Source of the DNA: Candidatus Bathyarchaeia archaeon
GTDB taxonomy: Archaea > Thermoproteota > Bathyarchaeia > Bathyarchaeales > Bathycorpusculaceae
Assembly: GCA_038883655.1 (NCBI GenBank)
Contig: JAVZLQ010000003.1
Location: 128,001 to 192,000, forward strand
Reading direction: 5' to 3'
DNA length: 64,000 bases
Positions 1 to 64,000 of this stretch are shown piece after piece (positions within the stretch are counted from its first letter, which is position 1; each line of letters starts with the position of its first letter). Made by a program: the position numbers and the translations under genes. The notes below the pieces were generated by a model. That model was not told the DNA's origin. It searched no databases and was given only the letters and a program-made list of their open reading frames with translations.

Positions 1-1
1 T

Positions 2-1528
2 GTTCACGTAACAGACCTTGTTGGGCAAGATGTTCCTTCAGCGAATGTTACTGCATATGACGTTGAAAACGTTTTAGTGGATTCGAAACTAACTGGAACT
101 GATGGAAAGGCAAGATTAACGTTAATGATTGGTTTCGCCAACGAGACAGACTTTTACTGGACAGGAGCATACACGGTTGTGACGCATTACATGGAATGCT
201 CAAACTCAACATCAGTAGACATGTATGGCAATACGGAAATAGAAGTAAAATTAAACTTATTTTACAGCTACCCCGCAAGCTACAATGGCGATATTATCCT
301 CAGAGACAACGAATGTTTATGTGTAAATGGGCTGCTTAACCTCAACGGCAGCATAATCGCTGAAGAGAACGCGACGCTAATACTGCGTAACGCGTGGATA
401 AACTTTACACAAACAGGTAATTACCAGTTCACAATGACGTGTCGAGGAAACGCTAGTCTCATATTGGAAAACAGCAACATAACATCAGATTATTCCTTCA
501 ATATACAATTTGAAGGCAATAGCACAGCAACAATAGATGGTCTATTAACAAATGCCTTTATGCTTACTTTCATGCAACACTCATCAGCAGACATCACCAA
601 TTCAATGCTACAAAAGAACTTGTACGTTTACGGCCCCGCGAAAGTTTCCGCTTCAAACTGCACAATAGACAGAAGCGTTGTACTTTTATACAACGCAGAA
701 TGTGTTTTCTCAAACTGCACAATAAACGACTGGATAAGCATAACAGTATCTTACGCAAACGTCACAATAGCGGACTTAGAACCAGGCTACATAAACTACT
801 GGAACTTTCTGGAAAACTGTTCTGTCGAAGTCTATCCAACAGGCTATGCTCCAAACGTGACAATAATCGAAACAAATGTTGCTGATGGATTGGCCCTGCA
901 CTGCTATGGCTCCTCAAACATAACAATCTTTAGATCCACGCTCTTTACTCTCTACTTCTACGAGTCAACAAAGGCTGAAATTTACAATTCAAAAGTCACC
1001 GTCTTCATAGGCACCAATGAAAACGCTTATTGCTATCTAGAAGATACAGAAACATACTACCTACACTTATATGGTAACTCAAGAGTCTGGGCTTTCAACG
1101 CAACAATACACATCACTCCAAACATTTACGATAACGCCAAGCTCTACGTAGGCTGGTTGCTAAAAATACACGTAATAGACCAAGCTCAACCTCCAAACGA
1201 TGTCCCGAACGCAAACGTGACAATAACTGCCCCAGGATTTGGCACAGTCGCTTATGGCAAAACACAATCAAACGGCTGGGCAGCCTTCAATCTGCTAGAA
1301 AAAATAGTCAACGCAACAGGAACAGAATATGAATTTGGACCATACACCATAGAAGCAGACTACGAAGGACACTACAACAGCGAAACCGTAACAATGAACG
1401 GAAACCAAGAGATAACTATAACACTACCATTCATAATACCAGAATTCACCCTACAAATAATGCTAGCAACACTAATAGCACTAACACTCACAACACTGCT
1501 ATACAAAAGAAAACAAAACCGCAAATAA
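2..1528 (+). CDS. Secreted/surface glycoprotein (5'-partial): beta-helix-like region, Ig-like modules, C-terminal PEF-CTERM sorting signal
   Basis: Frame is open from base 2 (VHVTDLVGQDVPSANVT...). Many N-x-S/T sequons. Ends IIPEF + hydrophobic helix + KRKQNRK. Confidence 0.8.
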   Translation, partial: VHVTDLVGQDVPSANVTAYDVENVLVDSKLTGTDGKARLTLMIGFANETDFYWTGAYTVVTHYMECSNSTSVDMYGNTEIEVKLNLFYSYPASYNGDIILRDNECLCVNGLLNLNGSIIAEENATLILRNAWINFTQTGNYQFTMTCRGNASLILENSNITSDYSFNIQFEGNSTATIDGLLTNAFMLTFMQHSSADITNSMLQKNLYVYGPAKVSASNCTIDRSVVLLYNAECVFSNCTINDWISITVSYANVTIADLEPGYINYWNFLENCSVEVYPTGYAPNVTIIETNVADGLALHCYGSSNITIFRSTLFTLYFYESTKAEIYNSKVTVFIGTNENAYCYLEDTETYYLHLYGNSRVWAFNATIHITPNIYDNAKLYVGWLLKIHVIDQAQPPNDVPNANVTITAPGFGTVAYGKTQSNGWAAFNLLEKIVNATGTEYEFGPYTIEADYEGHYNSETVTMNGNQEITITLPFIIPEFTLQIMLATLIALTLTTLLYKRKQNRK

Positions 1529-1622
1529 ACCCAAAACTTTTTCTCCCACAACCTTTTCAAAACCAAAAAGAAGCACCCATATACTAAAATATACTAAAAA
1601 CCAAAAATTAACTACTGAAAAA

Positions 1623-1697
1623 GCTCCGGTAGTATAGTCCGGTCAAGTATAGCGGCCTCTCGAGCCGCGGACCCGGGTTCAAATCCCGGCCGGAGCA
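1623..1697 (+). tRNA. tRNA-Glu (anticodon CTC), no intron, CCA not encoded
   Basis: Acceptor GCTCCGG/CCGGAGC, anticodon arm GCGGC-CT CTC GA-GCCGC, T arm CCGGG TTCAAAT CCCGG. Confidence 0.95.
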
Positions 1698-1825
1698 TTT
1701 CTATTCTTTAACCGGAATGCTCGGTTGAAAGTTTGTCAGAGTAAAGTTAAATTAGGTTTGTTCCTATTGAAGGTTACTTTAACAGCATCGCATAATGAGC
1801 TGGGCATGCTGGGGGAAGATGATGT

Positions 1826-2044
1826 TTGGGAAGTGTGCGGACAGAACAAATTAAGCGGGTGGCTAGGGAGCTCCTTAGACGTTTTCCAGATAAGTTTTCA
1901 AATGATTTTGAGCATAACAAGCGTGTGGTAAGCATGCTCACGCAGGGGGCAACGATTAAGGTGCGGAATCAAGTTGCTGGTTATATAACGCATGCGCTTG
2001 CTGGATCGGTACCGCAAAATCAAGAGGGGGGAAAAAGCGAATAA
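1826..2044 (+). CDS. rps17e: 30S ribosomal protein S17e
   Basis: MGSVRTEQIKRVARELL...FSNDFEHNK...RNQVAGYIT signature; TTG start. Confidence 0.95.
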   Translation: MGSVRTEQIKRVARELLRRFPDKFSNDFEHNKRVVSMLTQGATIKVRNQVAGYITHALAGSVPQNQEGGKSE

Positions 2045-2096
2045 CGTTATTAAGATACTATGTCAAATTTTGAAATTGCCATAAAAGAGGAGAAAA

Positions 2097-2474
2097 ATGA
2101 TGATGGACGCTTACAGAAAAGGGTGGGCGCTTAGGTATCTACGTGAAGCCAAAGCAGAACTTGAAGCAGCGAGGAAAATGCCCTACATGGCTCCAAGCCT
2201 CATTATCGAGGCTATTAGAAAAGCCCGCAACGCGATTTATTACAGCCTAGGAGAACCAGCTTTCATAGAAATAGTTGTAAGAGAAGCTGTGGAAAGGGCA
2301 AAACCAATTGAAGATCCATTCCTACGTTTTCTCATAGGTATGGAAGAGATGATGCAACAGCTAGCGCAAGTGGAAGGGGTCGATGGTGAAAAGGCGATAA
2401 AAAGGGCTGACAGCCTAATCCAGGCAGCATCAGACATCGTGGAAACAATGACTGGAGAAAAAATAGAAGATTAA
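2097..2474 (+). CDS. Hypothetical helical protein, HEPN-like N-terminus
   Basis: WALRYLREAKAELEAA...EAIRKARNAIY resembles HEPN helices; GAGGAG RBS; no RxxxxH. Confidence 0.55.
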   Translation: MMMDAYRKGWALRYLREAKAELEAARKMPYMAPSLIIEAIRKARNAIYYSLGEPAFIEIVVREAVERAKPIEDPFLRFLIGMEEMMQQLAQVEGVDGEKAIKRADSLIQAASDIVETMTGEKIED

Positions 2475-2484
2475 AACGCGCTAC

Positions 2485-3666
2485 CTATCTGTTTTTAAGG
2501 AAATGCGCTATTCTATCCAGAGCCTTCTTTATGTTCTCGATGGAATTTGCAAAGGACAAACGCAAATAGCCCTCACCATACTCCCCAAACGATGTGCCGG
2601 GCAAAACTGCAACTCCAGCCTCTTTAAGCAAGCGATCTCCAAACTCGCGGCAACTCATCCCGGTTCCAACTATGTTCGGAAAGACGTAGAAGGCTCCACG
2701 AGGCTTCTTACACGTTATGCCCTCAATCTGGTTCAATCCGGAAACTATGACTTCTCGGCGCTTTTTGAATTCGGCGACCATCTTTTCAACAGCGTCTTGC
2801 GGTCCCCTTAAGGCTTCAACACCGGCCATCTGGACAAACGCGCATGTGCACGAGTTCGAGTTTATCATGAGTTGGGTAACCTTTTGTGCTAAGTCTTTGC
2901 GCATTACACCATAGCCGAGCCTCCAGCCAGTCATGGCGTAGGTTTTTGAGAAGCCATCCAAGATTATGGTTTTCTCCTTCATTCCTGGAAGCGACGCAAT
3001 GCTTTCGTGTTCGCCTTCATAGATTATTCTGCTGTAAATTTCATCTGAAAGAACGAGGATATCGTCCCTATCAGCAATGCAGTCAGCGATAAACCTTAAA
3101 TCGTCTCTTGTTAGAACGCCGCCAGTTGGGTTTTCAGGCGAATTCAAAATGATCATTTTAGTTTTCTTTGTCAATTTCTTCTTAAAATCTTCATGGTCAA
3201 GCCTAAAATCGTTCTTCTCCAAAAGTGGTATTGGCACTGGTTTTGCTCCAACAAAGTTTATCACTGATTCGTAAATTGGAAAGCCTGGGTTAGGATACAT
3301 GACCTCTTCGCCTTCGTTTACGCATGCGAGAATGCTGAAAAACATGATTGGCTTTGCACCAGGCGTCACAACGACCTCTTCAGGGTCAACCTCTATCCGT
3401 CTAGTTTTGGAGACATATTCAGTTATTGCCTCGCGCAGTTCTGGAATTCCAGCGGCTGGGACATAATGTGTATAACCAGAATAAAGCGCCTTCACGGCAG
3501 CCTCTTTTATGTTCTTTGGCGTGTCAAAGTCTGGCTCGCCGATCTCTAGGTGAATAACTTCCTTTCCTTGTTTTTCTAGTGCTTTGGCTTTTGCGAGAAC
3601 TTCGAAGGCTGTTTCTGTTCCGAGAGTATCCATCCTCTTCGCAAAGATAGAGCGCACACAAACCAC
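2485..3666 (-). CDS. Class I PLP-dependent (aspartate-type) aminotransferase
   Basis: GEPDFDTP, NSPENPTG, SDEIY and GFSKTYAMTGWRLG (PLP lysine). Confidence 0.92.
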   Translation of the reverse strand: MVCVRSIFAKRMDTLGTETAFEVLAKAKALEKQGKEVIHLEIGEPDFDTPKNIKEAAVKALYSGYTHYVPAAGIPELREAITEYVSKTRRIEVDPEEVVVTPGAKPIMFFSILACVNEGEEVMYPNPGFPIYESVINFVGAKPVPIPLLEKNDFRLDHEDFKKKLTKKTKMIILNSPENPTGGVLTRDDLRFIADCIADRDDILVLSDEIYSRIIYEGEHESIASLPGMKEKTIILDGFSKTYAMTGWRLGYGVMRKDLAQKVTQLMINSNSCTCAFVQMAGVEALRGPQDAVEKMVAEFKKRREVIVSGLNQIEGITCKKPRGAFYVFPNIVGTGMSCREFGDRLLKEAGVAVLPGTSFGEYGEGYLRLSFANSIENIKKALDRIAHFLKNR

Positions 3667-3747
3667 CTTTTCGCTCCTAACAGAAGGTTAAAGGTAAAAA
3701 TTAATGGGATATTTAACCCTTACAGTGCGGCAAACACCAAACTCATG

Positions 3748-4761
3748 TTAAAACAGTTTTTTTAATGGACGAACTTTCATTACGTCTGGATTGACAAGGT
3801 TCGGCGGCGTTTTTCCTTTAAAGAAGGCTACAAGATTTTCGGCAACCATCTCAGCCATTCTGCTTCGCGTTTCATAGCTCGCACTTGAAATGTGCGGGGC
3901 AACAACAACATTGTCAAGTTTAAGCAGAGGATTATCAACAGGCGTTGGCTCCTGCTCAAAAACGTCAAGCCCAGCGCCCGCTATTCTGCCCTCCTTTAGT
4001 GCTTCGTATAGGGCTTTTTCGTCGATGACTGGCCCTCTGGCGTTGTTGATTAGGTAGGCTGTTTTCTTCATAAGCCTAAGCTTTTCCGCGTTTATCATGT
4101 GATACGTTTCCTTCATCAGCGGAACGTGTATGCTGACGAAGTCTGACTCCTTTAAAAGCGTATCCAAATCGACACGTTTCGCGTCGAGTTCCTTCTCCAT
4201 CTCTGGTCTTGGCACAACATCGTAGTATAAGATTTTCATGTTGAAGCCCTTAGCCCTCTTCGCAACTGCATACCCGATCCTTCCAGCGCCAACAATTCCT
4301 ATGGTAGCGCCGTGAACATCCCTACCCAAGAGCATGCTGGGATGCCATCCAACCTTCCACTGTCCAGTGCGCACGTATTTGTCAGCTTCAACAACGCGCC
4401 TCGCAACAGCCATGAGCAAGGCCCAAGCGAAATCAGCCGTTGTGTCGGTTAAAACCTCTGGCGTGTTAGTCACGTATATGCCTCGTTTTGTAGCTTCTTG
4501 TATGTCGATGTTGTCAAAGCCGACAGCCATCTGAGAAACTATTTTCAGCTTTGGCGCAGCGTCAAAAACTTCAGCGTCAATCTTGTCTGACAAAAGCGAA
4601 ACAAGACCATCAATGTCCCTAACTTTCTCAATTATCACCTTTTTAGGTGGTGGCGCATATTCAGGCCAAACTTCAGCGTCGAAATGCTCCCTAATTATTT
4701 TTAGGCCTCTTTCTGGAAGTTCACGTGTAACATAAACTTTTGGTTTAGGCATGGAGTTCAC
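3748..4761 (-). CDS. gyaR: Glyoxylate/hydroxypyruvate reductase (D-2-hydroxyacid dehydrogenase)
   Basis: [40 protein letters not shown]. Confidence 0.88.
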
Positions 4762-4848
4762 CGTTTAAATGTTGTAATTCTTTTATTAATGAGCTGTTTA
4801 TTACACTTACGCAACGCAAAACCTAAAGTCTATGATGGGCTATGAGAA

Positions 4849-6225
4849 ATGATAAAAATAAAAAATATGGATGAGCTTACCGAAAACGGCGAAAAAAGGC
4901 TTGATAAGAAGGCTAGGGCATTGGCCCTAAAGAGTCTTGAAAAAGCGTTGAACACTGTTGACCCCAAGCAGATAATAAAGTCGCGAGTTTCCTTAAAAAA
5001 CTCGACACTTTATGTTGACAAATATTCATTTAACCTAAAAGGGTTTAGAAATGTATATGTTATAGGCGGTGGCAAGGCAAGCGGTTCAATGGCTGAAGCG
5101 CTTGAAAGGATTTTGGGCGGTCGAATCAATGATGGAATTGTAAACGTTCCATACAACAGCAAAAGCAGAACGCGCATAATTAAAATTCATAGTGCAAGCC
5201 ATCCAATTCCAGACGAGAAAGGTGTGGAAGGAACAGGGCGGATGTTGGAGATAGCTGAAAATGCGGATGAGAAGGACTTGATTATATGCCTGATTTCTGG
5301 CGGCGGTTCAAGTCTTATGCCCATGCCTCGAAACGGGATATCATTGGCGGATAAACGCGAAATAACCGACGCCTTGCTGAAATGTGGCGCGACAATAAAC
5401 GAGATTAACACTGTGCGCAAGCATATCTCGGATTTTAAGGGTGGGTGGCTCGCGAAAAAGGCTTACCCAGCAACAATAATAAACCTAATTTTATCCGACG
5501 TGGTTGGCGACCCATTAGACTTCATTGCGTCTGGACCAACAGTCCCAGATTCAACAACATTCACAGACGCAATAAACGTCCTAAAAAAGTATAACCTTTG
5601 GGAAAAAGTCCCAGAATCCATACGCAGAGTTTTAACAGACGGAGAAAAGGGAATAATTCCAGAAACACCAAAGGAAGGCGACGAAGCCTTCAAAAAAGTA
5701 TTCAACATTGTTGTTGGAAACAATAGGCTTGCAAGCCAAAAAGCAAAGGAATACCTCGCATCTCAAAGGTTAAACACGCTTTTGCTGACGACAACGCTTG
5801 AGGGAGAAGCCAGACATATTGGGACAATGCTGTCCGCAATAGCCAACGAGATTGCAAAAAGTGGTAACCCTATTGCGAAACCGGCTGGCATAATCGCTGG
5901 CGGAGAAACAACAGTTACAGTTGTAGGCAAAGGCATTGGTGGAAGAAACCAGGAAATTGCTTTGTCAGCCGCAAAAAAGCTAAGTGGCATGGAAGGCGCA
6001 GTAATAGCCTCGCTAAGCACAGACGGTATCGACGGACCCACAGATGCTGCTGGAGCGATTGTGGATGGAAAAACGTTAGCGAAAGCACGTGGGATGGGGC
6101 TTGACCCAGAAAAGTTTCTGGCTGAAAATGATTCCTATCACTTTTTTGCCGAGCTCGGCGATTTAATTTTCACTGGGCCAACTGGAACAAACGTCAACGA
6201 CATTTCCGTCATAGTAGTCCTATAA
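4849..6225 (+). CDS. gck: Glycerate 2-kinase (MOFRL family)
   Basis: GGGKA, ISGGGSSL, SDVVGD, GGETTV, GGRNQE, TGTNVND. Confidence 0.92.
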   Translation: MIKIKNMDELTENGEKRLDKKARALALKSLEKALNTVDPKQIIKSRVSLKNSTLYVDKYSFNLKGFRNVYVIGGGKASGSMAEALERILGGRINDGIVNVPYNSKSRTRIIKIHSASHPIPDEKGVEGTGRMLEIAENADEKDLIICLISGGGSSLMPMPRNGISLADKREITDALLKCGATINEINTVRKHISDFKGGWLAKKAYPATIINLILSDVVGDPLDFIASGPTVPDSTTFTDAINVLKKYNLWEKVPESIRRVLTDGEKGIIPETPKEGDEAFKKVFNIVVGNNRLASQKAKEYLASQRLNTLLLTTTLEGEARHIGTMLSAIANEIAKSGNPIAKPAGIIAGGETTVTVVGKGIGGRNQEIALSAAKKLSGMEGAVIASLSTDGIDGPTDAAGAIVDGKTLAKARGMGLDPEKFLAENDSYHFFAELGDLIFTGPTGTNVNDISVIVVL

Positions 6226-6241
6226 GCGGATGTGAAAGAGA

Positions 6242-6526
6242 ATGGCTGTTACTTTCAAATTTGTTGGTGCTTTCCGAAGCCTTGCTGGAAAGGAAAAGCA
6301 AACATTACGCATTAGAGAAGTTATTTCATTGCGAGAAGCGCTGTGGAAAATTGTGGAAAAAGAAAAGCAGCTCAAAAGGGCGCTTATTGACCCGGAGTTA
6401 GAAGACCCGCGTCCTAATGCGCTTATACTTGTGAATGGAAAGGAAATCAGCATCTTGAACGGTTTAGACACTGTTCTGGCGGACGGCGACGAAGTTGTGC
6501 TCGTCCCAGTTATTCATGGAGGATAA
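6242..6526 (+). CDS. Ubiquitin-like MoaD/ThiS/SAMP protein
   Basis: Beta-grasp pattern ILVNG...L.DGDEV; C-terminal GG. Confidence 0.9.
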   Translation: MAVTFKFVGAFRSLAGKEKQTLRIREVISLREALWKIVEKEKQLKRALIDPELEDPRPNALILVNGKEISILNGLDTVLADGDEVVLVPVIHGG

Positions 6527-6528
6527 AA

Positions 6529-7290
6529 ATGGAACTTTACGCTATAAAAACGGAGACGGTGAAAGTTGGCGACGACCTCGCTGAACTTATTCTTGAATCT
6601 ATCGAGAAACAGAACTTACAGCTGCAGGACAATGACATTATAGTTTTAACTTCAAAAATTCTGGCTTACGCGCAAGGACGCGTAGTAAAGCTTGCAGACG
6701 TAATGCCTTCAGTGGACGCGCATAAACTTGCAGAAAAATATTCGCTGCAGCCAGAACTTGCGGAGCTAATTCTACGCGAAGCAGAGAAAATCTACGGCGG
6801 AGTAACGCGAGCTGTTTTAACGCTTAAAGATGGAGTTCTAACGGCAAACGCTGGAATAGACAACAAAAATGCTCCGAACAATTATGTTGCATTATGGCCC
6901 CAAGACCCTAAGAAGTGGGCGGAACAAATTAGAATGAAAATAAAACAAAAAACTGGCAAACGAATTGCTGTGCTGATAATTGACAGTGGCTTAACACCGC
7001 TTAGGAAAGGCACGATAGGCGTCGCGTTGGCAGTTTCAGGGTTTAAGCCCATCAAGGATTACAGGGGAGAGAGGGATATCTATGGAAAGCCCATAGTCAT
7101 CACTCAAAATGCAGTTGCGGATGACATGGCTTGCGCGGCACAATTAATGATGGGGGAGGCTGCAGAAAAAACGCCGGTAGTTTTGGTTAGAAATGCGCCA
7201 GTTGAGTTTGAAGAAAAAAGCTATGGACCAAAAGATATGATGATGCCTTTTGAAGAATGCATTTTTATGGGAAGTCTCAAAATAAAGTAG
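6529..7290 (+). CDS. cofE: Coenzyme F420-0:gamma-glutamyl ligase family
   Basis: VKVGDDL, LTSKI, ANAGID, DS...R.G..GVA, DYRG..DIYG, GEAAE.TPVV. Confidence 0.85.
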   Translation: MELYAIKTETVKVGDDLAELILESIEKQNLQLQDNDIIVLTSKILAYAQGRVVKLADVMPSVDAHKLAEKYSLQPELAELILREAEKIYGGVTRAVLTLKDGVLTANAGIDNKNAPNNYVALWPQDPKKWAEQIRMKIKQKTGKRIAVLIIDSGLTPLRKGTIGVALAVSGFKPIKDYRGERDIYGKPIVITQNAVADDMACAAQLMMGEAAEKTPVVLVRNAPVEFEEKSYGPKDMMMPFEECIFMGSLKIK

Positions 7291-7293
7291 GCT

Positions 7294-8022
7294 TTACGAT
7301 TTATGCGCTTTCAAGAAGCTTGTTGAAACCAAAATTCTGTGTATTGGCAGTCCTAGCAAAGCCGCGCCAAACGCAATAAGCGTTCGCTCTATGGGATAGA
7401 TTAATGTTGTAGCTTGCCAAATTCCCTTCAAAACATCTGTGTTTACGGTTAAAGGCCAAGAAATAAACTCAAAAATCAGTGAACCCGCAATTTGTCCCGC
7501 TAAAGTTGCTGTTAAGAAGATTAGGAAAAAGCTGAAGAGCGCTTTTATGTTGGCGTCGGAATTTAGGTTCTTCAGTGCTACCGACTGGATCGGCGAGACT
7601 AGAATTATGAAGCCTACCAGTTGAAACCATAGCAGTGGCGGATAAAGCCAAACCGGACCAGCAAGCGGGTAGAAGGCAAACATGAAAAGCAGAGAGAAAT
7701 AAATGAAGGCGCATGCAAACCTTCTCCTAGAATATAATAAGCCAGCACATAAGGCGGTGACCACGCCAGCGGCGAGTCCCATTGGAGAAAAAAGTGGATT
7801 AAAGAATAACGCGATTATTCCTCCAAACAACGTGGAAATCGAGCCCAAATAGACCCCAAGAATCATGCCAATCACTGGCGCTGCAACGTTTGCGGCTGTT
7901 ATGACTTTGCTGAAAAAGCCGATTACTTGAGAAAGGGGTAGAAAAGAAAGCACCGCATATAATGCAGTGAATAACGCTGTTAGGGTCAGATCGAGTGTCG
8001 TCAGCCTATTTGTCGATCGCAT
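7294..8022 (-). CDS. Integral membrane protein, probable ECF transporter S component
   Basis: LTALFTALYAVL...IGMILGVYLG pattern; several TM helices. Confidence 0.6.
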   Translation of the reverse strand: MRSTNRLTTLDLTLTALFTALYAVLSFLPLSQVIGFFSKVITAANVAAPVIGMILGVYLGSISTLFGGIIALFFNPLFSPMGLAAGVVTALCAGLLYSRRRFACAFIYFSLLFMFAFYPLAGPVWLYPPLLWFQLVGFIILVSPIQSVALKNLNSDANIKALFSFFLIFLTATLAGQIAGSLIFEFISWPLTVNTDVLKGIWQATTLIYPIERTLIAFGAALLGLPIHRILVSTSFLKAHKS

Positions 8023-8125
8023 GTTCGCACTTCACGTAAGTGCTTATGCGACTTATGTTTTGTTGTTTATAAAGAGATAGCATTATCTTCTCCAGTTTAA
8101 ACATAAATTTTGGGAGCAGTGACCA

Positions 8126-8974
8126 TTGAAGAACCCCATAATAACCTTGACAACAGACTTTGGATTGAAAGACCCATATGTAGCGGAAATGAAAGCGGTG
8201 ATTTTGAGCATATGCCCAAAAGCGCAAATAATAGACATAACCCACCAAATAGAGAAGTTTAACGTTCGAATGGGTGCTTACACGCTTGCTTGCGCAGCAC
8301 CATACTTTCCAAAGAGCACCGTTCACGTGGCAGTTGTAGACCCAGGCGTTGGAACCAGAAGACGACCATTGCTTATAGAGGCTATAAAGGATTTCTTCAT
8401 AGGACCTGACAATGGTGTTTTGGCTTTAGCCGCAAAAGCCCAAGGAATAAAACGTGTATATGAAATTTCAAATCGCAAGTTTATGCTGCCGCAAATATCC
8501 AGCACATTTCATGGAAGGGACGTTTTCGCCCCAGCAGCAGCCCACATAGCAAATGGAGTGTCTCTATCAGAATTTGGGCCGGAGATTGAAGAGATTATGG
8601 TTCCAGAATTTGCCAAACTTGTCAAGAGAAAGGATGCTGTTATAGGCGAAGTTTTGCATGTGGACGGTTTCGGGAACATAATAACAAATTTCGGAGAGAA
8701 GGAGCTTAAGCTGATGGGAGTAAGCGACACTGTTAATGTTAAAATCGAGAGTAAGCTGCTGGAGTTGAAGTTATGCAAAGCTTACGCAGAAGTCCCGCTG
8801 AAAAAGCCATTAGCAATAATAGGAAGCCACAACTTCCTGGAAATATCCATCAATCAAGGCAACGCCGCTGAAAAATTCAAAGTGAAAATTGGAGACAAAA
8901 TTGCCTTGTGCGTGGACGTCGGAAAATCTAGAGGGGGCTACTATTGCAGTGGAAAACAGCCAATAAAACATTGA
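8126..8974 (+). CDS. SAM hydroxide adenosyltransferase (DUF62, SAM halogenase family)
   Basis: LTTDFG, VVDPGVGT, GPDNG, STFHGRD, VDGFGN. Confidence 0.92.
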   Translation: MKNPIITLTTDFGLKDPYVAEMKAVILSICPKAQIIDITHQIEKFNVRMGAYTLACAAPYFPKSTVHVAVVDPGVGTRRRPLLIEAIKDFFIGPDNGVLALAAKAQGIKRVYEISNRKFMLPQISSTFHGRDVFAPAAAHIANGVSLSEFGPEIEEIMVPEFAKLVKRKDAVIGEVLHVDGFGNIITNFGEKELKLMGVSDTVNVKIESKLLELKLCKAYAEVPLKKPLAIIGSHNFLEISINQGNAAEKFKVKIGDKIALCVDVGKSRGGYYCSGKQPIKH

Positions 8975-8983
8975 ATTTCTCAG

Positions 8984-9508
8984 TCACACTTTATCGCTCT
9001 TAACTAAGTCCCGAAGCCTGTTCACACCATCAATCCCTTTTATGAAAGCTGCCACACTTTTTGGAACAAGCTCCTCCCAACTCTTGTCTTTAAGCATTCT
9101 TTCGCGGATTTCCGTTGAAGAGTAAAGCTTCCTCTCATGGAAACGAATGTTTTTCACTTCATATCCAGCTTCAATGAAGAGCCTACGTGTCAGAGGCTCA
9201 TTCGAATAAACAACATCGAAGTGCGGAGTATAGCCCTCCACGGCGGAAACCCACATCATATGCAAATGCACGTCTGGAACTGGCACAATCCAAAATTTCG
9301 AGTGAGGTATTTCAGCCTCTTCAAGTGCTCTGCGAATCATAACAAGCCTTTCGCCTGCCGTGAATGGATTATTTAGGTTGTGGCTGTATTGCGCGCTCCC
9401 GATGACAATGACCAGCTCATCCACTTCCTTCAAAATGTCCTTTATCGCGCCGAGATGCCCCAAATGGAAAGGCTGAAAGCGTCCAACATAAAGCCCACGC
9501 TTAACCAT
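8984..9508 (-). CDS. nadM: Nicotinamide-nucleotide adenylyltransferase
   Basis: GRFQPFHLGH, GSAQ, NPFTAGER, SSTEIR; start trimmed to MVKRG. Confidence 0.92.
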   Translation of the reverse strand: MVKRGLYVGRFQPFHLGHLGAIKDILKEVDELVIVIGSAQYSHNLNNPFTAGERLVMIRRALEEAEIPHSKFWIVPVPDVHLHMMWVSAVEGYTPHFDVVYSNEPLTRRLFIEAGYEVKNIRFHERKLYSSTEIRERMLKDKSWEELVPKSVAAFIKGIDGVNRLRDLVKSDKV

Positions 9509-9598
9509 CAAACCCCTCGCTTTTTGGTTTACCCACCGCACATTTATTATTTACGATAAAACAGCACAAACACGCCGACAATTAAGCCGTTCAAATAG

Positions 9599-10192
9599 TT
9601 AATTTTCTTCTCTAACTCTGTTTAGCACATTCTCGACTGGGAATAAAAGTAGTCTTTTACCATTCAAGTAAATTTCTCTTTTTGAAATATAGCCTCGACT
9701 TTCCCGCTTCAAAAGTTGAAGTTTAACGTTTAAGCCGCCTCCATACCCGCCTAACGTAAAGTCTGAACAGACAATCCTATGGCATGGAACGAGCGGTGCA
9801 AAAGGATTCATAGCCATAACACGCCCAACAGCCCTTGGACTTCCACCAACTGCTTTGGCAACATAACCATAGAAGGAAACGTATCCAACGGGGATTAGCA
9901 AAACAGATCTTATCACGTTTTGTGCATACGTGGATAACTGCTCCATAGCCAACGGTACATCGACCACAACGTCCCTTCCATAATAAACATTTTTGACTAA
10001 TTCCAGAACATGCCCAGCAAACGGAGAAACCTCTTCAGAATACTGAAAGGGAGAATCAAAAGGAATTCCTTCCAAAAGACTCTTTAGCACAGAAGCCTTG
10101 CTAAAGCCGAAACTAGTGGCAAAAACTTTTCTTTCATCACATGCCACTCCAAACCAAACGCCATCATCGCATCTTACGCAGAGACTTATCAT
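9599..10192 (-). CDS. ogt: Methylated-DNA--protein-cysteine methyltransferase
   Basis: IPVG...YG, RAVG, PCHR active site, LGGYGGG. Confidence 0.9.
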   Translation of the reverse strand: MISLCVRCDDGVWFGVACDERKVFATSFGFSKASVLKSLLEGIPFDSPFQYSEEVSPFAGHVLELVKNVYYGRDVVVDVPLAMEQLSTYAQNVIRSVLLIPVGYVSFYGYVAKAVGGSPRAVGRVMAMNPFAPLVPCHRIVCSDFTLGGYGGGLNVKLQLLKRESRGYISKREIYLNGKRLLLFPVENVLNRVREEN

Positions 10193-10264
10193 TTAACAGC
10201 ACCTGCAGAAAAAATGGACACAACATTATTAAACAATTCTCCGCGATATACTTAAGGGAATGAT

Positions 10265-11551
10265 TTGCAAAACACTACGGAACAAGTAAAGGTTCTCCCA
10301 GTTTTAGTTTGCAGAAAAGGGCAAGTTTCAGAGAGATTTCTAAATGAAAGAATAAAGCAGCTCAATAAAAACTTGAAAATTAAAGCCGAAATTTTAGAGG
10401 GAATAACAATCAACGACGAAGAAGACCTCGCAATTTTTGATGTACATGCGAAGGATGCTGACGTCATACTCTTATACAAGCCACATCTCGGCTTAGGAAA
10501 CTGCGTAACTGAAATAGCAAAGCGTGGGCTACCAATAATGCTTTTCAATGATGAGGGATTAGTAAACAACCCGTTAGACGCGCTGGAATATGTGTACACG
10601 CGCAATAACGTTTGGGTTGCCCTAGATCACCAAGACATAAACGATTATCTGGAAACAATCTCGGTTAGGGAAAGACTTAGAAGAACAAAAATTTTAGTTT
10701 TAAATGAGGATTACCCTCACTGGGAGCGATTTTTATCACGTGTCCAGGGTGGACGCGAAGCCATCAAAAAGAGGTTTGGAATAGAACTTGAGTACGTTCA
10801 AAGCGAAGATGTAATGAAGCGATGGGAAAAAATAGATGACGCAGTTGCCGAGCAGCTTGTTGAAAAATGGATGCGCGAGGCAGATAAAATTGTTGAACCC
10901 TCAAAGACAGACGTCAAAGCAGTCGCCAAATTATACATTCTAATGAAAGATCTGTTGAGTGAGAAAAACGCCCAAGCGATAACAATGGCTTATGGCGACA
11001 ACCCATTGCCAGTTCCATGCTTCGCCTACACGAATCTGCGGGATGAAGGAATACCAGCAGCTTGCGAGGCGGACATCATCTCGTTACTTTCAATGGTAAT
11101 CCTCCATTACGTTGCAGAAAAACCATGCTTTATGGGAAACACGTTTGTTGACACAAAAGACGATGCGCTGGTTCTCAGCCATTGCGTATGCCCAAGAAAA
11201 ATGGAAGGCTACAACGCAGACGCATCGCCATACATTTTAAGGCGATACCATACGGAGAGTTTTACTGGAAGCCTAACAGCCTTCGTGAAAATGAAGATTG
11301 GACAAGAAGTAACAGTTTGTAGGTTAAGTGGAGACTTGAAGAACATGGTTGTCGCCAACGGCGTCATCATGGACTGCACGGAAATGGATAGCGAAAGGTA
11401 CTGTAGAATTACAGTTAAAGTGAAAATTAAAAATTCGCGCGAATTTGTCCATAAAACATCGGGCAACCACCATGTGATGGTTTATGGCGACTATAGAGAA
11501 CAGCTTAAAAGATTAAACAGCTTGTTAAATATAAACACTATAGAAATCTAA
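10265..11551 (+). CDS. L-fucose/L-arabinose isomerase-like protein
   Basis: PC...L.DEGIPAACEAD, SHC, G..VT..R, CR, GNHHVMVYGD. Confidence 0.7.
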   Translation: MQNTTEQVKVLPVLVCRKGQVSERFLNERIKQLNKNLKIKAEILEGITINDEEDLAIFDVHAKDADVILLYKPHLGLGNCVTEIAKRGLPIMLFNDEGLVNNPLDALEYVYTRNNVWVALDHQDINDYLETISVRERLRRTKILVLNEDYPHWERFLSRVQGGREAIKKRFGIELEYVQSEDVMKRWEKIDDAVAEQLVEKWMREADKIVEPSKTDVKAVAKLYILMKDLLSEKNAQAITMAYGDNPLPVPCFAYTNLRDEGIPAACEADIISLLSMVILHYVAEKPCFMGNTFVDTKDDALVLSHCVCPRKMEGYNADASPYILRRYHTESFTGSLTAFVKMKIGQEVTVCRLSGDLKNMVVANGVIMDCTEMDSERYCRITVKVKIKNSREFVHKTSGNHHVMVYGDYREQLKRLNSLLNINTIEI

Positions 11552-11615
11552 AAGAACAATACAATTAAGTTTAATAGGTTGCCCCGAATATATTCACGGA
11601 AAAGGTGAACACTCT

Positions 11616-12236
11616 ATGGAAGAGCAGTCACAACGAGGCGAATACTTGTGGATTCCAGGAGCAACAACGGTTGGGGTCGTATGCCGAGATGGCGTCATAC
11701 TTGCATCTGAAAAGCGCGTTTCGTACGGCACGCTAGTGGTAAGCAAGGGAGGAAAAAAGGTTTTCAAAATAACAGACCGTATAGGCGCCGCATGTGCTGG
11801 GTTAGTGTCGGACATGCAAATTCTCGTCAGGGAAGTTGAAGCCTTTGCAAACCTGTTCGCTCTCGAAACTGGAAGACCAATTTCCGTAAGGTCAGCGGCA
11901 AAACTGATTTCAAACGTGCTTTTTGAGCAGAGAAGAGCACCGCTAATAACACAAACGATCGTGGGCGGAATAGACGAAGAAGGCCCATCCATATACGTTC
12001 TTGACATCCTCGGTTCGCTTATATCTGAAAAGTACGCTGTTGTGGGCTCAGGAACAGAAATCGCCATGGGCGTGATCGAAGACGGCTACAAAGAAGATAT
12101 GCCTATCGAAGAAGCGAAGGAGCTTGTTGTTAGAGCAATAAAATCAGCCATAAGTAGAGACGTAATGAGCGGAGACGGAATAGACTTCCTTCTAATAACG
12201 AAAGATGGGATAAAGGAAGAATCGATAAAGTTTTAA
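11616..12236 (+). CDS. psmB: Proteasome beta subunit, probably non-catalytic type
   Basis: G-ATTVG, VILASEKR, GSG, SAISRD..SGDG. Confidence 0.92.
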   Translation: MEEQSQRGEYLWIPGATTVGVVCRDGVILASEKRVSYGTLVVSKGGKKVFKITDRIGAACAGLVSDMQILVREVEAFANLFALETGRPISVRSAAKLISNVLFEQRRAPLITQTIVGGIDEEGPSIYVLDILGSLISEKYAVVGSGTEIAMGVIEDGYKEDMPIEEAKELVVRAIKSAISRDVMSGDGIDFLLITKDGIKEESIKF

Positions 12237-12296
12237 CCTTAATAGTCTAGAAGGCTTACTGAGCATTCAGATTCACGCCTTCAGTGGAATGGAAAA

Positions 12297-12923
12297 TTGC
12301 CATTTGAACTAGACATAGAAGAAGGCAAATTACTAGTAAAACTTGCACGTGAAGCAGTAGAAGAATACCTAAAGACAAGACGCAAAACGAAAGCGCCAGA
12401 AAACATATCGGAAAAACTTCGGCAACCATGCGGCGTATTCGTCACAATAAACACTCTTACAAACGGAGAAAAAGAGTTAAGAGGTTGTATAGGATACCCA
12501 TACCCCACAACACCACTTGTTGAAGCTGTAATTGATTCCGCAATAAGCTCGGCAACGCAAGACCCGCGTTTTTACCCGCTCTCACTGAACGAACTTGACA
12601 AAGTAGTGTTTGAAGTAAGCGTGCTCACGCCACCACAACTAATAAGCGTTGAAAAGACAAGCGATTATCCAAACAAAATAAAAGTTGGAGAAGACGGTTT
12701 AATGATTGAAAGGGGCATATTCAAAGGTTTGCTTTTGCCTCAAGTTCCAGTTGAATGGGGATGGGACGAGGAGGAGTTCCTATGCCAATGCTGTATAAAG
12801 GCGGGGCTGCCGCCAGACGCTTGGCTCCTAAAAGACACAAAAATCTACAAGTTCCAAGCCATAATTTTTGAAGAGGAAAAACCAAGAGGCGAGGTTAAGC
12901 GCAAATCCCTTGGCGGGAAATAA
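12297..12923 (+). CDS. AMMECR1/AmmeMemoRadiSam protein A family
   Basis: GVFVT, LRGCIG, DPRF, EVSVLT, GLLLPQV. Confidence 0.92.
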   Translation: MPFELDIEEGKLLVKLAREAVEEYLKTRRKTKAPENISEKLRQPCGVFVTINTLTNGEKELRGCIGYPYPTTPLVEAVIDSAISSATQDPRFYPLSLNELDKVVFEVSVLTPPQLISVEKTSDYPNKIKVGEDGLMIERGIFKGLLLPQVPVEWGWDEEEFLCQCCIKAGLPPDAWLLKDTKIYKFQAIIFEEEKPRGEVKRKSLGGK

Positions 12924-12927
12924 CTAT

Positions 12928-14109
12928 ATGAAAGTTTACTTTGCGCCATGCGGCATCGGTTTGGGTCACGTTGGAAGATGCATACCAATAGCAAAGAAAC
13001 TTAGAAATGCCGAAATAATGTTTTCCACATATGGCGAAGGCATAAGCCAAGTTGAAAAGGAAAAGCTGCCATTGATAAGGGCGCCCTCGATAGGTTTTAA
13101 GGTCAAGCCTGACGGAACAATAGACTTTAAGCAAACAGCGATCAACCCTGGACCATTTTTAGCTTCGTTCACTCTTCTAGAGCAGATTAATGCGGAGATA
13201 AGGGCTATTGAACGCTTCAAGCCCGATATTGTAGTTTCTGATTCGCGTGTTTCGCCGCTAATCGCAGCAAAAATTTTGGGAATACCAAGAATCTGTATTC
13301 TAAATCAGTTTCAAGTCATAATTCCCAGAAGAAAACGCTTCTTGCGTTTGGCAAGGTTCGCAGACTCCATAACATTAACGCTCATCGGCAAGATTTGGAC
13401 AAGCGGAAAATACGTTTTGATACCAGACTTTCCGCAGCCATACACAATATGCGCTGGAAACCTAAACATTCCAAAATTTTACAGAGAAAAGGTAAAGTTG
13501 ATTGGTCCAATCTTGCCGGTAAACCCGCATGCGTTGCCACCAAAGGAGAAACTGCGGAAAAAGCTAAAACTGCCTACGGATAAGCCCCTGATCTTTGTTC
13601 CGATAAGTGGTCCAATTAAAGAAAGAGCTTATCTAATCGGGATTTTAAGGAAAATTTTGCTTGAATTTCCAGAAGATTATGAAATAGTCATGTCGTTGGG
13701 CTATCCCAATGCAGATGATAAGCCAATGCGTTATGGCAATCTGACAATTTACAAGTGGATTCCAAACCGCTTTGAGTACTTAAAGTCGTGCGACCTAGTG
13801 ATTAGTCGCGCTGGACATGGAACCCTAACCCAATGCATATGCTATGGAAAACCAATGATACTTGTGCCGACGCCGAATCACACGGAACAAATCATCAACG
13901 CTAAACAAGCTGAAAAAATTGGCGCTGCAGAAATCATCCAACAAGAAAAACTTAACAAGGGAAGGCTGTTAAAAATTGTTGAAAAAATTTTGGAAAGCGA
14001 AACCCCACGGCGACTAATGGAGATACAGAAGGAAGCAGCCAAATACGATGGGTTAGAAAACGCTGTGAAAATGATAGCTGAGGTTGCTGGTGAAAAGCAA
14101 GTATTTTAA
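12928..14109 (+). CDS. MurG-like GT28 glycosyltransferase
   Basis: CGIGLGHVGR, ISRAGHGT, HTEQ..NA; start trimmed to ATG 12928. Confidence 0.85.
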   Translation: MKVYFAPCGIGLGHVGRCIPIAKKLRNAEIMFSTYGEGISQVEKEKLPLIRAPSIGFKVKPDGTIDFKQTAINPGPFLASFTLLEQINAEIRAIERFKPDIVVSDSRVSPLIAAKILGIPRICILNQFQVIIPRRKRFLRLARFADSITLTLIGKIWTSGKYVLIPDFPQPYTICAGNLNIPKFYREKVKLIGPILPVNPHALPPKEKLRKKLKLPTDKPLIFVPISGPIKERAYLIGILRKILLEFPEDYEIVMSLGYPNADDKPMRYGNLTIYKWIPNRFEYLKSCDLVISRAGHGTLTQCICYGKPMILVPTPNHTEQIINAKQAEKIGAAEIIQQEKLNKGRLLKIVEKILESETPRRLMEIQKEAAKYDGLENAVKMIAEVAGEKQVF

Positions 14110-14131
14110 GCGAAAAGGCGAAGTTAAAAGT

Positions 14132-14986
14132 ATGTTCCTTCCACGCAAAATTTTGGAAGAAAAACTTCAAAGAATATTAGCCGAAGACGTTGGACAAGGA
14201 GACATAACAACCGCATTAGCAGTTCCGCCAGAAAAGATCGTTGGAGCGCAAATAATCATGAAAGAAAGCGGAGTTGCCGCTGGAATTGAGGAGACAAAGA
14301 CGCTTTTAGAAGGCCTTGGTCTTAAAGTTGAGGCTTTGGTTGCTGATGGAGCCAATGTAAAAGCAGGACAAGTTTTAATGAAAATTTCTGGTGATGCGCG
14401 GACAATATTAACGGCTGAACGCACAGTCTTAAACATTCTTTCAAGAATGAGCGGCATTGCAACAGCAACACGGAGACTCGTAGAAGAAATAAGGAAGGCG
14501 AAACTCAAAACGAAAGTTGCTTGCACAAGGAAAACAGCGCCTGGACTATTATACTTTGATAAAAAGGCTGTTTGGATAGGTGGGGGAGACACGCATAGGT
14601 TTCACTTAGACGACATGGTTTTGATAAAGGATAATCACATAGCAGTGGCTGGCAGCATCAAAGAAGCAATAGCTAAGGCAAAGAAGGGTGCCTCTTTTGG
14701 CAAGAAAATTGAAGTTGAAGTTTCAAGAATTGAAGATGTTTTGGTTGCTGCGAAGAGTGGAGCCGACATAATCATGCTGGACAACTTCACCCCAGAAAAA
14801 ATAAGGAAGGTTGTGGAACTTTTGAAGAAAAAGGGTTTTTACGGAAAAGTTATTTTGGAGGCAAGTGGCGGTATAACAACAAAAAATTTCATGGAGTTCG
14901 TTTTGACAGGCGTTGACGTTATAAGCCTAGGCGAAATAACAGCAAGCCCAAAAACTTTGGACATAAGCCTAGAAATCGTTAAATGA
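14132..14986 (+). CDS. nadC: Quinolinate phosphoribosyltransferase
   Basis: ED...GDITT, TRKTAPG, HR..LDD..LIKDNH, IMLDN, EASGGI. Confidence 0.93.
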   Translation: MFLPRKILEEKLQRILAEDVGQGDITTALAVPPEKIVGAQIIMKESGVAAGIEETKTLLEGLGLKVEALVADGANVKAGQVLMKISGDARTILTAERTVLNILSRMSGIATATRRLVEEIRKAKLKTKVACTRKTAPGLLYFDKKAVWIGGGDTHRFHLDDMVLIKDNHIAVAGSIKEAIAKAKKGASFGKKIEVEVSRIEDVLVAAKSGADIIMLDNFTPEKIRKVVELLKKKGFYGKVILEASGGITTKNFMEFVLTGVDVISLGEITASPKTLDISLEIVK

Positions 14987-14989
14987 TGG

Positions 14990-15679
14990 TTAAGGAAAGA
15001 GAAGCGCCAAAGCCAGGACTATAAGATTCAATGTTGCATGAGCAGAAGCTGATATGGTGTACGAACGCCACTTATAATAAACGTAACCCAAAACTAAACC
15101 TAATAGAAAAGCGGCAATTGTGTAAACCATTTGCGGGTCAAAATGTAAGAGACCGAAAACCAACGAAGATGCAAATATGGCTACTCCAGAAGAGTATCTG
15201 CCACCTATGGCAGTTTGCAGAAAACCTCTAAAAGCGAATTCTTCGCATAGCCCAGCCAATGTTAGAGTTGCAACAACCAAAATTAATCCCTCTATAGAAC
15301 TGCTCATTTCGATTATTCGTTTATTGCTTTGTTCAACAGCTTCGCTTTGGCCAAGTAACATTGTTAATACTATGATAATGAAAATGTCAAATAAAAGCAA
15401 CAAAGCGCCAACAACAACACCCAATGCGATACTTTTAAAATTTATTTCAAGCCCTATGTACTTTTTAATGTCAACTCCTTTGTAAATTAAATAGCAGAAC
15501 GGAACAGCTGCGATGAGCAATTCTCCAAGCACCATGAAAATTTTCTCGCCAATTTCTTCGCCAAGCAGAGCGAAGACAAAAACTCCTAAAAACAACATAA
15601 GTAAGAAGCTGGCAATCACTGCTAGAACAGCCACACCCGGCGATATTTCCTGCGTATCCTTTACCGTTTTGTTTTCCAT
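14990..15679 (-). CDS. CPBP (CAAX/Abi) intramembrane metalloprotease
   Basis: EEFAFRG, FGLLH, H...N motifs; multiple TM helices. Confidence 0.88.
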   Translation of the reverse strand: MENKTVKDTQEISPGVAVLAVIASFLLMLFLGVFVFALLGEEIGEKIFMVLGELLIAAVPFCYLIYKGVDIKKYIGLEINFKSIALGVVVGALLLLFDIFIIIVLTMLLGQSEAVEQSNKRIIEMSSSIEGLILVVATLTLAGLCEEFAFRGFLQTAIGGRYSSGVAIFASSLVFGLLHFDPQMVYTIAAFLLGLVLGYVYYKWRSYTISASAHATLNLIVLALALLFP

Positions 15680-15680
15680 T

Positions 15681-16391
15681 TTAATCCTTTTTAGCTATTT
15701 TTATTATTCTGAAGCCTCTTGCAACTGGGTTTAACATTTCAGTAATATTAACTTTTTTTAAAACTTCTTTTTCGTCTATTGCATGGCCTCTCACATCGTG
15801 TTCAGCAAGCATCAGCGAATAAAGGTAAACCCTCCCTTCAGCGATTTTGTGCTGGCATTTTGAGGGCAAACCTAGTAGGAACGCTTTATCCTCTTTTAAT
15901 GCTTTCTCGCATACATACAAAATTGCGTGGGCTCCAGAAGTTAGTTCCGCTATTCGCACTGGTATGCTTTCCTTTCCAATGGCTAGGACGTCAACACCGT
16001 ATTTCTGGGTGATTTCGCCAGCAACTTTCCTTATCTTTGGAAAGATTTTTAGAAGGTGTCTTCTAGCTTTATTTGAAATTTTCATGTTTGAAAACTGGAT
16101 TGGAGAAAGCTGTTCAAGAGAAACCGCGCCTAAAGACATGTCAAGATGCACGACATCCGCTTTCACCTTGCCCAGCAGTTCCTTGCAGAGCTCCGCCTCT
16201 TTAATTATTACTTCATGTCCGTTTTTGGCATCCGCAAAAACTGGTTCAGCTATGCTAAGTGATGGTTCCCTATAGGGTGGGTCAACAACAACCGCCGCCG
16301 TCGCAACAATGTAAATTGGCTCAAATTTATTGTCCAGCACAGCGGAGGAAGAGTCTGCCGCAACAATTCGCAAAGGGGTTTCACCCAACAT
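15681..16391 (-). CDS. DUF4152-like archaeal protein
   Basis: RIVAADS..A.L, DVVHLDMSLG, IGKESIPVRIAEL, LGLP. Confidence 0.7.
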   Translation of the reverse strand: MLGETPLRIVAADSSSAVLDNKFEPIYIVATAAVVVDPPYREPSLSIAEPVFADAKNGHEVIIKEAELCKELLGKVKADVVHLDMSLGAVSLEQLSPIQFSNMKISNKARRHLLKIFPKIRKVAGEITQKYGVDVLAIGKESIPVRIAELTSGAHAILYVCEKALKEDKAFLLGLPSKCQHKIAEGRVYLYSLMLAEHDVRGHAIDEKEVLKKVNITEMLNPVARGFRIIKIAKKD

Positions 16392-16411
16392 AAAAATAGC
16401 GCTTAAAGGAT

Positions 16412-17038
16412 TTAATATTTGATGCTAGTCTTCTTTTTTAGGCGTAATCCCAAAATGAATATTTCTGAACTTTTAGCTCGACTTGCCTTTGGCTTTATAA
16501 CACGCACAACTTCAAAGCATCCACTAACTTTTTTTATAAAATCGTCAAGCATGTCGCCCTGAAAAACTTTGACAAAAAAGTTTCCAGAAGGCTTCAGCGT
16601 TTTCATCGCTATTTCGAGGGCATGTTGCGCCAAATCTATTTGCCGTGCATGGTCAACCTCCCAAACTCCAGAAATGTTAGGCGAGGCATCTGAAATTACG
16701 ACATCAGCATTATGGGGAAGAATACTCAAAATCTGTTCAACTGTTTCTTGTTCGGTTATGTCACCTATGATTGTGCGAACATTATCTTCTGGAAGAGGTT
16801 CTACGCGTTTGAGGTCAACGCCTAAAACAAAGCCTTTTTTCCCAACAACTTTTCTTGCAGCTTGAAGCCAGCCTCCCGGGGCCGCGCCCAGATCAACGAC
16901 CACGTCGCCCCTTCTCATGAAATGGTATTTTTCAACTGCTTGCAAAAGCTTGTAGGCGGCTCTTGAACGATAAAGTTCTTCCTTAGCCTTCTTGTAGTAG
17001 TAGTCCCTTTTCCTTTCCTGAATCCAAGCTTTGGGCAA
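16412..17038 (-). CDS. rlmE: 23S rRNA 2'-O-methyltransferase RlmE/FtsJ
   Basis: YRSRAAYKL, DLGAAPGGW, SDASP, KVFQG, KPKASR..SSE. Confidence 0.93.
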   Translation of the reverse strand: MPKAWIQERKRDYYYKKAKEELYRSRAAYKLLQAVEKYHFMRRGDVVVDLGAAPGGWLQAARKVVGKKGFVLGVDLKRVEPLPEDNVRTIIGDITEQETVEQILSILPHNADVVISDASPNISGVWEVDHARQIDLAQHALEIAMKTLKPSGNFFVKVFQGDMLDDFIKKVSGCFEVVRVIKPKASRAKSSEIFILGLRLKKKTSIKY

Positions 17039-17040
17039 AA

Positions 17041-17418
17041 CTAGCTGTCACCCAAAAGTGTAGGTTCATCCTTAGAAATTGAAATAAGCCACTGTGTAAG
17101 CCTCTCACATGTTTGCGGAGAAATGGCACTTGCGGGGTCGCATCTTGAAGCGTCCGGGCACATGAGGCATGGGCAGTCTGCTATCGAATCTATTGATGCT
17201 GGAAGCCTTTTTGGAAAAAGCCTATAAGTCCATCTACCATCGCGTAGCTCCTTTTCCCGCCTTATCAAACCTCTACTCTCAAGTTTTAGGGCTATTCTAG
17301 AGCCTTCTCTGCTGCTTGCGCCCAATTTACGCCATAACTCTGACTGGAGGACACCATCAGCGCCCATGCGCATTATGTATTGGAGGGCTCTCTGCTCCAA
17401 ATCATTATGTTTTGCCAT
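17041..17418 (-). CDS. TFE beta subunit / RPC34 (C34) homolog: winged helix + [4Fe-4S] motif
   Basis: GVLQSELWRKLG wHTH; C-terminal PCLMC-x5-C-x5-ISPQTC..LTQWL matches the RPC34 Fe-S motif. Confidence 0.8.
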   Translation of the reverse strand: MAKHNDLEQRALQYIMRMGADGVLQSELWRKLGASSREGSRIALKLESRGLIRREKELRDGRWTYRLFPKRLPASIDSIADCPCLMCPDASRCDPASAISPQTCERLTQWLISISKDEPTLLGDS

Positions 17419-17502
17419 TTCTAACCGTTCAGCCTCACCATCTACTAATATATGAAACATTTTAAATAAAAAGTGTATGCCTAACAACCCACTAAAGGAA
17501 CG

Positions 17503-18540
17503 TTGAGAAGGATTAGAATGAAAAGAAAAGCCGCAGAAACAGTGTACTGCCTAGGAATAGAGTCAACAGCAGACGACTTCAGCGTGGGAATAGCAACATC
17601 AAACGGCGAGATCTTGGCAAACATCATAAGCGCATATGTGCCAGAAGAAGGCGGAATCCACCCACGTGAAGCAGCAAGACACCACGCAGAAAAAGCAAGC
17701 CAAGTCTTGGAAGAAGCACTAAAAAAGGCGGAAATAAAAGCAAAAGATTTGTCCATCATCGCGTTTTCGCAAGGACCAGGTTTAGGTCCATGCCTAAGAA
17801 CCGGCGCCACAATAGCCCGCGCTTTAGCATACTATTTGCGAGTCCCGTTAGTCGGGGTTAACCATTGCATAGCCCACATTGAAATAGGTAAGCTAAAAAC
17901 AGGAGCTAAGGATCCAGTTACGCTTTATGTTTCCGGGGGTAACACTATTGTTGCGGCTTTTGATTCTGGACGTTATAGGGTGTTTGGAGAAACCTTAGAC
18001 GTAGCCCTTGGCAACTGTATTGACGTTTTTGCGAGAGAAGCTGGTTTAAAGCAGAAAGAGGGCATGCCCTTTGGCGCTGTGGTGGAGAAACTTGCAGCTA
18101 AAGGGGAAAGGCTTGTTCCATTGCCCTACACTGTTAAGGGTATGGATGCTTCTTTCAGTGGTTTACTAACCGCTGCGGTGAATCTGCTAAAAAGCAAGAA
18201 GCATAGGCTTGAGGACTTGTGTTATAGCCTTCAAGAGACAGCCTTCTCCATGGTTACGGAAATAACTGAAAGGGCATTGGCACACACAGAGAAAAAGGAA
18301 GTTTTGTTAACTGGCGGTGTGGCTGCAAACAAAAGATTACAGTCAATGATTAAAGCTATTGCAGAGGAACATGACGCGAGGTTCTGTGTTGTTCCAAGCG
18401 AGTTCGCAGTGGACAATGGAGCGATGATAGCTTGGACAGGCATGCTAGCCTACAAGCATGGCATATTGACGCCGATTGAACAAAGTTTTGTTAAACTTAG
18501 GTGGCGTCTTGAAGAGGTTGAGGCTCCATGGGTGAAATGA
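17503..18540 (+). CDS. kae1: KEOPS t6A synthase Kae1
   Basis: LGIESTA, GGIHPREAA, GPGLGP, VNHCIAH, SGGNT, DNGAMIA. True start may be ATG 17518. Confidence 0.95.
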   Translation: MRRIRMKRKAAETVYCLGIESTADDFSVGIATSNGEILANIISAYVPEEGGIHPREAARHHAEKASQVLEEALKKAEIKAKDLSIIAFSQGPGLGPCLRTGATIARALAYYLRVPLVGVNHCIAHIEIGKLKTGAKDPVTLYVSGGNTIVAAFDSGRYRVFGETLDVALGNCIDVFAREAGLKQKEGMPFGAVVEKLAAKGERLVPLPYTVKGMDASFSGLLTAAVNLLKSKKHRLEDLCYSLQETAFSMVTEITERALAHTEKKEVLLTGGVAANKRLQSMIKAIAEEHDARFCVVPSEFAVDNGAMIAWTGMLAYKHGILTPIEQSFVKLRWRLEEVEAPWVK

Positions 18541-19193
18541 AGCTCCGCTTAATAAAGAAGGGAGCGGAAGCAAACCTTTACCTTACGAGTTGGCATGGAA
18601 GAAAAGCCGTTATCAAAAGGCGTTTGCCGAAAAAATACCGTCCAGCACAACTGGATGATCGAATAAGAGCATATAGGACAATCCATGAGCCACAATTGAT
18701 GAGTGAAGCGAAGAAAGCGGGAGTTCCAACACCAACAATTTTTCTGGTTGATATCAGCGAAAACGCGATAATAATGGAGTTCATTGAAGGAACACAGGTA
18801 AAAATGTTGCTAAGCAAGATTACAAAAAGCGAAAGAAAAGCTATCTGCATAAAAATTGGCGAATTAATTGGAAGACTTCATGAAAAAGGCATAATTCACG
18901 GCGATTTAACAACTTCAAACATGATACTAGACCGCGAAGGAAAAATTTACTTCGTTGATTTCGGACTTGGCGAAAAAACAATGGAGATTGAAGCAATGGG
19001 GGTTGACTTACACCTTATGAAAAGAGCTTTACAAAGCACTCATTTCCGCTTCACGGAAGAATGTTTCAATGCCGTTATAGAAGGATATTCAAAAGTTTTA
19101 GGTGAAGAAAAAGCGAAAAGCGTTTTAGAAAAGGTTAGGGAGATAGAAAGAAGGGGAAGGTATGTTGCTGAAAGGAGAGAGAAAGAGGCATGA
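18528..19193 (+). CDS. bud32: KEOPS kinase Bud32
   Basis: KGAEA, K.R..K.YR, HGDLTTSN, DFGL. Confidence 0.95.
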   Translation: MGEMKLRLIKKGAEANLYLTSWHGRKAVIKRRLPKKYRPAQLDDRIRAYRTIHEPQLMSEAKKAGVPTPTIFLVDISENAIIMEFIEGTQVKMLLSKITKSERKAICIKIGELIGRLHEKGIIHGDLTTSNMILDREGKIYFVDFGLGEKTMEIEAMGVDLHLMKRALQSTHFRFTEECFNAVIEGYSKVLGEEKAKSVLEKVREIERRGRYVAERREKEA

Positions 19194-19600
19194 TTAAGAC
19201 TGTCTGGTGCGTAACATTCTATGTTTCAGATCTGAAGACGACAAAAGAATTTTACGAGAAAATTTTGGGTTTAGAGAAGAAGTATGAATATTCAAGCTAC
19301 GTAGGCTTTGAGTGCGGTGGAATCGAGATTGGTTTGATCCCGAAACTGGAAAAAGGACAAAAAGTAGGTCCATCATCGCCTTCAGTGGAATTTCTTGTAG
19401 ATAACGTTGAAGAAGTATATGAAACGCTCAAACAAAGGGGTGTAAAGTTCATTAAAGAATTGCATGAGGAACCTTGGGGTGGAAAACAAGCAAGTTTTAC
19501 GGACCCCGACGGCAACATCCTAGAAATAGTGCAGATGAACTGGGAAAAATATTTTAGCGTGGCTGCGGAAGGCGCTAAGAAAAGCTGTGAGAAACAATGA
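19190..19600 (+). CDS. VOC/glyoxalase family protein
   Basis: V.D......FY...LGL, F.VDNVE, EPWGG, FTDPDGN.LE. Confidence 0.88.
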   Translation: MIKTVWCVTFYVSDLKTTKEFYEKILGLEKKYEYSSYVGFECGGIEIGLIPKLEKGQKVGPSSPSVEFLVDNVEEVYETLKQRGVKFIKELHEEPWGGKQASFTDPDGNILEIVQMNWEKYFSVAAEGAKKSCEKQ

Positions 19601-20193
19601 GTTTCCCATTGAAGGGCAAAGTAATATTCTTCGCAACAAACAACATCAACAAATTCAACGAAGCACGCGTCGAACTGGCAAAACACAAAATTGCAGTTGG
19701 AATGCTGAAAGTTAAAACATTAGAAATTCAGAGCGAAAGCCTAGAAGAAATTGCAAAAACAAGCGCCATAGACGCATATAAAAAATGCGGTTTACCAATA
19801 ATAGTAGAAGATGCAGGACTCTTCGTAGAAGCCCTAAACGGTTTCCCAGGACCATACGCTTCCTACGTGTACAAGACAATAGGCAACGATGGTTTACTTT
19901 GCTTAATGGAAAACTTGGAAAACAGAAAGGCTGTTTTTCGCTCAGTAATTGCCTATTGCTCCTCAAATTTTGTCGCCCCAATATGTTTTGTTGGAGAGGT
20001 TGAGGGTGAAATAGCGAGAGAAGCGAGGCGAGACGAAAATCAATCTGGTTTTGGTTTCGACCCTATTTTTAAACCGTTAAACAGCACCAAAACTTTTGCT
20101 GAGATGAGCATAGCCGAGAAGAACATGTTTTCGCATCGTGCAAGGGCTTTACGCAAATTCGCAGAATGGTACACAAGTTCCAAGCAAAAGTAA
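19597..20193 (+). CDS. rdgB: XTP/dITP diphosphatase (RdgB/HAM1)
   Basis: ATNN..K, EDAGL, GFPGPY, GFGFDPIF, KN..SHRA. Confidence 0.93.
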   Translation: MSFPLKGKVIFFATNNINKFNEARVELAKHKIAVGMLKVKTLEIQSESLEEIAKTSAIDAYKKCGLPIIVEDAGLFVEALNGFPGPYASYVYKTIGNDGLLCLMENLENRKAVFRSVIAYCSSNFVAPICFVGEVEGEIAREARRDENQSGFGFDPIFKPLNSTKTFAEMSIAEKNMFSHRARALRKFAEWYTSSKQK

Positions 20194-20265
20194 AAGGATA
20201 AGCCTCCATCAATAATTTTAAATATTTGGCTACCATCGCTCATACAGAGTTTAAAGGGGTAAAAG

Positions 20266-20706
20266 ATGCCAAAACGAGAAAAGGGAAAATCCCATCAAAC
20301 AAGACCAGTGAGCAAGAGACCACCAAGCTGGTGCAAATACCAACCAGAAGAAGTTGAAGCTCTAATCATCAAGCTTGCTAGGGAAGGACATCCGCCAAGC
20401 CGCATAGGCACGATATTACGCGACCAATACGCAATACCGCTGGTTAAACTCATAACTGGAAAGACAATAACGAAGATACTGCAGGATGCTGGACTTGCGC
20501 CTTCAATTCCAGAGGATTTAGGAAACTTGCTCAAGAAGGCTGAAAGCCTCGCCGCTCATCTTGAAAAGCACAGAAAAGATTTGCATAACAAAAGGGCGCT
20601 GCAGCTTATAGAGGCGAAAATCCACAAACTTTCAAGATATTATAAGAGAGAAGGCGTATTGCCGCCAAATTGGAAGTATGAACCAAAAATAGCTTCCGTC
20701 GCCTAA
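20266..20706 (+). CDS. rps15: 30S ribosomal protein S15 (uS15)
   Basis: PSRIGTILRDQY, IPEDL, KDLHNKRAL, LSRYYK. Confidence 0.95.
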   Translation: MPKREKGKSHQTRPVSKRPPSWCKYQPEEVEALIIKLAREGHPPSRIGTILRDQYAIPLVKLITGKTITKILQDAGLAPSIPEDLGNLLKKAESLAAHLEKHRKDLHNKRALQLIEAKIHKLSRYYKREGVLPPNWKYEPKIASVA

Positions 20707-20749
20707 AGCCACATTTAATCCTTAAATAATTAAGTGTCCTAGCCTTTCT

Positions 20750-22213
20750 ATGATTACGATGGATATCGACGAAAAGCAAATGTCAGAATTTCTAGATTCC
20801 GCAAACCGCGCAGCCAAAACAATTTTGGATGTCGCCAAAGAGGATGGTTTTATTCATGTCTTTTCACATTTAGACGCTGATGGTGTTGCAGCGGCTGGAA
20901 TTGTTGGAAAAATGTTGTCTAGGCTTGATGCTAGGTTCAGGATTAGAATAACCCAATGGGTTGACGAAAAAATTGTTAGCGAAACCCTGTCAGACAAGCC
21001 CCAACTCATAATTTTTACGGATTTTGGAAGCGGATACATGAATCTACTAAACAAGAAACTTGCAGATTTTAAAATAGTAATTTTAGACCACCATCAAGCA
21101 ACAGAAAAGGAGTTGCCAAGTTTCGTGCAAGTAAACCCGCATTTGCATGGAATAGATGGTGCACGTGACATTAGCGGCGCTGGAGTCGCCTATTTTGTGG
21201 CAAAAGCTGTCGATAAGGATAATGTGGATTTAGCGCCCATAGCCATTGTTGGAGCGTTAGGCGATTTACAGGACAAGTATAACCAGCGGATGCTCGGCGG
21301 AGTTAATGCAAAAATAGTTGAAGACGCGTTAAGGACTGGGTTAGTAACAGTTGAGAAAGATCTGATATTTTTCGGTAGGGAAACACGCCCAATCCATAAA
21401 AGCTTGGCTTCAACAACAAACCCCTTCATACCAGATATAAGCGGAAGAGAAGACAAAAGCGTAGAATTCCTGGCAAGCCTAAACATAAAGTTAAAGGACG
21501 GCGAGAAATGGCGCGCCTTAAGAGACCTATCTGAGGAAGAAAAGAGAACCCTTTGTTCAGCCATTGCTGACCACTTACTCTCGAAAGGATTGCACTACGA
21601 AATTGGAAACCTAATAGGACACGTTTACACCTTAAAAAATGAGGAACCTTGGACACCTCTTAGGGACGCAAGAGAATTTGCGGTATTGCTTAACGCGACT
21701 GGACGCATGGATAAACCAAGTCTCGGCGTCTCCATTTGCATGGGAGATAGGGGATCAGCTCTTGAAAACGCGATTAAGGTGCTTGAAGAGTACAGGGGAA
21801 CAATCAGCAAATATCTCGGATGGATTATGGAAAAGCCTGCTGAGAGAATGCGTGAGATGGACAACATTTATGTTGTTTATGGCGAGGATTTCATAGACGA
21901 CAAGATAATTGGGGCTGTTTCATCAATTTTGTCAACAAGCCTTCCAAACCCAGAAAAACCTTTAATTGCATATGCAAATGTTGAAGAGGAAAATCTTGCA
22001 AAGTTCTCGGCGAGAACAATAGACATGATGGTGAACAAGGGCATAAATCTCGGAGAAATAATGCAGATTGCTGCGGAGAAGTGCATGGGAAATGGCGGAG
22101 GACACAACGTCGCGGCTGGAGCGCAAATTCCAATCGAAAATGTTGAAGTGTTCATTAAAATTGTTAATGAGCTTGTTGGGAAGCAGTTGAGAGGCGAAAA
22201 AGTTGGAGGCTGA
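20750..22213 (+). CDS. RecJ-like DHH/DHHA1 phosphoesterase
   Basis: HLDADG, DFG, DHH, GD.QD, GGGH..AAG. Confidence 0.9.
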   Translation: MITMDIDEKQMSEFLDSANRAAKTILDVAKEDGFIHVFSHLDADGVAAAGIVGKMLSRLDARFRIRITQWVDEKIVSETLSDKPQLIIFTDFGSGYMNLLNKKLADFKIVILDHHQATEKELPSFVQVNPHLHGIDGARDISGAGVAYFVAKAVDKDNVDLAPIAIVGALGDLQDKYNQRMLGGVNAKIVEDALRTGLVTVEKDLIFFGRETRPIHKSLASTTNPFIPDISGREDKSVEFLASLNIKLKDGEKWRALRDLSEEEKRTLCSAIADHLLSKGLHYEIGNLIGHVYTLKNEEPWTPLRDAREFAVLLNATGRMDKPSLGVSICMGDRGSALENAIKVLEEYRGTISKYLGWIMEKPAERMREMDNIYVVYGEDFIDDKIIGAVSSILSTSLPNPEKPLIAYANVEEENLAKFSARTIDMMVNKGINLGEIMQIAAEKCMGNGGGHNVAAGAQIPIENVEVFIKIVNELVGKQLRGEKVGG

Positions 22214-22454
22214 AATAACGCTTGAATACGTGGATAGCAAAGTGGCAAGTGCTATAGCAAATGCTGTTTCACCAGACAATTTTAAGACGCCGAAAGGCTT
22301 GACCGTAGACACTTTTTGCGAAAATTCGAAAGTTGTCACCAGAATCAAATGTTATAGTAAATTTCAAACGTTTATTTCCACAATTGACGATTTGCTCTTC
22401 TGCGTTTCAGTGGCGGAGAAAAGCTTGCACGTATTAAAGAAAAGTGGACGATAG
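22203..22454 (+). CDS. pcc1: KEOPS subunit Pcc1
   Basis: A.I.LEY...A..I..AVSPDN, TIDDLL; position in the S15-DHH-Pcc1 cluster. Confidence 0.75.
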   Translation: MEAEITLEYVDSKVASAIANAVSPDNFKTPKGLTVDTFCENSKVVTRIKCYSKFQTFISTIDDLLFCVSVAEKSLHVLKKSGR

Positions 22455-22455
22455 C

Positions 22456-22695
22456 TTATTTTGTTTCTTCAACCGCCATCAAGGTTAACGTTGCCTTTAC
22501 ATTGTCAAGTCTTCTAATGCGCCAAGTCACGATTTCCTTAAGCTTATCCATAGTGTCAGACTTAACTTTTACTATAATGTCGTAGGTTCCGTAAACGTTA
22601 AATGCTTCCTCGACTCCTCCGATTTTCTTCAATTCCCGCAACACATTGTCTTCAGAACCCAACTCGGCGTTAATTAACACGAAGGCTGTTGGCAT
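22456..22695 (-). CDS. Stand-alone Lrp/AsnC ligand-binding (RAM) domain
   Basis: AFVLIN.E.G.E, VYGTYDII.KV, IRRL..V..TLTL; no HTH. Confidence 0.85.
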   Translation of the reverse strand: MPTAFVLINAELGSEDNVLRELKKIGGVEEAFNVYGTYDIIVKVKSDTMDKLKEIVTWRIRRLDNVKATLTLMAVEETK

Positions 22696-22845
22696 AACCA
22701 CCCGACCAGAAACAAAAATGTTTAGACGTATGAGAATAAAACACTTTCCTATATTCGCCATGTTTATATCGCAAGGTTAAATAGTTAATTCAAAATGTAA
22801 GTTAGAAGGCTAAAATAAGCCATAACCCTAGTCTCGCGTGAGAAA

Positions 22846-24135
22846 ATGCTTGACATCAAACTTATACGCGAAAACCCAGAGTTCGTGAAAAACAATATGA
22901 TGAAGAGGGGAGACCCAGAAAACATCAAGATACTTGATGAGCTAATTGACTGTGACCGTAAGTGGCGTCAACTATTAACGCGGCTGAACGAGCTCCGCCA
23001 TGAAAGGAGAATTTTAACCACAAAAATTGCGACGTTAAAGAAGAAGGGGGAAAGCGCCGAGAAGGAACTTGCAAGGGCAAAGGAGATCGATTTAGAGACA
23101 GAAAATATTGAGAAGCAAGTGGCGGATTACGAGGAAAAAGTGCACAGTTGCCTGATGCGTTTGCCAAACCTCTTGCATGAAAGCGTGCCTGTGGGCAAAG
23201 ATGAAAACGATAATGTGCCGATAAGGTTTTGGGGGGAAATACCAAAATTTAATTTTCCAGTTAGAGATCACATCGACATAGCACTGAAACTTGACATAAT
23301 GGATGTGGAAAGAGCTGGAAAAATTGCAGGCGCCAGATTCTTTTACCTAAAAAACGAAGGGGTGCTTTTGGATATGGCGCTGATGAACTTTGCTCTAGAA
23401 GAGATGATTAGGAGAGGATATAAGCCAATAGAACCACCATTCATGATGCGAAGAAAACCCTATGAGGGTGTGGTTTCACTAAGCGATTTCGAAGATGTCC
23501 TATACAAGATTGAAGATGAAGACCTCTATATGATTGCAACTTCTGAGCATCCCATCGCAGCCATGTACATGAACGAGGTTTTAAAGGAGGAGGATTTGCC
23601 GCTAAAATTTGTTGGAATAAGCACAAACTTTAGGAAAGAGGCGGGAGCACATGGCAAAGACACCAGAGGAATATTTAGAACACACCAGTTCAATAAGATT
23701 GAGCAGTTCATATTTTGTAAGCCAGAAGACTCGTGGAGCATGCATGAAGAACTCATAAGAAACGCGGAAGAACTAATCCAAAAGCTTGGGTTGCCCTACC
23801 GCGTGGTAAACGTTTGCACTGGAGACATTGGAACTGTTGCCGCGAAAAAGTATGATTTGGAAGCATGGATGCCAGCTCAAAACGCCTACAGAGAAATAAT
23901 CTCATGCAGCAACTGCACGGATTATCAAGCTAGAAGGCTAAACATAAAGTATAGGGAGAAGGAAGGAGCTCCACCAAAGGGATTCGTGCACACGTTAAAT
24001 TCAACAGCCATAGCCACTGGTAGAACAATTGTTGCCATACTTGAAAATTACCAGCAAGAAGACGGGTCTGTTGTAATTCCAGAAGTCTTGAGAAAATATA
24101 TGGGCGGCATAGAGAAAATAGAAGCGAAACGGTAA
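22846..24135 (+). CDS. serS: Serine--tRNA ligase
   Basis: MLDIKLIRENP, ATSEHP, FRKEAG, GIFRTHQF, SNCTDYQARR, HTLNST. Confidence 0.96.
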   Translation: MLDIKLIRENPEFVKNNMMKRGDPENIKILDELIDCDRKWRQLLTRLNELRHERRILTTKIATLKKKGESAEKELARAKEIDLETENIEKQVADYEEKVHSCLMRLPNLLHESVPVGKDENDNVPIRFWGEIPKFNFPVRDHIDIALKLDIMDVERAGKIAGARFFYLKNEGVLLDMALMNFALEEMIRRGYKPIEPPFMMRRKPYEGVVSLSDFEDVLYKIEDEDLYMIATSEHPIAAMYMNEVLKEEDLPLKFVGISTNFRKEAGAHGKDTRGIFRTHQFNKIEQFIFCKPEDSWSMHEELIRNAEELIQKLGLPYRVVNVCTGDIGTVAAKKYDLEAWMPAQNAYREIISCSNCTDYQARRLNIKYREKEGAPPKGFVHTLNSTAIATGRTIVAILENYQQEDGSVVIPEVLRKYMGGIEKIEAKR

Positions 24136-24153
24136 AACTTTTAATACTTTGAT

Positions 24154-24795
24154 GTGAATTTCAAAGCTACAACATGGAGGATAAACTTGTCAACAAAAAC
24201 AAAGAAGGTTCGGGATAAGTGGCGAAGCAAAGCGTGGTACACCGTGCTGGCACCACCATACTTTGGAAATGTGGAGTTAGGTGCAGTGCCGGCAGACGAA
24301 CCAGAAAAACTCATAGGGAGAGTTATCGACTCGACACTTTACGATATTACAAATGATTTTGCGCATCAATACTTGAAAATGTACTTTCAGATAACAGAGG
24401 TTGATGGAAAAACAGCCAAAACAATGTTCAAGGGACATGAATATGCGAGAGATTACCTACGCAGCCTAGTTAGGAGAAGAACAACAAAAATTGATGGAAT
24501 ATTCAACGTCACAACAAAAGACGGATACAAGCTACGTTTGGCAGCATCCGCATTCACGCTTTCAAGAATCAAAACATCACAAGAAAAGGCTGTCAGAGCA
24601 ATAATGGAAAAAATAATCAAAGAAAAGGCTGCAAACCTAACATTAGACCAGTTTTCCCAAGAAATAGTTCTTGGAAAGATAGCCTCAGACATTTACAACG
24701 AAGCGAAAAAAGTTGTTCCGCTGAGGCATGTGGGCATAAGAAAATCAAAGCTAGTGACACAGGTGGCGCAACCGCAAACGCAAAAAGCTGGGTGA
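24154..24795 (+). CDS. rps3ae: 30S ribosomal protein S3Ae (eS1)
   Basis: RDKW..K.WY...AP, DYLRSLVRRRT, PLR...IRKSK. True start may be TTG 24187. Confidence 0.95.
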   Translation: MNFKATTWRINLSTKTKKVRDKWRSKAWYTVLAPPYFGNVELGAVPADEPEKLIGRVIDSTLYDITNDFAHQYLKMYFQITEVDGKTAKTMFKGHEYARDYLRSLVRRRTTKIDGIFNVTTKDGYKLRLAASAFTLSRIKTSQEKAVRAIMEKIIKEKAANLTLDQFSQEIVLGKIASDIYNEAKKVVPLRHVGIRKSKLVTQVAQPQTQKAG

Positions 24796-24797
24796 AA

Positions 24798-25343
24798 CTA
24801 GCTTTTCAGAAGGTTTTCCCCATAATTATAGCCCATCTCGAAAGCTTTTAGGTTTAGCTCTTCAGTTCCTTTGGGCACATTGTCTTTGATGGCGTTTTTT
24901 AAAGCGTCCTTATCAACGAGTTTGGTGATTGCTGCAAAAGCACCAAGCATGACTATGTTGGCAACGATTTTTCTGCCAAGCTCTTCAGCAATCCGCGTGG
25001 CGGGCACACGAAAAACTTTTATGCCATGTAGATCTTTCTCATAAGGAATCATGTCTGGATCTAGAAGTACGGTTCCGCCAGCTTTCACGTTCCCAGCATA
25101 TTCGTTGTAGGCATGCTGAGACATCACAACGAGCACGTCTGGCTCGACAACTTTTGGAAAGTCTATGTTCTCTTCGGCTATCACAACTTCTGATTTGCAA
25201 GCGCCGCCCCTAGATTCTGGACCATAGGACTGCGTTTGAACAGCATTTTTCCCGCCATAAATACAAGCAGCTGATGCCACGATTATGCCAGACTTTATTA
25301 TGCCTTGACCACCGAAACCTGCAAACCTAACTTCAACTCGCAT
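24798..25343 (-). CDS. korC: 2-oxoacid:ferredoxin oxidoreductase gamma subunit
   Basis: AGFGGQG, QSYGPESRGG, NIVMLGA. Confidence 0.9.
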   Translation of the reverse strand: MRVEVRFAGFGGQGIIKSGIIVASAACIYGGKNAVQTQSYGPESRGGACKSEVVIAEENIDFPKVVEPDVLVVMSQHAYNEYAGNVKAGGTVLLDPDMIPYEKDLHGIKVFRVPATRIAEELGRKIVANIVMLGAFAAITKLVDKDALKNAIKDNVPKGTEELNLKAFEMGYNYGENLLKS

Positions 25344-26190
25344 ATTTTGAATCACCCCACATCTTCTCTTCATTTATATGCGCTATCTTCTCATGAAGAA
25401 GCTTCTCGTAACTCACCTTATTTATATTTACAAATTCTCCAACAACTATTCTTTCCGGGGTTATTTCAGCCTTTGCGGGGTCGGAAAAGTTTTCCACGAC
25501 GGAGCTTCTTCTAAACCACTCCATCATTTCAAGCCCTGTTCTCATCTTGTTGTGTCTACCATAAATTTCGGGACACGGTGAAACAATTTCGATAAAACCG
25601 AAGCCATCTTTCTGTAAAAGCCTTTTAATTGACTGCGTTAGCCTACGCACATGGAGTGTTGTCCACCTAGCCACATAAGTTGCCCCAGAAGCCGCTGCAA
25701 GATGGACAAGGTTGAATGGATGCTCAATATTTCCGTACGGCGTTGTGGTTGTGATTGCTTCAAGCGGTGTTGTTGGTCCTTGCTGTCCGCCAGTCATTCC
25801 ATAGTTGAAGTTGTTTGCACAAATCACCTTTATCCCTATGTTTCTCCGCGCTGCATGTATAAAGTGGTTTCCACCAATAGCAAAGAGGTCGCCGTCGCCG
25901 CTTATGACGACTACTTCAAGGTTGGGGTTAGCAAGTTTCACCCCAGTGGCAAAGGCTATTGGGCGACCATGCGTTGTGTGAAAGGAGTTCGTGTTTATGT
26001 AGCCCGCAGCCCGCCCAATACAGCCAATTCCAGAAACAACCACAAGCTTGTCCAAGTCCATTTGCAGCTCATTCACAGCTTGAACAAAGCAGTTGAGTAT
26101 TATGCCGTTGCCACATCCAGAACACCATATGTGAGGCATCATAGCCTTTCGCAAATACCTTGAAAGCGGATGCTCAACCTCCGTTGTCAT
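25333..26190 (-). CDS. korB: 2-oxoacid:ferredoxin oxidoreductase beta subunit
   Basis: WCSGCG, GIGC, HTTHGR, GDGD (TPP), NYGMTGGQ, SPCP. Confidence 0.92.
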   Translation of the reverse strand: MTTEVEHPLSRYLRKAMMPHIWCSGCGNGIILNCFVQAVNELQMDLDKLVVVSGIGCIGRAAGYINTNSFHTTHGRPIAFATGVKLANPNLEVVVISGDGDLFAIGGNHFIHAARRNIGIKVICANNFNYGMTGGQQGPTTPLEAITTTTPYGNIEHPFNLVHLAAASGATYVARWTTLHVRRLTQSIKRLLQKDGFGFIEIVSPCPEIYGRHNKMRTGLEMMEWFRRSSVVENFSDPAKAEITPERIVVGEFVNINKVSYEKLLHEKIAHINEEKMWGDSKYAS

Positions 26191-27350
26191 AAACTATTCC
26201 TCCTAATTTCCTCCAAAATTTCCATAGGCGTATGCGGTTCCTCACCCAACTTTGGAAGGAATGAAACCGGAGTTTCCTTTGCTGCTCTCTGAACCTCGCG
26301 TAAGATTTGACCACAGTTCATTTCCGCAACAACTATTTTCTTCGCTTTTCTAGCGGCTTTTTCCACGTGCTTCTCTGGGAAAGGCCACAGTGTTATTGGA
26401 CGAAGAAGACCCGCTTTTATTCCCTCTGCCCTAGCCTTTCTCACAGCGCTTAGTGCAGCCCTTGCAACTATACCGTAGGCTACAACCACGACATCCGCGT
26501 CCCCAAGCATAACCTCCTCAACCTTCACTATTTTGTCAGCGTTTTTCCTTATCTTGTCGCAGAGCCTTTTAACAAGACGCTCTTGAACTTCTGAACTTTG
26601 CGTTTGTGGATAACCATGCTCGTCGTGTGTCAAACCAGTAGCATGAAAAGCGAATCCTTCTCCAAAACAAGCCATGGGTGGAACAAGGTCGTCGTCGGGC
26701 ATGAATGGCAGATACTTTTCTGGCGGAACATTCGGCCTTTTGCGGTTAACAATTCTTAAATTTTCGGGTGGAGGAATCACCACTTTCTCCCACATGTGCC
26801 CAACAACTTCATCAGCCAGCAATATTGTTGGAACACGGTAAATCTCGGACAAGTTGAAGGCTTCAATTGTCAAGTCAAACATTTCTTGAACTGAGGAAGG
26901 CGACAAAGCAATAATTTCATAGTCTCCGTGAGAACCCCACTTGGCCTGCATAACGTCTTGCTGTCCCGGCAGTGTTGGCTGTCCCGTGCTCGGTCCACCG
27001 CGCATCACATCAACAATCACGCATGGAGTTTCTGTCATAACAGCCAAACCGATGTTCTCTTGCATTAAACTAAAGCCTGGCCCAGAAGTAGCGGTCATGG
27101 CCTTTAGTCCAGCATAGGACGCGCCTATAACCGCCGCAATTGATGCAATTTCGTCTTCCATTTGAATGTAAATTCCACCTACTTCTGGCATCCTTTCCGC
27201 GAGACGCTCGGCAATTTCCGTTGCTGGAGTAATTGGATATCCCGCGAAGAACCTGCAGCCCGCCACTACTGCTCCCTCTGCACATGCAAAGTCGCCGTTC
27301 ATGAAGTGGGCGCCCGTCAGTATAGCCTTCCTTTTAATTGTGCTTGACAT
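26187..27350 (-). CDS. korA: 2-oxoacid:ferredoxin oxidoreductase alpha subunit
   Basis: GYPITP, QMEDEI, TSGPGFSLM, RGGPSTG.PT, EMN.GQ. Confidence 0.92.
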   Translation of the reverse strand: MSSTIKRKAILTGAHFMNGDFACAEGAVVAGCRFFAGYPITPATEIAERLAERMPEVGGIYIQMEDEIASIAAVIGASYAGLKAMTATSGPGFSLMQENIGLAVMTETPCVIVDVMRGGPSTGQPTLPGQQDVMQAKWGSHGDYEIIALSPSSVQEMFDLTIEAFNLSEIYRVPTILLADEVVGHMWEKVVIPPPENLRIVNRKRPNVPPEKYLPFMPDDDLVPPMACFGEGFAFHATGLTHDEHGYPQTQSSEVQERLVKRLCDKIRKNADKIVKVEEVMLGDADVVVVAYGIVARAALSAVRKARAEGIKAGLLRPITLWPFPEKHVEKAARKAKKIVVAEMNCGQILREVQRAAKETPVSFLPKLGEEPHTPMEILEEIRRNSL

Positions 27351-27624
27351 TTTCTTTCAGCTCCTTCTTTTCAATCACAAATATTGCAAAATCTGGACAA
27401 ACTGAAGTGCAAAAACTGCATAAAACGCATTTGCTTTCGTCAACAACTCTTGGTGGATGAACGCCGCGCGCATTAATGTCATTTGATTCTTCTAAAACTT
27501 TTTGGGGACAGTATTGAATGCAGAAGCCGCAGCCTTTACACTGATCACGAATTATGTGAATTTCCGCTTTCGGCAGCATTGCTTTCTCGCTGTCAAGGGG
27601 TTTGCGCCAAATCCTTTCAGGCAT
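27334..27624 (-). CDS. korD: 2x[4Fe-4S] ferredoxin-type delta subunit
   Basis: CKGCGFC...CP and CVLCSFC...CPDFAI. Confidence 0.9.
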   Translation of the reverse strand: MPERIWRKPLDSEKAMLPKAEIHIIRDQCKGCGFCIQYCPQKVLEESNDINARGVHPPRVVDESKCVLCSFCTSVCPDFAIFVIEKKELKENVKHN

Positions 27625-27627
27625 GCA

Positions 27628-30069
27628 TTAATTTCCTCCAAAAGCTTTTTCAAAAGCCTTTTTAGAGCGCTCTATTTCTTCAAGCGAAATTTTCTCTATC
27701 ATTTTTTGCATCTCACGGATTTTTGAGGCGATTCTTTCGCCTTCCGCCGCAGAAACCCACAAAAGTTGAAGCCTCTCCTTATTCAATTCCAACTGTTCCA
27801 TTCTTTTCCAGAAGCGTTCCACACGCCTTTGGGTTTGGTAGTTGGCGTTTATGTAGTGGCAATCTCCTGGATGACAACCAGCAACAAGCACTGCTGCGGC
27901 GCCTCTGGCGAAGGCTCTTTCGATGAATTTTGGTGAAACTCGTCCAGAACACATCGTTCTTATTATTCGGACACTTGGCGGATACTGCATTCTGCTCACT
28001 CCAGCGAAGTCCGCGCCTGCATAGGCGCACCAGTTGCAGCAGAAGGCAACAATCTTTCTATGTGCATCATGTTCCGTTACGGCGTCTATTTGCGCAAGAA
28101 TCTGCTTGTCTGTGAAGTGTTTTTGAGTTAAGGCTTCAAATGGGCATTCGGCTGCACATGTTCCACAGCCGCCGCAAGCCGCCTCTATCACTTCTACACG
28201 CTTAAGCTCTTTATTTAGCGTTAAAGCGTTGTAGGGACAAACTTTTGTGCAAAGTCCGCATGCCTTACATTTTTCCGTAAAAGTCACAGGTGTTATTGCC
28301 TCAACGGCTATTTTGCCCTTGGCCATTAAAATTCCAGCTCTAGCCGCGGCAGCGCTTGCTTGTGTCACGCTGTCCTTTATGTCTTTAGGCGCTTCGGCGC
28401 ATCCTGCAAAAAATATGCCGCCAGTTGCGGCATCCACGGGCCTAAGCTTTGGATGTGCTTCCATGAAGAACCCGTATTGTGTTCGGGAGAGAGTTAGCAG
28501 ACGCTGTATCACTTCGCTGTCTTTTCGCGGTTCCAAGCCAACTGACAAGATTACCATGTCAACATTTATTTTGTACAACTCTTTCTGCAACGTATTTTCG
28601 CCAACAAGCCACAGGCTATGCGTTTTCTTATCTTCAATTATTTCTGCTGGCAGCCCACGTATGAATTTGACGCCTTCCTCCCTTGCCCTTCTATAAAGAT
28701 CTTCGAACCCCTTGCCATAAGCCCGTATGTCAACATAGAAAACGTAAATTTCAGTTTCAGGCCAGTGCTCCTTGATTAGGAGGCTGTCCTTAATCGTGTT
28801 CATGCAGCAGACGTTGCTGCAGTATTGTCTTTCGTTTCTGTTTGAGCGGGAGCCGACGCATTGAACGAATGCCACGCGCTTTGGTATTTGCTTGTCGCTT
28901 GGCCTTATTAGGCGCCCGCCAGAGGGCCCACCAGCATTAATAAGCCTTTCAAATTCGAGCGACGTTATAACGTTTGGATATTTTCCATATCCATAGTTTG
29001 GCAAGTTTGAGGGGTCAAAAATGTCTGCGCCTGTTGCCACAATTATTGTGCCGACGTCGATTTCTATTGTTTCGGGTTTCATGTCAAAGTTTATGGCTTG
29101 TCTTTCACATGCGCGCATACATTTATCGCAGACAATTATGCCTTCCTTGTTTAGGCAGAGGTTCATGTCTATTATGTATGTTGCTGGAACCGCTTGCGCA
29201 AAAGGAGTGTAAATTGCGTGTCTCATGGCTAAGCCCGCGTCGAACTCATTTGGGGCTGTGACTGGACAAACTTTAGCACATTCGCCGCATGCAGAACAGT
29301 CCTTCGTGACGTATCGGGGTTTTTTCAGTATTTTTACATGAAAATTGCCGATGTAGCCCTTCACGTCTACAACTTCGCTGTTGGTTAAAAGCTCAATGTT
29401 CGGGTGATGCCCAACATCAGACATCTTAGGCGCAAGAATACATATTGAACAATCCATCGTTGGAAACGTCTTGTCTATCCGCGCCATCATGCCGCCGATG
29501 CTTGGCTCTTTCTCAACAAGATAAACTTCATAACCAGTATCTGCGAGATCTAAGGCGGCTTGAATTCCAGCAACACCGCCGCCAATAACCAACGTCTTTC
29601 GAAGTATTGGAACTTCAATCTCCTCAAGGGACTGAAGCAGAGCAGCCTTTGCAACAGCCATCTTCACCAAATCTTTGGCTTTTTCTGTGGCAGCTTCACG
29701 ATCATATAAGTGGACCCAACTGCATTGTTCGCGTATGTTCGCCATCTCAAAAAGGTACTTGTTCAGCCCAGCTTCCTCGCAAATCTTTCGGAATGTTGGT
29801 TCATGAAGGCGCGGCGAACAAGATGCCACAACAACACGGTTAAGCCTATGCTCCTTAATATCATTCTTTATCATGGCTTGCCCTTGATCTGAACACGTAT
29901 ATCTATAGTCCTTGGCAAGAACAACATGTGGAAGCGTAGAGGCGAATTTGGCTACTTCTTCACAATCCACAGAGCCAGCAATGTTCAATCCGCAATGGCA
30001 AACATAAACGCCTATACGAACCTCTTCAGAAACCTCACCAGCTTTCTGCTTCTCATCCTCAACCATCAC
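27628..30069 (-). CDS. hdrA: HdrA-MvhD fusion (FAD, Fe-S)
   Basis: GVYVCHCG.NI, REQCSWVH, GGGVAG, KTFPT.DC, CVGSR, CS.VCC, two ferredoxin inserts; C-terminal FCCNWC...MCSGR...GCHPGDCHY (MvhD). Confidence 0.93.
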   Translation of the reverse strand: MMVEDEKQKAGEVSEEVRIGVYVCHCGLNIAGSVDCEEVAKFASTLPHVVLAKDYRYTCSDQGQAMIKNDIKEHRLNRVVVASCSPRLHEPTFRKICEEAGLNKYLFEMANIREQCSWVHLYDREAATEKAKDLVKMAVAKAALLQSLEEIEVPILRKTLVIGGGVAGIQAALDLADTGYEVYLVEKEPSIGGMMARIDKTFPTMDCSICILAPKMSDVGHHPNIELLTNSEVVDVKGYIGNFHVKILKKPRYVTKDCSACGECAKVCPVTAPNEFDAGLAMRHAIYTPFAQAVPATYIIDMNLCLNKEGIIVCDKCMRACERQAINFDMKPETIEIDVGTIIVATGADIFDPSNLPNYGYGKYPNVITSLEFERLINAGGPSGGRLIRPSDKQIPKRVAFVQCVGSRSNRNERQYCSNVCCMNTIKDSLLIKEHWPETEIYVFYVDIRAYGKGFEDLYRRAREEGVKFIRGLPAEIIEDKKTHSLWLVGENTLQKELYKINVDMVILSVGLEPRKDSEVIQRLLTLSRTQYGFFMEAHPKLRPVDAATGGIFFAGCAEAPKDIKDSVTQASAAAARAGILMAKGKIAVEAITPVTFTEKCKACGLCTKVCPYNALTLNKELKRVEVIEAACGGCGTCAAECPFEALTQKHFTDKQILAQIDAVTEHDAHRKIVAFCCNWCAYAGADFAGVSRMQYPPSVRIIRTMCSGRVSPKFIERAFARGAAAVLVAGCHPGDCHYINANYQTQRRVERFWKRMEQLELNKERLQLLWVSAAEGERIASKIREMQKMIEKISLEEIERSKKAFEKAFGGN

Positions 30070-30070
30070 T

Positions 30071-31525
30071 TCATGCCCCCTCAGCCTTCAAGTAGCGGTC
30101 AATTGAGTTGGCGGCACGCTTTCCAGCGCAAATAGCTTCAATAACTGACGCTGGACCGGTGACAACGTCTCCGCCAGCGAAAACTCCGCGCATACTTGTC
30201 TCCATGGTTATGGGGTTAACCCAAATTGTTCCATCTTCATTAAGAACAACGTCTTTAGGCAGAAACTCTAAGTCTGGGGTCTCGCCAATAGCCAAAATGA
30301 CAGTATCTGCTTTGAAAACAAACTCTGAACCTTCTATTGGCAACGGTTTTCTTCTACCAGACTCGTCTAATTCGCCTAGTTTCATGCGAATAAATTCGAT
30401 GGCTGAAATTCGTCCATCTTCTCCCAGAATCCTCTTCGGAGCCGTTAGAAACTCCATCTTTACGCCTGTTCCTTCCGCTTCTTTAACTTCCCATGGATTT
30501 GCGGGCATTTCAGCCTTTGACCTTCGATAAAATATTGTCACATTTTCTGCACCAAGTTCTAAAGCAGTCCTTGCAGCGTCTACAGCCACGTTTCCGCCGC
30601 CAATAACTGCAACGTTTTTGCCAAGCGCAACGTTTACACCGTTCTTGACACGCCACAGAAAATCTAAAGCGTTAACCACGCCTTCTAGGTCTTCACCCTC
30701 AATTTTAAGCTTCTGACTCTTGTGGGCACCGACACCAACAAAAATAGCCTTATAACTCTTATCCCACAAACTGTTAAAACTTAAGTCCTTACCAACATGC
30801 ACGTTAACCTTAAACTCAACACCTAAATTACTCAAGAAACATAATTCTTCCTCCAAAATATCCCTCGGCAAGCGATGCTCTGGTATGCACTTTCTAAGCA
30901 TCCCCCCCAGTTCTGGCAGAGACTCAAAAACCGTTATTGGATAGCCACGTTGAACAAGTTCATAAGCAACAGTTAAACCTGCGGGTCCAGAGCCCAAAAC
31001 AGCTACTTTACATTCATCGTCTTTTAGCGCCTTTCTTGTTTTTGGTTTAGTGCGCTTGTCTCGAATTTTTTCTAAAATGTCTTGTATGTTAAGTCCGACG
31101 CGTTCTGGATGCAAGCATACAAGTGTGACCACAAGGGGTAATGGGACGTTTCGTGCAACTTTTTGCAAAGCTTTTTCTATGGGATTTAAGCAACCTCGTT
31201 TCACGGCGATTGTTCGCATAACAAGAAAGATTTCCGGAACTTCCAGAGCTTGGGGGCATCGCCTATAACATTTGTAGCACCATGCGCAAAGCCAAAGCTC
31301 ATGTGAAGATAAAGCATCTTCAGCGTTTAAGAAAATTTTTCCAAGAAGCCCTCGTGGATTATAATCTTCGCCGAGCAGTTCAGCCATTGAACAGCTTGCA
31401 GTACAAATGCCACATTCAAAACAGTGCTTAAGCTTTTCAATGTTTAGAAGCCTTCTGATTTCTTCATGCGTTGTGGCTTCCGCAGTAGCCAAGACTTGAG
31501 CCCTCTCATAGTTTGAGTTTTCCAT
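30071..31525 (-). CDS. HdrC-like 2x[4Fe-4S] domain fused to GltD/NfnB-type FAD/NAD(P)H oxidoreductase
   Basis: CFECGICTASC and LWLCAWCYKC...CP; GSGPAG, GGML...IP..RLP, GGGNVAVD, YRRS, FAGGD. Confidence 0.82.
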   Translation of the reverse strand: MENSNYERAQVLATAEATTHEEIRRLLNIEKLKHCFECGICTASCSMAELLGEDYNPRGLLGKIFLNAEDALSSHELWLCAWCYKCYRRCPQALEVPEIFLVMRTIAVKRGCLNPIEKALQKVARNVPLPLVVTLVCLHPERVGLNIQDILEKIRDKRTKPKTRKALKDDECKVAVLGSGPAGLTVAYELVQRGYPITVFESLPELGGMLRKCIPEHRLPRDILEEELCFLSNLGVEFKVNVHVGKDLSFNSLWDKSYKAIFVGVGAHKSQKLKIEGEDLEGVVNALDFLWRVKNGVNVALGKNVAVIGGGNVAVDAARTALELGAENVTIFYRRSKAEMPANPWEVKEAEGTGVKMEFLTAPKRILGEDGRISAIEFIRMKLGELDESGRRKPLPIEGSEFVFKADTVILAIGETPDLEFLPKDVVLNEDGTIWVNPITMETSMRGVFAGGDVVTGPASVIEAICAGKRAANSIDRYLKAEGA

Positions 31526-31629
31526 GGATATAAAGGTTTACAAACGTAAAGGTTTCTAAATAACGCTCAACTCTACAAATGCGCAAGCACATTTTATAAG
31601 CTAAAATGGTGAAAAGAAAGGAAGGTGAA

Positions 31630-32679
31630 ATGCAAATGCGAAAAATAAGGGTTATTTTATTTGGCGTTGGTGCCGTTGGAACGCTGATCGCCAAATTTCT
31701 ATTAGAGAAAGATGGAATCGAAATTGTTGGGGCCGTGGACATCGCGAAAGATAAAGTAGGCAAAGACTTAGGTGAAGTGTTAGGAGTTCAAAGATGTCTT
31801 GGAATAAAGATTTTAAACAATGTGGATGAAGCATTGTCAAAGGTTAAAGCAGATCTGGCAATTCACACAACAACATCCTATCTCAAAGACACGTACCAGC
31901 AAATAGCTTCACTCATAAAAAACAGCGTAAAAGTGATATCCACATGTGAAGAATTAACTTACCCATACTACACCGAGCCAAAACTTGCAAAAGAATTAGA
32001 CGCCCTAGCCAAAAAATACAACACCGCTGTGCTCGGCACGGGCATAAACCCGGGCTTCTTGATGGACACGTTGGTTATAACGTTAACGGCGGTTTGCCAG
32101 AAAATTGAAAAAATAGAGGTGACGCGGGTTATGGACGCGGCAAAAAGGCGGTTACCATTCCAAAAAAAGATAGGCGCCGGACTAACTGTAGAGGAATTTA
32201 ATCAAAGAATAGAAAGCAAACAAATCACTGGGCATGTGGGGCTTGAACAGTCGATAGCCATGATTGCCGATGCCCTTGCATGGAAACTGGACAAAATTAT
32301 AGCCGAACAGGTCGAGCCTGTCATTGCCAAGAAACTGGTAAAAAGCCAATTTATAGAAGTTAAGGCTGGAGAAGTGGCGGGCTTAAAGCAAAAGGCTAAA
32401 GGGATTATGAAGAACAAAGAAGTTATAGTGCTCGAGTTTCAAGCCTATCTAGGCGCTGAAGAGGAGTACGACGCCATAACAATCAAAGGACTTCCAGAAG
32501 TAAGGCAAAAGATACAGCCTTGCGTTCACGGTGACATAGGAACCGTCGCTATGGTTGTAAACGCGATTCCAAAAGTGATTAAGGCGCGTTCAGGATTGTT
32601 GACAATGAAGGATTTGCCAATTCCCTCAGCTGCAACCGAGGATATACGCAATTACATAGGGGATTTGCATAAGAGCTAA
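31630..32679 (+). CDS. 2,4-diaminopentanoate dehydrogenase (Ord)/DapB-like Rossmann oxidoreductase
   Basis: G.GAVG, ISTCEEL.YP, LGTGINPGF.MD, GHVG, GDIGT.A..VN.IP. Confidence 0.75.
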   Translation: MQMRKIRVILFGVGAVGTLIAKFLLEKDGIEIVGAVDIAKDKVGKDLGEVLGVQRCLGIKILNNVDEALSKVKADLAIHTTTSYLKDTYQQIASLIKNSVKVISTCEELTYPYYTEPKLAKELDALAKKYNTAVLGTGINPGFLMDTLVITLTAVCQKIEKIEVTRVMDAAKRRLPFQKKIGAGLTVEEFNQRIESKQITGHVGLEQSIAMIADALAWKLDKIIAEQVEPVIAKKLVKSQFIEVKAGEVAGLKQKAKGIMKNKEVIVLEFQAYLGAEEEYDAITIKGLPEVRQKIQPCVHGDIGTVAMVVNAIPKVIKARSGLLTMKDLPIPSAATEDIRNYIGDLHKS

Positions 32680-32705
32680 TTATTAATGTAGTGCTACTTT
32701 TGCAT

Positions 32706-33179
32706 ATGAAAGGTGATGCTGTGAAGAGCCAGGTGGGTGTTCATCGGAAGGGAGAACTTTCGTTGTTAGACATTTTAAAAGGCGTGAAAAATGAGCCAAG
32801 TTTTAACAAGGCAGGAGCAGTTGCGATGTTTATTGGAGTTGTACGCGGAGAGGGGGCAGAAAACAAAAAAGTTTACAAGCTGGAGCTTGAAGCTTACGAG
32901 GAAAAAGCAAATGAGGTTTTGTTGACAATCTGTAATGATTTAAAGAAAAAACCAGGAATAGTGGATGTGCAAATTCACCACCTACTCGGCGAATTTAATG
33001 TTGGCGAAGATATAGTCTACGTTCTCGTCGCTGGCTCACACCGCGATAACGTATTTCCGGTGCTGAAAGAGGCTGTTGAAAGGTACAAAAGGGAAGCGCC
33101 CATATTCAAAAAAGAGTATCTGATAGATGAAGAGGGAGAAATAACTGCTTGTTGGGTATCCGAGGAAGAGGGAAATTGA
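32706..33179 (+). CDS. moaE: Molybdopterin synthase catalytic subunit
   Basis: GA..MF.G.VR, EAY, H..G...VGE, HR, K...PIFKKE. Start uncertain. Confidence 0.88.
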   Translation: MKGDAVKSQVGVHRKGELSLLDILKGVKNEPSFNKAGAVAMFIGVVRGEGAENKKVYKLELEAYEEKANEVLLTICNDLKKKPGIVDVQIHHLLGEFNVGEDIVYVLVAGSHRDNVFPVLKEAVERYKREAPIFKKEYLIDEEGEITACWVSEEEGN

Positions 33180-33212
33180 GAAATATTATAAGATAAGGTA
33201 CACTTTAAAACT

Positions 33213-33902
33213 ATGATGAAGGAGAGGCAAAACTTGGAAAAGAAAAGTTACGCGTGGTTTGAGAGACGTCGAAGGACAAAGGCGCTGGATTTGGCGCAAG
33301 AACAAATAACAAAGGCTCTTGGCACCGTAACCTTGCTTCATCAAGCAGTAAAGAATATTTCAGAAGCAAAAAGGAAAGAGGCGCTTCAAAGCATCGAAAA
33401 TCTTTTCAAGATGGAGAAGGAGGTAGACGGCTTAAGAACAGAAGTTTTTAAGGAACTGTCTAAGGGCGCCGCGCTCTTTGCGGAATATCGTGAAGATTTG
33501 ATGCACCTCGTAAAGCGCCTTGACACCTTGGCGGATCACGTTAAGGATGTGGCGAGATGTGTGAGGATGCTTTCTGATTCTGACATACCGAAAGAACTAT
33601 GGGATAACACCGTTCGCATGACTTCCACGCTGGTGGAATGCGCTGACGCTTTACGCGGAAGCATTGAAAAGATCACAGCGAACCCTGCTGAAGCCATCCA
33701 CGGGGCAAAGAAAGTGGAGGAAATCGAACACAAAATTGATGAGGAATACTTGAAAACGAAAGCGCTATTCATTAAATATTCGGAGAAAATGAACTGCGGC
33801 GCCATGGTAATTTTCGATGACCTCGTTGAGTTTATCGAGTACGCTGCAGACATGTGTGCAGACACTGCAGATTACATAGTGATACTTGCAAGTCGGGAAT
33901 AA
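33213..33902 (+). CDS. DUF47/PhoU-like phosphate transport regulator
   Basis: Two helical repeats E...D..R / EH.ID, REDL..L...LD..AD, AD...D.AD. Confidence 0.82.
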   Translation: MMKERQNLEKKSYAWFERRRRTKALDLAQEQITKALGTVTLLHQAVKNISEAKRKEALQSIENLFKMEKEVDGLRTEVFKELSKGAALFAEYREDLMHLVKRLDTLADHVKDVARCVRMLSDSDIPKELWDNTVRMTSTLVECADALRGSIEKITANPAEAIHGAKKVEEIEHKIDEEYLKTKALFIKYSEKMNCGAMVIFDDLVEFIEYAADMCADTADYIVILASRE

Positions 33903-33914
33903 GGCGTATCGTGA

Positions 33915-34691
33915 ATGCTGCTCGTTCAAATTTCGGATGTTCACTGTGGACCAATGCTGCGAAGAGAAACCTTACGAAAAGCCATTAAAGAAATTAATGA
34001 GTTATCGCCAAACGTTGTTCTTGTGACAGGCGACTTAACTGAAAATGGCTTAATATCCGAGTTCACTGAAGCCTCAAAAGAATTGAAAAAGCTAAAGGCT
34101 GAAAAGATAATATATTTAAGCGGAAACCATGACTACCGTTCAACTGGCTATTTGCTCTTTCGAGAGTTCTTCCCATTCTCGCAAGTAACTGAAGTCGAAG
34201 ACGCTGTTATCGTGGTTCTTAGCTCTGCAAGACCAGACAGAGACGATGGCGAGGTTGGACATAGACAGAATTTGTGGCTTGAGAAAACCCTTGAAGAATA
34301 TAAGGACAATGTAAAAATAGTTACAATACACCATCACATAATTCCAGTCCCAGATACGGGAGCAGATCAAATAACAATTGTGGATGCTGGCGACGTCCTA
34401 AGAAGCCTAGTAAAATCCAAAGTGGACTTGGTTCTCTGCGGACACCGCCATAGACCATGGCGATGGAAAATTGAGGATATGCTTGTGGTTCATGCGGGAA
34501 GTGTCTCATGCGAAAAGCTTAGGGGTTTCTTTTGCAATTCATACAACGTCGTAGAAATTAAAGGCAAGAAGGTTGATGCCAAACTGAAGATAGTTGATGG
34601 AGGCTACGTAGATTTTAAGGAAATTGTAAAAAGAAGAGAAATCTTACAAGCATCTGACATTTCGCAGTATGGTGATTCCCTTGCCCACTAA
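33915..34691 (+). CDS. Calcineurin-like metallophosphoesterase (Icc/CpdA-like)
   Basis: SDVH, GDLT, GNHD, HHH, GHRH. Confidence 0.9.
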   Translation: MLLVQISDVHCGPMLRRETLRKAIKEINELSPNVVLVTGDLTENGLISEFTEASKELKKLKAEKIIYLSGNHDYRSTGYLLFREFFPFSQVTEVEDAVIVVLSSARPDRDDGEVGHRQNLWLEKTLEEYKDNVKIVTIHHHIIPVPDTGADQITIVDAGDVLRSLVKSKVDLVLCGHRHRPWRWKIEDMLVVHAGSVSCEKLRGFFCNSYNVVEIKGKKVDAKLKIVDGGYVDFKEIVKRREILQASDISQYGDSLAH

Positions 34692-34746
34692 CATAAAATT
34701 AAAGAAAGTGAGGACGATCACTGTTTCGCTTGTCTAATTCAAAAGC

Positions 34747-35031
34747 CTATTTTGTAAGCGTTATTTCCATCGTTGAAACCATTCGCGACCTATTTTGTCC
34801 TTGTTTCGGCGGCATCTCCTCAGTGCCAATAGATATCTTGCTTATCTTCAAGTCTTTCAGAAATCTGTTCCTTACGATTTCCGCAACGTCAACCGCCGTC
34901 GTGATGGCTCGCCCTCGCGCCTTGATGGTTATCTCTTTGGTGTCGGAAGCCGAGAGGCTAGTGATAATGGCCAAAACATAGTTCATTGCAGGCTTTCTTC
35001 CAATTAATATTGTTTCAGATTTTCCAGACAT
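34747..35031 (-). CDS. albA: DNA/RNA-binding protein Alba
   Basis: IGRKP.MNYVLA, KARGRAI..AVDVAE, VST.EI.L. Confidence 0.95.
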   Translation of the reverse strand: MSGKSETILIGRKPAMNYVLAIITSLSASDTKEITIKARGRAITTAVDVAEIVRNRFLKDLKISKISIGTEEMPPKQGQNRSRMVSTMEITLTK

Positions 35032-35064
35032 TAATACATCACCCCGATTTTATCGTTGAACTTT

Positions 35065-35115
35065 TGTGTAACGTTGCTTCTGTTCAGCCCTCTAACAGCA
35101 CAACGTTACCGCACA
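35065..35115 (-). promoter_or_regulatory. Inverted repeat/stem-loop in the putative alba 5' leader
   Basis: GTAACGTTG (35068-76) pairs with CAACGTTAC (35101-09); inner CTGTT/AACAG; TATA-like TTTATAA near 35136-35142. Confidence 0.5.
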
Positions 35116-35292
35116 TCAAGATACGCAAACTTCCTTATAAATACAACGAACACCCGCAATCTTTCAAGATAAAAACACTAAATTGGATATCTCCTCAAGG
35201 TTTTTGAAAATAATGTTTTGCTAGACTTTATTTTCTCTACCCCCTCCCTCTCTGATGCGCTATACGAAGATGTCTCCATGGTTCTGGCAAAG

Positions 35293-35377
35293 TGCGGGGG
35301 GTGGGATTTGAACCCACGAACCCCTATGGGATAGCCGCCTCAGGGCTACGCCTTTGGCCAGGCTTGGCAACCCCCGC
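35293..35377 (-). tRNA. tRNA-Leu (anticodon GAG)
   Basis: Acceptor GCGGGGG/CCCCCGC-A, anticodon arm TAGCC-CT GAG GC-GGCTA, long variable arm, GTGGG TTCAAAT CCCAC. Confidence 0.95.
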
Positions 35378-35454
35378 TTGGTGGTTTACCTTTTTATTTT
35401 CTATTTTTGTTGGAATTAAATGTTGCTTTGGCTGGAAATTGTGTGTTTAGGCTT

Positions 35455-35898
35455 TTAGATTATGCGGAAGTCTTCTTTGATTGTTGTTAGTACTACATGC
35501 GTGTTTGTTCTTTCAACATATGGCAGCGATAGTAAGCGTTTTGTGAACTTGCTTAGTTCTTGGCGATTTTTGAATTTTGCTATTATTATTGCGTCTATTA
35601 ATCCTGTTACGTCGTAGACGCAGCAAACGTTTGGAAGTCTTGCAATTTCATTTTCAACTTCTAACAGTCTTCCCTTTGATACTGTTATTTCGCTGACAAC
35701 TGTTAGTTCATATCCCAGCTTTTCATGGTCAAGTAGGGCTGAGTATCCTTGGATTATTCCTTCGTTTTCCATTCTTTTTATGCGTGATAGAACTGTACCA
35801 ACGGAAACGCCGCACTGGTCGGCTATTTGCCTTGACGAGAGTCTGGCATCAGAAGTTAACGCCTTTAATATTTTAACGTCTGTTTCATCCAGCATCAT
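35455..35898 (-). CDS. Lrp/AsnC transcriptional regulator
   Basis: LDETD.KIL..L..DAR.S...IA HTH; YDVTG..D ligand domain. Confidence 0.92.
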   Translation of the reverse strand: MMLDETDVKILKALTSDARLSSRQIADQCGVSVGTVLSRIKRMENEGIIQGYSALLDHEKLGYELTVVSEITVSKGRLLEVENEIARLPNVCCVYDVTGLIDAIIIAKFKNRQELSKFTKRLLSLPYVERTNTHVVLTTIKEDFRII

Positions 35899-35988
35899 AA
35901 ATTCACCACGCAAACTGCACATTCATTTAGTATATAAACATTTTTATTTAACATTTGCGCTTAATTTCAGAATAAACTTTTTATATTT

Positions 35989-36004
35989 ATAGAAAATATT
36001 CTAT
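35989..36004. promoter_or_regulatory. Candidate Lrp-type operator between divergent lrp and glnA
   Basis: Inverted repeat ATAGAA-AATA-TTCTAT next to TATA-like TTTATATT. Confidence 0.4.
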
Positions 36005-36031
36005 TTATTAAAAATTTGTCCATAGACTCAG

Positions 36032-37432
36032 GTGAACAGCGTGCTACATGTAATGGGGAATTGCGCAAAAAAGTTTGATTTGTGCATTAGGCTTATGAAG
36101 AATGCTGATTACATACTCCTACATTTCACTGACATTTTAGGATATCTTAAGGGTAGAACAATCCCAGCGGAAGAAGGCGAGAACGCCCTAAAAGAAGGCG
36201 TGGGTTTCGACGGTTCCTCGATAGTCGGCGGCGTCGGCATAGAAGAAAGCGACATGATCATGAAGCCTGACCCAGCAACCTTTACGGTTTGTCCACACTA
36301 TTTTTACGACAAAAGCGTTGCAAGCTTCATATGTGACATCTACAGACCGGATGGCAGGCGCTTTGAAGGAGATCCGCGATATATATGCCAGAAAACTGTA
36401 GAAAAAACTTTGAATGAAGGTTACAGACCTACGGCAGCTGCGGAAATAGAGTTCTACCTCGTACAGAAAAATGAGAAAGGCGAAATATATCCTGTTGAAA
36501 ATCATTTGATAGATAAACATAGATATTTTGACATAGCTCCAGATCGGGATTTTACGGAACAATACCGCATGGAACTGTCCAACGCCCTAAGCATAATGGG
36601 AATAACAGTTGAACGACAACACCATGAAGTCGGCTCAGCACAAAACGAAATTACATTTAGATATGCAGATCCATTGACCACCTCTGATAACATAGTTCGC
36701 TATAAGCTTGCGGCAAAAGCCGTAGCTGAAAAGAAATATGGGTGGACAGCAACATTCATGCCAAAGCCGTGGTTTGGAAAGGCAGGAAGCGGCATGCACA
36801 TTCACGTTGGCATTTTTAACGCTAAAACTGGAGCAAACATTTTCTATGACAGAAACGGCTATGCGAATATTTCACAAAAATGCCGATATTTTATAGGCGG
36901 CTTACTTGAACATGCAAGGGCTTTATGCGCCATTGTAGCCCCAACAGTAAACAGCTACAAGAGGCTCGTGCCAGGCTATGAAGCACCAGTTTATGTCACA
37001 TGGAGCAAAAGAAACCGCTCATCACTAATAAGGGTGCCAGAGTATTATCCAGGAAAAGAAAAAGAGGCAAGAATAGAGTTTAGATGTCCAGACCCCCTTT
37101 GCAACCCATATCTCACTTATGCAGCGGTTTTGGAGGCTGGAATGGATGGCATCAAAAGGAAAATTGATCCTGGCGAACCAGTGGAAATGAATGTCTACCG
37201 CTTAAGTGAAGCACAGCGGAAAGCGTTGGGCATAAAGGTTTTGCCAGCTTCCCTCAAAGAGGCGCTGGAGGAATGGAAAAGCGATGAAATTTGTATACGT
37301 GTTTTAGGAAGAGGAAACGCAGAGAAATACTTTGACTTGAAAATGCAAGAGTGGAGGGAATACGAAAAGCACGCTTCTGGGAACGAAGATCGTGTAACGT
37401 CTTGGGAATTGCAGAAGTATCTTTATGCTTAA
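36032..37432 (+). CDS. glnA: Glutamine synthetase type I
   Basis: FTDI.G, FDGSS, E.EF, HHEV...[34 protein letters not shown]. Confidence 0.95.
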
Positions 37433-37469
37433 GTATAAGGGTAAGCATGTAATGCAGAAGCGATGCACA

Positions 37470-39014
37470 ATGAAGTATGATACGATACTTGTTCTCGATT
37501 TTGGTGGGCAATACTGTCACCTCATAGGAAGAAGGATAAGGGAAAACGGCGTATACTCGGAAATTGTTACACACGACATAAAACCGAAAGAAATTGAACT
37601 GCTAAAAGAAAAGTTTAACGTAAGAGGATTAATCTTATCGGGTGGGCCAGCAAGCGTTTACGAGGCAAACGCACCAAAAATGGATGAAGGCATCTTGGAT
37701 TTAGGACTGCCAATTTTAGGCTTGTGCTATGGACACCAGCTTATCGCCCAGATTGTGAGTGGAAAGGTTGAAAAGGCAGAAAATAGGGAATACGGAGTAT
37801 CCTATGTGACTGTGGATAAGCCAGCCGGCGTTTTGAAAGGATTAAAGCGAAGAGAAAAAGTTTGGATGAGCCACGGCGACACAGTTTTTGCCCTGCCAAC
37901 GGAATTTGAGGTTTTAGCGCATACGGAAAATTGTCCAGTTGCAGCTTTTAGACATAAGGAAAAGCCCATTTATGGTTTACAATGGCATCCAGAAGTCGTC
38001 CACACAGAAAAAGGCATGCAGATGCTCAGAAACTTCATATTCGAAGTCTGCAAATGCAAAGCAAACTGGAAAATGGAAGACCAAATTGAAAAAATGGTTG
38101 ATGAAATAAAAACGGAAGTCGGCGAGGGAAAAGCAATAATCGCATTAAGCGGTGGCATAGACTCAAGTGTAGCAACAGCGCTTGCAGCAAAGGCAATTGG
38201 TGATAGGCTTACAGCGGTTTTTGTTGATCACGGTTTCATGCGAGAAGGCGAACCAGAATTCGTTAAAGAAGTGTTTGGAAAATTCAAAATAAAACTGATA
38301 ATTGTAAACGCACAAGAAAGGTTTTTAGCAAGGCTTAAAGGCGTTACAGAGCCTGAACAGAAAAGGAAGATCATAGGCGAGGAGTTCATAAGAGTTTTTG
38401 AGGAAGTAGCCGAAAAAACAGGCGCCGATTATCTTATTCAAGGAACAATTTACCCAGACAGAATTGAATCTGGGTTTAGAAAGTTCTCCGACAAGATAAA
38501 GACGCACCATAACGTTGCTGGCTTGCCAACAAAGATGAGGTTCAAAAAGATTGTGGAGCCACTGCGCGACTTGTATAAGGACGAAGTCAGGAGAGTAGCA
38601 AACATACTTGGACTGCCAAAAGAAATCGTTTTCAGACAGCCATTTCCAGGTCCAGGCTTAGCTGTTAGGATAATCGGAGAGTTAACCAAGGAGAAGGTTA
38701 AGATTGCAAAGAAGGCGGACAAAATTGTTGTGGAGGAAATTGAGAAGAGTGGCTTAGCGGAGAACTTGTGGCAGTACTTTGCCGTTTTGACAAATACAAG
38801 GGCTACTGGCGTTAAAGGAGATGCAAGAGCATACGGTTATGTTGTGGCTGTTAGGATCGTGGAAAGCCGCGAGGCAATGACCGCGAACTTTGCGAGAATC
38901 CCTTACGAAGTTTTAGAGAAAATTTCAACACGGATAACCAATGAAATTCCAGAAGTTACGCGTGTTGTTTATGATGTAACGCATAAGCCTCCAGCAACAA
39001 TAGAATGGGAATAA
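37470..39014 (+). CDS. guaA: GMP synthase, fused GATase + ATPPase
   Basis: [39 protein letters not shown]. Confidence 0.95.
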
Positions 39015-39018
39015 TTCC

Positions 39019-39588
39019 TTAATGCTTGAGGAAGGGTTTGTTTTCGGCCCTTAAAATTAAAATGCCAGTTGTTGCTTGGCAGCCAGAACACATCAAAAAA
39101 AGCGGTTCGAAACCGAACTTGCTAACTATGATTACGGAGAACACGGCGGCAAACGCCTCAGTAAAATCGTAAATAGATTCAAATAATCCCAGAAAAAGTC
39201 CTCTGTTGCATGTGTTGCTCACATCGAACATTAGAGCCAACAGCGCTGGACGTTGTAAGGCGTAGGAAAGCCCGTAGAAAAATTCGATTAGGTAAAGCTG
39301 TATTATGTTTAGGGCGAAAATATAGGAAAGCGAACATATGGCGCCAATTGCAACTCCAACAAAGAAAACTTTGCTTTTGCCAAAACTGTCAACAAGTTTT
39401 CCAGCAACCACCTTAAAAACGGCGGTAGTTACACAAAAAATCGCATAAAGCACGCCTAAATCAACAGCAGATGCAGAAAAACGGTTTATTATGAAAATGG
39501 GATATACGGGACCTAGCAAGCCGACTCCCAAAGTGCTTAGAGTACTTAGCGTTGTAACGAAGAGCACTGAAGATTTCCGCATATGCAC
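39019..39588 (-). CDS. Half-size (about 6 TM) MFS-type transporter
   Basis: Motif A-like AGKLVDSFGKSK; RG..LG; 189 aa. Confidence 0.75.
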   Translation of the reverse strand: MHMRKSSVLFVTTLSTLSTLGVGLLGPVYPIFIINRFSASAVDLGVLYAIFCVTTAVFKVVAGKLVDSFGKSKVFFVGVAIGAICSLSYIFALNIIQLYLIEFFYGLSYALQRPALLALMFDVSNTCNRGLFLGLFESIYDFTEAFAAVFSVIIVSKFGFEPLFLMCSGCQATTGILILRAENKPFLKH

Positions 39589-39720
39589 CCACTCTTATGA
39601 AGGATGGAATGCACGCGTTACACGATTGTATTTCAAACATTATAGGGTCGGCTTGCCTCCGTAGAGCAAAATCAAACTTTAAATGGATAAAAATAAGTTT
39701 TTCGCCACCAGATTTGTTGC

Positions 39721-40479
39721 CTAAATCTTTGATTTTTGTAGCAACTCCTCAACTTTAGCCTTCTTTAGTGCATTAACATGCCTCGACAGTTCCTTGACGA
39801 CAGCCTTAAAAACAAGCTTTCCCTTCTCGGCTGATGCAGTTGTGGACTTGCCAAAAACACCCCATGAAGTGTAATCTATTGTGTCAAGCGGAAGCGTAAC
39901 GCCCTCTGCTTTTAACGTACTTTCGCATGGCACATCATCTATGGCTTTGCTCATGTTCACAAGCTTTGGGTTCAAAAACAAATTAATTGATGTTTCCTCG
40001 GCACAGGCATGTTGCCTTTCCTCTTGTTTGAACAGTTCTGGTAGAAGCTTGCTTGCCGCTGTCCACCATTGGAAAATTGATACGAATATTCCGTTTTCCC
40101 TTAATTTTCTGGCTAGATCTATGAGGGCGTTAAGGTTGCCGCCATGCCCATTAACAATGACTATCTTCTTTACGCCATAATAGTTGAGTGACAGGCAAAC
40201 GTCTCTCAAATACTCTTGAAGTGTTTCTGGTTTTATGGAGATTGTTCCCCAAAACTGTTTATGATGCGAGCTGACTCCAAAAGGAATAACTTGGACGCAT
40301 AGGACACCCGTGCGCTTGGCAACTTCCTCCGCCAAAGCCTTTGCTATAAGATGGTCCGTTCCTAAAGGGTTATGTGGTCCATGCTGCTCGTTTGAACCCA
40401 CGGGGATTATAGCGATGTCGCTTTTTTCAAAGTATTCTTTAGCTTCGGTCCAGCTCATCTCATGAAGTAAAACTTTCAT
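39721..40479 (-). CDS. Creatininase family amidohydrolase
   Basis: PVGS.EQHGPH.P..TD, NGHGGN, HA...ETS. Confidence 0.9.
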   Translation of the reverse strand: MKVLLHEMSWTEAKEYFEKSDIAIIPVGSNEQHGPHNPLGTDHLIAKALAEEVAKRTGVLCVQVIPFGVSSHHKQFWGTISIKPETLQEYLRDVCLSLNYYGVKKIVIVNGHGGNLNALIDLARKLRENGIFVSIFQWWTAASKLLPELFKQEERQHACAEETSINLFLNPKLVNMSKAIDDVPCESTLKAEGVTLPLDTIDYTSWGVFGKSTTASAEKGKLVFKAVVKELSRHVNALKKAKVEELLQKSKI

Positions 40480-40552
40480 TATTCTGAGCCTCCATTTTGG
40501 GAATTCTTATATCACATGCATGAGAATATAAGTCTGCAGTTTCAAAATACAG

Positions 40553-41650
40553 GTGAAAACATTGAAGGCGCTTATTCTCGCTGGAGGCTTCGGCACGAGG
40601 CTTAGGCCACTAAGTTGCACAAGACCGAAAAGCCTTTTCCCAATAATAAACAAGCCACTACTGCAATGGACTTTTGAAAGGCTCGCACAGAACGGCATAA
40701 AAGAAGCGATACTTGCAGTTAATAAGCAAACCGAGATCTTGATAAAACAGCATAGAATTCGAAAATGCGGATTACATGTAATTTATTCACTGGACCCGCC
40801 TAAAACGCCGCTTGGAACTGGCGGACCAGTAAAGAAGGCTGAAAAACTTATTGGACATGATTCGCCGTTCCTAGTATTAAATGGGGACATATTCGCAGAT
40901 GTGAGCTACACTGAAATTTTGAAGGAACATGCCGAGAACAAGGCTGTTGCAACAATAGCCATTCACAAGGTCGAAGACCCGAGCAGATTTGGCGTTGCGG
41001 AGCTGGTGGATGGCAAGCGCATTAAAAGGTTTATTGAAAAGCCGCGGAAGGAGGAAGCTCCAACCAATTTAATAAATGCTGGAGTCTACGCTTTAAGCCC
41101 AGAAATATTTAATTATATACCAAGCGGGCGCATGGTTTCTCTTGAACGCGAGATATTCCCAAAACTTGCAGAAGAAGGAAAACTTTGCGGATACATCTTT
41201 AACGGATTGTGGTCCGACGTGGGCAAACCCGAAGATTACATGGAAATAAACAAGCTTTTACTAAACTCGGATGCAAACAAATGTAGGCGGAAAATTATGT
41301 GCAAAGGAAAAATCGTAGAACCCGTAGCGCTTGACAAAGGGGTTTCAATAGACGAAAAATCAATTGTAGGCCCATACACCGTTCTCGGTAGAAACGTTGA
41401 AGTTGGACGAGAAGCGCGTATACGGAATGCCATAATTTTTCCAGAAACCACGGTGTCAGATTACGCATCAATTGACAATGCAATAATTGGTGAACATGTA
41501 GTAATTGGAATGAAAGCAAAAATAGGGGGAGGATGTATTCTCGCTGACGGTGTTAAAGTTAGGGATGGCGTTTCCCTTGTAAGAAATATTTTAGTTTGCC
41601 CAGCAAAAGAGGTTACCGACAACACCACAATATGCAAATGTATAATTTAA
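40553..41650 (+). CDS. NDP-sugar pyrophosphorylase (mannose-1-phosphate guanylyltransferase-like) with beta-helix tail
   Basis: ILAGGFGTRLRPL...PK, LGTGG, NGD, FIEKP, W.DVGKP. Confidence 0.9.
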   Translation: MKTLKALILAGGFGTRLRPLSCTRPKSLFPIINKPLLQWTFERLAQNGIKEAILAVNKQTEILIKQHRIRKCGLHVIYSLDPPKTPLGTGGPVKKAEKLIGHDSPFLVLNGDIFADVSYTEILKEHAENKAVATIAIHKVEDPSRFGVAELVDGKRIKRFIEKPRKEEAPTNLINAGVYALSPEIFNYIPSGRMVSLEREIFPKLAEEGKLCGYIFNGLWSDVGKPEDYMEINKLLLNSDANKCRRKIMCKGKIVEPVALDKGVSIDEKSIVGPYTVLGRNVEVGREARIRNAIIFPETTVSDYASIDNAIIGEHVVIGMKAKIGGGCILADGVKVRDGVSLVRNILVCPAKEVTDNTTICKCII

Positions 41651-41656
41651 GGAGGA

Positions 41657-43039
41657 ATGCAAATGTTGGGCGCGAGAAGACTTTTTGGAACAAACGGAAT
41701 CCGCGGAATAGTCAACAAAGAATTAACTCCCGAAATAGCAGCAAAAATCGGAGCGGCGATAGGAACATTCTTTAAACAGGGAAAATTGGTTGTGGGACAT
41801 GACGCGAGAACAAGTGGTCCCATGCTCACAAACGCGGTTATTGCTGGTTTAAATGCAGCTGGATGCGACGTGATTTTTGGTGGGATGGCGCCGACTCCAG
41901 CGCTGCAGTATGCAACAAAAAGCCGCGGAATGGATGGTGGCGTAATAGTAACCGCCTCGCATAACCCGCCAGAGTATAATGGAATAAAGGTTTTGTGGAG
42001 TGATGGAATAGAGCTTTCACGCGACCAAGAAATTAAAATTGAAGACATATTTTTTGATGGAAAGACAAGTTATATTGAATGGATGAATATTGGAAGAGTA
42101 AACGCAGCCAACGGCATAATCGACGAATATGTAGAGGCTGTAAAAAGGCATGTAAACGTTGATAAAATCGCTAAAAGGCGATATCACGTTGTTGTTGATG
42201 CTGCAAACAGCGTTGGCAACTTGGCAATACCGCGTTTAATCCGCGAATTGGGATGCAAAGTCACAACAATAAACGGAGACATCGATGGAACATTCCCTGG
42301 AAGATCGCCTGAACCGCGACCCGAAAATTTGGGCGAGTTAGCCTCGGCGGTGAGAGCTGTTAAAGCGGATTTTGGCGTTGCCTTTGATGGAGATGCTGAC
42401 CGCGCAATATTTGTTGACGAGCGAGGTGAAATTCACTGGGGAGACAAAACGTTTGCTTTGGTTGAAAAACATTTTTTAAAGCAAAACCCAGGCGAAAAGG
42501 TTGTGACACCAGTAAGTTCCTCAACTTTAATTAGCGACATAACTGACGCTTACGGCGGAAAACTTATCCTAACAAAGGTTGGCAGCATAACCGTTTCCCA
42601 AACAATGAAGAAACTGAAGGCTAAGCTTGGCGGGGAAGAAAACGGCGGAATATTTTATGGACCACATCAGCCGGTCAGGGATGGCGCAATGGCGACAGCC
42701 TTAATTTTGAATATTATGGCTGAGACCGGAAGGAAACTTTCAAATTTACTTGAGGAACTGCCAAAATACTTTATAGAAAAGGGGAAAGTTGCATGCCCAG
42801 AAAGTCTAAAGCAGAAAACGCTTGAGAAGCTTATAGAACAGGTTAAAGGTCAAAACATGAACACCATAGACGGAGTAAAATTATGGTTTGAAGACAAAAG
42901 CGCCATTCTTGTGAGACCAAGCGGCACAGAACCAATTTACAGATTGTACGCTGAAGCCAAAAGTAGGAAGAGAGCGAAGCAGCTTTTGGACGAGTATTCG
43001 TTGAAACTTAAAAAGATAATAAAAGGTTTAAAGGGTTAG
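41657..43039 (+). CDS. Phosphohexomutase (GlmM/PMM)
   Basis: FGTNGIRG, TASHNP, DGDADR, GEENGG, RPSGTEP. Confidence 0.92.
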   Translation: MQMLGARRLFGTNGIRGIVNKELTPEIAAKIGAAIGTFFKQGKLVVGHDARTSGPMLTNAVIAGLNAAGCDVIFGGMAPTPALQYATKSRGMDGGVIVTASHNPPEYNGIKVLWSDGIELSRDQEIKIEDIFFDGKTSYIEWMNIGRVNAANGIIDEYVEAVKRHVNVDKIAKRRYHVVVDAANSVGNLAIPRLIRELGCKVTTINGDIDGTFPGRSPEPRPENLGELASAVRAVKADFGVAFDGDADRAIFVDERGEIHWGDKTFALVEKHFLKQNPGEKVVTPVSSSTLISDITDAYGGKLILTKVGSITVSQTMKKLKAKLGGEENGGIFYGPHQPVRDGAMATALILNIMAETGRKLSNLLEELPKYFIEKGKVACPESLKQKTLEKLIEQVKGQNMNTIDGVKLWFEDKSAILVRPSGTEPIYRLYAEAKSRKRAKQLLDEYSLKLKKIIKGLKG

Positions 43040-43043
43040 GAAA

Positions 43044-44417
43044 ATGTCCTTAAACGTTTTACATTTAAAGCAAGAAGACTTGGATACATTAGAAAAACGT
43101 GCAAACTATACGGTGAGTGTTGTTGGTTGCAAACATGCTGGTGTTTTTCACGCATGGCTGGCAATTGAAAAGGGATTCAAAGTTTACTGTGCAGATGCAG
43201 ATAGAACGGTGCTAAATGGCATTGCAAAAGGAAAGATGCCCTTTATACAGAATGAAATAGCATTGAAAATGAAAAACTGCGTAAAAAGTGGGATACTAAA
43301 CTTAACGACAGACATCAAAATGGCTGCAGCGCAAAGTAACATAATCATCATAACGATTCCCGTAGAAGTAGATGATAAGGGAAAAGCTAATTATTCAAAA
43401 ATTGAAAATGTGTGCAAACAAGTGGGGCTGGGTTTTCGCCGCGGTTCCCTAGTAATTCTTACAAGCACCGTTGGTGTTGGCATAGTACAATCCTTAATAA
43501 GGGAAAGTTTGGAAAACGCTTCTGGGCTTAAATGTGGAGTGGATTTTGGACTAGCCTACAGTCCAATTAAATCTTTGGACGGACAAATGCCGGAGGCAAT
43601 AAGGAAAGGCGAAAGAGTCGTTGCGGCATTCGACATGAACAGCTTAAACGCAGCATCAACCTTTTTAGAAGCTATTACCGAGTGCGCTTTAAAGAAGACA
43701 TTGAACGTGAAGGCTGCCGAAGTCGCAGCGATTTTTGAAGCAATACAGAATAACGTAAATGTTGCCCTTGCTAGGGAGTTTGCAGTATTCTGTGAAAAAG
43801 CTGGAATAGACCACATGGAAGTCGCTAAGCTTTCACGGAGTGAGACAGTCCTTCGGTTTTCTGCGGCGTATTTTGATGATACGTATTGCGTTGAACCACG
43901 CTTCTTCTTTGAGGATTCTGAAACATTTAACATTAAAGCGCGTATTCTGAAAGCTGCTAATGATGTAAATGCGGCAATGGCAAAGCATGCTGCAAACTTG
44001 GTTAGGGATGCCTTAAAAGGCTGTTCTAAAACCATGCGAAGGGCAAGAATCGCCGTTTTAGGGATTACACGTTTAAGAAACACGAAAGCTCCATGGAAAG
44101 GTGCAGCATTAGAACTAATTAGGATGTTGAACGCGGTAGGTGCAAGGCTCAGCGTTTATGATCCATATGTTACGGTTGAGGAGGCACATGAAATTTCAAA
44201 TTTAAAGAGAAGTTTGGTGGACGCCCTAGAGGGAGCGGACTGCGCCGTAATATTGACTGGCCATGAAGTGTTCAGGAGCTTAAACTTGAAAGAACTGAAG
44301 GTTATAATGAAGATGCCAGCCGCTATTGTGGATTTGGAGGGAATAGTTGAGCCATTTACGGTTGAAAAGGAAGGGTTCATATACCGTGGTTTGGGAAGGG
44401 GTGTGTGGACAAAATGA
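43044..44417 (+). CDS. UDP-glucose/GDP-mannose dehydrogenase family homolog with degenerate catalytic motifs
   Basis: Overall layout (ST...G, G.DFGLAYSP, AE, YDPYV, D..VI.T.H) fits the family, but GxGxxG, PER, the catalytic Lys and GGxC are altered. Confidence 0.75.
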   Translation: MSLNVLHLKQEDLDTLEKRANYTVSVVGCKHAGVFHAWLAIEKGFKVYCADADRTVLNGIAKGKMPFIQNEIALKMKNCVKSGILNLTTDIKMAAAQSNIIIITIPVEVDDKGKANYSKIENVCKQVGLGFRRGSLVILTSTVGVGIVQSLIRESLENASGLKCGVDFGLAYSPIKSLDGQMPEAIRKGERVVAAFDMNSLNAASTFLEAITECALKKTLNVKAAEVAAIFEAIQNNVNVALAREFAVFCEKAGIDHMEVAKLSRSETVLRFSAAYFDDTYCVEPRFFFEDSETFNIKARILKAANDVNAAMAKHAANLVRDALKGCSKTMRRARIAVLGITRLRNTKAPWKGAALELIRMLNAVGARLSVYDPYVTVEEAHEISNLKRSLVDALEGADCAVILTGHEVFRSLNLKELKVIMKMPAAIVDLEGIVEPFTVEKEGFIYRGLGRGVWTK

Positions 44418-45370
44418 GAAAAGTTGGAGTGGCAGTTATAGGCACAGGTTTTTGGGGTAGAAATCACGCGAGAATTTACAAGGAACTGGCTGAAACAGAG
44501 TTGCTGGCTGTCTGCGACATTGATTCTGAAAGAGCAAAAGCCGTGGCAAAACAGTTTGGAGTAAAGCCATACACGCGAACCGAAAGAATGGTGAAAATAA
44601 AGGAAATAGAAGCTGTCAGTATCTGCACGTGGTCAACAAGCCTAGCAAAGGAAGCCATGAAAGCCATAAAAGCTGGAAAACATGTCCTAATCGAGAAGCC
44701 AATGGCAACAAATATCAAACAAGCAAAACAACTGCTGGAGGCAGCGGAAAAGGAAAATGTGCACATAACTGTTGGCTTTTTGATGCGCTTCATTCCAGGG
44801 ATACAACATATTAAAAAGGCAATAGAAGACAAAACGATCGGAGAGCTTGTGTGCGCCACAGCGAAGAGGGTTTCTGAGTGGCCAGAAAGGATTGGGGATG
44901 TTGGTGTTGTTAAGGACACAGCAATCCACGACATAGATGTAATGCGGTATCTTTTTGGAGATGAGCCGATAGCCGTTTTTGCAAAAACTGGGAGTATGAA
45001 GCATAGGAAGTTTGAGGACTATGCACAAATAATGTTGACTTTTGAGGCTGGAAAGAGCGCCTTCATAGAGTCGAACTGGCTTACACCTTACAAAACGCGG
45101 ATATTGACCGTTACTGGAAGCGCCGCTATAATGAAGCTTGACTATATAACGCAGGAACTGACTGTGGAAAGCGCGAAAGAAACTGTGCAGCCTCGGATTG
45201 CATGGCGAGAACCGCTGAAGCTTGAATTGCAACATTTTGCAAGATGCGTTTTAGGTAAAGAAAAACCGCTTATAACTGGTGTTGACGGTTTGAAAGCCTT
45301 GGAAATAGCTGAAGCAGCTTTAAGGTCTTCGGCTAAAGGCAGAGTAGAAAAGTTAAAGAAGAACTTATAA
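44414..45370 (+). CDS. Gfo/Idh/MocA oxidoreductase (UDP-GlcNAc 3-dehydrogenase-like)
   Basis: IGTGFWG..HAR, EKP, DVGV..D.AIHDID, WLTP.K.R. Confidence 0.88.
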   Translation: MRKVGVAVIGTGFWGRNHARIYKELAETELLAVCDIDSERAKAVAKQFGVKPYTRTERMVKIKEIEAVSICTWSTSLAKEAMKAIKAGKHVLIEKPMATNIKQAKQLLEAAEKENVHITVGFLMRFIPGIQHIKKAIEDKTIGELVCATAKRVSEWPERIGDVGVVKDTAIHDIDVMRYLFGDEPIAVFAKTGSMKHRKFEDYAQIMLTFEAGKSAFIESNWLTPYKTRILTVTGSAAIMKLDYITQELTVESAKETVQPRIAWREPLKLELQHFARCVLGKEKPLITGVDGLKALEIAEAALRSSAKGRVEKLKKNL

Positions 45371-45417
45371 CGCGTTATACGCCCTGTCAATTTGAATTGC
45401 GAAAATTCTGAATTGAC
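45366..45417. terminator. Palindrome and hairpin between convergent genes
   Basis: Perfect TATAACGCGTTATA (45366-79), then GTCAATT...AATTGAC stem (45386-45417). Confidence 0.35.
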
Positions 45418-45449
45418 GGCCCTCAATTTTTCACGATTAAACATCCCGT

Positions 45450-45731
45450 TTATTGATGTTTGCTTTTAATGTTGAATGGTTTACCTTCGGATAAAATTTT
45501 TTCCGGAATTTTCTCTTTCCATTTTTTCAGGAAAGGTAAATCCTCGCTTTCTTTTCGAAGCTCGTCGGGTAGCATTTCTGGAATCTCATCGCGTATGGGA
45601 TACCACCTCAAACATTTTGGGCAAACGATTAAGCCCTCAACGATTTCGTCCTTTTCCTCGAACACGTAGAGCTCCAACGGATAATGTTTATCAATTGGAC
45701 ACGCAAGGATTTCCATAAGCTTTCGCTTCAT
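45450..45731 (-). CDS. trm112: Trm112 family methyltransferase activator
   Basis: LMEILACP.DK..PL, EG...CPKC.R.YPI.D.IP.MLP. Confidence 0.9.
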   Translation of the reverse strand: MKRKLMEILACPIDKHYPLELYVFEEKDEIVEGLIVCPKCLRWYPIRDEIPEMLPDELRKESEDLPFLKKWKEKIPEKILSEGKPFNIKSKHQ

Positions 45732-45793
45732 ATTACATCAATTCCAAGTATTTTGCTTTAAACTATAAAACATTTTATGTCCGCCCAAAATCT

Positions 45794-46645
45794 TTAGGGT
45801 TTAACTTTAATGTCTAAAACAACTTGATACCAGTTTGGACCTGTATTCCTAACAACTCGTCCAAATGGTATTTCAAAATTAACGCCTAAGTCGGTTAGTC
45901 TATTAGCAACTTTTATCTTGACTTTCGCAGCGGCATCCTCGTTTTTGCTCGCGTGTTCAAAATCGTAATAGTGTATCCATCCGCCATTTTCCTTAAGCGC
46001 TAATAGAGCGCAGGACAGATATTCAAAGGCTCTTTCCGGGAGCGGCATTAAAACGCGATCGGCAACGTGGCAAAGTTTTTCTTTAATTATTTCTTTTGCG
46101 TCGCCAAGCATAGGCACAACTTTACCGTAAACTCTGTTCAGCCTTATATTTTCCTTCATGTAATCAACTGCCACAGGGTTGATGTCGATTGAATACGCTT
46201 TTGAAACATCGGAGTGCTTTGCTATGATTATTGAGAAGCAGCCAACACCAGCAAACATGTTTACGACTGTTTCTCCACCTTTCACTTGTCTTGCAATGCG
46301 CATTCTTTCATAAAATAGCCTTGGAGAAAAGTAACACCTTTGAACGTCAACGTGGAAGACGCATCCAGACTCTTTATGAAAAGTGCTTGTCTTATGCTCA
46401 CCAGCAATATGTTCTAAGGCGCGAAGCCTAAATTCTCCGGTAACTGGTCCCGTTTGCGCCAGAACTGTTCGCACATTTTTATGTATGCCCATCAGCGTTT
46501 CCGCGATAACTTCGCCGTGCTTTTTTGATTGTGATGTTAGGCGTATTATTGCTATGTCTCCGACAATGTCGTAGGAGCTATACAAATGTGCAAGTTCGCT
46601 TGGAGAAAGCACAGTTGCCAACGCGTTTTTCAAGCTTTTCCTCAA
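45794..46645 (-). CDS. Trm5/Met-10 family tRNA methyltransferase, short Taw21/aTrm5a-like form
   Basis: YDIVGDIA, G.FR, YFSPR...ER, MFAGVG.F, DINP, DRVLMPLP, HYY; TTG start inferred. Confidence 0.8.
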   Translation of the reverse strand: MRKSLKNALATVLSPSELAHLYSSYDIVGDIAIIRLTSQSKKHGEVIAETLMGIHKNVRTVLAQTGPVTGEFRLRALEHIAGEHKTSTFHKESGCVFHVDVQRCYFSPRLFYERMRIARQVKGGETVVNMFAGVGCFSIIIAKHSDVSKAYSIDINPVAVDYMKENIRLNRVYGKVVPMLGDAKEIIKEKLCHVADRVLMPLPERAFEYLSCALLALKENGGWIHYYDFEHASKNEDAAAKVKIKVANRLTDLGVNFEIPFGRVVRNTGPNWYQVVLDIKVKP

Positions 46646-46725
46646 GGCTATTTCATCCTTCACTAAATTAGTTGCGTTTGGAAACATTTAAAAGCAAAAC
46701 GCCTTCTTTTGATAAGGGGATAATC

Positions 46726-46887
46726 ATGGCTAAAACTGGAATTGTATACGAGTGTGTAAGGTGCGGAGCAAAAGTTTCACCAGAAGATTTGGAGCTCCGC
46801 GGTGGGGAAATAAAGTGCACGACTTGCGGCTACAGAATTTTAAGGAAGATAAAGCCTCCTGTTGTCAAGCGGATCAAAGCAAAATAA
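46726..46887 (+). CDS. rpo12: RNA polymerase subunit Rpo12 (P)
   Basis: YECVRCG...IKC..CGYRIL.K.KPP.VKR.KA. Confidence 0.92.
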   Translation: MAKTGIVYECVRCGAKVSPEDLELRGGEIKCTTCGYRILRKIKPPVVKRIKAK

Positions 46888-46917
46888 AAAGAGAGAGTGA
46901 ACCGTTAGTAGGATGTT

Positions 46918-47205
46918 CTAAAAGATTTCTTTTTCGCCTATTTTGCGAAGCGCCCTGCCGCGAAGCTTTATTGCGGGTCCAACAACTTCCTCTGGCGGTT
47001 TTTCAACAGTTTTCCTTTTCACAGTTTCACCGCATATTCCCCTAGGAAGTAGGCGCCTCTTAACGCAAATGGCGTATCTGCAGTTTGCAACGTCGCATAC
47101 CTCTTCAGTCCATCTACACCAAACACCATCACGCCTGTAGACTGCAGCATTCTGGGTGCACTTGAAGGCTTGACATGTTGGAGAACAAGCTTTTCCTTGC
47201 GCCAA
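46918..47205 (-). CDS. Small Cys-rich (8 Cys) hypothetical protein
   Basis: C-x3-C-x4-C ... CRW...C....C.YA.C...L...G.C; start uncertain. Confidence 0.7.
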   Translation of the reverse strand: MAQGKACSPTCQAFKCTQNAAVYRRDGVWCRWTEEVCDVANCRYAICVKRRLLPRGICGETVKRKTVEKPPEEVVGPAIKLRGRALRKIGEKEIF

Positions 47206-47304
47206 CACACGCACAACCCTTGTTATTTTCAAAACTTTCGCATCAACAGCTCTCTAAAATATTCTTACAAAGAGAGAATATTAAACCTTTTTCTATACAA
47301 CTCC

Positions 47305-49419
47305 TTATTTCCGCTCCTCTTTAGGCCCTTGACTCTTGAAACTCTTTCTCCTATAAACTTCCAAGGCTATTATGAATAGGGCTGTTATGGCAACTATTAT
47401 TGCAGTAGCCAAGTTACCCGTATCAACAATAAAGCCTGCTAGAACAACATATCTATCAATTTTGATGGTGAGCACTGTGGGAGCCACTACATTAGCTATT
47501 TTGGTAATACACGGCTCCAATTGGCCGGGCATGTATACGGCTATATGGATTTCTCCTCCAATAGCATTTTGGAATGTAACTGTGCCGCCTGAGTCCGTTT
47601 GTTTAGAATCTTGTAGTGAATCATGGCGTAATATTACGTTGGCGCCAGATATTGGTTGACCAAAGTAATCAACAACTTTAACTGTTATGTTTAAGCCGTA
47701 AAGCTGACATTTCACTGTTACATTAAATTCAACATCGCCAGAAGTTAAATCAAATACCGTTTCATTTAAGAGTATATTGCTAAAGAAAATTTTGACAGAG
47801 TATCTTCCGAAAGTGCAGTTTAAGGTGGCATTTCCGTTAACAGCCTCTCCTTCAGTAAACAATCCAACGGTTAGCTCTTGGGCTCTCAATGTTGCCGATG
47901 GAATTGGCTGGTTATTTGCATCTAAAACTTGAATGTTAAGCCTTCTGGTTGGATAAAGAACTGTCACGTTAACGTATTCGGCAACTGGTAAATCTGGAAT
48001 AGTGTTGTTGCCAATGTTAAAAACCAGCCCATAAAGTGAGGCATTAACCACGCAAGTCACGTTGGTAAGCACAGTTGGAAAAACAATCAGGCCATTAAGG
48101 TCTGTTCGATTGGATTCGGTGGCAGTTTTGTTTTCTGGCATGCCGTAGTTTGTAGTGTAATTATAAGTGAGTGTTATGTTCACGTTTGGAATGCGCACGC
48201 CACGCTCATTTTCAACAATTATGTTTAGACTTGTTATGTTACAAGTGAAGGAAAAGTTTAAGGTGGCTTCTCTCGTAACGCTGAACAGAAAACCATCACC
48301 AACCTTCACATCCTTAAAGTAAGTTTCAGCTGTATAATCACCTATCTCAAGCATGAAGTTGGTGTATCCGCCTGCCCCACTGCGGTTTGTATGGTAAATA
48401 TTTGCAGAGACATCGTGCAACTTCACTAAGACATCTGGAACACTTTTTCCTGCAAGGTTAAGCGTATAAACAGTTGTGCTAAAGCCTGGAACATTAAATA
48501 TCTGGGTGTCTGTGAAGTTCTTGGCTGTTGGCACTGGCGTTATGGTCACATTGTAGGTGTGGGTTGCGTTGCTTACAAGCATATTATTTGGAACAAGCCA
48601 ATCATAGTTTACTGTTCCATCTGTAACATTGTAGGGTATGGTGTCTATAGCGGTATTTCCAAACTTTATTTCAATTGTAACGTTCTCGTTAACTGGATAG
48701 TTAACTGCTTTGATGTTGACAATGTCACCTCGATGATAGACACTTGCGTTTGTAATGCCAACGAAAAACTGGTCTCCTGTAAAGGTTTCATTGAAAAAAA
48801 TCTTATAGTATCCGGTGAAGTTTGTGTTTGCGCCTTCCACGAAATCATCTGGGTATGCGACGTTAAAGAAGCAAGTTCCAGAAACATCAGTTGTAATGTT
48901 GATGTCATTTCGCAAGGTGTAGTTCAAGTCTTCGCGTGGCGTTTGAACCTTAATTTTCGGATATGTGTAATTAGCCAAGCCTCCAGTGATATTAACTGTG
49001 ATTATTAAGCTTGCGCCTTCTTGCAGTTGTGCGGGAGGCTCTGGAACTTGAGGCTTAAACGACTGGAACGTTAAAATGGTAAAGCTTCCGGTGTCGTTTT
49101 CTCCCATCGCATCAATTAGCGTAATGTTGTGGGCGCCTTGCGGCGCATGTGGTATTATAAAGCTTACAGTTACGTTGTTTTCTGTGGCTTCTCCGCTTAA
49201 AATTTCATTTTCATCAAATAATATTCTATAAGTGCCAGTAGTGCTCACATTAGCCGTTAACGTGACATTTGTTCCAACATACCCGGAAGTGGGATTTATA
49301 GAGACTATTTTTGTTTCAGCCTTTGCCGAAGGTAGAAGTGAAAATGTAAACATTATTGATGACAGTAGAAGTAACAAGAATAAGATTGATTTAATTTTGT
49401 TTGGCGCAGTTGTTTTCAA
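47305..49419 (-). CDS. Membrane-anchored surface glycoprotein with tandem Ig/carboxypeptidase-regulatory-like domains
   Basis: Signal peptide ending AKA; repeats such as V.D..GQPI.GANV; many sequons; C-terminal TM + RRK. Start uncertain (ORF extends to 49599). Confidence 0.8.
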   Translation of the reverse strand: MKTTAPNKIKSILFLLLLLSSIMFTFSLLPSAKAETKIVSINPTSGYVGTNVTLTANVSTTGTYRILFDENEILSGEATENNVTVSFIIPHAPQGAHNITLIDAMGENDTGSFTILTFQSFKPQVPEPPAQLQEGASLIITVNITGGLANYTYPKIKVQTPREDLNYTLRNDINITTDVSGTCFFNVAYPDDFVEGANTNFTGYYKIFFNETFTGDQFFVGITNASVYHRGDIVNIKAVNYPVNENVTIEIKFGNTAIDTIPYNVTDGTVNYDWLVPNNMLVSNATHTYNVTITPVPTAKNFTDTQIFNVPGFSTTVYTLNLAGKSVPDVLVKLHDVSANIYHTNRSGAGGYTNFMLEIGDYTAETYFKDVKVGDGFLFSVTREATLNFSFTCNITSLNIIVENERGVRIPNVNITLTYNYTTNYGMPENKTATESNRTDLNGLIVFPTVLTNVTCVVNASLYGLVFNIGNNTIPDLPVAEYVNVTVLYPTRRLNIQVLDANNQPIPSATLRAQELTVGLFTEGEAVNGNATLNCTFGRYSVKIFFSNILLNETVFDLTSGDVEFNVTVKCQLYGLNITVKVVDYFGQPISGANVILRHDSLQDSKQTDSGGTVTFQNAIGGEIHIAVYMPGQLEPCITKIANVVAPTVLTIKIDRYVVLAGFIVDTGNLATAIIVAITALFIIALEVYRRKSFKSQGPKEERK

Positions 49420-49606
49420 AGCATGTTCCCTCTGAAACGCATGTGAGATGTGAACACTTCTAATACTAGGGAGCATTTTAACTTTACTTTCAATAACATA
49501 GCTTAGAGCTATCTTATACATAACTAGAGCCGTGAAAAATGTCAAGAAATTTGGGCGTAAAATAGAAAAGTAAATTTGTACGCGCGGTAAATTTTGCACA
49601 TTTGCG

Positions 49607-50797
49607 GTGATTGGAGTGATTGAGGAAATTCTCTCCTTGGCTGAGCAGCATGAAGAATGGCGCGGAAAGCAGTGCCTAAATCTTATTCCTTCAGAAAACG
49701 TGATGAGTCCATCCGTCCGAAAACTTCTCTCTTCAGAATTCGGAAACCGCTACACAGCAAGAGACCGCTTTTACATGGGAACACGCTTTCTAGATGAAGT
49801 TGAAGCGTGCGGAGAAAAACTTGCAAAAGATGTTTTTAAGTCCGAAGTAGCTGATTTGCGCCCACTTTCTGGACACATTGCAGACCTAATATTCATAGCT
49901 AACTTCACAAAGCCAAAAGACACGCTCATGTGCGTATCTCCAGACGACGGCGGATATCCTGGAATGTGGAAAGAAGGATTAGCTGAACTATTAAAATTAA
50001 ACGCGATACCCTTCCCCTTTTCCAAACGTGACATGAGCATTAAAGTAGAAGAAGCAAAGGAAACAATTAAACGTGTCAAGCCAAAACTTGTTGTTTTCGG
50101 CGCAAGCATAATCGTTTTCCCACAGCCAGTTAAAGAGCTGGCAGAAACTGCCAAGGAAAACGGAGCAGTTGTCGGATTTGATGGTTCGCATGTCTTGGGA
50201 TTGATTGCTGGAGGACAATTCCAAGACCCATTAAGGGAGGGGGCACATGCACTTTTCGGGTCAACTCACAAAACATTCTTTGGACCACAAGGTGGAATTA
50301 TCTTGGCGGATAGGAAGCATGGAGAAATTCTCAAGGAGAAAATTTATCCAGCTTTTGTGGATAATGCGCATTGGAACCGTATTGCAGCGTTAACCCTAGC
50401 TTTGGCTGAAATGAAAAAGTTCGGCAAAGCCTACGCAAGACAAGTTATACGAAATGCGCAAGAGTTGGCAAGGGCGCTGCATGATTTTGGGCTTCCGGTT
50501 GCATGTGAACATTTAGGCTTTACGAAGTCGCATCAGGTTCTGCTGAATTATGGCGATTATGAAGGGGGTCGAGCAAAGGCAGAGAAGCTTCAGCATGCAA
50601 ACATAATTGTTGACTGCGTCATCAGGATTGGCACATGCGAAGTTACGAGACGCGGGATGAAAGAGGCTGAAATGCATAGAATAGCCGAACTAATTAAGAG
50701 AGTGCTTATTGATGAAGAAAAACCTGAAAATGTTAAGAGGGATGTCGCCAAACTCTGCGCTGAATTCCAAAGACTGGAATATTGCTTTGACGAGTGA
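49607..50797 (+). CDS. glyA: Serine hydroxymethyltransferase
   Basis: NLIPSEN, R.Y.G, DGSHVLGL, STHKTFFGPQGG, R.GT.E.TR.G. Confidence 0.9.
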   Translation: MIGVIEEILSLAEQHEEWRGKQCLNLIPSENVMSPSVRKLLSSEFGNRYTARDRFYMGTRFLDEVEACGEKLAKDVFKSEVADLRPLSGHIADLIFIANFTKPKDTLMCVSPDDGGYPGMWKEGLAELLKLNAIPFPFSKRDMSIKVEEAKETIKRVKPKLVVFGASIIVFPQPVKELAETAKENGAVVGFDGSHVLGLIAGGQFQDPLREGAHALFGSTHKTFFGPQGGIILADRKHGEILKEKIYPAFVDNAHWNRIAALTLALAEMKKFGKAYARQVIRNAQELARALHDFGLPVACEHLGFTKSHQVLLNYGDYEGGRAKAEKLQHANIIVDCVIRIGTCEVTRRGMKEAEMHRIAELIKRVLIDEEKPENVKRDVAKLCAEFQRLEYCFDE

Positions 50798-50848
50798 AAC
50801 TGTTTTATTAGGTGCGTTTTTATGCTATTATCATATGAGTGAGAAACT

Positions 50849-51805
50849 TTGGAAAACGCTGCTCCACAGGCACTCATACAGGCGCTGAAAAGGCAAAAGT
50901 ACCACATAATAGGCAAGCATTCAGCCGTGAAAAGATGCAGATGGTTTTACGAAACCCTGATCAATGATAGACCATGCTATAAACAGAAGTTTTACGGCAT
51001 AAAAACACACCAGTGTATACAAATGACCCCAGCGCTCTTCTATTGCACACAACAATGCCTATTCTGCTGGAGGGCACAAACTGGCGACTTAAAGATTAAC
51101 TGGGACGAAACGCGACTGCCATATTGGGACTCACCCGAATTTATAGTGGAAGAAAGCATCAAAGCTCAGCTTAAAATTCTAAGCGGATACAAAGGCAACC
51201 CAAAAGCGGACAAACAAAAGTTTATGGAGGCTTCCACACCCAGACACGCCGCTATAAGTTTAACTGGTGAACCCACGCTGTATGGGCATATAAGCGACTT
51301 GATTAAGGCATTTCACAAAAGAGGATTTACAACATTTCTTGTATCTAATGGAACATTGCCCCAAGTTTTAGCAAATCTTGAAGAGGAACCCACACAGCTT
51401 TACATATCTGTCTGTGCCCCAGATGAAAAAACATTCAAGAAGGTTTGCCGTCCACAAATTCCAAATGCTTGGGAAAAGCTTAACGAGACTTTGGAACGCT
51501 TGCCCAGCTTTAAGTGTCCAACTGTTATCAGAATAACTTCAGTGAAGGATTTGAACATGAAAAACATTGAAGGTTACGCAAGGCTGATTGAAAAGGCAAG
51601 TCCAACTTATGTTGAGCCAAAAGCTTACATGCACGTTGGATTCTCACGGCTGCGTTTAGGTTTTGAAAACATGCCAAGCCACAGGGAAATACGCGATTTT
51701 GCATACAAGATTGCAGAGAAAACAGGTTATAATGTTCTGGATGAGGCGCCGGAAAGCAGAGTTGTACTGTTAGGTAAAGTACAGCGCACCATTAGATTCG
51801 GATAG
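50849..51805 (+). CDS. taw1: 4-demethylwyosine synthase (radical SAM)
   Basis: HSAVK.C.W, CYK..FYGI..H.C.Q.TP, C...CLFCWR, SLTGEPT. Confidence 0.94.
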   Translation: MENAAPQALIQALKRQKYHIIGKHSAVKRCRWFYETLINDRPCYKQKFYGIKTHQCIQMTPALFYCTQQCLFCWRAQTGDLKINWDETRLPYWDSPEFIVEESIKAQLKILSGYKGNPKADKQKFMEASTPRHAAISLTGEPTLYGHISDLIKAFHKRGFTTFLVSNGTLPQVLANLEEEPTQLYISVCAPDEKTFKKVCRPQIPNAWEKLNETLERLPSFKCPTVIRITSVKDLNMKNIEGYARLIEKASPTYVEPKAYMHVGFSRLRLGFENMPSHREIRDFAYKIAEKTGYNVLDEAPESRVVLLGKVQRTIRFG

Positions 51806-51943
51806 TTGTTGATGCTACTCGCAACTAATCCATTTTTAAGTTAACTTTCATATAAACAGCTTTTTCATCAATTGGTGAGAATAAAACTTATATAACACGC
51901 TTTTTATTACGCTTTAAACTTAAAATTAAATCGAGGTGGAACG

Positions 51944-52144
51944 ATGGTTAGTGAAGGAAAGGGCAGACTGTTCAGAAGAAAGGATGGAAAATACTTAATT
52001 TACATACCGAAAGACTTGGCGGAGGACAGCATGTTTCCATTTAAAGGCGCAGACTCTGTGTTCGTGAAAGTCAGCTTCAAGGTTGGCGGAGAAGAAAAAC
52101 TCATCATAGAACGATGGAAAGAACCACCACCACAAAAGCAATAG
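51944..52144 (+). CDS. Small AbrB/MazE-like (swapped-hairpin) hypothetical protein
   Basis: GKYLIYIPKDLA.D..FPF..D.V.V; GAGGTG RBS. Confidence 0.65.
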   Translation: MVSEGKGRLFRRKDGKYLIYIPKDLAEDSMFPFKGADSVFVKVSFKVGGEEKLIIERWKEPPPQKQ

Positions 52145-52249
52145 CCTATTTTCCATCCTTTGAAGTTTCGCTATTCCAATAACCCTATTTTTAATCACGA
52201 AAATTATAAGCACGGAAATGATTCTAGATATAGAAAAGGCGAAGAGCAG

Positions 52250-52885
52250 ATGAGCTCGTTAAAAGTTATCTTAGAAGAAATACGCAAAGAACTGAAGGAG
52301 AAGGAGAAAATTCGAGAAAACATCCAAAACGACATGCGGAAGGCAACAAGCCTTTCAAAACAGGCAATACTCTTGATACATCAAAAAAGGCTAAAGGACG
52401 CGGAGAAACTCATTAAAAAAGCAAAAGAAATCATTCTGGAGCTTAACAACGCTTCCGCCGCCCACCCAGAAATCATTTATAGTGGACTGTATGACGCGGC
52501 GCTTCAAGAGTATTCTGAAGCAAACATATTCCTAAAACTAATAGAGGAAGAGCGCTTTGTAACGCCAAAGGAGATTAGCGTGCCATCCGTGGATTATGTT
52601 CTTGGATTAGCGGACGTTATAGGAGAGTATAGGCGTTTGGCACTCGATGCATTGCGAGAAGGTGATGTGCGAAAAAGTGAAAAATACCTAAAGATAATGG
52701 ACGAAATTTACATCGAACTTATGGGCATGAACGAAGCGTACATGCTTGTTCCAGGGTTACGAAGAAAATGCGACACTGCAAGAAAAATTATTGAGACTAC
52801 GCGAGGCGACGTAACCCAAGAGATTAGGAGAAGCACGCTTGAAAAGTATCTTAAGGGTTTAGAGCACCATTTGAGGAAAAATTAA
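52250..52885 (+). CDS. Translin/TRAX (C3PO) family RNase
   Basis: REN...R....SK..I..IH, QEYSEA, YVLGLADVIGE.RR, LRRK.D..R. Confidence 0.85.
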   Translation: MSSLKVILEEIRKELKEKEKIRENIQNDMRKATSLSKQAILLIHQKRLKDAEKLIKKAKEIILELNNASAAHPEIIYSGLYDAALQEYSEANIFLKLIEEERFVTPKEISVPSVDYVLGLADVIGEYRRLALDALREGDVRKSEKYLKIMDEIYIELMGMNEAYMLVPGLRRKCDTARKIIETTRGDVTQEIRRSTLEKYLKGLEHHLRKN

Positions 52886-52889
52886 AATT

Positions 52890-53564
52890 ATGAAAGGGAT
52901 TCCTAGAAATTTTTCTGTTGAAAAGGCTCATGAAACGCAGGTTTGTCTATCAGGAAGGATAATTTTTGAGGATAAATTGCCGAGGAAAATATGTTATGTC
53001 GCTGGAGTTGACGTGGCGTATGCGAAGAATTTATCGGTAGGCGCCGTGGCAGTGTTGGATTACGACACGCTTAGGCTTTTAGAGTGTAAAACCGCCGTTT
53101 GCGAGACGCGCTTTCCATACGTTCCAACACTCTTGTCTTTTAGAGAAGTTCCGCCAGCAATATTAAGCATAAAAAAGTTGCGAACAAAGCCAGACGTGTT
53201 CCTTGTTGATGGGCACGGTTTTGCCCATCCCTACTACTGTGGTTTCGCAAGTCACTTGGGGCTAGTTTTGGGAAAGCCAACGATAGGCGTGGCAAAAAAT
53301 CGGCTATTCGGAGAGGAAAAACGTGTTTATGGCGAACCATTCGCCTTTCTGAAACATAATGGTAAAGTTATTGGCGCCGCGGTTGTAACAAAGAGTGGGT
53401 GTAAACCCATTTATGTTAGCGTAGGACACATGGTTTCTTTGGAAACCGCGATTAAAATTGTTCAACACTGCGCTGTGAGTGATAGGATTCCAGAGCCAAT
53501 CTTGAAGGCGCACGAAGCGGCAACCACGGAAAAACGAAAAATCAATATACGTAGCGGTTCTTAA
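52890..53564 (+). CDS. nfi: Endonuclease V
   Basis: GVDVAY, PYVP..LSFRE, VDGHG..HP, GVAK, SVGH, PEP...AH. Confidence 0.93.
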   Translation: MKGIPRNFSVEKAHETQVCLSGRIIFEDKLPRKICYVAGVDVAYAKNLSVGAVAVLDYDTLRLLECKTAVCETRFPYVPTLLSFREVPPAILSIKKLRTKPDVFLVDGHGFAHPYYCGFASHLGLVLGKPTIGVAKNRLFGEEKRVYGEPFAFLKHNGKVIGAAVVTKSGCKPIYVSVGHMVSLETAIKIVQHCAVSDRIPEPILKAHEAATTEKRKINIRSGS

Positions 53565-53573
53565 AAGTGATAA

Positions 53574-54305
53574 GTGAGAAAGTTGCTTGATCCGAAAATT
53601 AAGGCGGTAGCCAATAAAATTCGCGACGAAAAACTGCGAAAAAAGATTATGGAGTTCTTGGAAAATCCAACATTCGAAGTTGGCGGGAAAACCTATACGG
53701 GCATACCTCTCGATGTTTCGCCTGCTGGTTTGTCGCATCACCACTGTTATGCTGGGGGCTACGTCGAGCATGTTGTTTCAACAGCAAAAATAGCGCTCAC
53801 AATATGCGACTGTGTGAAAAAAGTATATCATGGAAAAGTAAACCGCGACTTTGTTTTGGCTGGAGTTCTGCTTCATGACATTTTCAAACCATTAACATAT
53901 GCGGTAAAGGAGAATGGAAGCTACGCTACAACAAGCTTAGCAGATTATATGGATCACTTGTCAATGGTGATAGCCGAACTTGTCAGAAGAAAGTTTCCAA
54001 TAGAGGTAATCCACACAGTTTCGGCTCACCACGGCGAGTATGGACCAATCAGACCGCACACAATAGAAGCGTTAATCTGCCATCTAGCAGATTTAATTGA
54101 CTCACGTTTAAACGGAGAAGTGTTAAACGCTGCAGCTTACTTAGCGAGAAAAGCCGTCGGCGAAGAACTAGCGGGACTGACAGCTAAAGAGGCTTTTGAA
54201 ATAGTTCATTCAAAGGCGACCGAAGGTTGGGATGGCGTAGCAAAAACCGTAGAAAAAATAAAGCGTAAGAGAAAAGTCGCAAAACTTAATAGCACACAGC
54301 ATTGA
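53574..54305 (+). CDS. YhaM-like HD-domain phosphohydrolase without OB domain
   Basis: PA...HH.Y.GG..EH, LLHDI.K, DH, HHG, EA..CHLAD..D. Confidence 0.82.
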   Translation: MRKLLDPKIKAVANKIRDEKLRKKIMEFLENPTFEVGGKTYTGIPLDVSPAGLSHHHCYAGGYVEHVVSTAKIALTICDCVKKVYHGKVNRDFVLAGVLLHDIFKPLTYAVKENGSYATTSLADYMDHLSMVIAELVRRKFPIEVIHTVSAHHGEYGPIRPHTIEALICHLADLIDSRLNGEVLNAAAYLARKAVGEELAGLTAKEAFEIVHSKATEGWDGVAKTVEKIKRKRKVAKLNSTQH

Positions 54306-54324
54306 AAAGTGTGGAAAAGGAAGG

Positions 54325-54660
54325 GTGAATGAAATGGAAATATCGTTCGAGGAATTCCAAAAGTTGGATATGCGTGTTGGAAAAATTTTGGAGGCAAACC
54401 AAATTCCAGGCTCACGAAACTTGATTAGGATGACTGTTGACTTTGGAACAGAAAAGCGCCAAGCAGTTGCGGGTTTACTGCAATGGTACAAGCCCCAAGA
54501 CCTTGTCGGCAAAAAATGTGCTTTCATACTGAACCTTCAAAGAAGGAAGTTTATGGGCGTGGAGTCGCAGTGCATGATTTTGGCTGCAGAAGACGAGAAG
54601 GGCAATGTTGTGGTGCTTCAACCAGAGAAGGATATTGTGGAAGGAAGCAAAATCCATTAG
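54325..54660 (+). CDS. tRNA-binding OB-fold protein (Trbp111/CsaA/MetRS C-terminal-like)
   Basis: ISFEEFQKLD.RVG.I, VDFG...RQ..AG, NL..RK..GVESQ.MILA. Confidence 0.9.
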   Translation: MNEMEISFEEFQKLDMRVGKILEANQIPGSRNLIRMTVDFGTEKRQAVAGLLQWYKPQDLVGKKCAFILNLQRRKFMGVESQCMILAAEDEKGNVVVLQPEKDIVEGSKIH

Positions 54661-54751
54661 AATTAGACTTCGAATAAACTTCTAACTCAATAATTGTTAA
54701 ATACAACAGTACAGCAAAATAATGAGTCGTTTGCAAAAAGGATGGATGAAT

Positions 54752-57130
54752 ATGAAAGAGAAACTAAGCAAAAAGATTGTAGGCCTTTTGATTGCTGCAA
54801 CACTTTTAGTGACTTTTATGCCAAACATAGTATATGCATCAAGCGGGCTCACTCTAGAAAAGAATCAAGAATGGCTTACAGGAGACGATAGTTATTCATT
54901 GGCAAATGCTGCAGGAGACATCGACGAAGACGGAGTAACGGAAATCGTTACAGCGGGATACTTCTATAACTCCACAACTGGCATTTATTTGGGTGAAGTA
55001 AATGTGTGGAATTGGAATGGCACACATATAATAGAAGAGTGGAAGGAAATTGTCGACCCATCCTACACTTGGTCCACCGACACCCGCTTTTATGCTGTAG
55101 CGTTAGGAAACGTTGACAACGAAACAGGTGTAGAAATCGTAGCAGCCGGGTACGGAAAATTCCTAAACTTCATTGAACAAGGATTACTAGTTGTTTTAAT
55201 CTGGAATGGAACATCGATGGAAAGGAAGACTGGTTGGTACTGGCCTTTTGAGGCTAATGAAACAAAGTTTTTTGATGTGACAATAGGCGACGTGGACAGA
55301 GACAACACGACAGAGATAATTGCCGTGGGCTACAGGAACACCACGTCACTTTATGGAACAGGATTTCATGGAGCAATAACAATATGGAATATTACCGACG
55401 CAAAATTGACGCTTGAAACAAGCCAAGAGTGGCTCATTGGTGGAGGCACAGAAGGGCATTCGGTGGCGGTTGACGATGTAGACGAGGACGGAGATATTGA
55501 AATAATTGTTACAGGATACTTCTATGATGACATACTTGGGCATGATTGCGCGATGCTCAGAATATGTACTTGGAATGGTTCAATTTTTATTTGGGAGGCA
55601 AGCACCAAATGGTACACGTATTTAGAGACTTACTCGGTTGACGTCGCAATAGGAGATCTAGATTCTGATGGAAGGAAGGAAATTGTTACAATTGGAAGAC
55701 AATTTAACGGAGAAAACTACTATGCGCAACTAAGAATATGGTCGTGGGATGGAACTCTCCTAACATTGAAGTTGAGCGTGGAGGGCGGTCTGGTAGGACC
55801 TTTTACGAGTACATCAGGCAAAGCAGTAGCAATACATGATGTAGATAAGGATGGCAAAAAAGAGATAATTGCCGGCTTGGATGTGGCAATACTTTTCGGC
55901 TCCACGCCTATTATCACAATTTTCTCGTGGAACGGAAACACTTTGACCACAAAAGACGCAGCAAATTGGAGAGAAGCGTCAAACATCGAAGATGTCACTT
56001 GCGCCGATGTGGACGCTGATGGAAACATCGAAGTACTAACCGCTGGTTACAAATGGCAATTTATGGTTGTTACAGAAAAATCCGAATTAGCAATATGGAG
56101 TGTAAGTAAAGTTGCGAGTGCCCTAACCGTGAATGTAAGCCCGTCAAGCATTGTTATAGGCAGTCAAGTGACAATAAGTGGCAGATTAACAAACGAGGCG
56201 GGTGACACGCCAATACCAAACGCTGAAGTAACAATAGAATTTTCACGTGAACCCCTACCAGTTCTAGTAACGATAGGCAAAGTTATAACAAATGAAAATG
56301 GAGAATACACGTTCACTTGGATTCCACAAGCAGCTGGAAACTACATGATCCGCGTAAGCTGGAAAGGCGACTACGAACATGAGGCTGCAGCCGCAACAAC
56401 CCCATTGACCGTTGAAAAGGCTTCAAGTATGATAACCCTAACACTTTCAAGTTACACAGCAACAGTCGGGGACAGCATAAGCGTAAGTGGCACATTATAT
56501 CCAGCCAAACCAGCGGCAATAACCCTCAAATACACAAAGCCAGACAGCTCAATAAGCACAAAAACTGTTTACTCAAACCAGGCGGGAGTTTTCACAGACA
56601 CGTTCACAGCAGATCAAGCTGGACAATGGCAAATAACAGCAAGCTGGAGCGGAGACGACACCTACAAGGCGGCAGAAAGCGCACCAGCACCATTAACAGT
56701 GATAAAAATACAAAGCACACTGTCTATAACAGCCTCACAGTTAACGGTTAACTTAGGCGAAAACATAACAATAAACGGAGCATTAACGCCGGGACAAGCT
56801 GCAAACATAACCTTAACATACACCATGCCAAATGGCACAATCACCACAAAAACTGTACCATCAAACACTACTGGAGCCTTCATAGATACGATTAGGCTTG
56901 ATAAAGCGGGAACATGGCAAGTGAAGGCAAAATGGACAGGTGACGCCCAACATACTGCGGCTGAAAGCACACTAATAACGCTAACAGCCCAAGCCGTTGA
57001 TACTACAACGCCCATGTTCGCTTTAGGCGGTTTAGGACTTGGAATAATAGCACTAATTTTGGCGGCGATAGCGCTCCTCATGTCTTCCAGAAAACCAAAA
57101 GCGGCGCCACCAACGCAGCCCTCGCAATAA
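54752..57130 (+). CDS. Surface protein: signal peptide, 7 FG-GAP/VCBS-like repeats, 3 Ig-like domains, TM anchor
   Basis: Seven GD.D.DG..EI.-type motifs; three S.L...S.......G....SG modules; TM + RKPK tail. Confidence 0.85.
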   Translation: MKEKLSKKIVGLLIAATLLVTFMPNIVYASSGLTLEKNQEWLTGDDSYSLANAAGDIDEDGVTEIVTAGYFYNSTTGIYLGEVNVWNWNGTHIIEEWKEIVDPSYTWSTDTRFYAVALGNVDNETGVEIVAAGYGKFLNFIEQGLLVVLIWNGTSMERKTGWYWPFEANETKFFDVTIGDVDRDNTTEIIAVGYRNTTSLYGTGFHGAITIWNITDAKLTLETSQEWLIGGGTEGHSVAVDDVDEDGDIEIIVTGYFYDDILGHDCAMLRICTWNGSIFIWEASTKWYTYLETYSVDVAIGDLDSDGRKEIVTIGRQFNGENYYAQLRIWSWDGTLLTLKLSVEGGLVGPFTSTSGKAVAIHDVDKDGKKEIIAGLDVAILFGSTPIITIFSWNGNTLTTKDAANWREASNIEDVTCADVDADGNIEVLTAGYKWQFMVVTEKSELAIWSVSKVASALTVNVSPSSIVIGSQVTISGRLTNEAGDTPIPNAEVTIEFSREPLPVLVTIGKVITNENGEYTFTWIPQAAGNYMIRVSWKGDYEHEAAAATTPLTVEKASSMITLTLSSYTATVGDSISVSGTLYPAKPAAITLKYTKPDSSISTKTVYSNQAGVFTDTFTADQAGQWQITASWSGDDTYKAAESAPAPLTVIKIQSTLSITASQLTVNLGENITINGALTPGQAANITLTYTMPNGTITTKTVPSNTTGAFIDTIRLDKAGTWQVKAKWTGDAQHTAAESTLITLTAQAVDTTTPMFALGGLGLGIIALILAAIALLMSSRKPKAAPPTQPSQ

Positions 57131-57168
57131 TAACAAAAGCTGAAAATTCAACTTTTCCCTTTTTCTGT

Positions 57169-58428
57169 TTAACCTACAAGTTTAGTAATGGCATCCGCCT
57201 TTTTCCTATCTTCTGCCAGATACTCAATCATTTCAGCATCCAAATCAAGCCATTTTGTAAGCCCAGCAGCCATGTTAACATTATTCTTGAATATTATCTT
57301 GAGGTAGGGAATTATCTCCTTTGATGCCCTATTTGCGGATATGTGGCATTTCCGCTTAATCTTTTGCCCAATGCTTAGTTGCATCGCACGCTCAGCTTTG
57401 GACCTAGACAACATCTGTATGCGCGTTGGGAATTTGAATGGAATGAATCCACGAGTCTTCGTGTTTTGTCTAGCCATCGCGACACCAGCGGTCATGAAAT
57501 CGATAACATAACGTGTGAAACTCCAATCTTGTGTGGAGCGTATTCTCCCCCTATAAACGTCCGCCATGGAAAGCGCGTCCATAGCCCTTGCCAAATCATG
57601 AGGGTCGGTTAAGTGTGCTGGAACATTCTCATAAATCCATTCAAAAAGCATATCGATGTCAGCATCAGCCATGTCAACCGCTTGCTTTGCACCACTACAA
57701 GTGCGCGCATAAATTATCATCCTTAAAACGTTAAAAATAGTGTCTTGCCTATCCCTATAACCAAGCCAAGAAACATCATTATATGTCAGTCTCTTCTTAC
57801 CTTGAGCCAATGCTTGAAGGTCATTAACCGCCGAGCGAACATCACCTTCTGAACGCTGCGCAATAAACTTTAAAGCATCATCGTCAGCTTGTATTCCCTC
57901 GCGGATGCATATACGCTTCAAATGCTTCATGACTTCGCTTGCTGGAGGCTTCTTAAACTCTATTAGTAGGCAGTAGTTGCGGAGATTGGCAAACCTCGGG
58001 TCATAAGCGTTGTTTGCAATCAAAACTATTGGACATTGGGCAGTTTTAACAATGTCTGTTATGGCTTTAACTCCGCCCTTGTCGGCTGTTCCCGTGATCC
58101 CGTCAAGCTCATCTAAAAGTATAATTCTTTTGCCGCCGAAAAGCGAACCGTACTGCGAAGCTAAACCAGCAAAACGATTAATCGCCTCTTCAGTCCTATA
58201 GTCGCTTGCGTTTTTCTCAACAAGCTCCATCTTAAAATCAGCGGCAAGAGCCTCAACAGTAACGGTTTTTCCAACACCAGGAGGACCAAAAATGAAGACT
58301 GCACGCTTTTTGGGTGCACCTTTCTCCCATGATTTTATCCATTCAACAAACGCTTGAATAGCTTCTTTATTTCCAACGATTTCATCTAGGGATTTTGGCT
58401 TGTGCTTAACGGTCCAAGCAGCGTACAA
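57169..58428 (-). CDS. rfcL: Replication factor C large subunit
   Basis: W..KHKP, GPPGVGKT, E.NASD.R, LDE.DG, GD.R...NDLQ. Confidence 0.93.
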   Translation of the reverse strand: MYAAWTVKHKPKSLDEIVGNKEAIQAFVEWIKSWEKGAPKKRAVFIFGPPGVGKTVTVEALAADFKMELVEKNASDYRTEEAINRFAGLASQYGSLFGGKRIILLDELDGITGTADKGGVKAITDIVKTAQCPIVLIANNAYDPRFANLRNYCLLIEFKKPPASEVMKHLKRICIREGIQADDDALKFIAQRSEGDVRSAVNDLQALAQGKKRLTYNDVSWLGYRDRQDTIFNVLRMIIYARTCSGAKQAVDMADADIDMLFEWIYENVPAHLTDPHDLARAMDALSMADVYRGRIRSTQDWSFTRYVIDFMTAGVAMARQNTKTRGFIPFKFPTRIQMLSRSKAERAMQLSIGQKIKRKCHISANRASKEIIPYLKIIFKNNVNMAAGLTKWLDLDAEMIEYLAEDRKKADAITKLVG

Positions 58429-58439
58429 GCGCTTTGCAC

Positions 58440-59420
58440 CTAACTTGCTTTTTTAATTTCGTAACCTGCTTCCACAAGCCTCGCCAACAAAGCACTTAGC
58501 TGGACCTCTTCATCTGCGCCCTCAACAAGCCTATAATCTATATCACCAACGATGTCAGCCAACTTTATTTTCCAAGGTTCTGGAATATCTGCTCTAAAAA
58601 TTTCAGTGTGAATTTGCCTAATTATGTCGCTTCCAGCCACACCATACTTTTGAATCATGTCGCGCAGTTGTTTCCTAGCTTCTAAAAAGTCGCCATTAAT
58701 CGCTGTTTCTATCATTTTTTGCACGTCTGCTGGGTGAGCCCTACCAGCAATGGAATAAACAACCTTCGCGTCTACGGGCTTATTAAGCGAGGCGGCCGCT
58801 TGAAGCGTGTTGATAGCCTTTCGCAAATCTCCACCACAAACCTCAAAAATCGCGTCCAACCCATCCTTCAAGAGTTTGACGCCCTCATTTTCCGCTATAT
58901 GTTTAAGGTATTTGTCATGCTCTTCCCTTGGCAGAAATGTGAAACGGAATGGGGCGCAACGTGACTGTATTGGTTCGATTATTTTTCCGCTGTAGTTGGC
59001 GCATAAAATGAAACGGCATGTTTCAGTGTACCGCTCCATAGTTCGCCTCAAGGCTTGTTGTGCATCAGCAGTCATGTTGTCCGCTTCATCCAAAATCATA
59101 AGTTTAAATGGTATCTCGCCGATAGATCGCACACGAGCAAACGTTTTAACTGTTTCCCTAACAACGTCTATGCCCCTCTCGTCACTCGCGTTTAATTCCA
59201 TGATGTGTTCACGATAGGCTTCGCCATACAAGTCCCTAGCCAAACAAAGCGCAGCAGTCGTCTTTCCAGTACCAGGCGGTCCAGCGAAGATGCAGTGCGG
59301 CACATTTTTGGATTTAACGAAGCTTTTTAACCGCTCAACTATCTCCTTTTGATTAACCATCTCATCCAACGTTTTTGGTCTGTACTTCTCAGCCCACATT
59401 TCAAAACTCAAAGTTTCCAC
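58440..59420 (-). CDS. rfcS: Replication factor C small subunit
   Basis: WAEKYRP, GPPGTGKTT, ELNASDERG, LDEAD, IQSRC. Confidence 0.95.
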   Translation of the reverse strand: METLSFEMWAEKYRPKTLDEMVNQKEIVERLKSFVKSKNVPHCIFAGPPGTGKTTAALCLARDLYGEAYREHIMELNASDERGIDVVRETVKTFARVRSIGEIPFKLMILDEADNMTADAQQALRRTMERYTETCRFILCANYSGKIIEPIQSRCAPFRFTFLPREEHDKYLKHIAENEGVKLLKDGLDAIFEVCGGDLRKAINTLQAAASLNKPVDAKVVYSIAGRAHPADVQKMIETAINGDFLEARKQLRDMIQKYGVAGSDIIRQIHTEIFRADIPEPWKIKLADIVGDIDYRLVEGADEEVQLSALLARLVEAGYEIKKAS

Positions 59421-59474
59421 TCCTCTCCAAACATATTTGACGGAATTGTTAATAAATTTATCAAAAAGGCGCGG

Positions 59475-59836
59475 TTACGTGGATACCACGATTTTGTCGA
59501 CGATTAGCGAAGGACACACTATATTACCAAATGTTTTCGGGTCGCCTCCAACAGTAATAACATTATTCAAAGCTTCATATAAGTTTCCAGCAACAGTGCA
59601 TGGCTTAATCGGATAGGCAACTTTCCATTTTCTATTTTGAACGCATTGTCAGCGGTTACTGAAAAATCACCAGTTACAGCATTTGAGTGAAAAGCGCCAA
59701 TAAGTGAACCTTTTACCAACACGCCATCTTTCAGTTCGCCTATCAAGTCTTCTCCTTTTGCCTCGGCAAAATATGCACCCATTTTTAAAGCATATTGCAT
59801 CGCTTTATCCATTAAGTCTTCTATCTGCGAACCCAT
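59475..59836 (-). pseudogene. tldD/pmbA-family remnant with large internal deletion and frameshift
   Basis: N-terminal A...GA..AE fused to C-terminal HS.AVTGDFS....AFKIENGK; frameshift near 59622 continues VAYPIKPCTVAGNLYE...PSLIVD to TAA. Confidence 0.78.
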
Positions 59837-59913
59837 GGCGGTCAACTTAAGCACTAAATATTTTGTACATGGATTTAAAGCTTAATAAAAGTAAGGGTTT
59901 TCACTTTTTGAAT

Positions 59914-61854
59914 TTATTTTTCTTCCTTTTCAAGAAAGCCCGTCAAGAATATGGCGTATTCGCATGGATGCTCATTTTGAAGCAGAGATTTTATTATTTT
60001 TATTTTCCCTTTTTTGCCGTGACTAACCCTGGAAATAATGTATTCTAGTGTTTTCTTTCGAAGCCCGCATAGCCATGTTTTCTGGCTGGTTTTGACCAGT
60101 TTGTAGTAGGGACAGCTTTTATATTTTAGGGTAAAGCCGCCTTCAAAATATTCTATTTCAACCTCTATACCAAGTTCGCGGTACATATCAATGATTCTTT
60201 CACCAACATCTTTGATGGTCCACGGGTAGTCTTCTGGAAAAAGTGCATCCAACTGCTCTTTTTCAATGGCGAAAGCTTCTTCGATTGAGTTGCATGACAT
60301 GCCTTCAATGAGTACTTGCATGAGCTTCTTACGAGGTAATGGCTCCAGAACTGGTTTTTCTAAAAGCTTCAGTTTAAAGCTTAGTAGGTTCTGGAATGTT
60401 GCTGTTGAAACTTCGTAGCCTAATTCCTTAAACATGGATTCTATTAGGATGCGTTGGCTGTTCATTACGAGGGGGTCTATCCGCTTAAAAATGATGGTGA
60501 AATGCTCGTCGTCAACAAACCTTACTTCAGCGTCGGACTGCGTCACACTAATGCTTTTGATGATAAAGTTTTTGGAAAGTCTACCAATTTTTTCCTGATC
60601 TCCCCTGGCAAGCATGCGGATGGCGTTAGAGATGCGAATTCCTGTTGCGCGATATATTTCTTCAAATTTCTGTCTATCGCTTTCGTATACTTTTGCTGCG
60701 AAGGAGTTGAAGAGATCGCGGGGGATTGGAACAACGTCTAGGAATTGTTTTCCTATTATTTGAAAGAGGTTGAGTTCGGCTAGCTGGTCTAAAACACTTT
60801 GGTCTTCCGCACCCACATATTTTATTGTCATGTTCACGTTTGCATGTTCAATTGAATATTGTAAAAGTTTCCACCCACGTGTTGCCAAAATTATTGAAAA
60901 TACGGTTACGGCTAGGCGGGCTATCTGGACGGTTGTGACTTGAAAAACTAGTTCTAGCATGTTTTCTTCTTTTTCTGTTAAAACTTTGACTTGCCTAAAC
61001 CAGTTCATTTTTATAAAGGCTGAAAGGATAGCTTTCACGAAGTCTTTTGGCTCTCTTGGAAATTCGCTGATGCCAAGAACAGTTCTAGCATCCTCTATGA
61101 AGTTACCCAAGTCTGTTACTGGTTCTTCCAAATGTTTCTCAGCCCAGCTCATAAAGGCTGGTCCAACAAGCATCAGCGTGTTTTTAAATAACCCAGGAGT
61201 AACGTTTGCCAGTTCTTTTTCAATCTGCTGTTCTAGAAAATCGCCGAATTCTTTTCTCCTTAATGTGTAAATTTCGGGGCGAATCATCTTTATGACTATG
61301 TCCTCGCCCATGATTCGTAAGTCAAAATTTACGCCTATGCCCTCCAATATCGTAGCAACTTGAAAGGCAACCATTACGGGTAAACGTTTGAAGACCTTAG
61401 GTCTTAGCACTGCTATGCTGTCGATTTCACTGTATGATGGAATGTCAAAAAGGTTTGTAAGCCCTTTTATCTCTTCTATGACCAGTAGAAACTCTTTAAA
61501 GGTCGATGGCACTTTCCATGCAACGGAACTTTTAAGTATCTCAATTATGTTCTTTGCCTCTGCTTTTTGTTCCCTAATTAGGTCTTCAATTGTTTTGTTT
61601 CCTAGGGCAACTTCTAGGAGGCTGTCAAGGCTCTTCCTACTAATTGATGTTAAGTCAAGCGCCTCTCTCAGTTTAGTTTGCTCATTAATTTTTGCTTTTA
61701 TTGTGCAGTCTTCGCAAGAGCCAACTTTATCCACCCTAAGCAGAGTCTCTACAGCTTTCTCGAGAACGCGGCTTTTCGTGCCGTATGTTTTTGCTAGTTC
61801 TTCAAGCATCTCGTTTGTTTTTCTGGTTATTGTTGTGTGAAGATGCACGGACAT
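59914..61854 (-). CDS. Putative regulator: N-terminal ribbon-helix-helix, CxxC, four tandem V4R-like domains
   Basis: HLHTTI...NEMLEELA..YGTKS.VLE.AV (RHH); CEDC; last domain CPY...C...C (V4R-like). Confidence 0.65.
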   Translation of the reverse strand: MSVHLHTTITRKTNEMLEELAKTYGTKSRVLEKAVETLLRVDKVGSCEDCTIKAKINEQTKLREALDLTSISRKSLDSLLEVALGNKTIEDLIREQKAEAKNIIEILKSSVAWKVPSTFKEFLLVIEEIKGLTNLFDIPSYSEIDSIAVLRPKVFKRLPVMVAFQVATILEGIGVNFDLRIMGEDIVIKMIRPEIYTLRRKEFGDFLEQQIEKELANVTPGLFKNTLMLVGPAFMSWAEKHLEEPVTDLGNFIEDARTVLGISEFPREPKDFVKAILSAFIKMNWFRQVKVLTEKEENMLELVFQVTTVQIARLAVTVFSIILATRGWKLLQYSIEHANVNMTIKYVGAEDQSVLDQLAELNLFQIIGKQFLDVVPIPRDLFNSFAAKVYESDRQKFEEIYRATGIRISNAIRMLARGDQEKIGRLSKNFIIKSISVTQSDAEVRFVDDEHFTIIFKRIDPLVMNSQRILIESMFKELGYEVSTATFQNLLSFKLKLLEKPVLEPLPRKKLMQVLIEGMSCNSIEEAFAIEKEQLDALFPEDYPWTIKDVGERIIDMYRELGIEVEIEYFEGGFTLKYKSCPYYKLVKTSQKTWLCGLRKKTLEYIISRVSHGKKGKIKIIKSLLQNEHPCEYAIFLTGFLEKEEK

Positions 61855-61887
61855 GACGCTTCACAGGTTATCTTTTGGGTTGGTTGC

Positions 61888-61943
61888 TTTTAAACATGTT
61901 CATAAAATGTATTAAATGTACATAAAGAAAGGGGGATGTTGAC
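61888..61943 (-). promoter_or_regulatory. TATA-like box with adjacent ATGTnCAT boxes upstream of the RHH-V4R gene
   Basis: TTTAAAA (minus strand, 61888-94); ATGTTCAT 61896, ATGTACAT 61916, degenerate copies 61907 and 61936. Confidence 0.5.
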
Positions 61944-61946
61944 TTG

Positions 61947-63725
61947 TCAACGTGGCTTTAATGGTGGTACAATAGGGCTGAACGTTGCGCCCTTTCTGGC
62001 TACAAGCGCGTCTGCCACTCTTTTTACGGCCAACATGTAGGCTGCTGTGCGCATGTTCACATTGTACTGTTTTGAGATGTTGAGCACGTCGTAGAAAGCT
62101 TTGGTTATTGTTTCCTTCAGCTTATTCCTAACCTCTTCTTCAGTCCAGTAATAGTTCATTTGGTTTTGCACTTGTTCAAAGTAGCTAACGATTACTCCAC
62201 CGGAGTTGGCGAGAATATCTGGGATTACGAAAACGCCCTTTTTGAACAAAATTTCATCCGCCTCTGGAGTTGTCGGTCCATTAGCTCCTTCTGCAACGAT
62301 TTTAGCTTTTATGTTCGCCGCGTTTTCCTTTGTTATTTGGTTTTCTAATGCCGCTGGAACTAGGATGTCGCATTCCAATTCTAGCAATTGCTCATTTGTT
62401 ATAAATGTACTGCCAGGATAGTCAACTACAGAACCAGTTTTCTCCTTGTGAATCAAAACTTTTTCTGGGTCTAAGCCTTCTGGGTTATAAGCGCCACCTT
62501 TTGAGTCTGAAACTGCAATGATTTTGCATCCGATTTCATGTAGTAGGCGCGCCGCATGATAGCCTACATTCCCATAGCCTTGAACCGCAACTGTTGCACC
62601 TTTGAGGTTTACTCCAAGATGTTTGGCCGCCTCGATGACAGTGTACATCAGCCCCCTTGATGTAGCCTCGCTTCTTCCACGAGAACCGCCCACGTGAATG
62701 GGTTTTCCCGTTACCACACCGAAGACGGGATAGCCAACTATTTCGCTGTACTCGTCCATTATCCACGCCATCATTTCCGTAGTTGTGTACACGTCTGGCG
62801 CTGGCACATCTGTGAAAGGTCCTATGAACTTCGCTATAGCGCGCACATAGCCTCTTGTCAGGCGCTCAAGCTCAGCCTTTGACATCTCTTTTGGATTGCA
62901 CCTAATCCCGCCCTTACCTCCTCCGAGAGGTAAACCCGTTACTGCTGTTTTCCATGTCATCCAAGCGGCTAGGGCTGTAACTTCGTCTAGAGTTAGGTCT
63001 GGATGATATCTTATGCCGCCCTTTGTTGGACCCAAAGCGTCATTGTATTGCACGCGGTATCCGGTGAAAACTTGGATGCTGCCGTCATCCATGACAACTG
63101 GAATGTTAACGATAAGTGTTCGCATTGGACGCTTCAATATTTCGTGTATGCCTGGGTCTAGGTTCAGTTTTTCGGCAGCCACGTCTAGCTGTTTAAGGGC
63201 GGCTTCGTAAGGGTTTGGCGCGACTGCAATGGGCGCTAACGTATCTACTTTGACAAAAACAGCTGTTTGGAGTTTCTCAATTAGGTTCTTGAGGGTTTCC
63301 TTCGCTACTTCGCCGTTGCCTTCACTGTTTCCATAAAACCATAAGTACGTCTCAATAAGCGCATCCTCCTTCTTAGTAAGGAACGCGCCAGCAGGAGCCA
63401 TTTTTGGACTCTCAGAGAAATAGTCAGTGAGAACACGTAACATGTTAAGTTCGTCGCGTGTTAGGGGCAAAAGCTTCTTTATAGGCTCTGGCGCCTTCAC
63501 GTGGACATACTCAGCGTCCATCAGCTTCTTTTGCAATTCTTCAAAGGTTTTTAGAGAATCTTCTATTGGTATGCCGAAGTTTTCAGAGTATGTTGTCAAC
63601 AAGGCATAGTGGGCTGTTGTGTAGCTTTCTATTTTCGCCGTTAACTCCGGTTTCTCGGCGAAGAAGTCCACCATTAGCTTAAGCATTCCTAATTCACGAG
63701 CCGAAAGTTCTACCGAGTTCAACAT
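61947..63725 (-). CDS. gdhA: Glutamate dehydrogenase with about 170-aa duplicated N-terminal extension
   Basis: GP.KGGIRYHP, GGGKGG, DVPAPDV, VTGKP, GYGNVG, EGANGP, PDILAN.GGV..SYFE; GAGGTG RBS before ATG 63725. Confidence 0.92.
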   Translation of the reverse strand: MLNSVELSARELGMLKLMVDFFAEKPELTAKIESYTTAHYALLTTYSENFGIPIEDSLKTFEELQKKLMDAEYVHVKAPEPIKKLLPLTRDELNMLRVLTDYFSESPKMAPAGAFLTKKEDALIETYLWFYGNSEGNGEVAKETLKNLIEKLQTAVFVKVDTLAPIAVAPNPYEAALKQLDVAAEKLNLDPGIHEILKRPMRTLIVNIPVVMDDGSIQVFTGYRVQYNDALGPTKGGIRYHPDLTLDEVTALAAWMTWKTAVTGLPLGGGKGGIRCNPKEMSKAELERLTRGYVRAIAKFIGPFTDVPAPDVYTTTEMMAWIMDEYSEIVGYPVFGVVTGKPIHVGGSRGRSEATSRGLMYTVIEAAKHLGVNLKGATVAVQGYGNVGYHAARLLHEIGCKIIAVSDSKGGAYNPEGLDPEKVLIHKEKTGSVVDYPGSTFITNEQLLELECDILVPAALENQITKENAANIKAKIVAEGANGPTTPEADEILFKKGVFVIPDILANSGGVIVSYFEQVQNQMNYYWTEEEVRNKLKETITKAFYDVLNISKQYNVNMRTAAYMLAVKRVADALVARKGATFSPIVPPLKPR

Positions 63726-63757
63726 CTTTTTCACACCTCTGAAGACTAACAAAAGTG

Positions 63758-63805
63758 ATGTTCAACTATAGAAATATTATGTCCATCATGTACATATGTG
63801 TACAA
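63758..63805. promoter_or_regulatory. Cluster of ATGTnCA(T/A) boxes in the gdh / KaiC-like divergent region
   Basis: ATGTTCAA 63758, ATGTCCAT 63779, ATGTACAT 63788, GTGTACAA 63798. Confidence 0.5.
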
Positions 63806-63881
63806 CACGATAAAAAACAAACCAAACCGCAACATAACGTTTTAATAATGCACACAAACTCTTACACACGGTGCACAACCA

Positions 63882-64000
63882 TTGGCAATTAAAAATCAAG
63901 CACTCTATTCAACTGGGATAAAAAGCTTAGATAGACTCCTCGAAGGTGGCTTATTTCTAGGAGAAAATGTTTTATGGGAAGTTGAATCAGGAACCTTCGC
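63882..64000 (+). CDS. RecA/KaiC-like ATPase domain protein (3'-partial; not in ORF track)
   Basis: Translated by hand: MAIKNQALYSTGIKSLDRLLEGGLFLGENVLWEVESGTF, showing the STGI..LD..L.GG motif; Walker A looks degenerate. Confidence 0.7.
   Translation, partial: MAIKNQALYSTGIKSLDRLLEGGLFLGENVLWEVESGTF

Follow-up and report, generated by a model that had tools for sequence, protein, structure and literature searches.

The gene order most similar to the locus described here is Taw1–TRAX–SepRS–EndoV, which has been published as an ancestral archaeal operon subject to gradual loss of its components (Mukai et al. 2017, PMC5424206; Front Genet 2022, PMC8762117). According to the same papers, the operon occurs in Bathyarchaeia and other TACK archaea, and TRAX and EndoV are also found in proximity in Euryarchaeota and Asgard archaea; the portions of their text drawn on here give no function for the pair. 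Archaeal C3PO, characterised as a hollow homo-oligomer with RNase/ssDNase activity, is represented by the solved structures of AfTRAX (PDB 3zc0/3zc1) and N. equitans NEQ131 (5jr9). We know of no physiological role or substrate for archaeal TRAX/C3PO, nor of an RNA-side role for prokaryotic EndoV. Endonuclease V (EndoV) nicks at inosine. As described in PMC4693234, it cannot take out the lesion itself, a task that falls to a 3' exonuclease acting afterwards; EndoV together with the Pol I 3'-exonuclease and ligase is enough in E. coli. YhaM, a protein of about 315 aa with an N-terminal OB domain, is reported for B. subtilis to be mainly a 3'-exonuclease with a preference for ssDNA, and to need its OB domain for substrate binding (PMC12107432).

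The locus studied here (51944..54660) comes from Candidatus Bathyarchaeia archaeon (Bathycorpusculaceae), assembly GCA_038883655.1, a genome that is 93% complete. All coordinates are positions in the window, which is the whole 64,000-nt stretch analysed (contig JAVZLQ010000003.1, positions 128,001-192,000, forward strand). Its features are as follows.

50849..51805, + strand: Taw1/TYW1 (4-demethylwyosine synthase, radical SAM; TIGR03972, PF08608, PF04055)
51944..52144, + strand: conserved 66-aa ORF (62-86% identity in 11 relatives)
52201..52211, + strand: A/T-rich TATA-like stretch aaaattataag, candidate promoter, read by eye
52250..52885, + strand: archaeal TRAX/translin-family protein, 211 aa (PF01997); frame open back to TTG 52160
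52890..53564, + strand: Endonuclease V (PF04493)
53574..54305, + strand: short YhaM-like HD metal-dependent phosphohydrolase, 243 aa, without an OB domain (PF01966)
54325..54660, + strand: stand-alone tRNA_bind protein (Trbp111-type OB; PF01588, TIGR00399), probable start ATG 54334

Taw1 and then the 66-aa ORF lie 5' of a string of four genes on the same strand, whose stop-to-start gaps in the ORF list are 4, 9 and 19 nt; the co-orientation and short spacing in the original prediction are confirmed by these coordinates. The translin frame probably starts at ATG 52250, since its N-terminus then has the same length as that of AfTRAX, and a spacer of 105 bp separates this start from the 66-aa ORF. 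The TATA-like stretch, about 40 nt 5' of this ATG, may be the promoter for joint transcription of TRAX, EndoV, HD and tRNA_bind. In the roughly 12% of one raw-read RNA run that was covered, 0 reads fell on the locus, and two sets of contigs, labelled as RNA but probably DNA, gave short fragments only. Because relatives of the tRNA_bind protein begin with MEISF, its start is probably ATG 54334, giving a gap of 28 nt to the HD gene. No tRNA genes were found between positions 45000 and 60000 of the window and no Rfam families between 49000 and 58500.

Like the published operon, the locus has Taw1 upstream of a co-oriented, adjacent TRAX–EndoV pair, an arrangement also seen in relatives. Unlike the published operon, it is missing SepRS and carries genes for a YhaM-like HD protein and a C-terminal MetRS domain behind EndoV, neither of which is named in the portions of PMC5424206 and PMC8762117 drawn on here. 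The original prediction had seen no earlier description of the combination, although the text of these two papers already contains TRAX–EndoV–Taw1(–SepRS). At the present locus, the 4 nt between TRAX and EndoV leave no room for SepRS. A tblastn search with the SepRS of a relative returned only a 26%-identical match elsewhere in the 93%-complete genome, which we take to be probably PheRS-alpha; CysRS is encoded elsewhere, on contig C5. On balance, we interpret the locus as a lineage-specific, eroded variant of the ancestral Taw1–TRAX–SepRS–EndoV arrangement, in which TRAX and EndoV would loosely share a role connected with deaminated RNA.

Taw1 is a conserved upstream member of the cluster. Its identity, already given in the original prediction, is borne out by TIGR03972 (434.2 bits, cut-off 318) and by matches to PF08608 and PF04055. 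In 23 of 40 loci from the class and 5 of 39 from other classes of the phylum, no more than 700 bp separate it from translin. The 66-aa ORF is preceded at 5 nt by a Shine–Dalgarno-like gaggtgg. Neither Pfam (even at E <= 5) nor NCBIfam gives a match for it. Its AF2 model (pLDDT 69.8) has the order beta-beta-alpha-beta-beta, and Foldseek returned nothing at E <= 0.001, the top weak matches being MazE, VapB, AbrB (E 0.8-4.5) and Sso7c4. It is possibly of the SpoVT/AbrB swapped-hairpin type, and the earlier label "AbrB-like" is weakly supported.

The translin-family protein matches PF01997 (E 1.7e-13, 51.5 bits, cut-off 25.9), and the TRAX family profile matches AfTRAX 3zc1 (E 1.9e-35) and NEQ131 5jr9 (E 1.7e-22). 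The motifs QEYSEA and DVIGE are present, and all 16 relatives compared share E87, E90, D122 and E126. We take these four residues (ExxE ... DxxxE) to be the TRAX catalytic residues, an assignment supported by the aligned motifs of AfTRAX. The protein is thus predicted to be an endonuclease of the C3PO type that depends on Mg and acts on single-stranded nucleic acid, with its acidic catalytic residues intact. It shares family, similar length and these acidic residues with AfTRAX and NEQ131.

EndoV matches PF04493 over nearly the whole profile (E 1.1e-63, 215 bits, positions 3-197 of 198). In the alignment with E. coli EndoV 4xpu (E 8.5e-39), DV, SFRE, DGHG, GVAK and GH are conserved. Its scores fall below the NCBIfam cut-offs (210.2 against 230 for NF008629, 192.9 against 300 for NF041102), and it is a divergent archaeal member that still belongs clearly in the Pfam family.

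The HD protein matches PF01966 (E 7.4e-12). Its metal-binding His and Asp residues (HH, HD, HHG, D) are invariant in 11 relatives; the catalytic motifs of TRAX, EndoV and the HD protein that the original prediction called intact are all present. In the phmmer search of PDB sequences, the only matches are YhaM 9h3f (E 1.1e-9) and 9o7t, both with E about 1e-9 and both confined to the HD part. The YhaM model NF010007 is likewise matched only at positions 146-281 of 314, with 46.2 bits against a cut-off of 460. The AF2 model (pLDDT 86.4) has just two short hairpins before the HD core, and its sole Foldseek match at <= 0.001 is YhaM 9h3f_A (E 1.6e-6, TMt 0.60). Compared with the YhaM/Cbf1 3'-5' exonucleases (9h3f, 9o7t), the catalytic domain shares the extended H..HD..HH..D motif, but the N-terminal OB domain and the length of about 315 aa are not found; there is no OB match in Pfam. 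The earlier description of a YhaM-type HD protein lacking OB is therefore accurate. The best 120 of 1416 near-length homologues are all 232-252 aa long and carry PF01966 only, and a search of proteins of 427-2000 aa at E <= 1e-5 revealed no fused forms, which is weak evidence. Proteins with a true OB+HD, YhaM-like architecture occur in the order as a separate paralogue family. Since YhaM needs its OB domain to bind substrate, the OB-less protein may act on something else. Our literature search found no paper joining YhaM with endonuclease V or with translin.

A different identity for this protein is suggested by database names. Some JGI names for proteins at least 75% identical to it, as well as automatic Atlas cluster names, say MptB, the 7,8-dihydroneopterin 2',3'-cyclic phosphate phosphodiesterase of methanopterin synthesis, which would make it an unrelated metabolic neighbour. 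We consider this very improbable. The names are unstable, as near-identical proteins are also called HDIG nucleotidyltransferase or 3'-5' exoribonuclease, and the sole significant structural relative is YhaM. The enzyme that makes the MptB substrate was not found either: PF02649 (MptA/FolE2) has 0 matches in the 93%-complete genome, and the beta-RFAP synthase model TIGR00144, whose cut-off is 113.5, reaches 23.8 bits there. The Pfam and NCBIfam scans returned no MptB model for the HD protein, and a literature search for MptB/MJ0837 gave only unrelated uses of the acronym.

Within the class, the linkage of the HD gene to EndoV is restricted to one order. Of 40 HD-centred loci, 12 have EndoV directly 5' of the HD gene, every one of them from this order, and one further locus from the order has HD 4.8 kb away. 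The other 27 come without exception from other families of the class and have HD apart from TRAX and EndoV: in 26 the gene stands by itself, and in one EndoV lies on the opposite strand at a distance of 2.3 kb. The one recurrent HD neighbour seen in loci from other orders is a DUF1893 (PF08973) gene, upstream of HD in 7 loci from one family and a single locus from another. Some genomes of the family to which the present genome belongs lack HD and keep TRAX–EndoV–tRNA_bind.

The pairing of EndoV with a YhaM-like protein would fit the logic of EndoV-initiated alternative excision repair in E. coli, a nick followed by 3'-5' removal of the lesion end. One could therefore read the locus as a DNA repair cluster, in which EndoV would nick 3' of deoxyinosine, HD would be the 3'-5' exonuclease removing the lesion end and TRAX would be a ssDNA nuclease or binder. 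The need of EndoV for a 3' exonuclease, the sufficiency of the three E. coli activities and the ssDNA preference of B. subtilis YhaM all speak for this reading, as does the YhaM-like sequence and fold of HD; moreover, those family genomes with the short HD that were covered by both samples all have EndoV. However, the E. coli pathway, which acts on DNA, has no dedicated exonuclease gene beside nfi, and the recurrent neighbours of TRAX–EndoV are tRNA enzymes rather than repair genes. The HD–EndoV linkage is found in one order only, and HD is without the OB domain that YhaM is reported to need for DNA binding (PMC12107432). We therefore consider a dedicated DNA repair function distinctly unlikely.

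The last gene of the string resembles known tRNA-binding modules, namely the beta subunit of split (alpha + beta) MetRS and Trbp111/CsaA. It matches PF01588 (E 1.2e-27, 96.3 bits) and passes the cut-off of TIGR00399 metG_C_term (126 bits against 116.65). It is the sole tRNA_bind match in its genome, where the MetRS ORF (570 aa) is without this domain, and it is 44-56% identical to the C-terminus of MetRS frames of 630-717 aa in sister families. The domain is matched in 48 of 51 genomes of the order; in 26 of these it occurs only at the end of 630-717-aa frames, two of which were confirmed as MetRS, and in 22 as a stand-alone ORF (3 of the 22 have both). These matches identify the protein as the C-terminal domain of MetRS (beta subunit) in detached form. 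Its gene lies behind EndoV and HD and not beside metG. It adjoins the cluster in one family only.

This assignment bears on the model of the original prediction, namely that the four gene products form a dedicated system for RNA/tRNA surveillance, with the tRNA_bind protein providing in trans the OB domain that HD lacks. The short gaps and common orientation favour such a unit, as do the requirement of YhaM for an OB domain and the adjacency of HD and tRNA_bind in 80 of 80 closest relatives (the best 80 of 403, all Bathyarchaeia). Those 80 loci, however, form one clade with general synteny that takes in SHMT on the upstream and the RFC large subunit on the downstream side, both unrelated, and for this reason conservation within the family says little. 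HD and tRNA_bind also each occur behind EndoV without the other. Four genomes (G118, G020, G178 and G106) have an EndoV-adjacent HD and, as their only tRNA_bind match, the C-terminus of MetRS, so the set with MetRS-fused tRNA_bind includes genomes with this HD arrangement. Conversely, seven genomes from the family of the present genome, chosen for lacking HD, have the order Taw1–small ORF–TRAX–EndoV–tRNA_bind, with tRNA_bind directly behind EndoV in 6 and 2.6 kb away in 1. There is no HD–tRNA_bind fusion among the best 120 of the 1416 near-length homologues or the longer proteins, and the fused OB–HD paralogue in the order belongs to a separate family. An OB domain acting in trans within a four-gene unit is thus hardly credible to us. 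The idea of a new four-part machine was rejected, as the core is published, HD is specific to one order and tRNA_bind is a split-off MetRS domain.

The distribution of the pair itself was followed in two samples: 40 translin-centred loci from the class, and 39 translin loci from many families in other classes of the phylum. In the class, 17 loci have EndoV within 300 bp of translin on the same strand, 3 have it on the other strand and 8 at a greater distance; the genes between TRAX and a distant EndoV are mostly SepRS (8 loci) or CysRS (4 loci). In the other classes, EndoV is near translin in 17 of 39 loci, with Taw1 present in 7 and SepRS in 6, and 26 of the 29 top-scoring translin loci from these classes have no EndoV within 1.5 kb. 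Taw1–TRAX–(SepRS)–EndoV is the conserved core, recurring across class and phylum. Examination of neighbourhood conservation, as proposed in the original prediction, therefore upholds TRAX–EndoV beside tRNA enzymes, and limits HD to one order and tRNA_bind to one family. TRAX and EndoV are nevertheless not obligate partners, as each often occurs without the other. Translin is present in all 25 genomes of the family to which the present genome belongs and EndoV in 17, and family f33 has translin in 53 of 56 genomes and EndoV in 2. The reverse is seen in families f41 (translin in 0 of 17 genomes, EndoV in 15), f46 (1 and 23 of 24) and f37 (4 and 16 of 17). Of the original interpretation, the domain calls and the wide TRAX–EndoV linkage stand; its novelty, the four-part unit and the OB domain in trans do not, nor does an obligate partnership of TRAX and EndoV.

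These patterns also raise the question of whether the genes are neighbours by descent only, left-overs of an old translation-related gene string that share no pathway and each work alone. The largely independent phyletic patterns of TRAX and EndoV are consistent with this, as is the piecemeal loss of components: some relatives are without SepRS, some without EndoV (8 of 25 genomes of the family) and some without HD. Family synteny takes in the unrelated SHMT and RFC-L, and the published reading is likewise that the operon lost its parts gradually (PMC5424206, PMC8762117). In addition, two genes become adjacent by default once the gene between them is lost, without any selection for it. Against this, TRAX and EndoV stay close together through rearrangements: in two families, 6 loci have a convergent or divergent EndoV beside translin, CysRS takes the place of SepRS in 4 loci, and Taw1 is divergent in 3. 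The proximity is also reported from Euryarchaeota and Asgard archaea (PMC5424206, PMC8762117), and the recruited neighbours are repeatedly tRNA enzymes. Descent alone is, in our opinion, a rather unlikely explanation.

For the eroded-operon reading that we prefer, the distribution suggests the following course. In the absence of SepRS, TRAX and EndoV would have come to abut. In the order's ancestor, EndoV would have gained the short YhaM-like HD as its downstream neighbour, and several genera would later have lost it; in the family of the present genome the C-terminal tRNA-binding domain, already split off MetRS, would have landed downstream. The four genes are probably co-transcribed from a promoter in the spacer before TRAX. 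Since TRAX and EndoV are repeatedly kept beside Taw1, SepRS, CysRS and MetRS-beta, their most likely common role would be a loose one in the handling of deaminated or damaged RNA, tRNA above all. In the order, HD may trim the inosine-bearing 3' end left by EndoV, as its likeness to YhaM suggests, and the tRNA_bind protein would serve MetRS rather than act as an OB module for HD. A nick-and-trim role of EndoV, TRAX and HD on deaminated RNA or tRNA is a possible candidate function.

That TRAX and EndoV are linked beside tRNA enzymes throughout the phylum has been known since 2017 and is among the few genomic clues to the role of either protein. The present locus contributes a third candidate activity, that of a YhaM-like 3' exonuclease positioned exactly where the chemistry of EndoV needs one. 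The analysis also removes a false lead, as the supposed OB partner is the detached tRNA-binding domain of MetRS. Specialists will find the result useful rather than surprising, since the core has been published before and the additions occur in one order and one family only. TRAX, EndoV and HD form a compact three-enzyme set for assay on inosine-bearing tRNA versus dI-containing DNA. More speculatively, and with considerable doubt, we propose that TRAX–EndoV could be a clearance route for RNA, above all tRNA, deaminated by heat or nitrosation: EndoV would nick 3' of inosine, TRAX would degrade the single-stranded pieces and, in the order, the OB-less HD exonuclease would chew the inosine-bearing 3' end. 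If this were true, it would be the first physiological role for archaeal TRAX and would explain why the pair has stayed beside the tRNA enzymes Taw1, SepRS/CysRS and MetRS-beta.

The window is part of contig C3 in a genome of 1.42 Mb (93% complete), and five co-oriented ORFs occupy its positions 51944-54660. The ORF reading gives gaps of 4, 9 and 19 nt between the TRAX, EndoV, HD and tRNA_bind genes, the same values as in the original prediction, and Pfam and NCBIfam models match all of its domain calls.

Open reading frames of the cluster
51944-52144, co-oriented with the cluster: 66-aa ORF, from the ORF reading
Frame open from TTG 52160, likely start ATG 52250, co-oriented: Translin-family protein (TRAX), PF01997, E 1.7e-13
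52890-53564, co-oriented: EndoV, PF04493, E 1.1e-63
53574-54305, co-oriented: HD protein, PF01966, E 7.4e-12
54325-54660, co-oriented: tRNA_bind protein, PF01588, E 1.2e-27; TIGR00399

The predicted catalytic motifs are present and conserved. TRAX residues E87, E90, D122 and E126 do not vary among 16 relatives, nor do the metal-ligating His and Asp residues of the HD protein among 11; the EndoV active-site motifs align with those of E. coli EndoV (4xpu). Judged by sequence, the TRAX-type nuclease, EndoV and YhaM-like HD centres are all intact. An A/T-rich box, seen by eye roughly 40 nt 5' of the TRAX ATG, is a putative promoter from which TRAX, EndoV, HD and tRNA_bind are probably transcribed as a single unit.

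Upstream of the cluster lies Taw1 (TIGR03972, 434 bits), preceded by SHMT (49607-50797); on the 3' side, an FG-GAP/Ig-like surface protein is followed by the RFC large subunit in convergent orientation. Neither tRNA genes nor Rfam families were found in the cluster area. The 66-aa ORF, located in the Taw1/TRAX interval, is conserved, has a paralogue of 44% identity at C4:159255-159425 of the same genome, matched no known family, and has a modelled fold that is only weakly AbrB/MazE-like. Outside the window, C3:242420-243667 encodes another SHMT, a paralogue with 44% identity to the window's own. On either side of the cluster is a large predicted surface protein.

Flanking surface proteins
47305-49599, minus strand: 764 aa, many N-x-S/T sites
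54722-57130, plus strand: 802 aa, FG-GAP and Big_3_5 repeats, hydrophobic tail at the C-terminus

Among the best 80 of 403 HD relatives from public genomes, which form a single clade at 65-90% identity, TRAX-EndoV-HD-tRNA_bind is found in 73 loci and the HD-tRNA_bind pair in all 80; all of these closest loci carry Bathyarchaeia names. SHMT upstream and RFC-L downstream are also common to 51 of the 80, so that conservation among close relatives is plain synteny and provides no specific evidence. Across the class, TRAX-EndoV-HD is contiguous in 12 of 40 HD-centred loci (about ±7 kb, picked for long flanks), every one in the window's order. One further locus of that order has HD 4.8 kb from EndoV-TRAX, one of the 40 has EndoV on the other strand 2.3 kb off HD, and 26, belonging to other families in the class, have HD on its own. 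tRNA_bind comes next after HD in only five, those of the window's own family.

HD is found in none of 40 Translin-centred class loci (±6 kb), a set in which seven genomes of the window's family were picked as being without an HD orthologue. These seven show the order Taw1-small ORF-TRAX-EndoV-tRNA_bind, with tRNA_bind directly 3' of EndoV in six and 2.6 kb off in one. Of the 40 loci, 17 have EndoV on the Translin strand within 300 bp, 3 have it on the other strand, 8 have it at a greater distance and 12 lack it; Taw1 is no more than 700 bp from Translin in 23. In 39 phylum loci from outside the class (±4 kb, many families), EndoV is near Translin in 17 (on the same strand in 8, on the other in 3, at a greater distance in 6) and Taw1 is present in 7. 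Another 29 top-scoring loci from outside the class (±1.5 kb) have EndoV alongside in 3 and a divergent Taw1 in 3. A frequent gene between TRAX and EndoV is SepRS (PF01409 and PF18006), found in 8 class loci and in 6 of the 39 phylum loci. The class and phylum counts therefore identify Taw1-TRAX-(SepRS)-EndoV as the recurrent unit, not the four genes originally proposed. The predicted TRAX-EndoV link holds in class and phylum loci, and is in print too, but in the loci compared HD joins it only within the order and tRNA_bind only within the family. A four-part RNA surveillance system, although its genes are contiguous in close relatives, is thus highly improbable.

The core itself is not new. 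In two papers, an ancestral operon of SepRS and an archaeal TRAX homologue is proposed and modern Crenarchaeota are without SepRS (PMC5424206, mBio 2017), and TRAX and endonuclease V are the commonest SepRS companions in Euryarchaeota, TACK and Asgard, with TYW1/Taw1, riboflavin kinase and DUF169 as occasional ones (PMC8762117, Front Genet 2022). The latter source places the most complete operon in some Bathyarchaeota and considers gradual loss of its components likely. The original prediction cited no description of its combination, but the association of TRAX and EndoV with Taw1 and SepRS had already been published. Our literature search found no paper on YhaM that also deals with endonuclease V or translin.

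In the window's genome (93% complete), tblastn with a relative's SepRS returned only a 26%-identical match, which we take to be probably PheRS-alpha; CysRS lies on another contig than the cluster. Since SepRS was not found in the genome, the locus is a SepRS-less remnant of the published cluster, and represents a new local variant of it, with an HD insertion and a MetRS-beta neighbour. The G086 locus of a family member (G086:C153:4544-5537, L257) is eroded one step more: tRNA_bind and Translin share a strand and are about 160 bp apart, and neither EndoV nor HD was found in that genome (95% complete). Four class loci of another kind, all from one family (L076, L078, L080, L082), carry CysRS (PF01406) 3' of TRAX, where others have SepRS. 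It sits between TRAX and EndoV in L080 and L082; L076 and L078 are without EndoV. This looks like an in-place swap from the indirect to the direct Cys-tRNA route.

In the phylum sample, EndoV occurs in 311 and Translin in 303 of 401 genomes, each often alone.

Translin and EndoV in individual families
f33: Translin 53/56, EndoV 2/56
f41: Translin 0/17, EndoV 15/17
f46: Translin 1/24, EndoV 23/24
f37: Translin 4/17, EndoV 16/17
f1 (the window's own): Translin 25/25, EndoV 17/25

Neither requires the other. Such independence, together with the shared SHMT and RFC-L flanks, would suit a cluster that is pure historical synteny. Against this, TRAX-EndoV proximity outlasts inversions, replacement of SepRS by CysRS and loss of SepRS, and the genes gathering there are tRNA enzymes; we give historical synteny a modest chance.

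The tRNA_bind protein matches TIGR00399, the metG C-terminal domain model, at 126 bits (cut-off 116.65). The domain is single copy in the window's genome, whose MetRS ORF (570 aa) is without it. A match is found in 48 of 51 genomes of the order. It is a stand-alone ORF in 22 of these (108-150 aa, 64-93% identity), three of which also have a fused copy (G124, G545, G550); the remaining 26 have it solely as the tail of 630-717-aa frames (44-56% identity), and domain matches confirm two of these frames as MetRS (PF09334, PF19303 and a C-terminal PF01588). The single copy, the domain-less MetRS and the fused form in relatives together identify the ORF as a detached MetRS C-terminal domain (beta subunit). 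Other families of the order have the stand-alone gene and TRAX on different contigs. The split form, with tRNA_bind of about 108 aa and a MetRS of about 570 aa as seen in the window's genome (G000), occurs in some families of the order and the fused form elsewhere (split/fused entries: window 54325-54660; G000 C2:92399-93577; loci L244-L272). Four genomes (G118, G020, G178, G106) have HD beside EndoV and tRNA_bind only fused to MetRS, so a free OB protein is not a requirement for HD. These genomes and the MetRS origin of the ORF speak strongly against the idea that tRNA_bind supplies an OB domain to HD in trans.

On the HD protein, the YhaM model NF010007 covers positions 146-281 of 314 only, its HD part, at 46 bits (cut-off 460). 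Its sequence relatives in the PDB are YhaM/Cbf1 only (E ~1e-9, HD part), and the sole significant fold match of its AF2 model (pLDDT 86.4) is YhaM 9h3f_A (E 1.6e-6, TMt 0.60). A distinct, longer YhaM-like protein (310-322 aa) is encoded by relatives in the order (L240:730-1662 and L241:567-1535, both minus strand), and NF010007 covers nearly all of it (154 and 67 bits). OB (PF01336) and HD are both seen in the 322-aa protein of L241; the L240 protein gave no OB Pfam match despite the near-full-length model cover. Because this long protein exists separately in the order, the short HD protein is a family of its own and not a truncated gene. Two relatives with the long protein are without the short family. 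Source names of near-identical HD proteins conflict (HD/HDIG, nucleotidyltransferase, 3'-5' exoribonuclease, MptB). The MptB assignment is unlikely, since the window's genome gave no MptA/FolE2 match and no beta-RFAP synthase above cut-off.

A DUF1893/TM1506 gene (PF08973, E 4.7e-27) precedes the HD orthologue by 68-166 bp, in the same orientation, in six of seven loci of one family (L023, L024, L026, L027, L031, L035, L038); in the seventh it is about 1.3 kb away. A homologue lies about 1.4 kb upstream of HD in L036, from another family, and on C4, unlinked to HD, in the window's genome.

According to PMC4693234, the EndoV nick falls at the second bond 3' to inosine and the lesion stays on the 3' end, so that a 3'-5' exonuclease is required next; both dI-DNA and I-RNA are substrates of the P. 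furiosus enzyme. YhaM of B. subtilis works chiefly as a 3'-exonuclease on ssDNA and relies on its OB domain to bind substrate (PMC12107432); a relative that has no OB domain should therefore not be assumed to act on RNA. These DNA activities would fit EndoV and HD acting in DNA repair; weighed against the tRNA enzymes at the locus, the restriction of the HD-EndoV link to one order and the missing OB domain of HD, we regard that reading as quite unlikely. We propose that TRAX and EndoV may share a loose common role on deaminated or damaged RNA or tRNA, in which HD would be an optional trimmer in the window's order.
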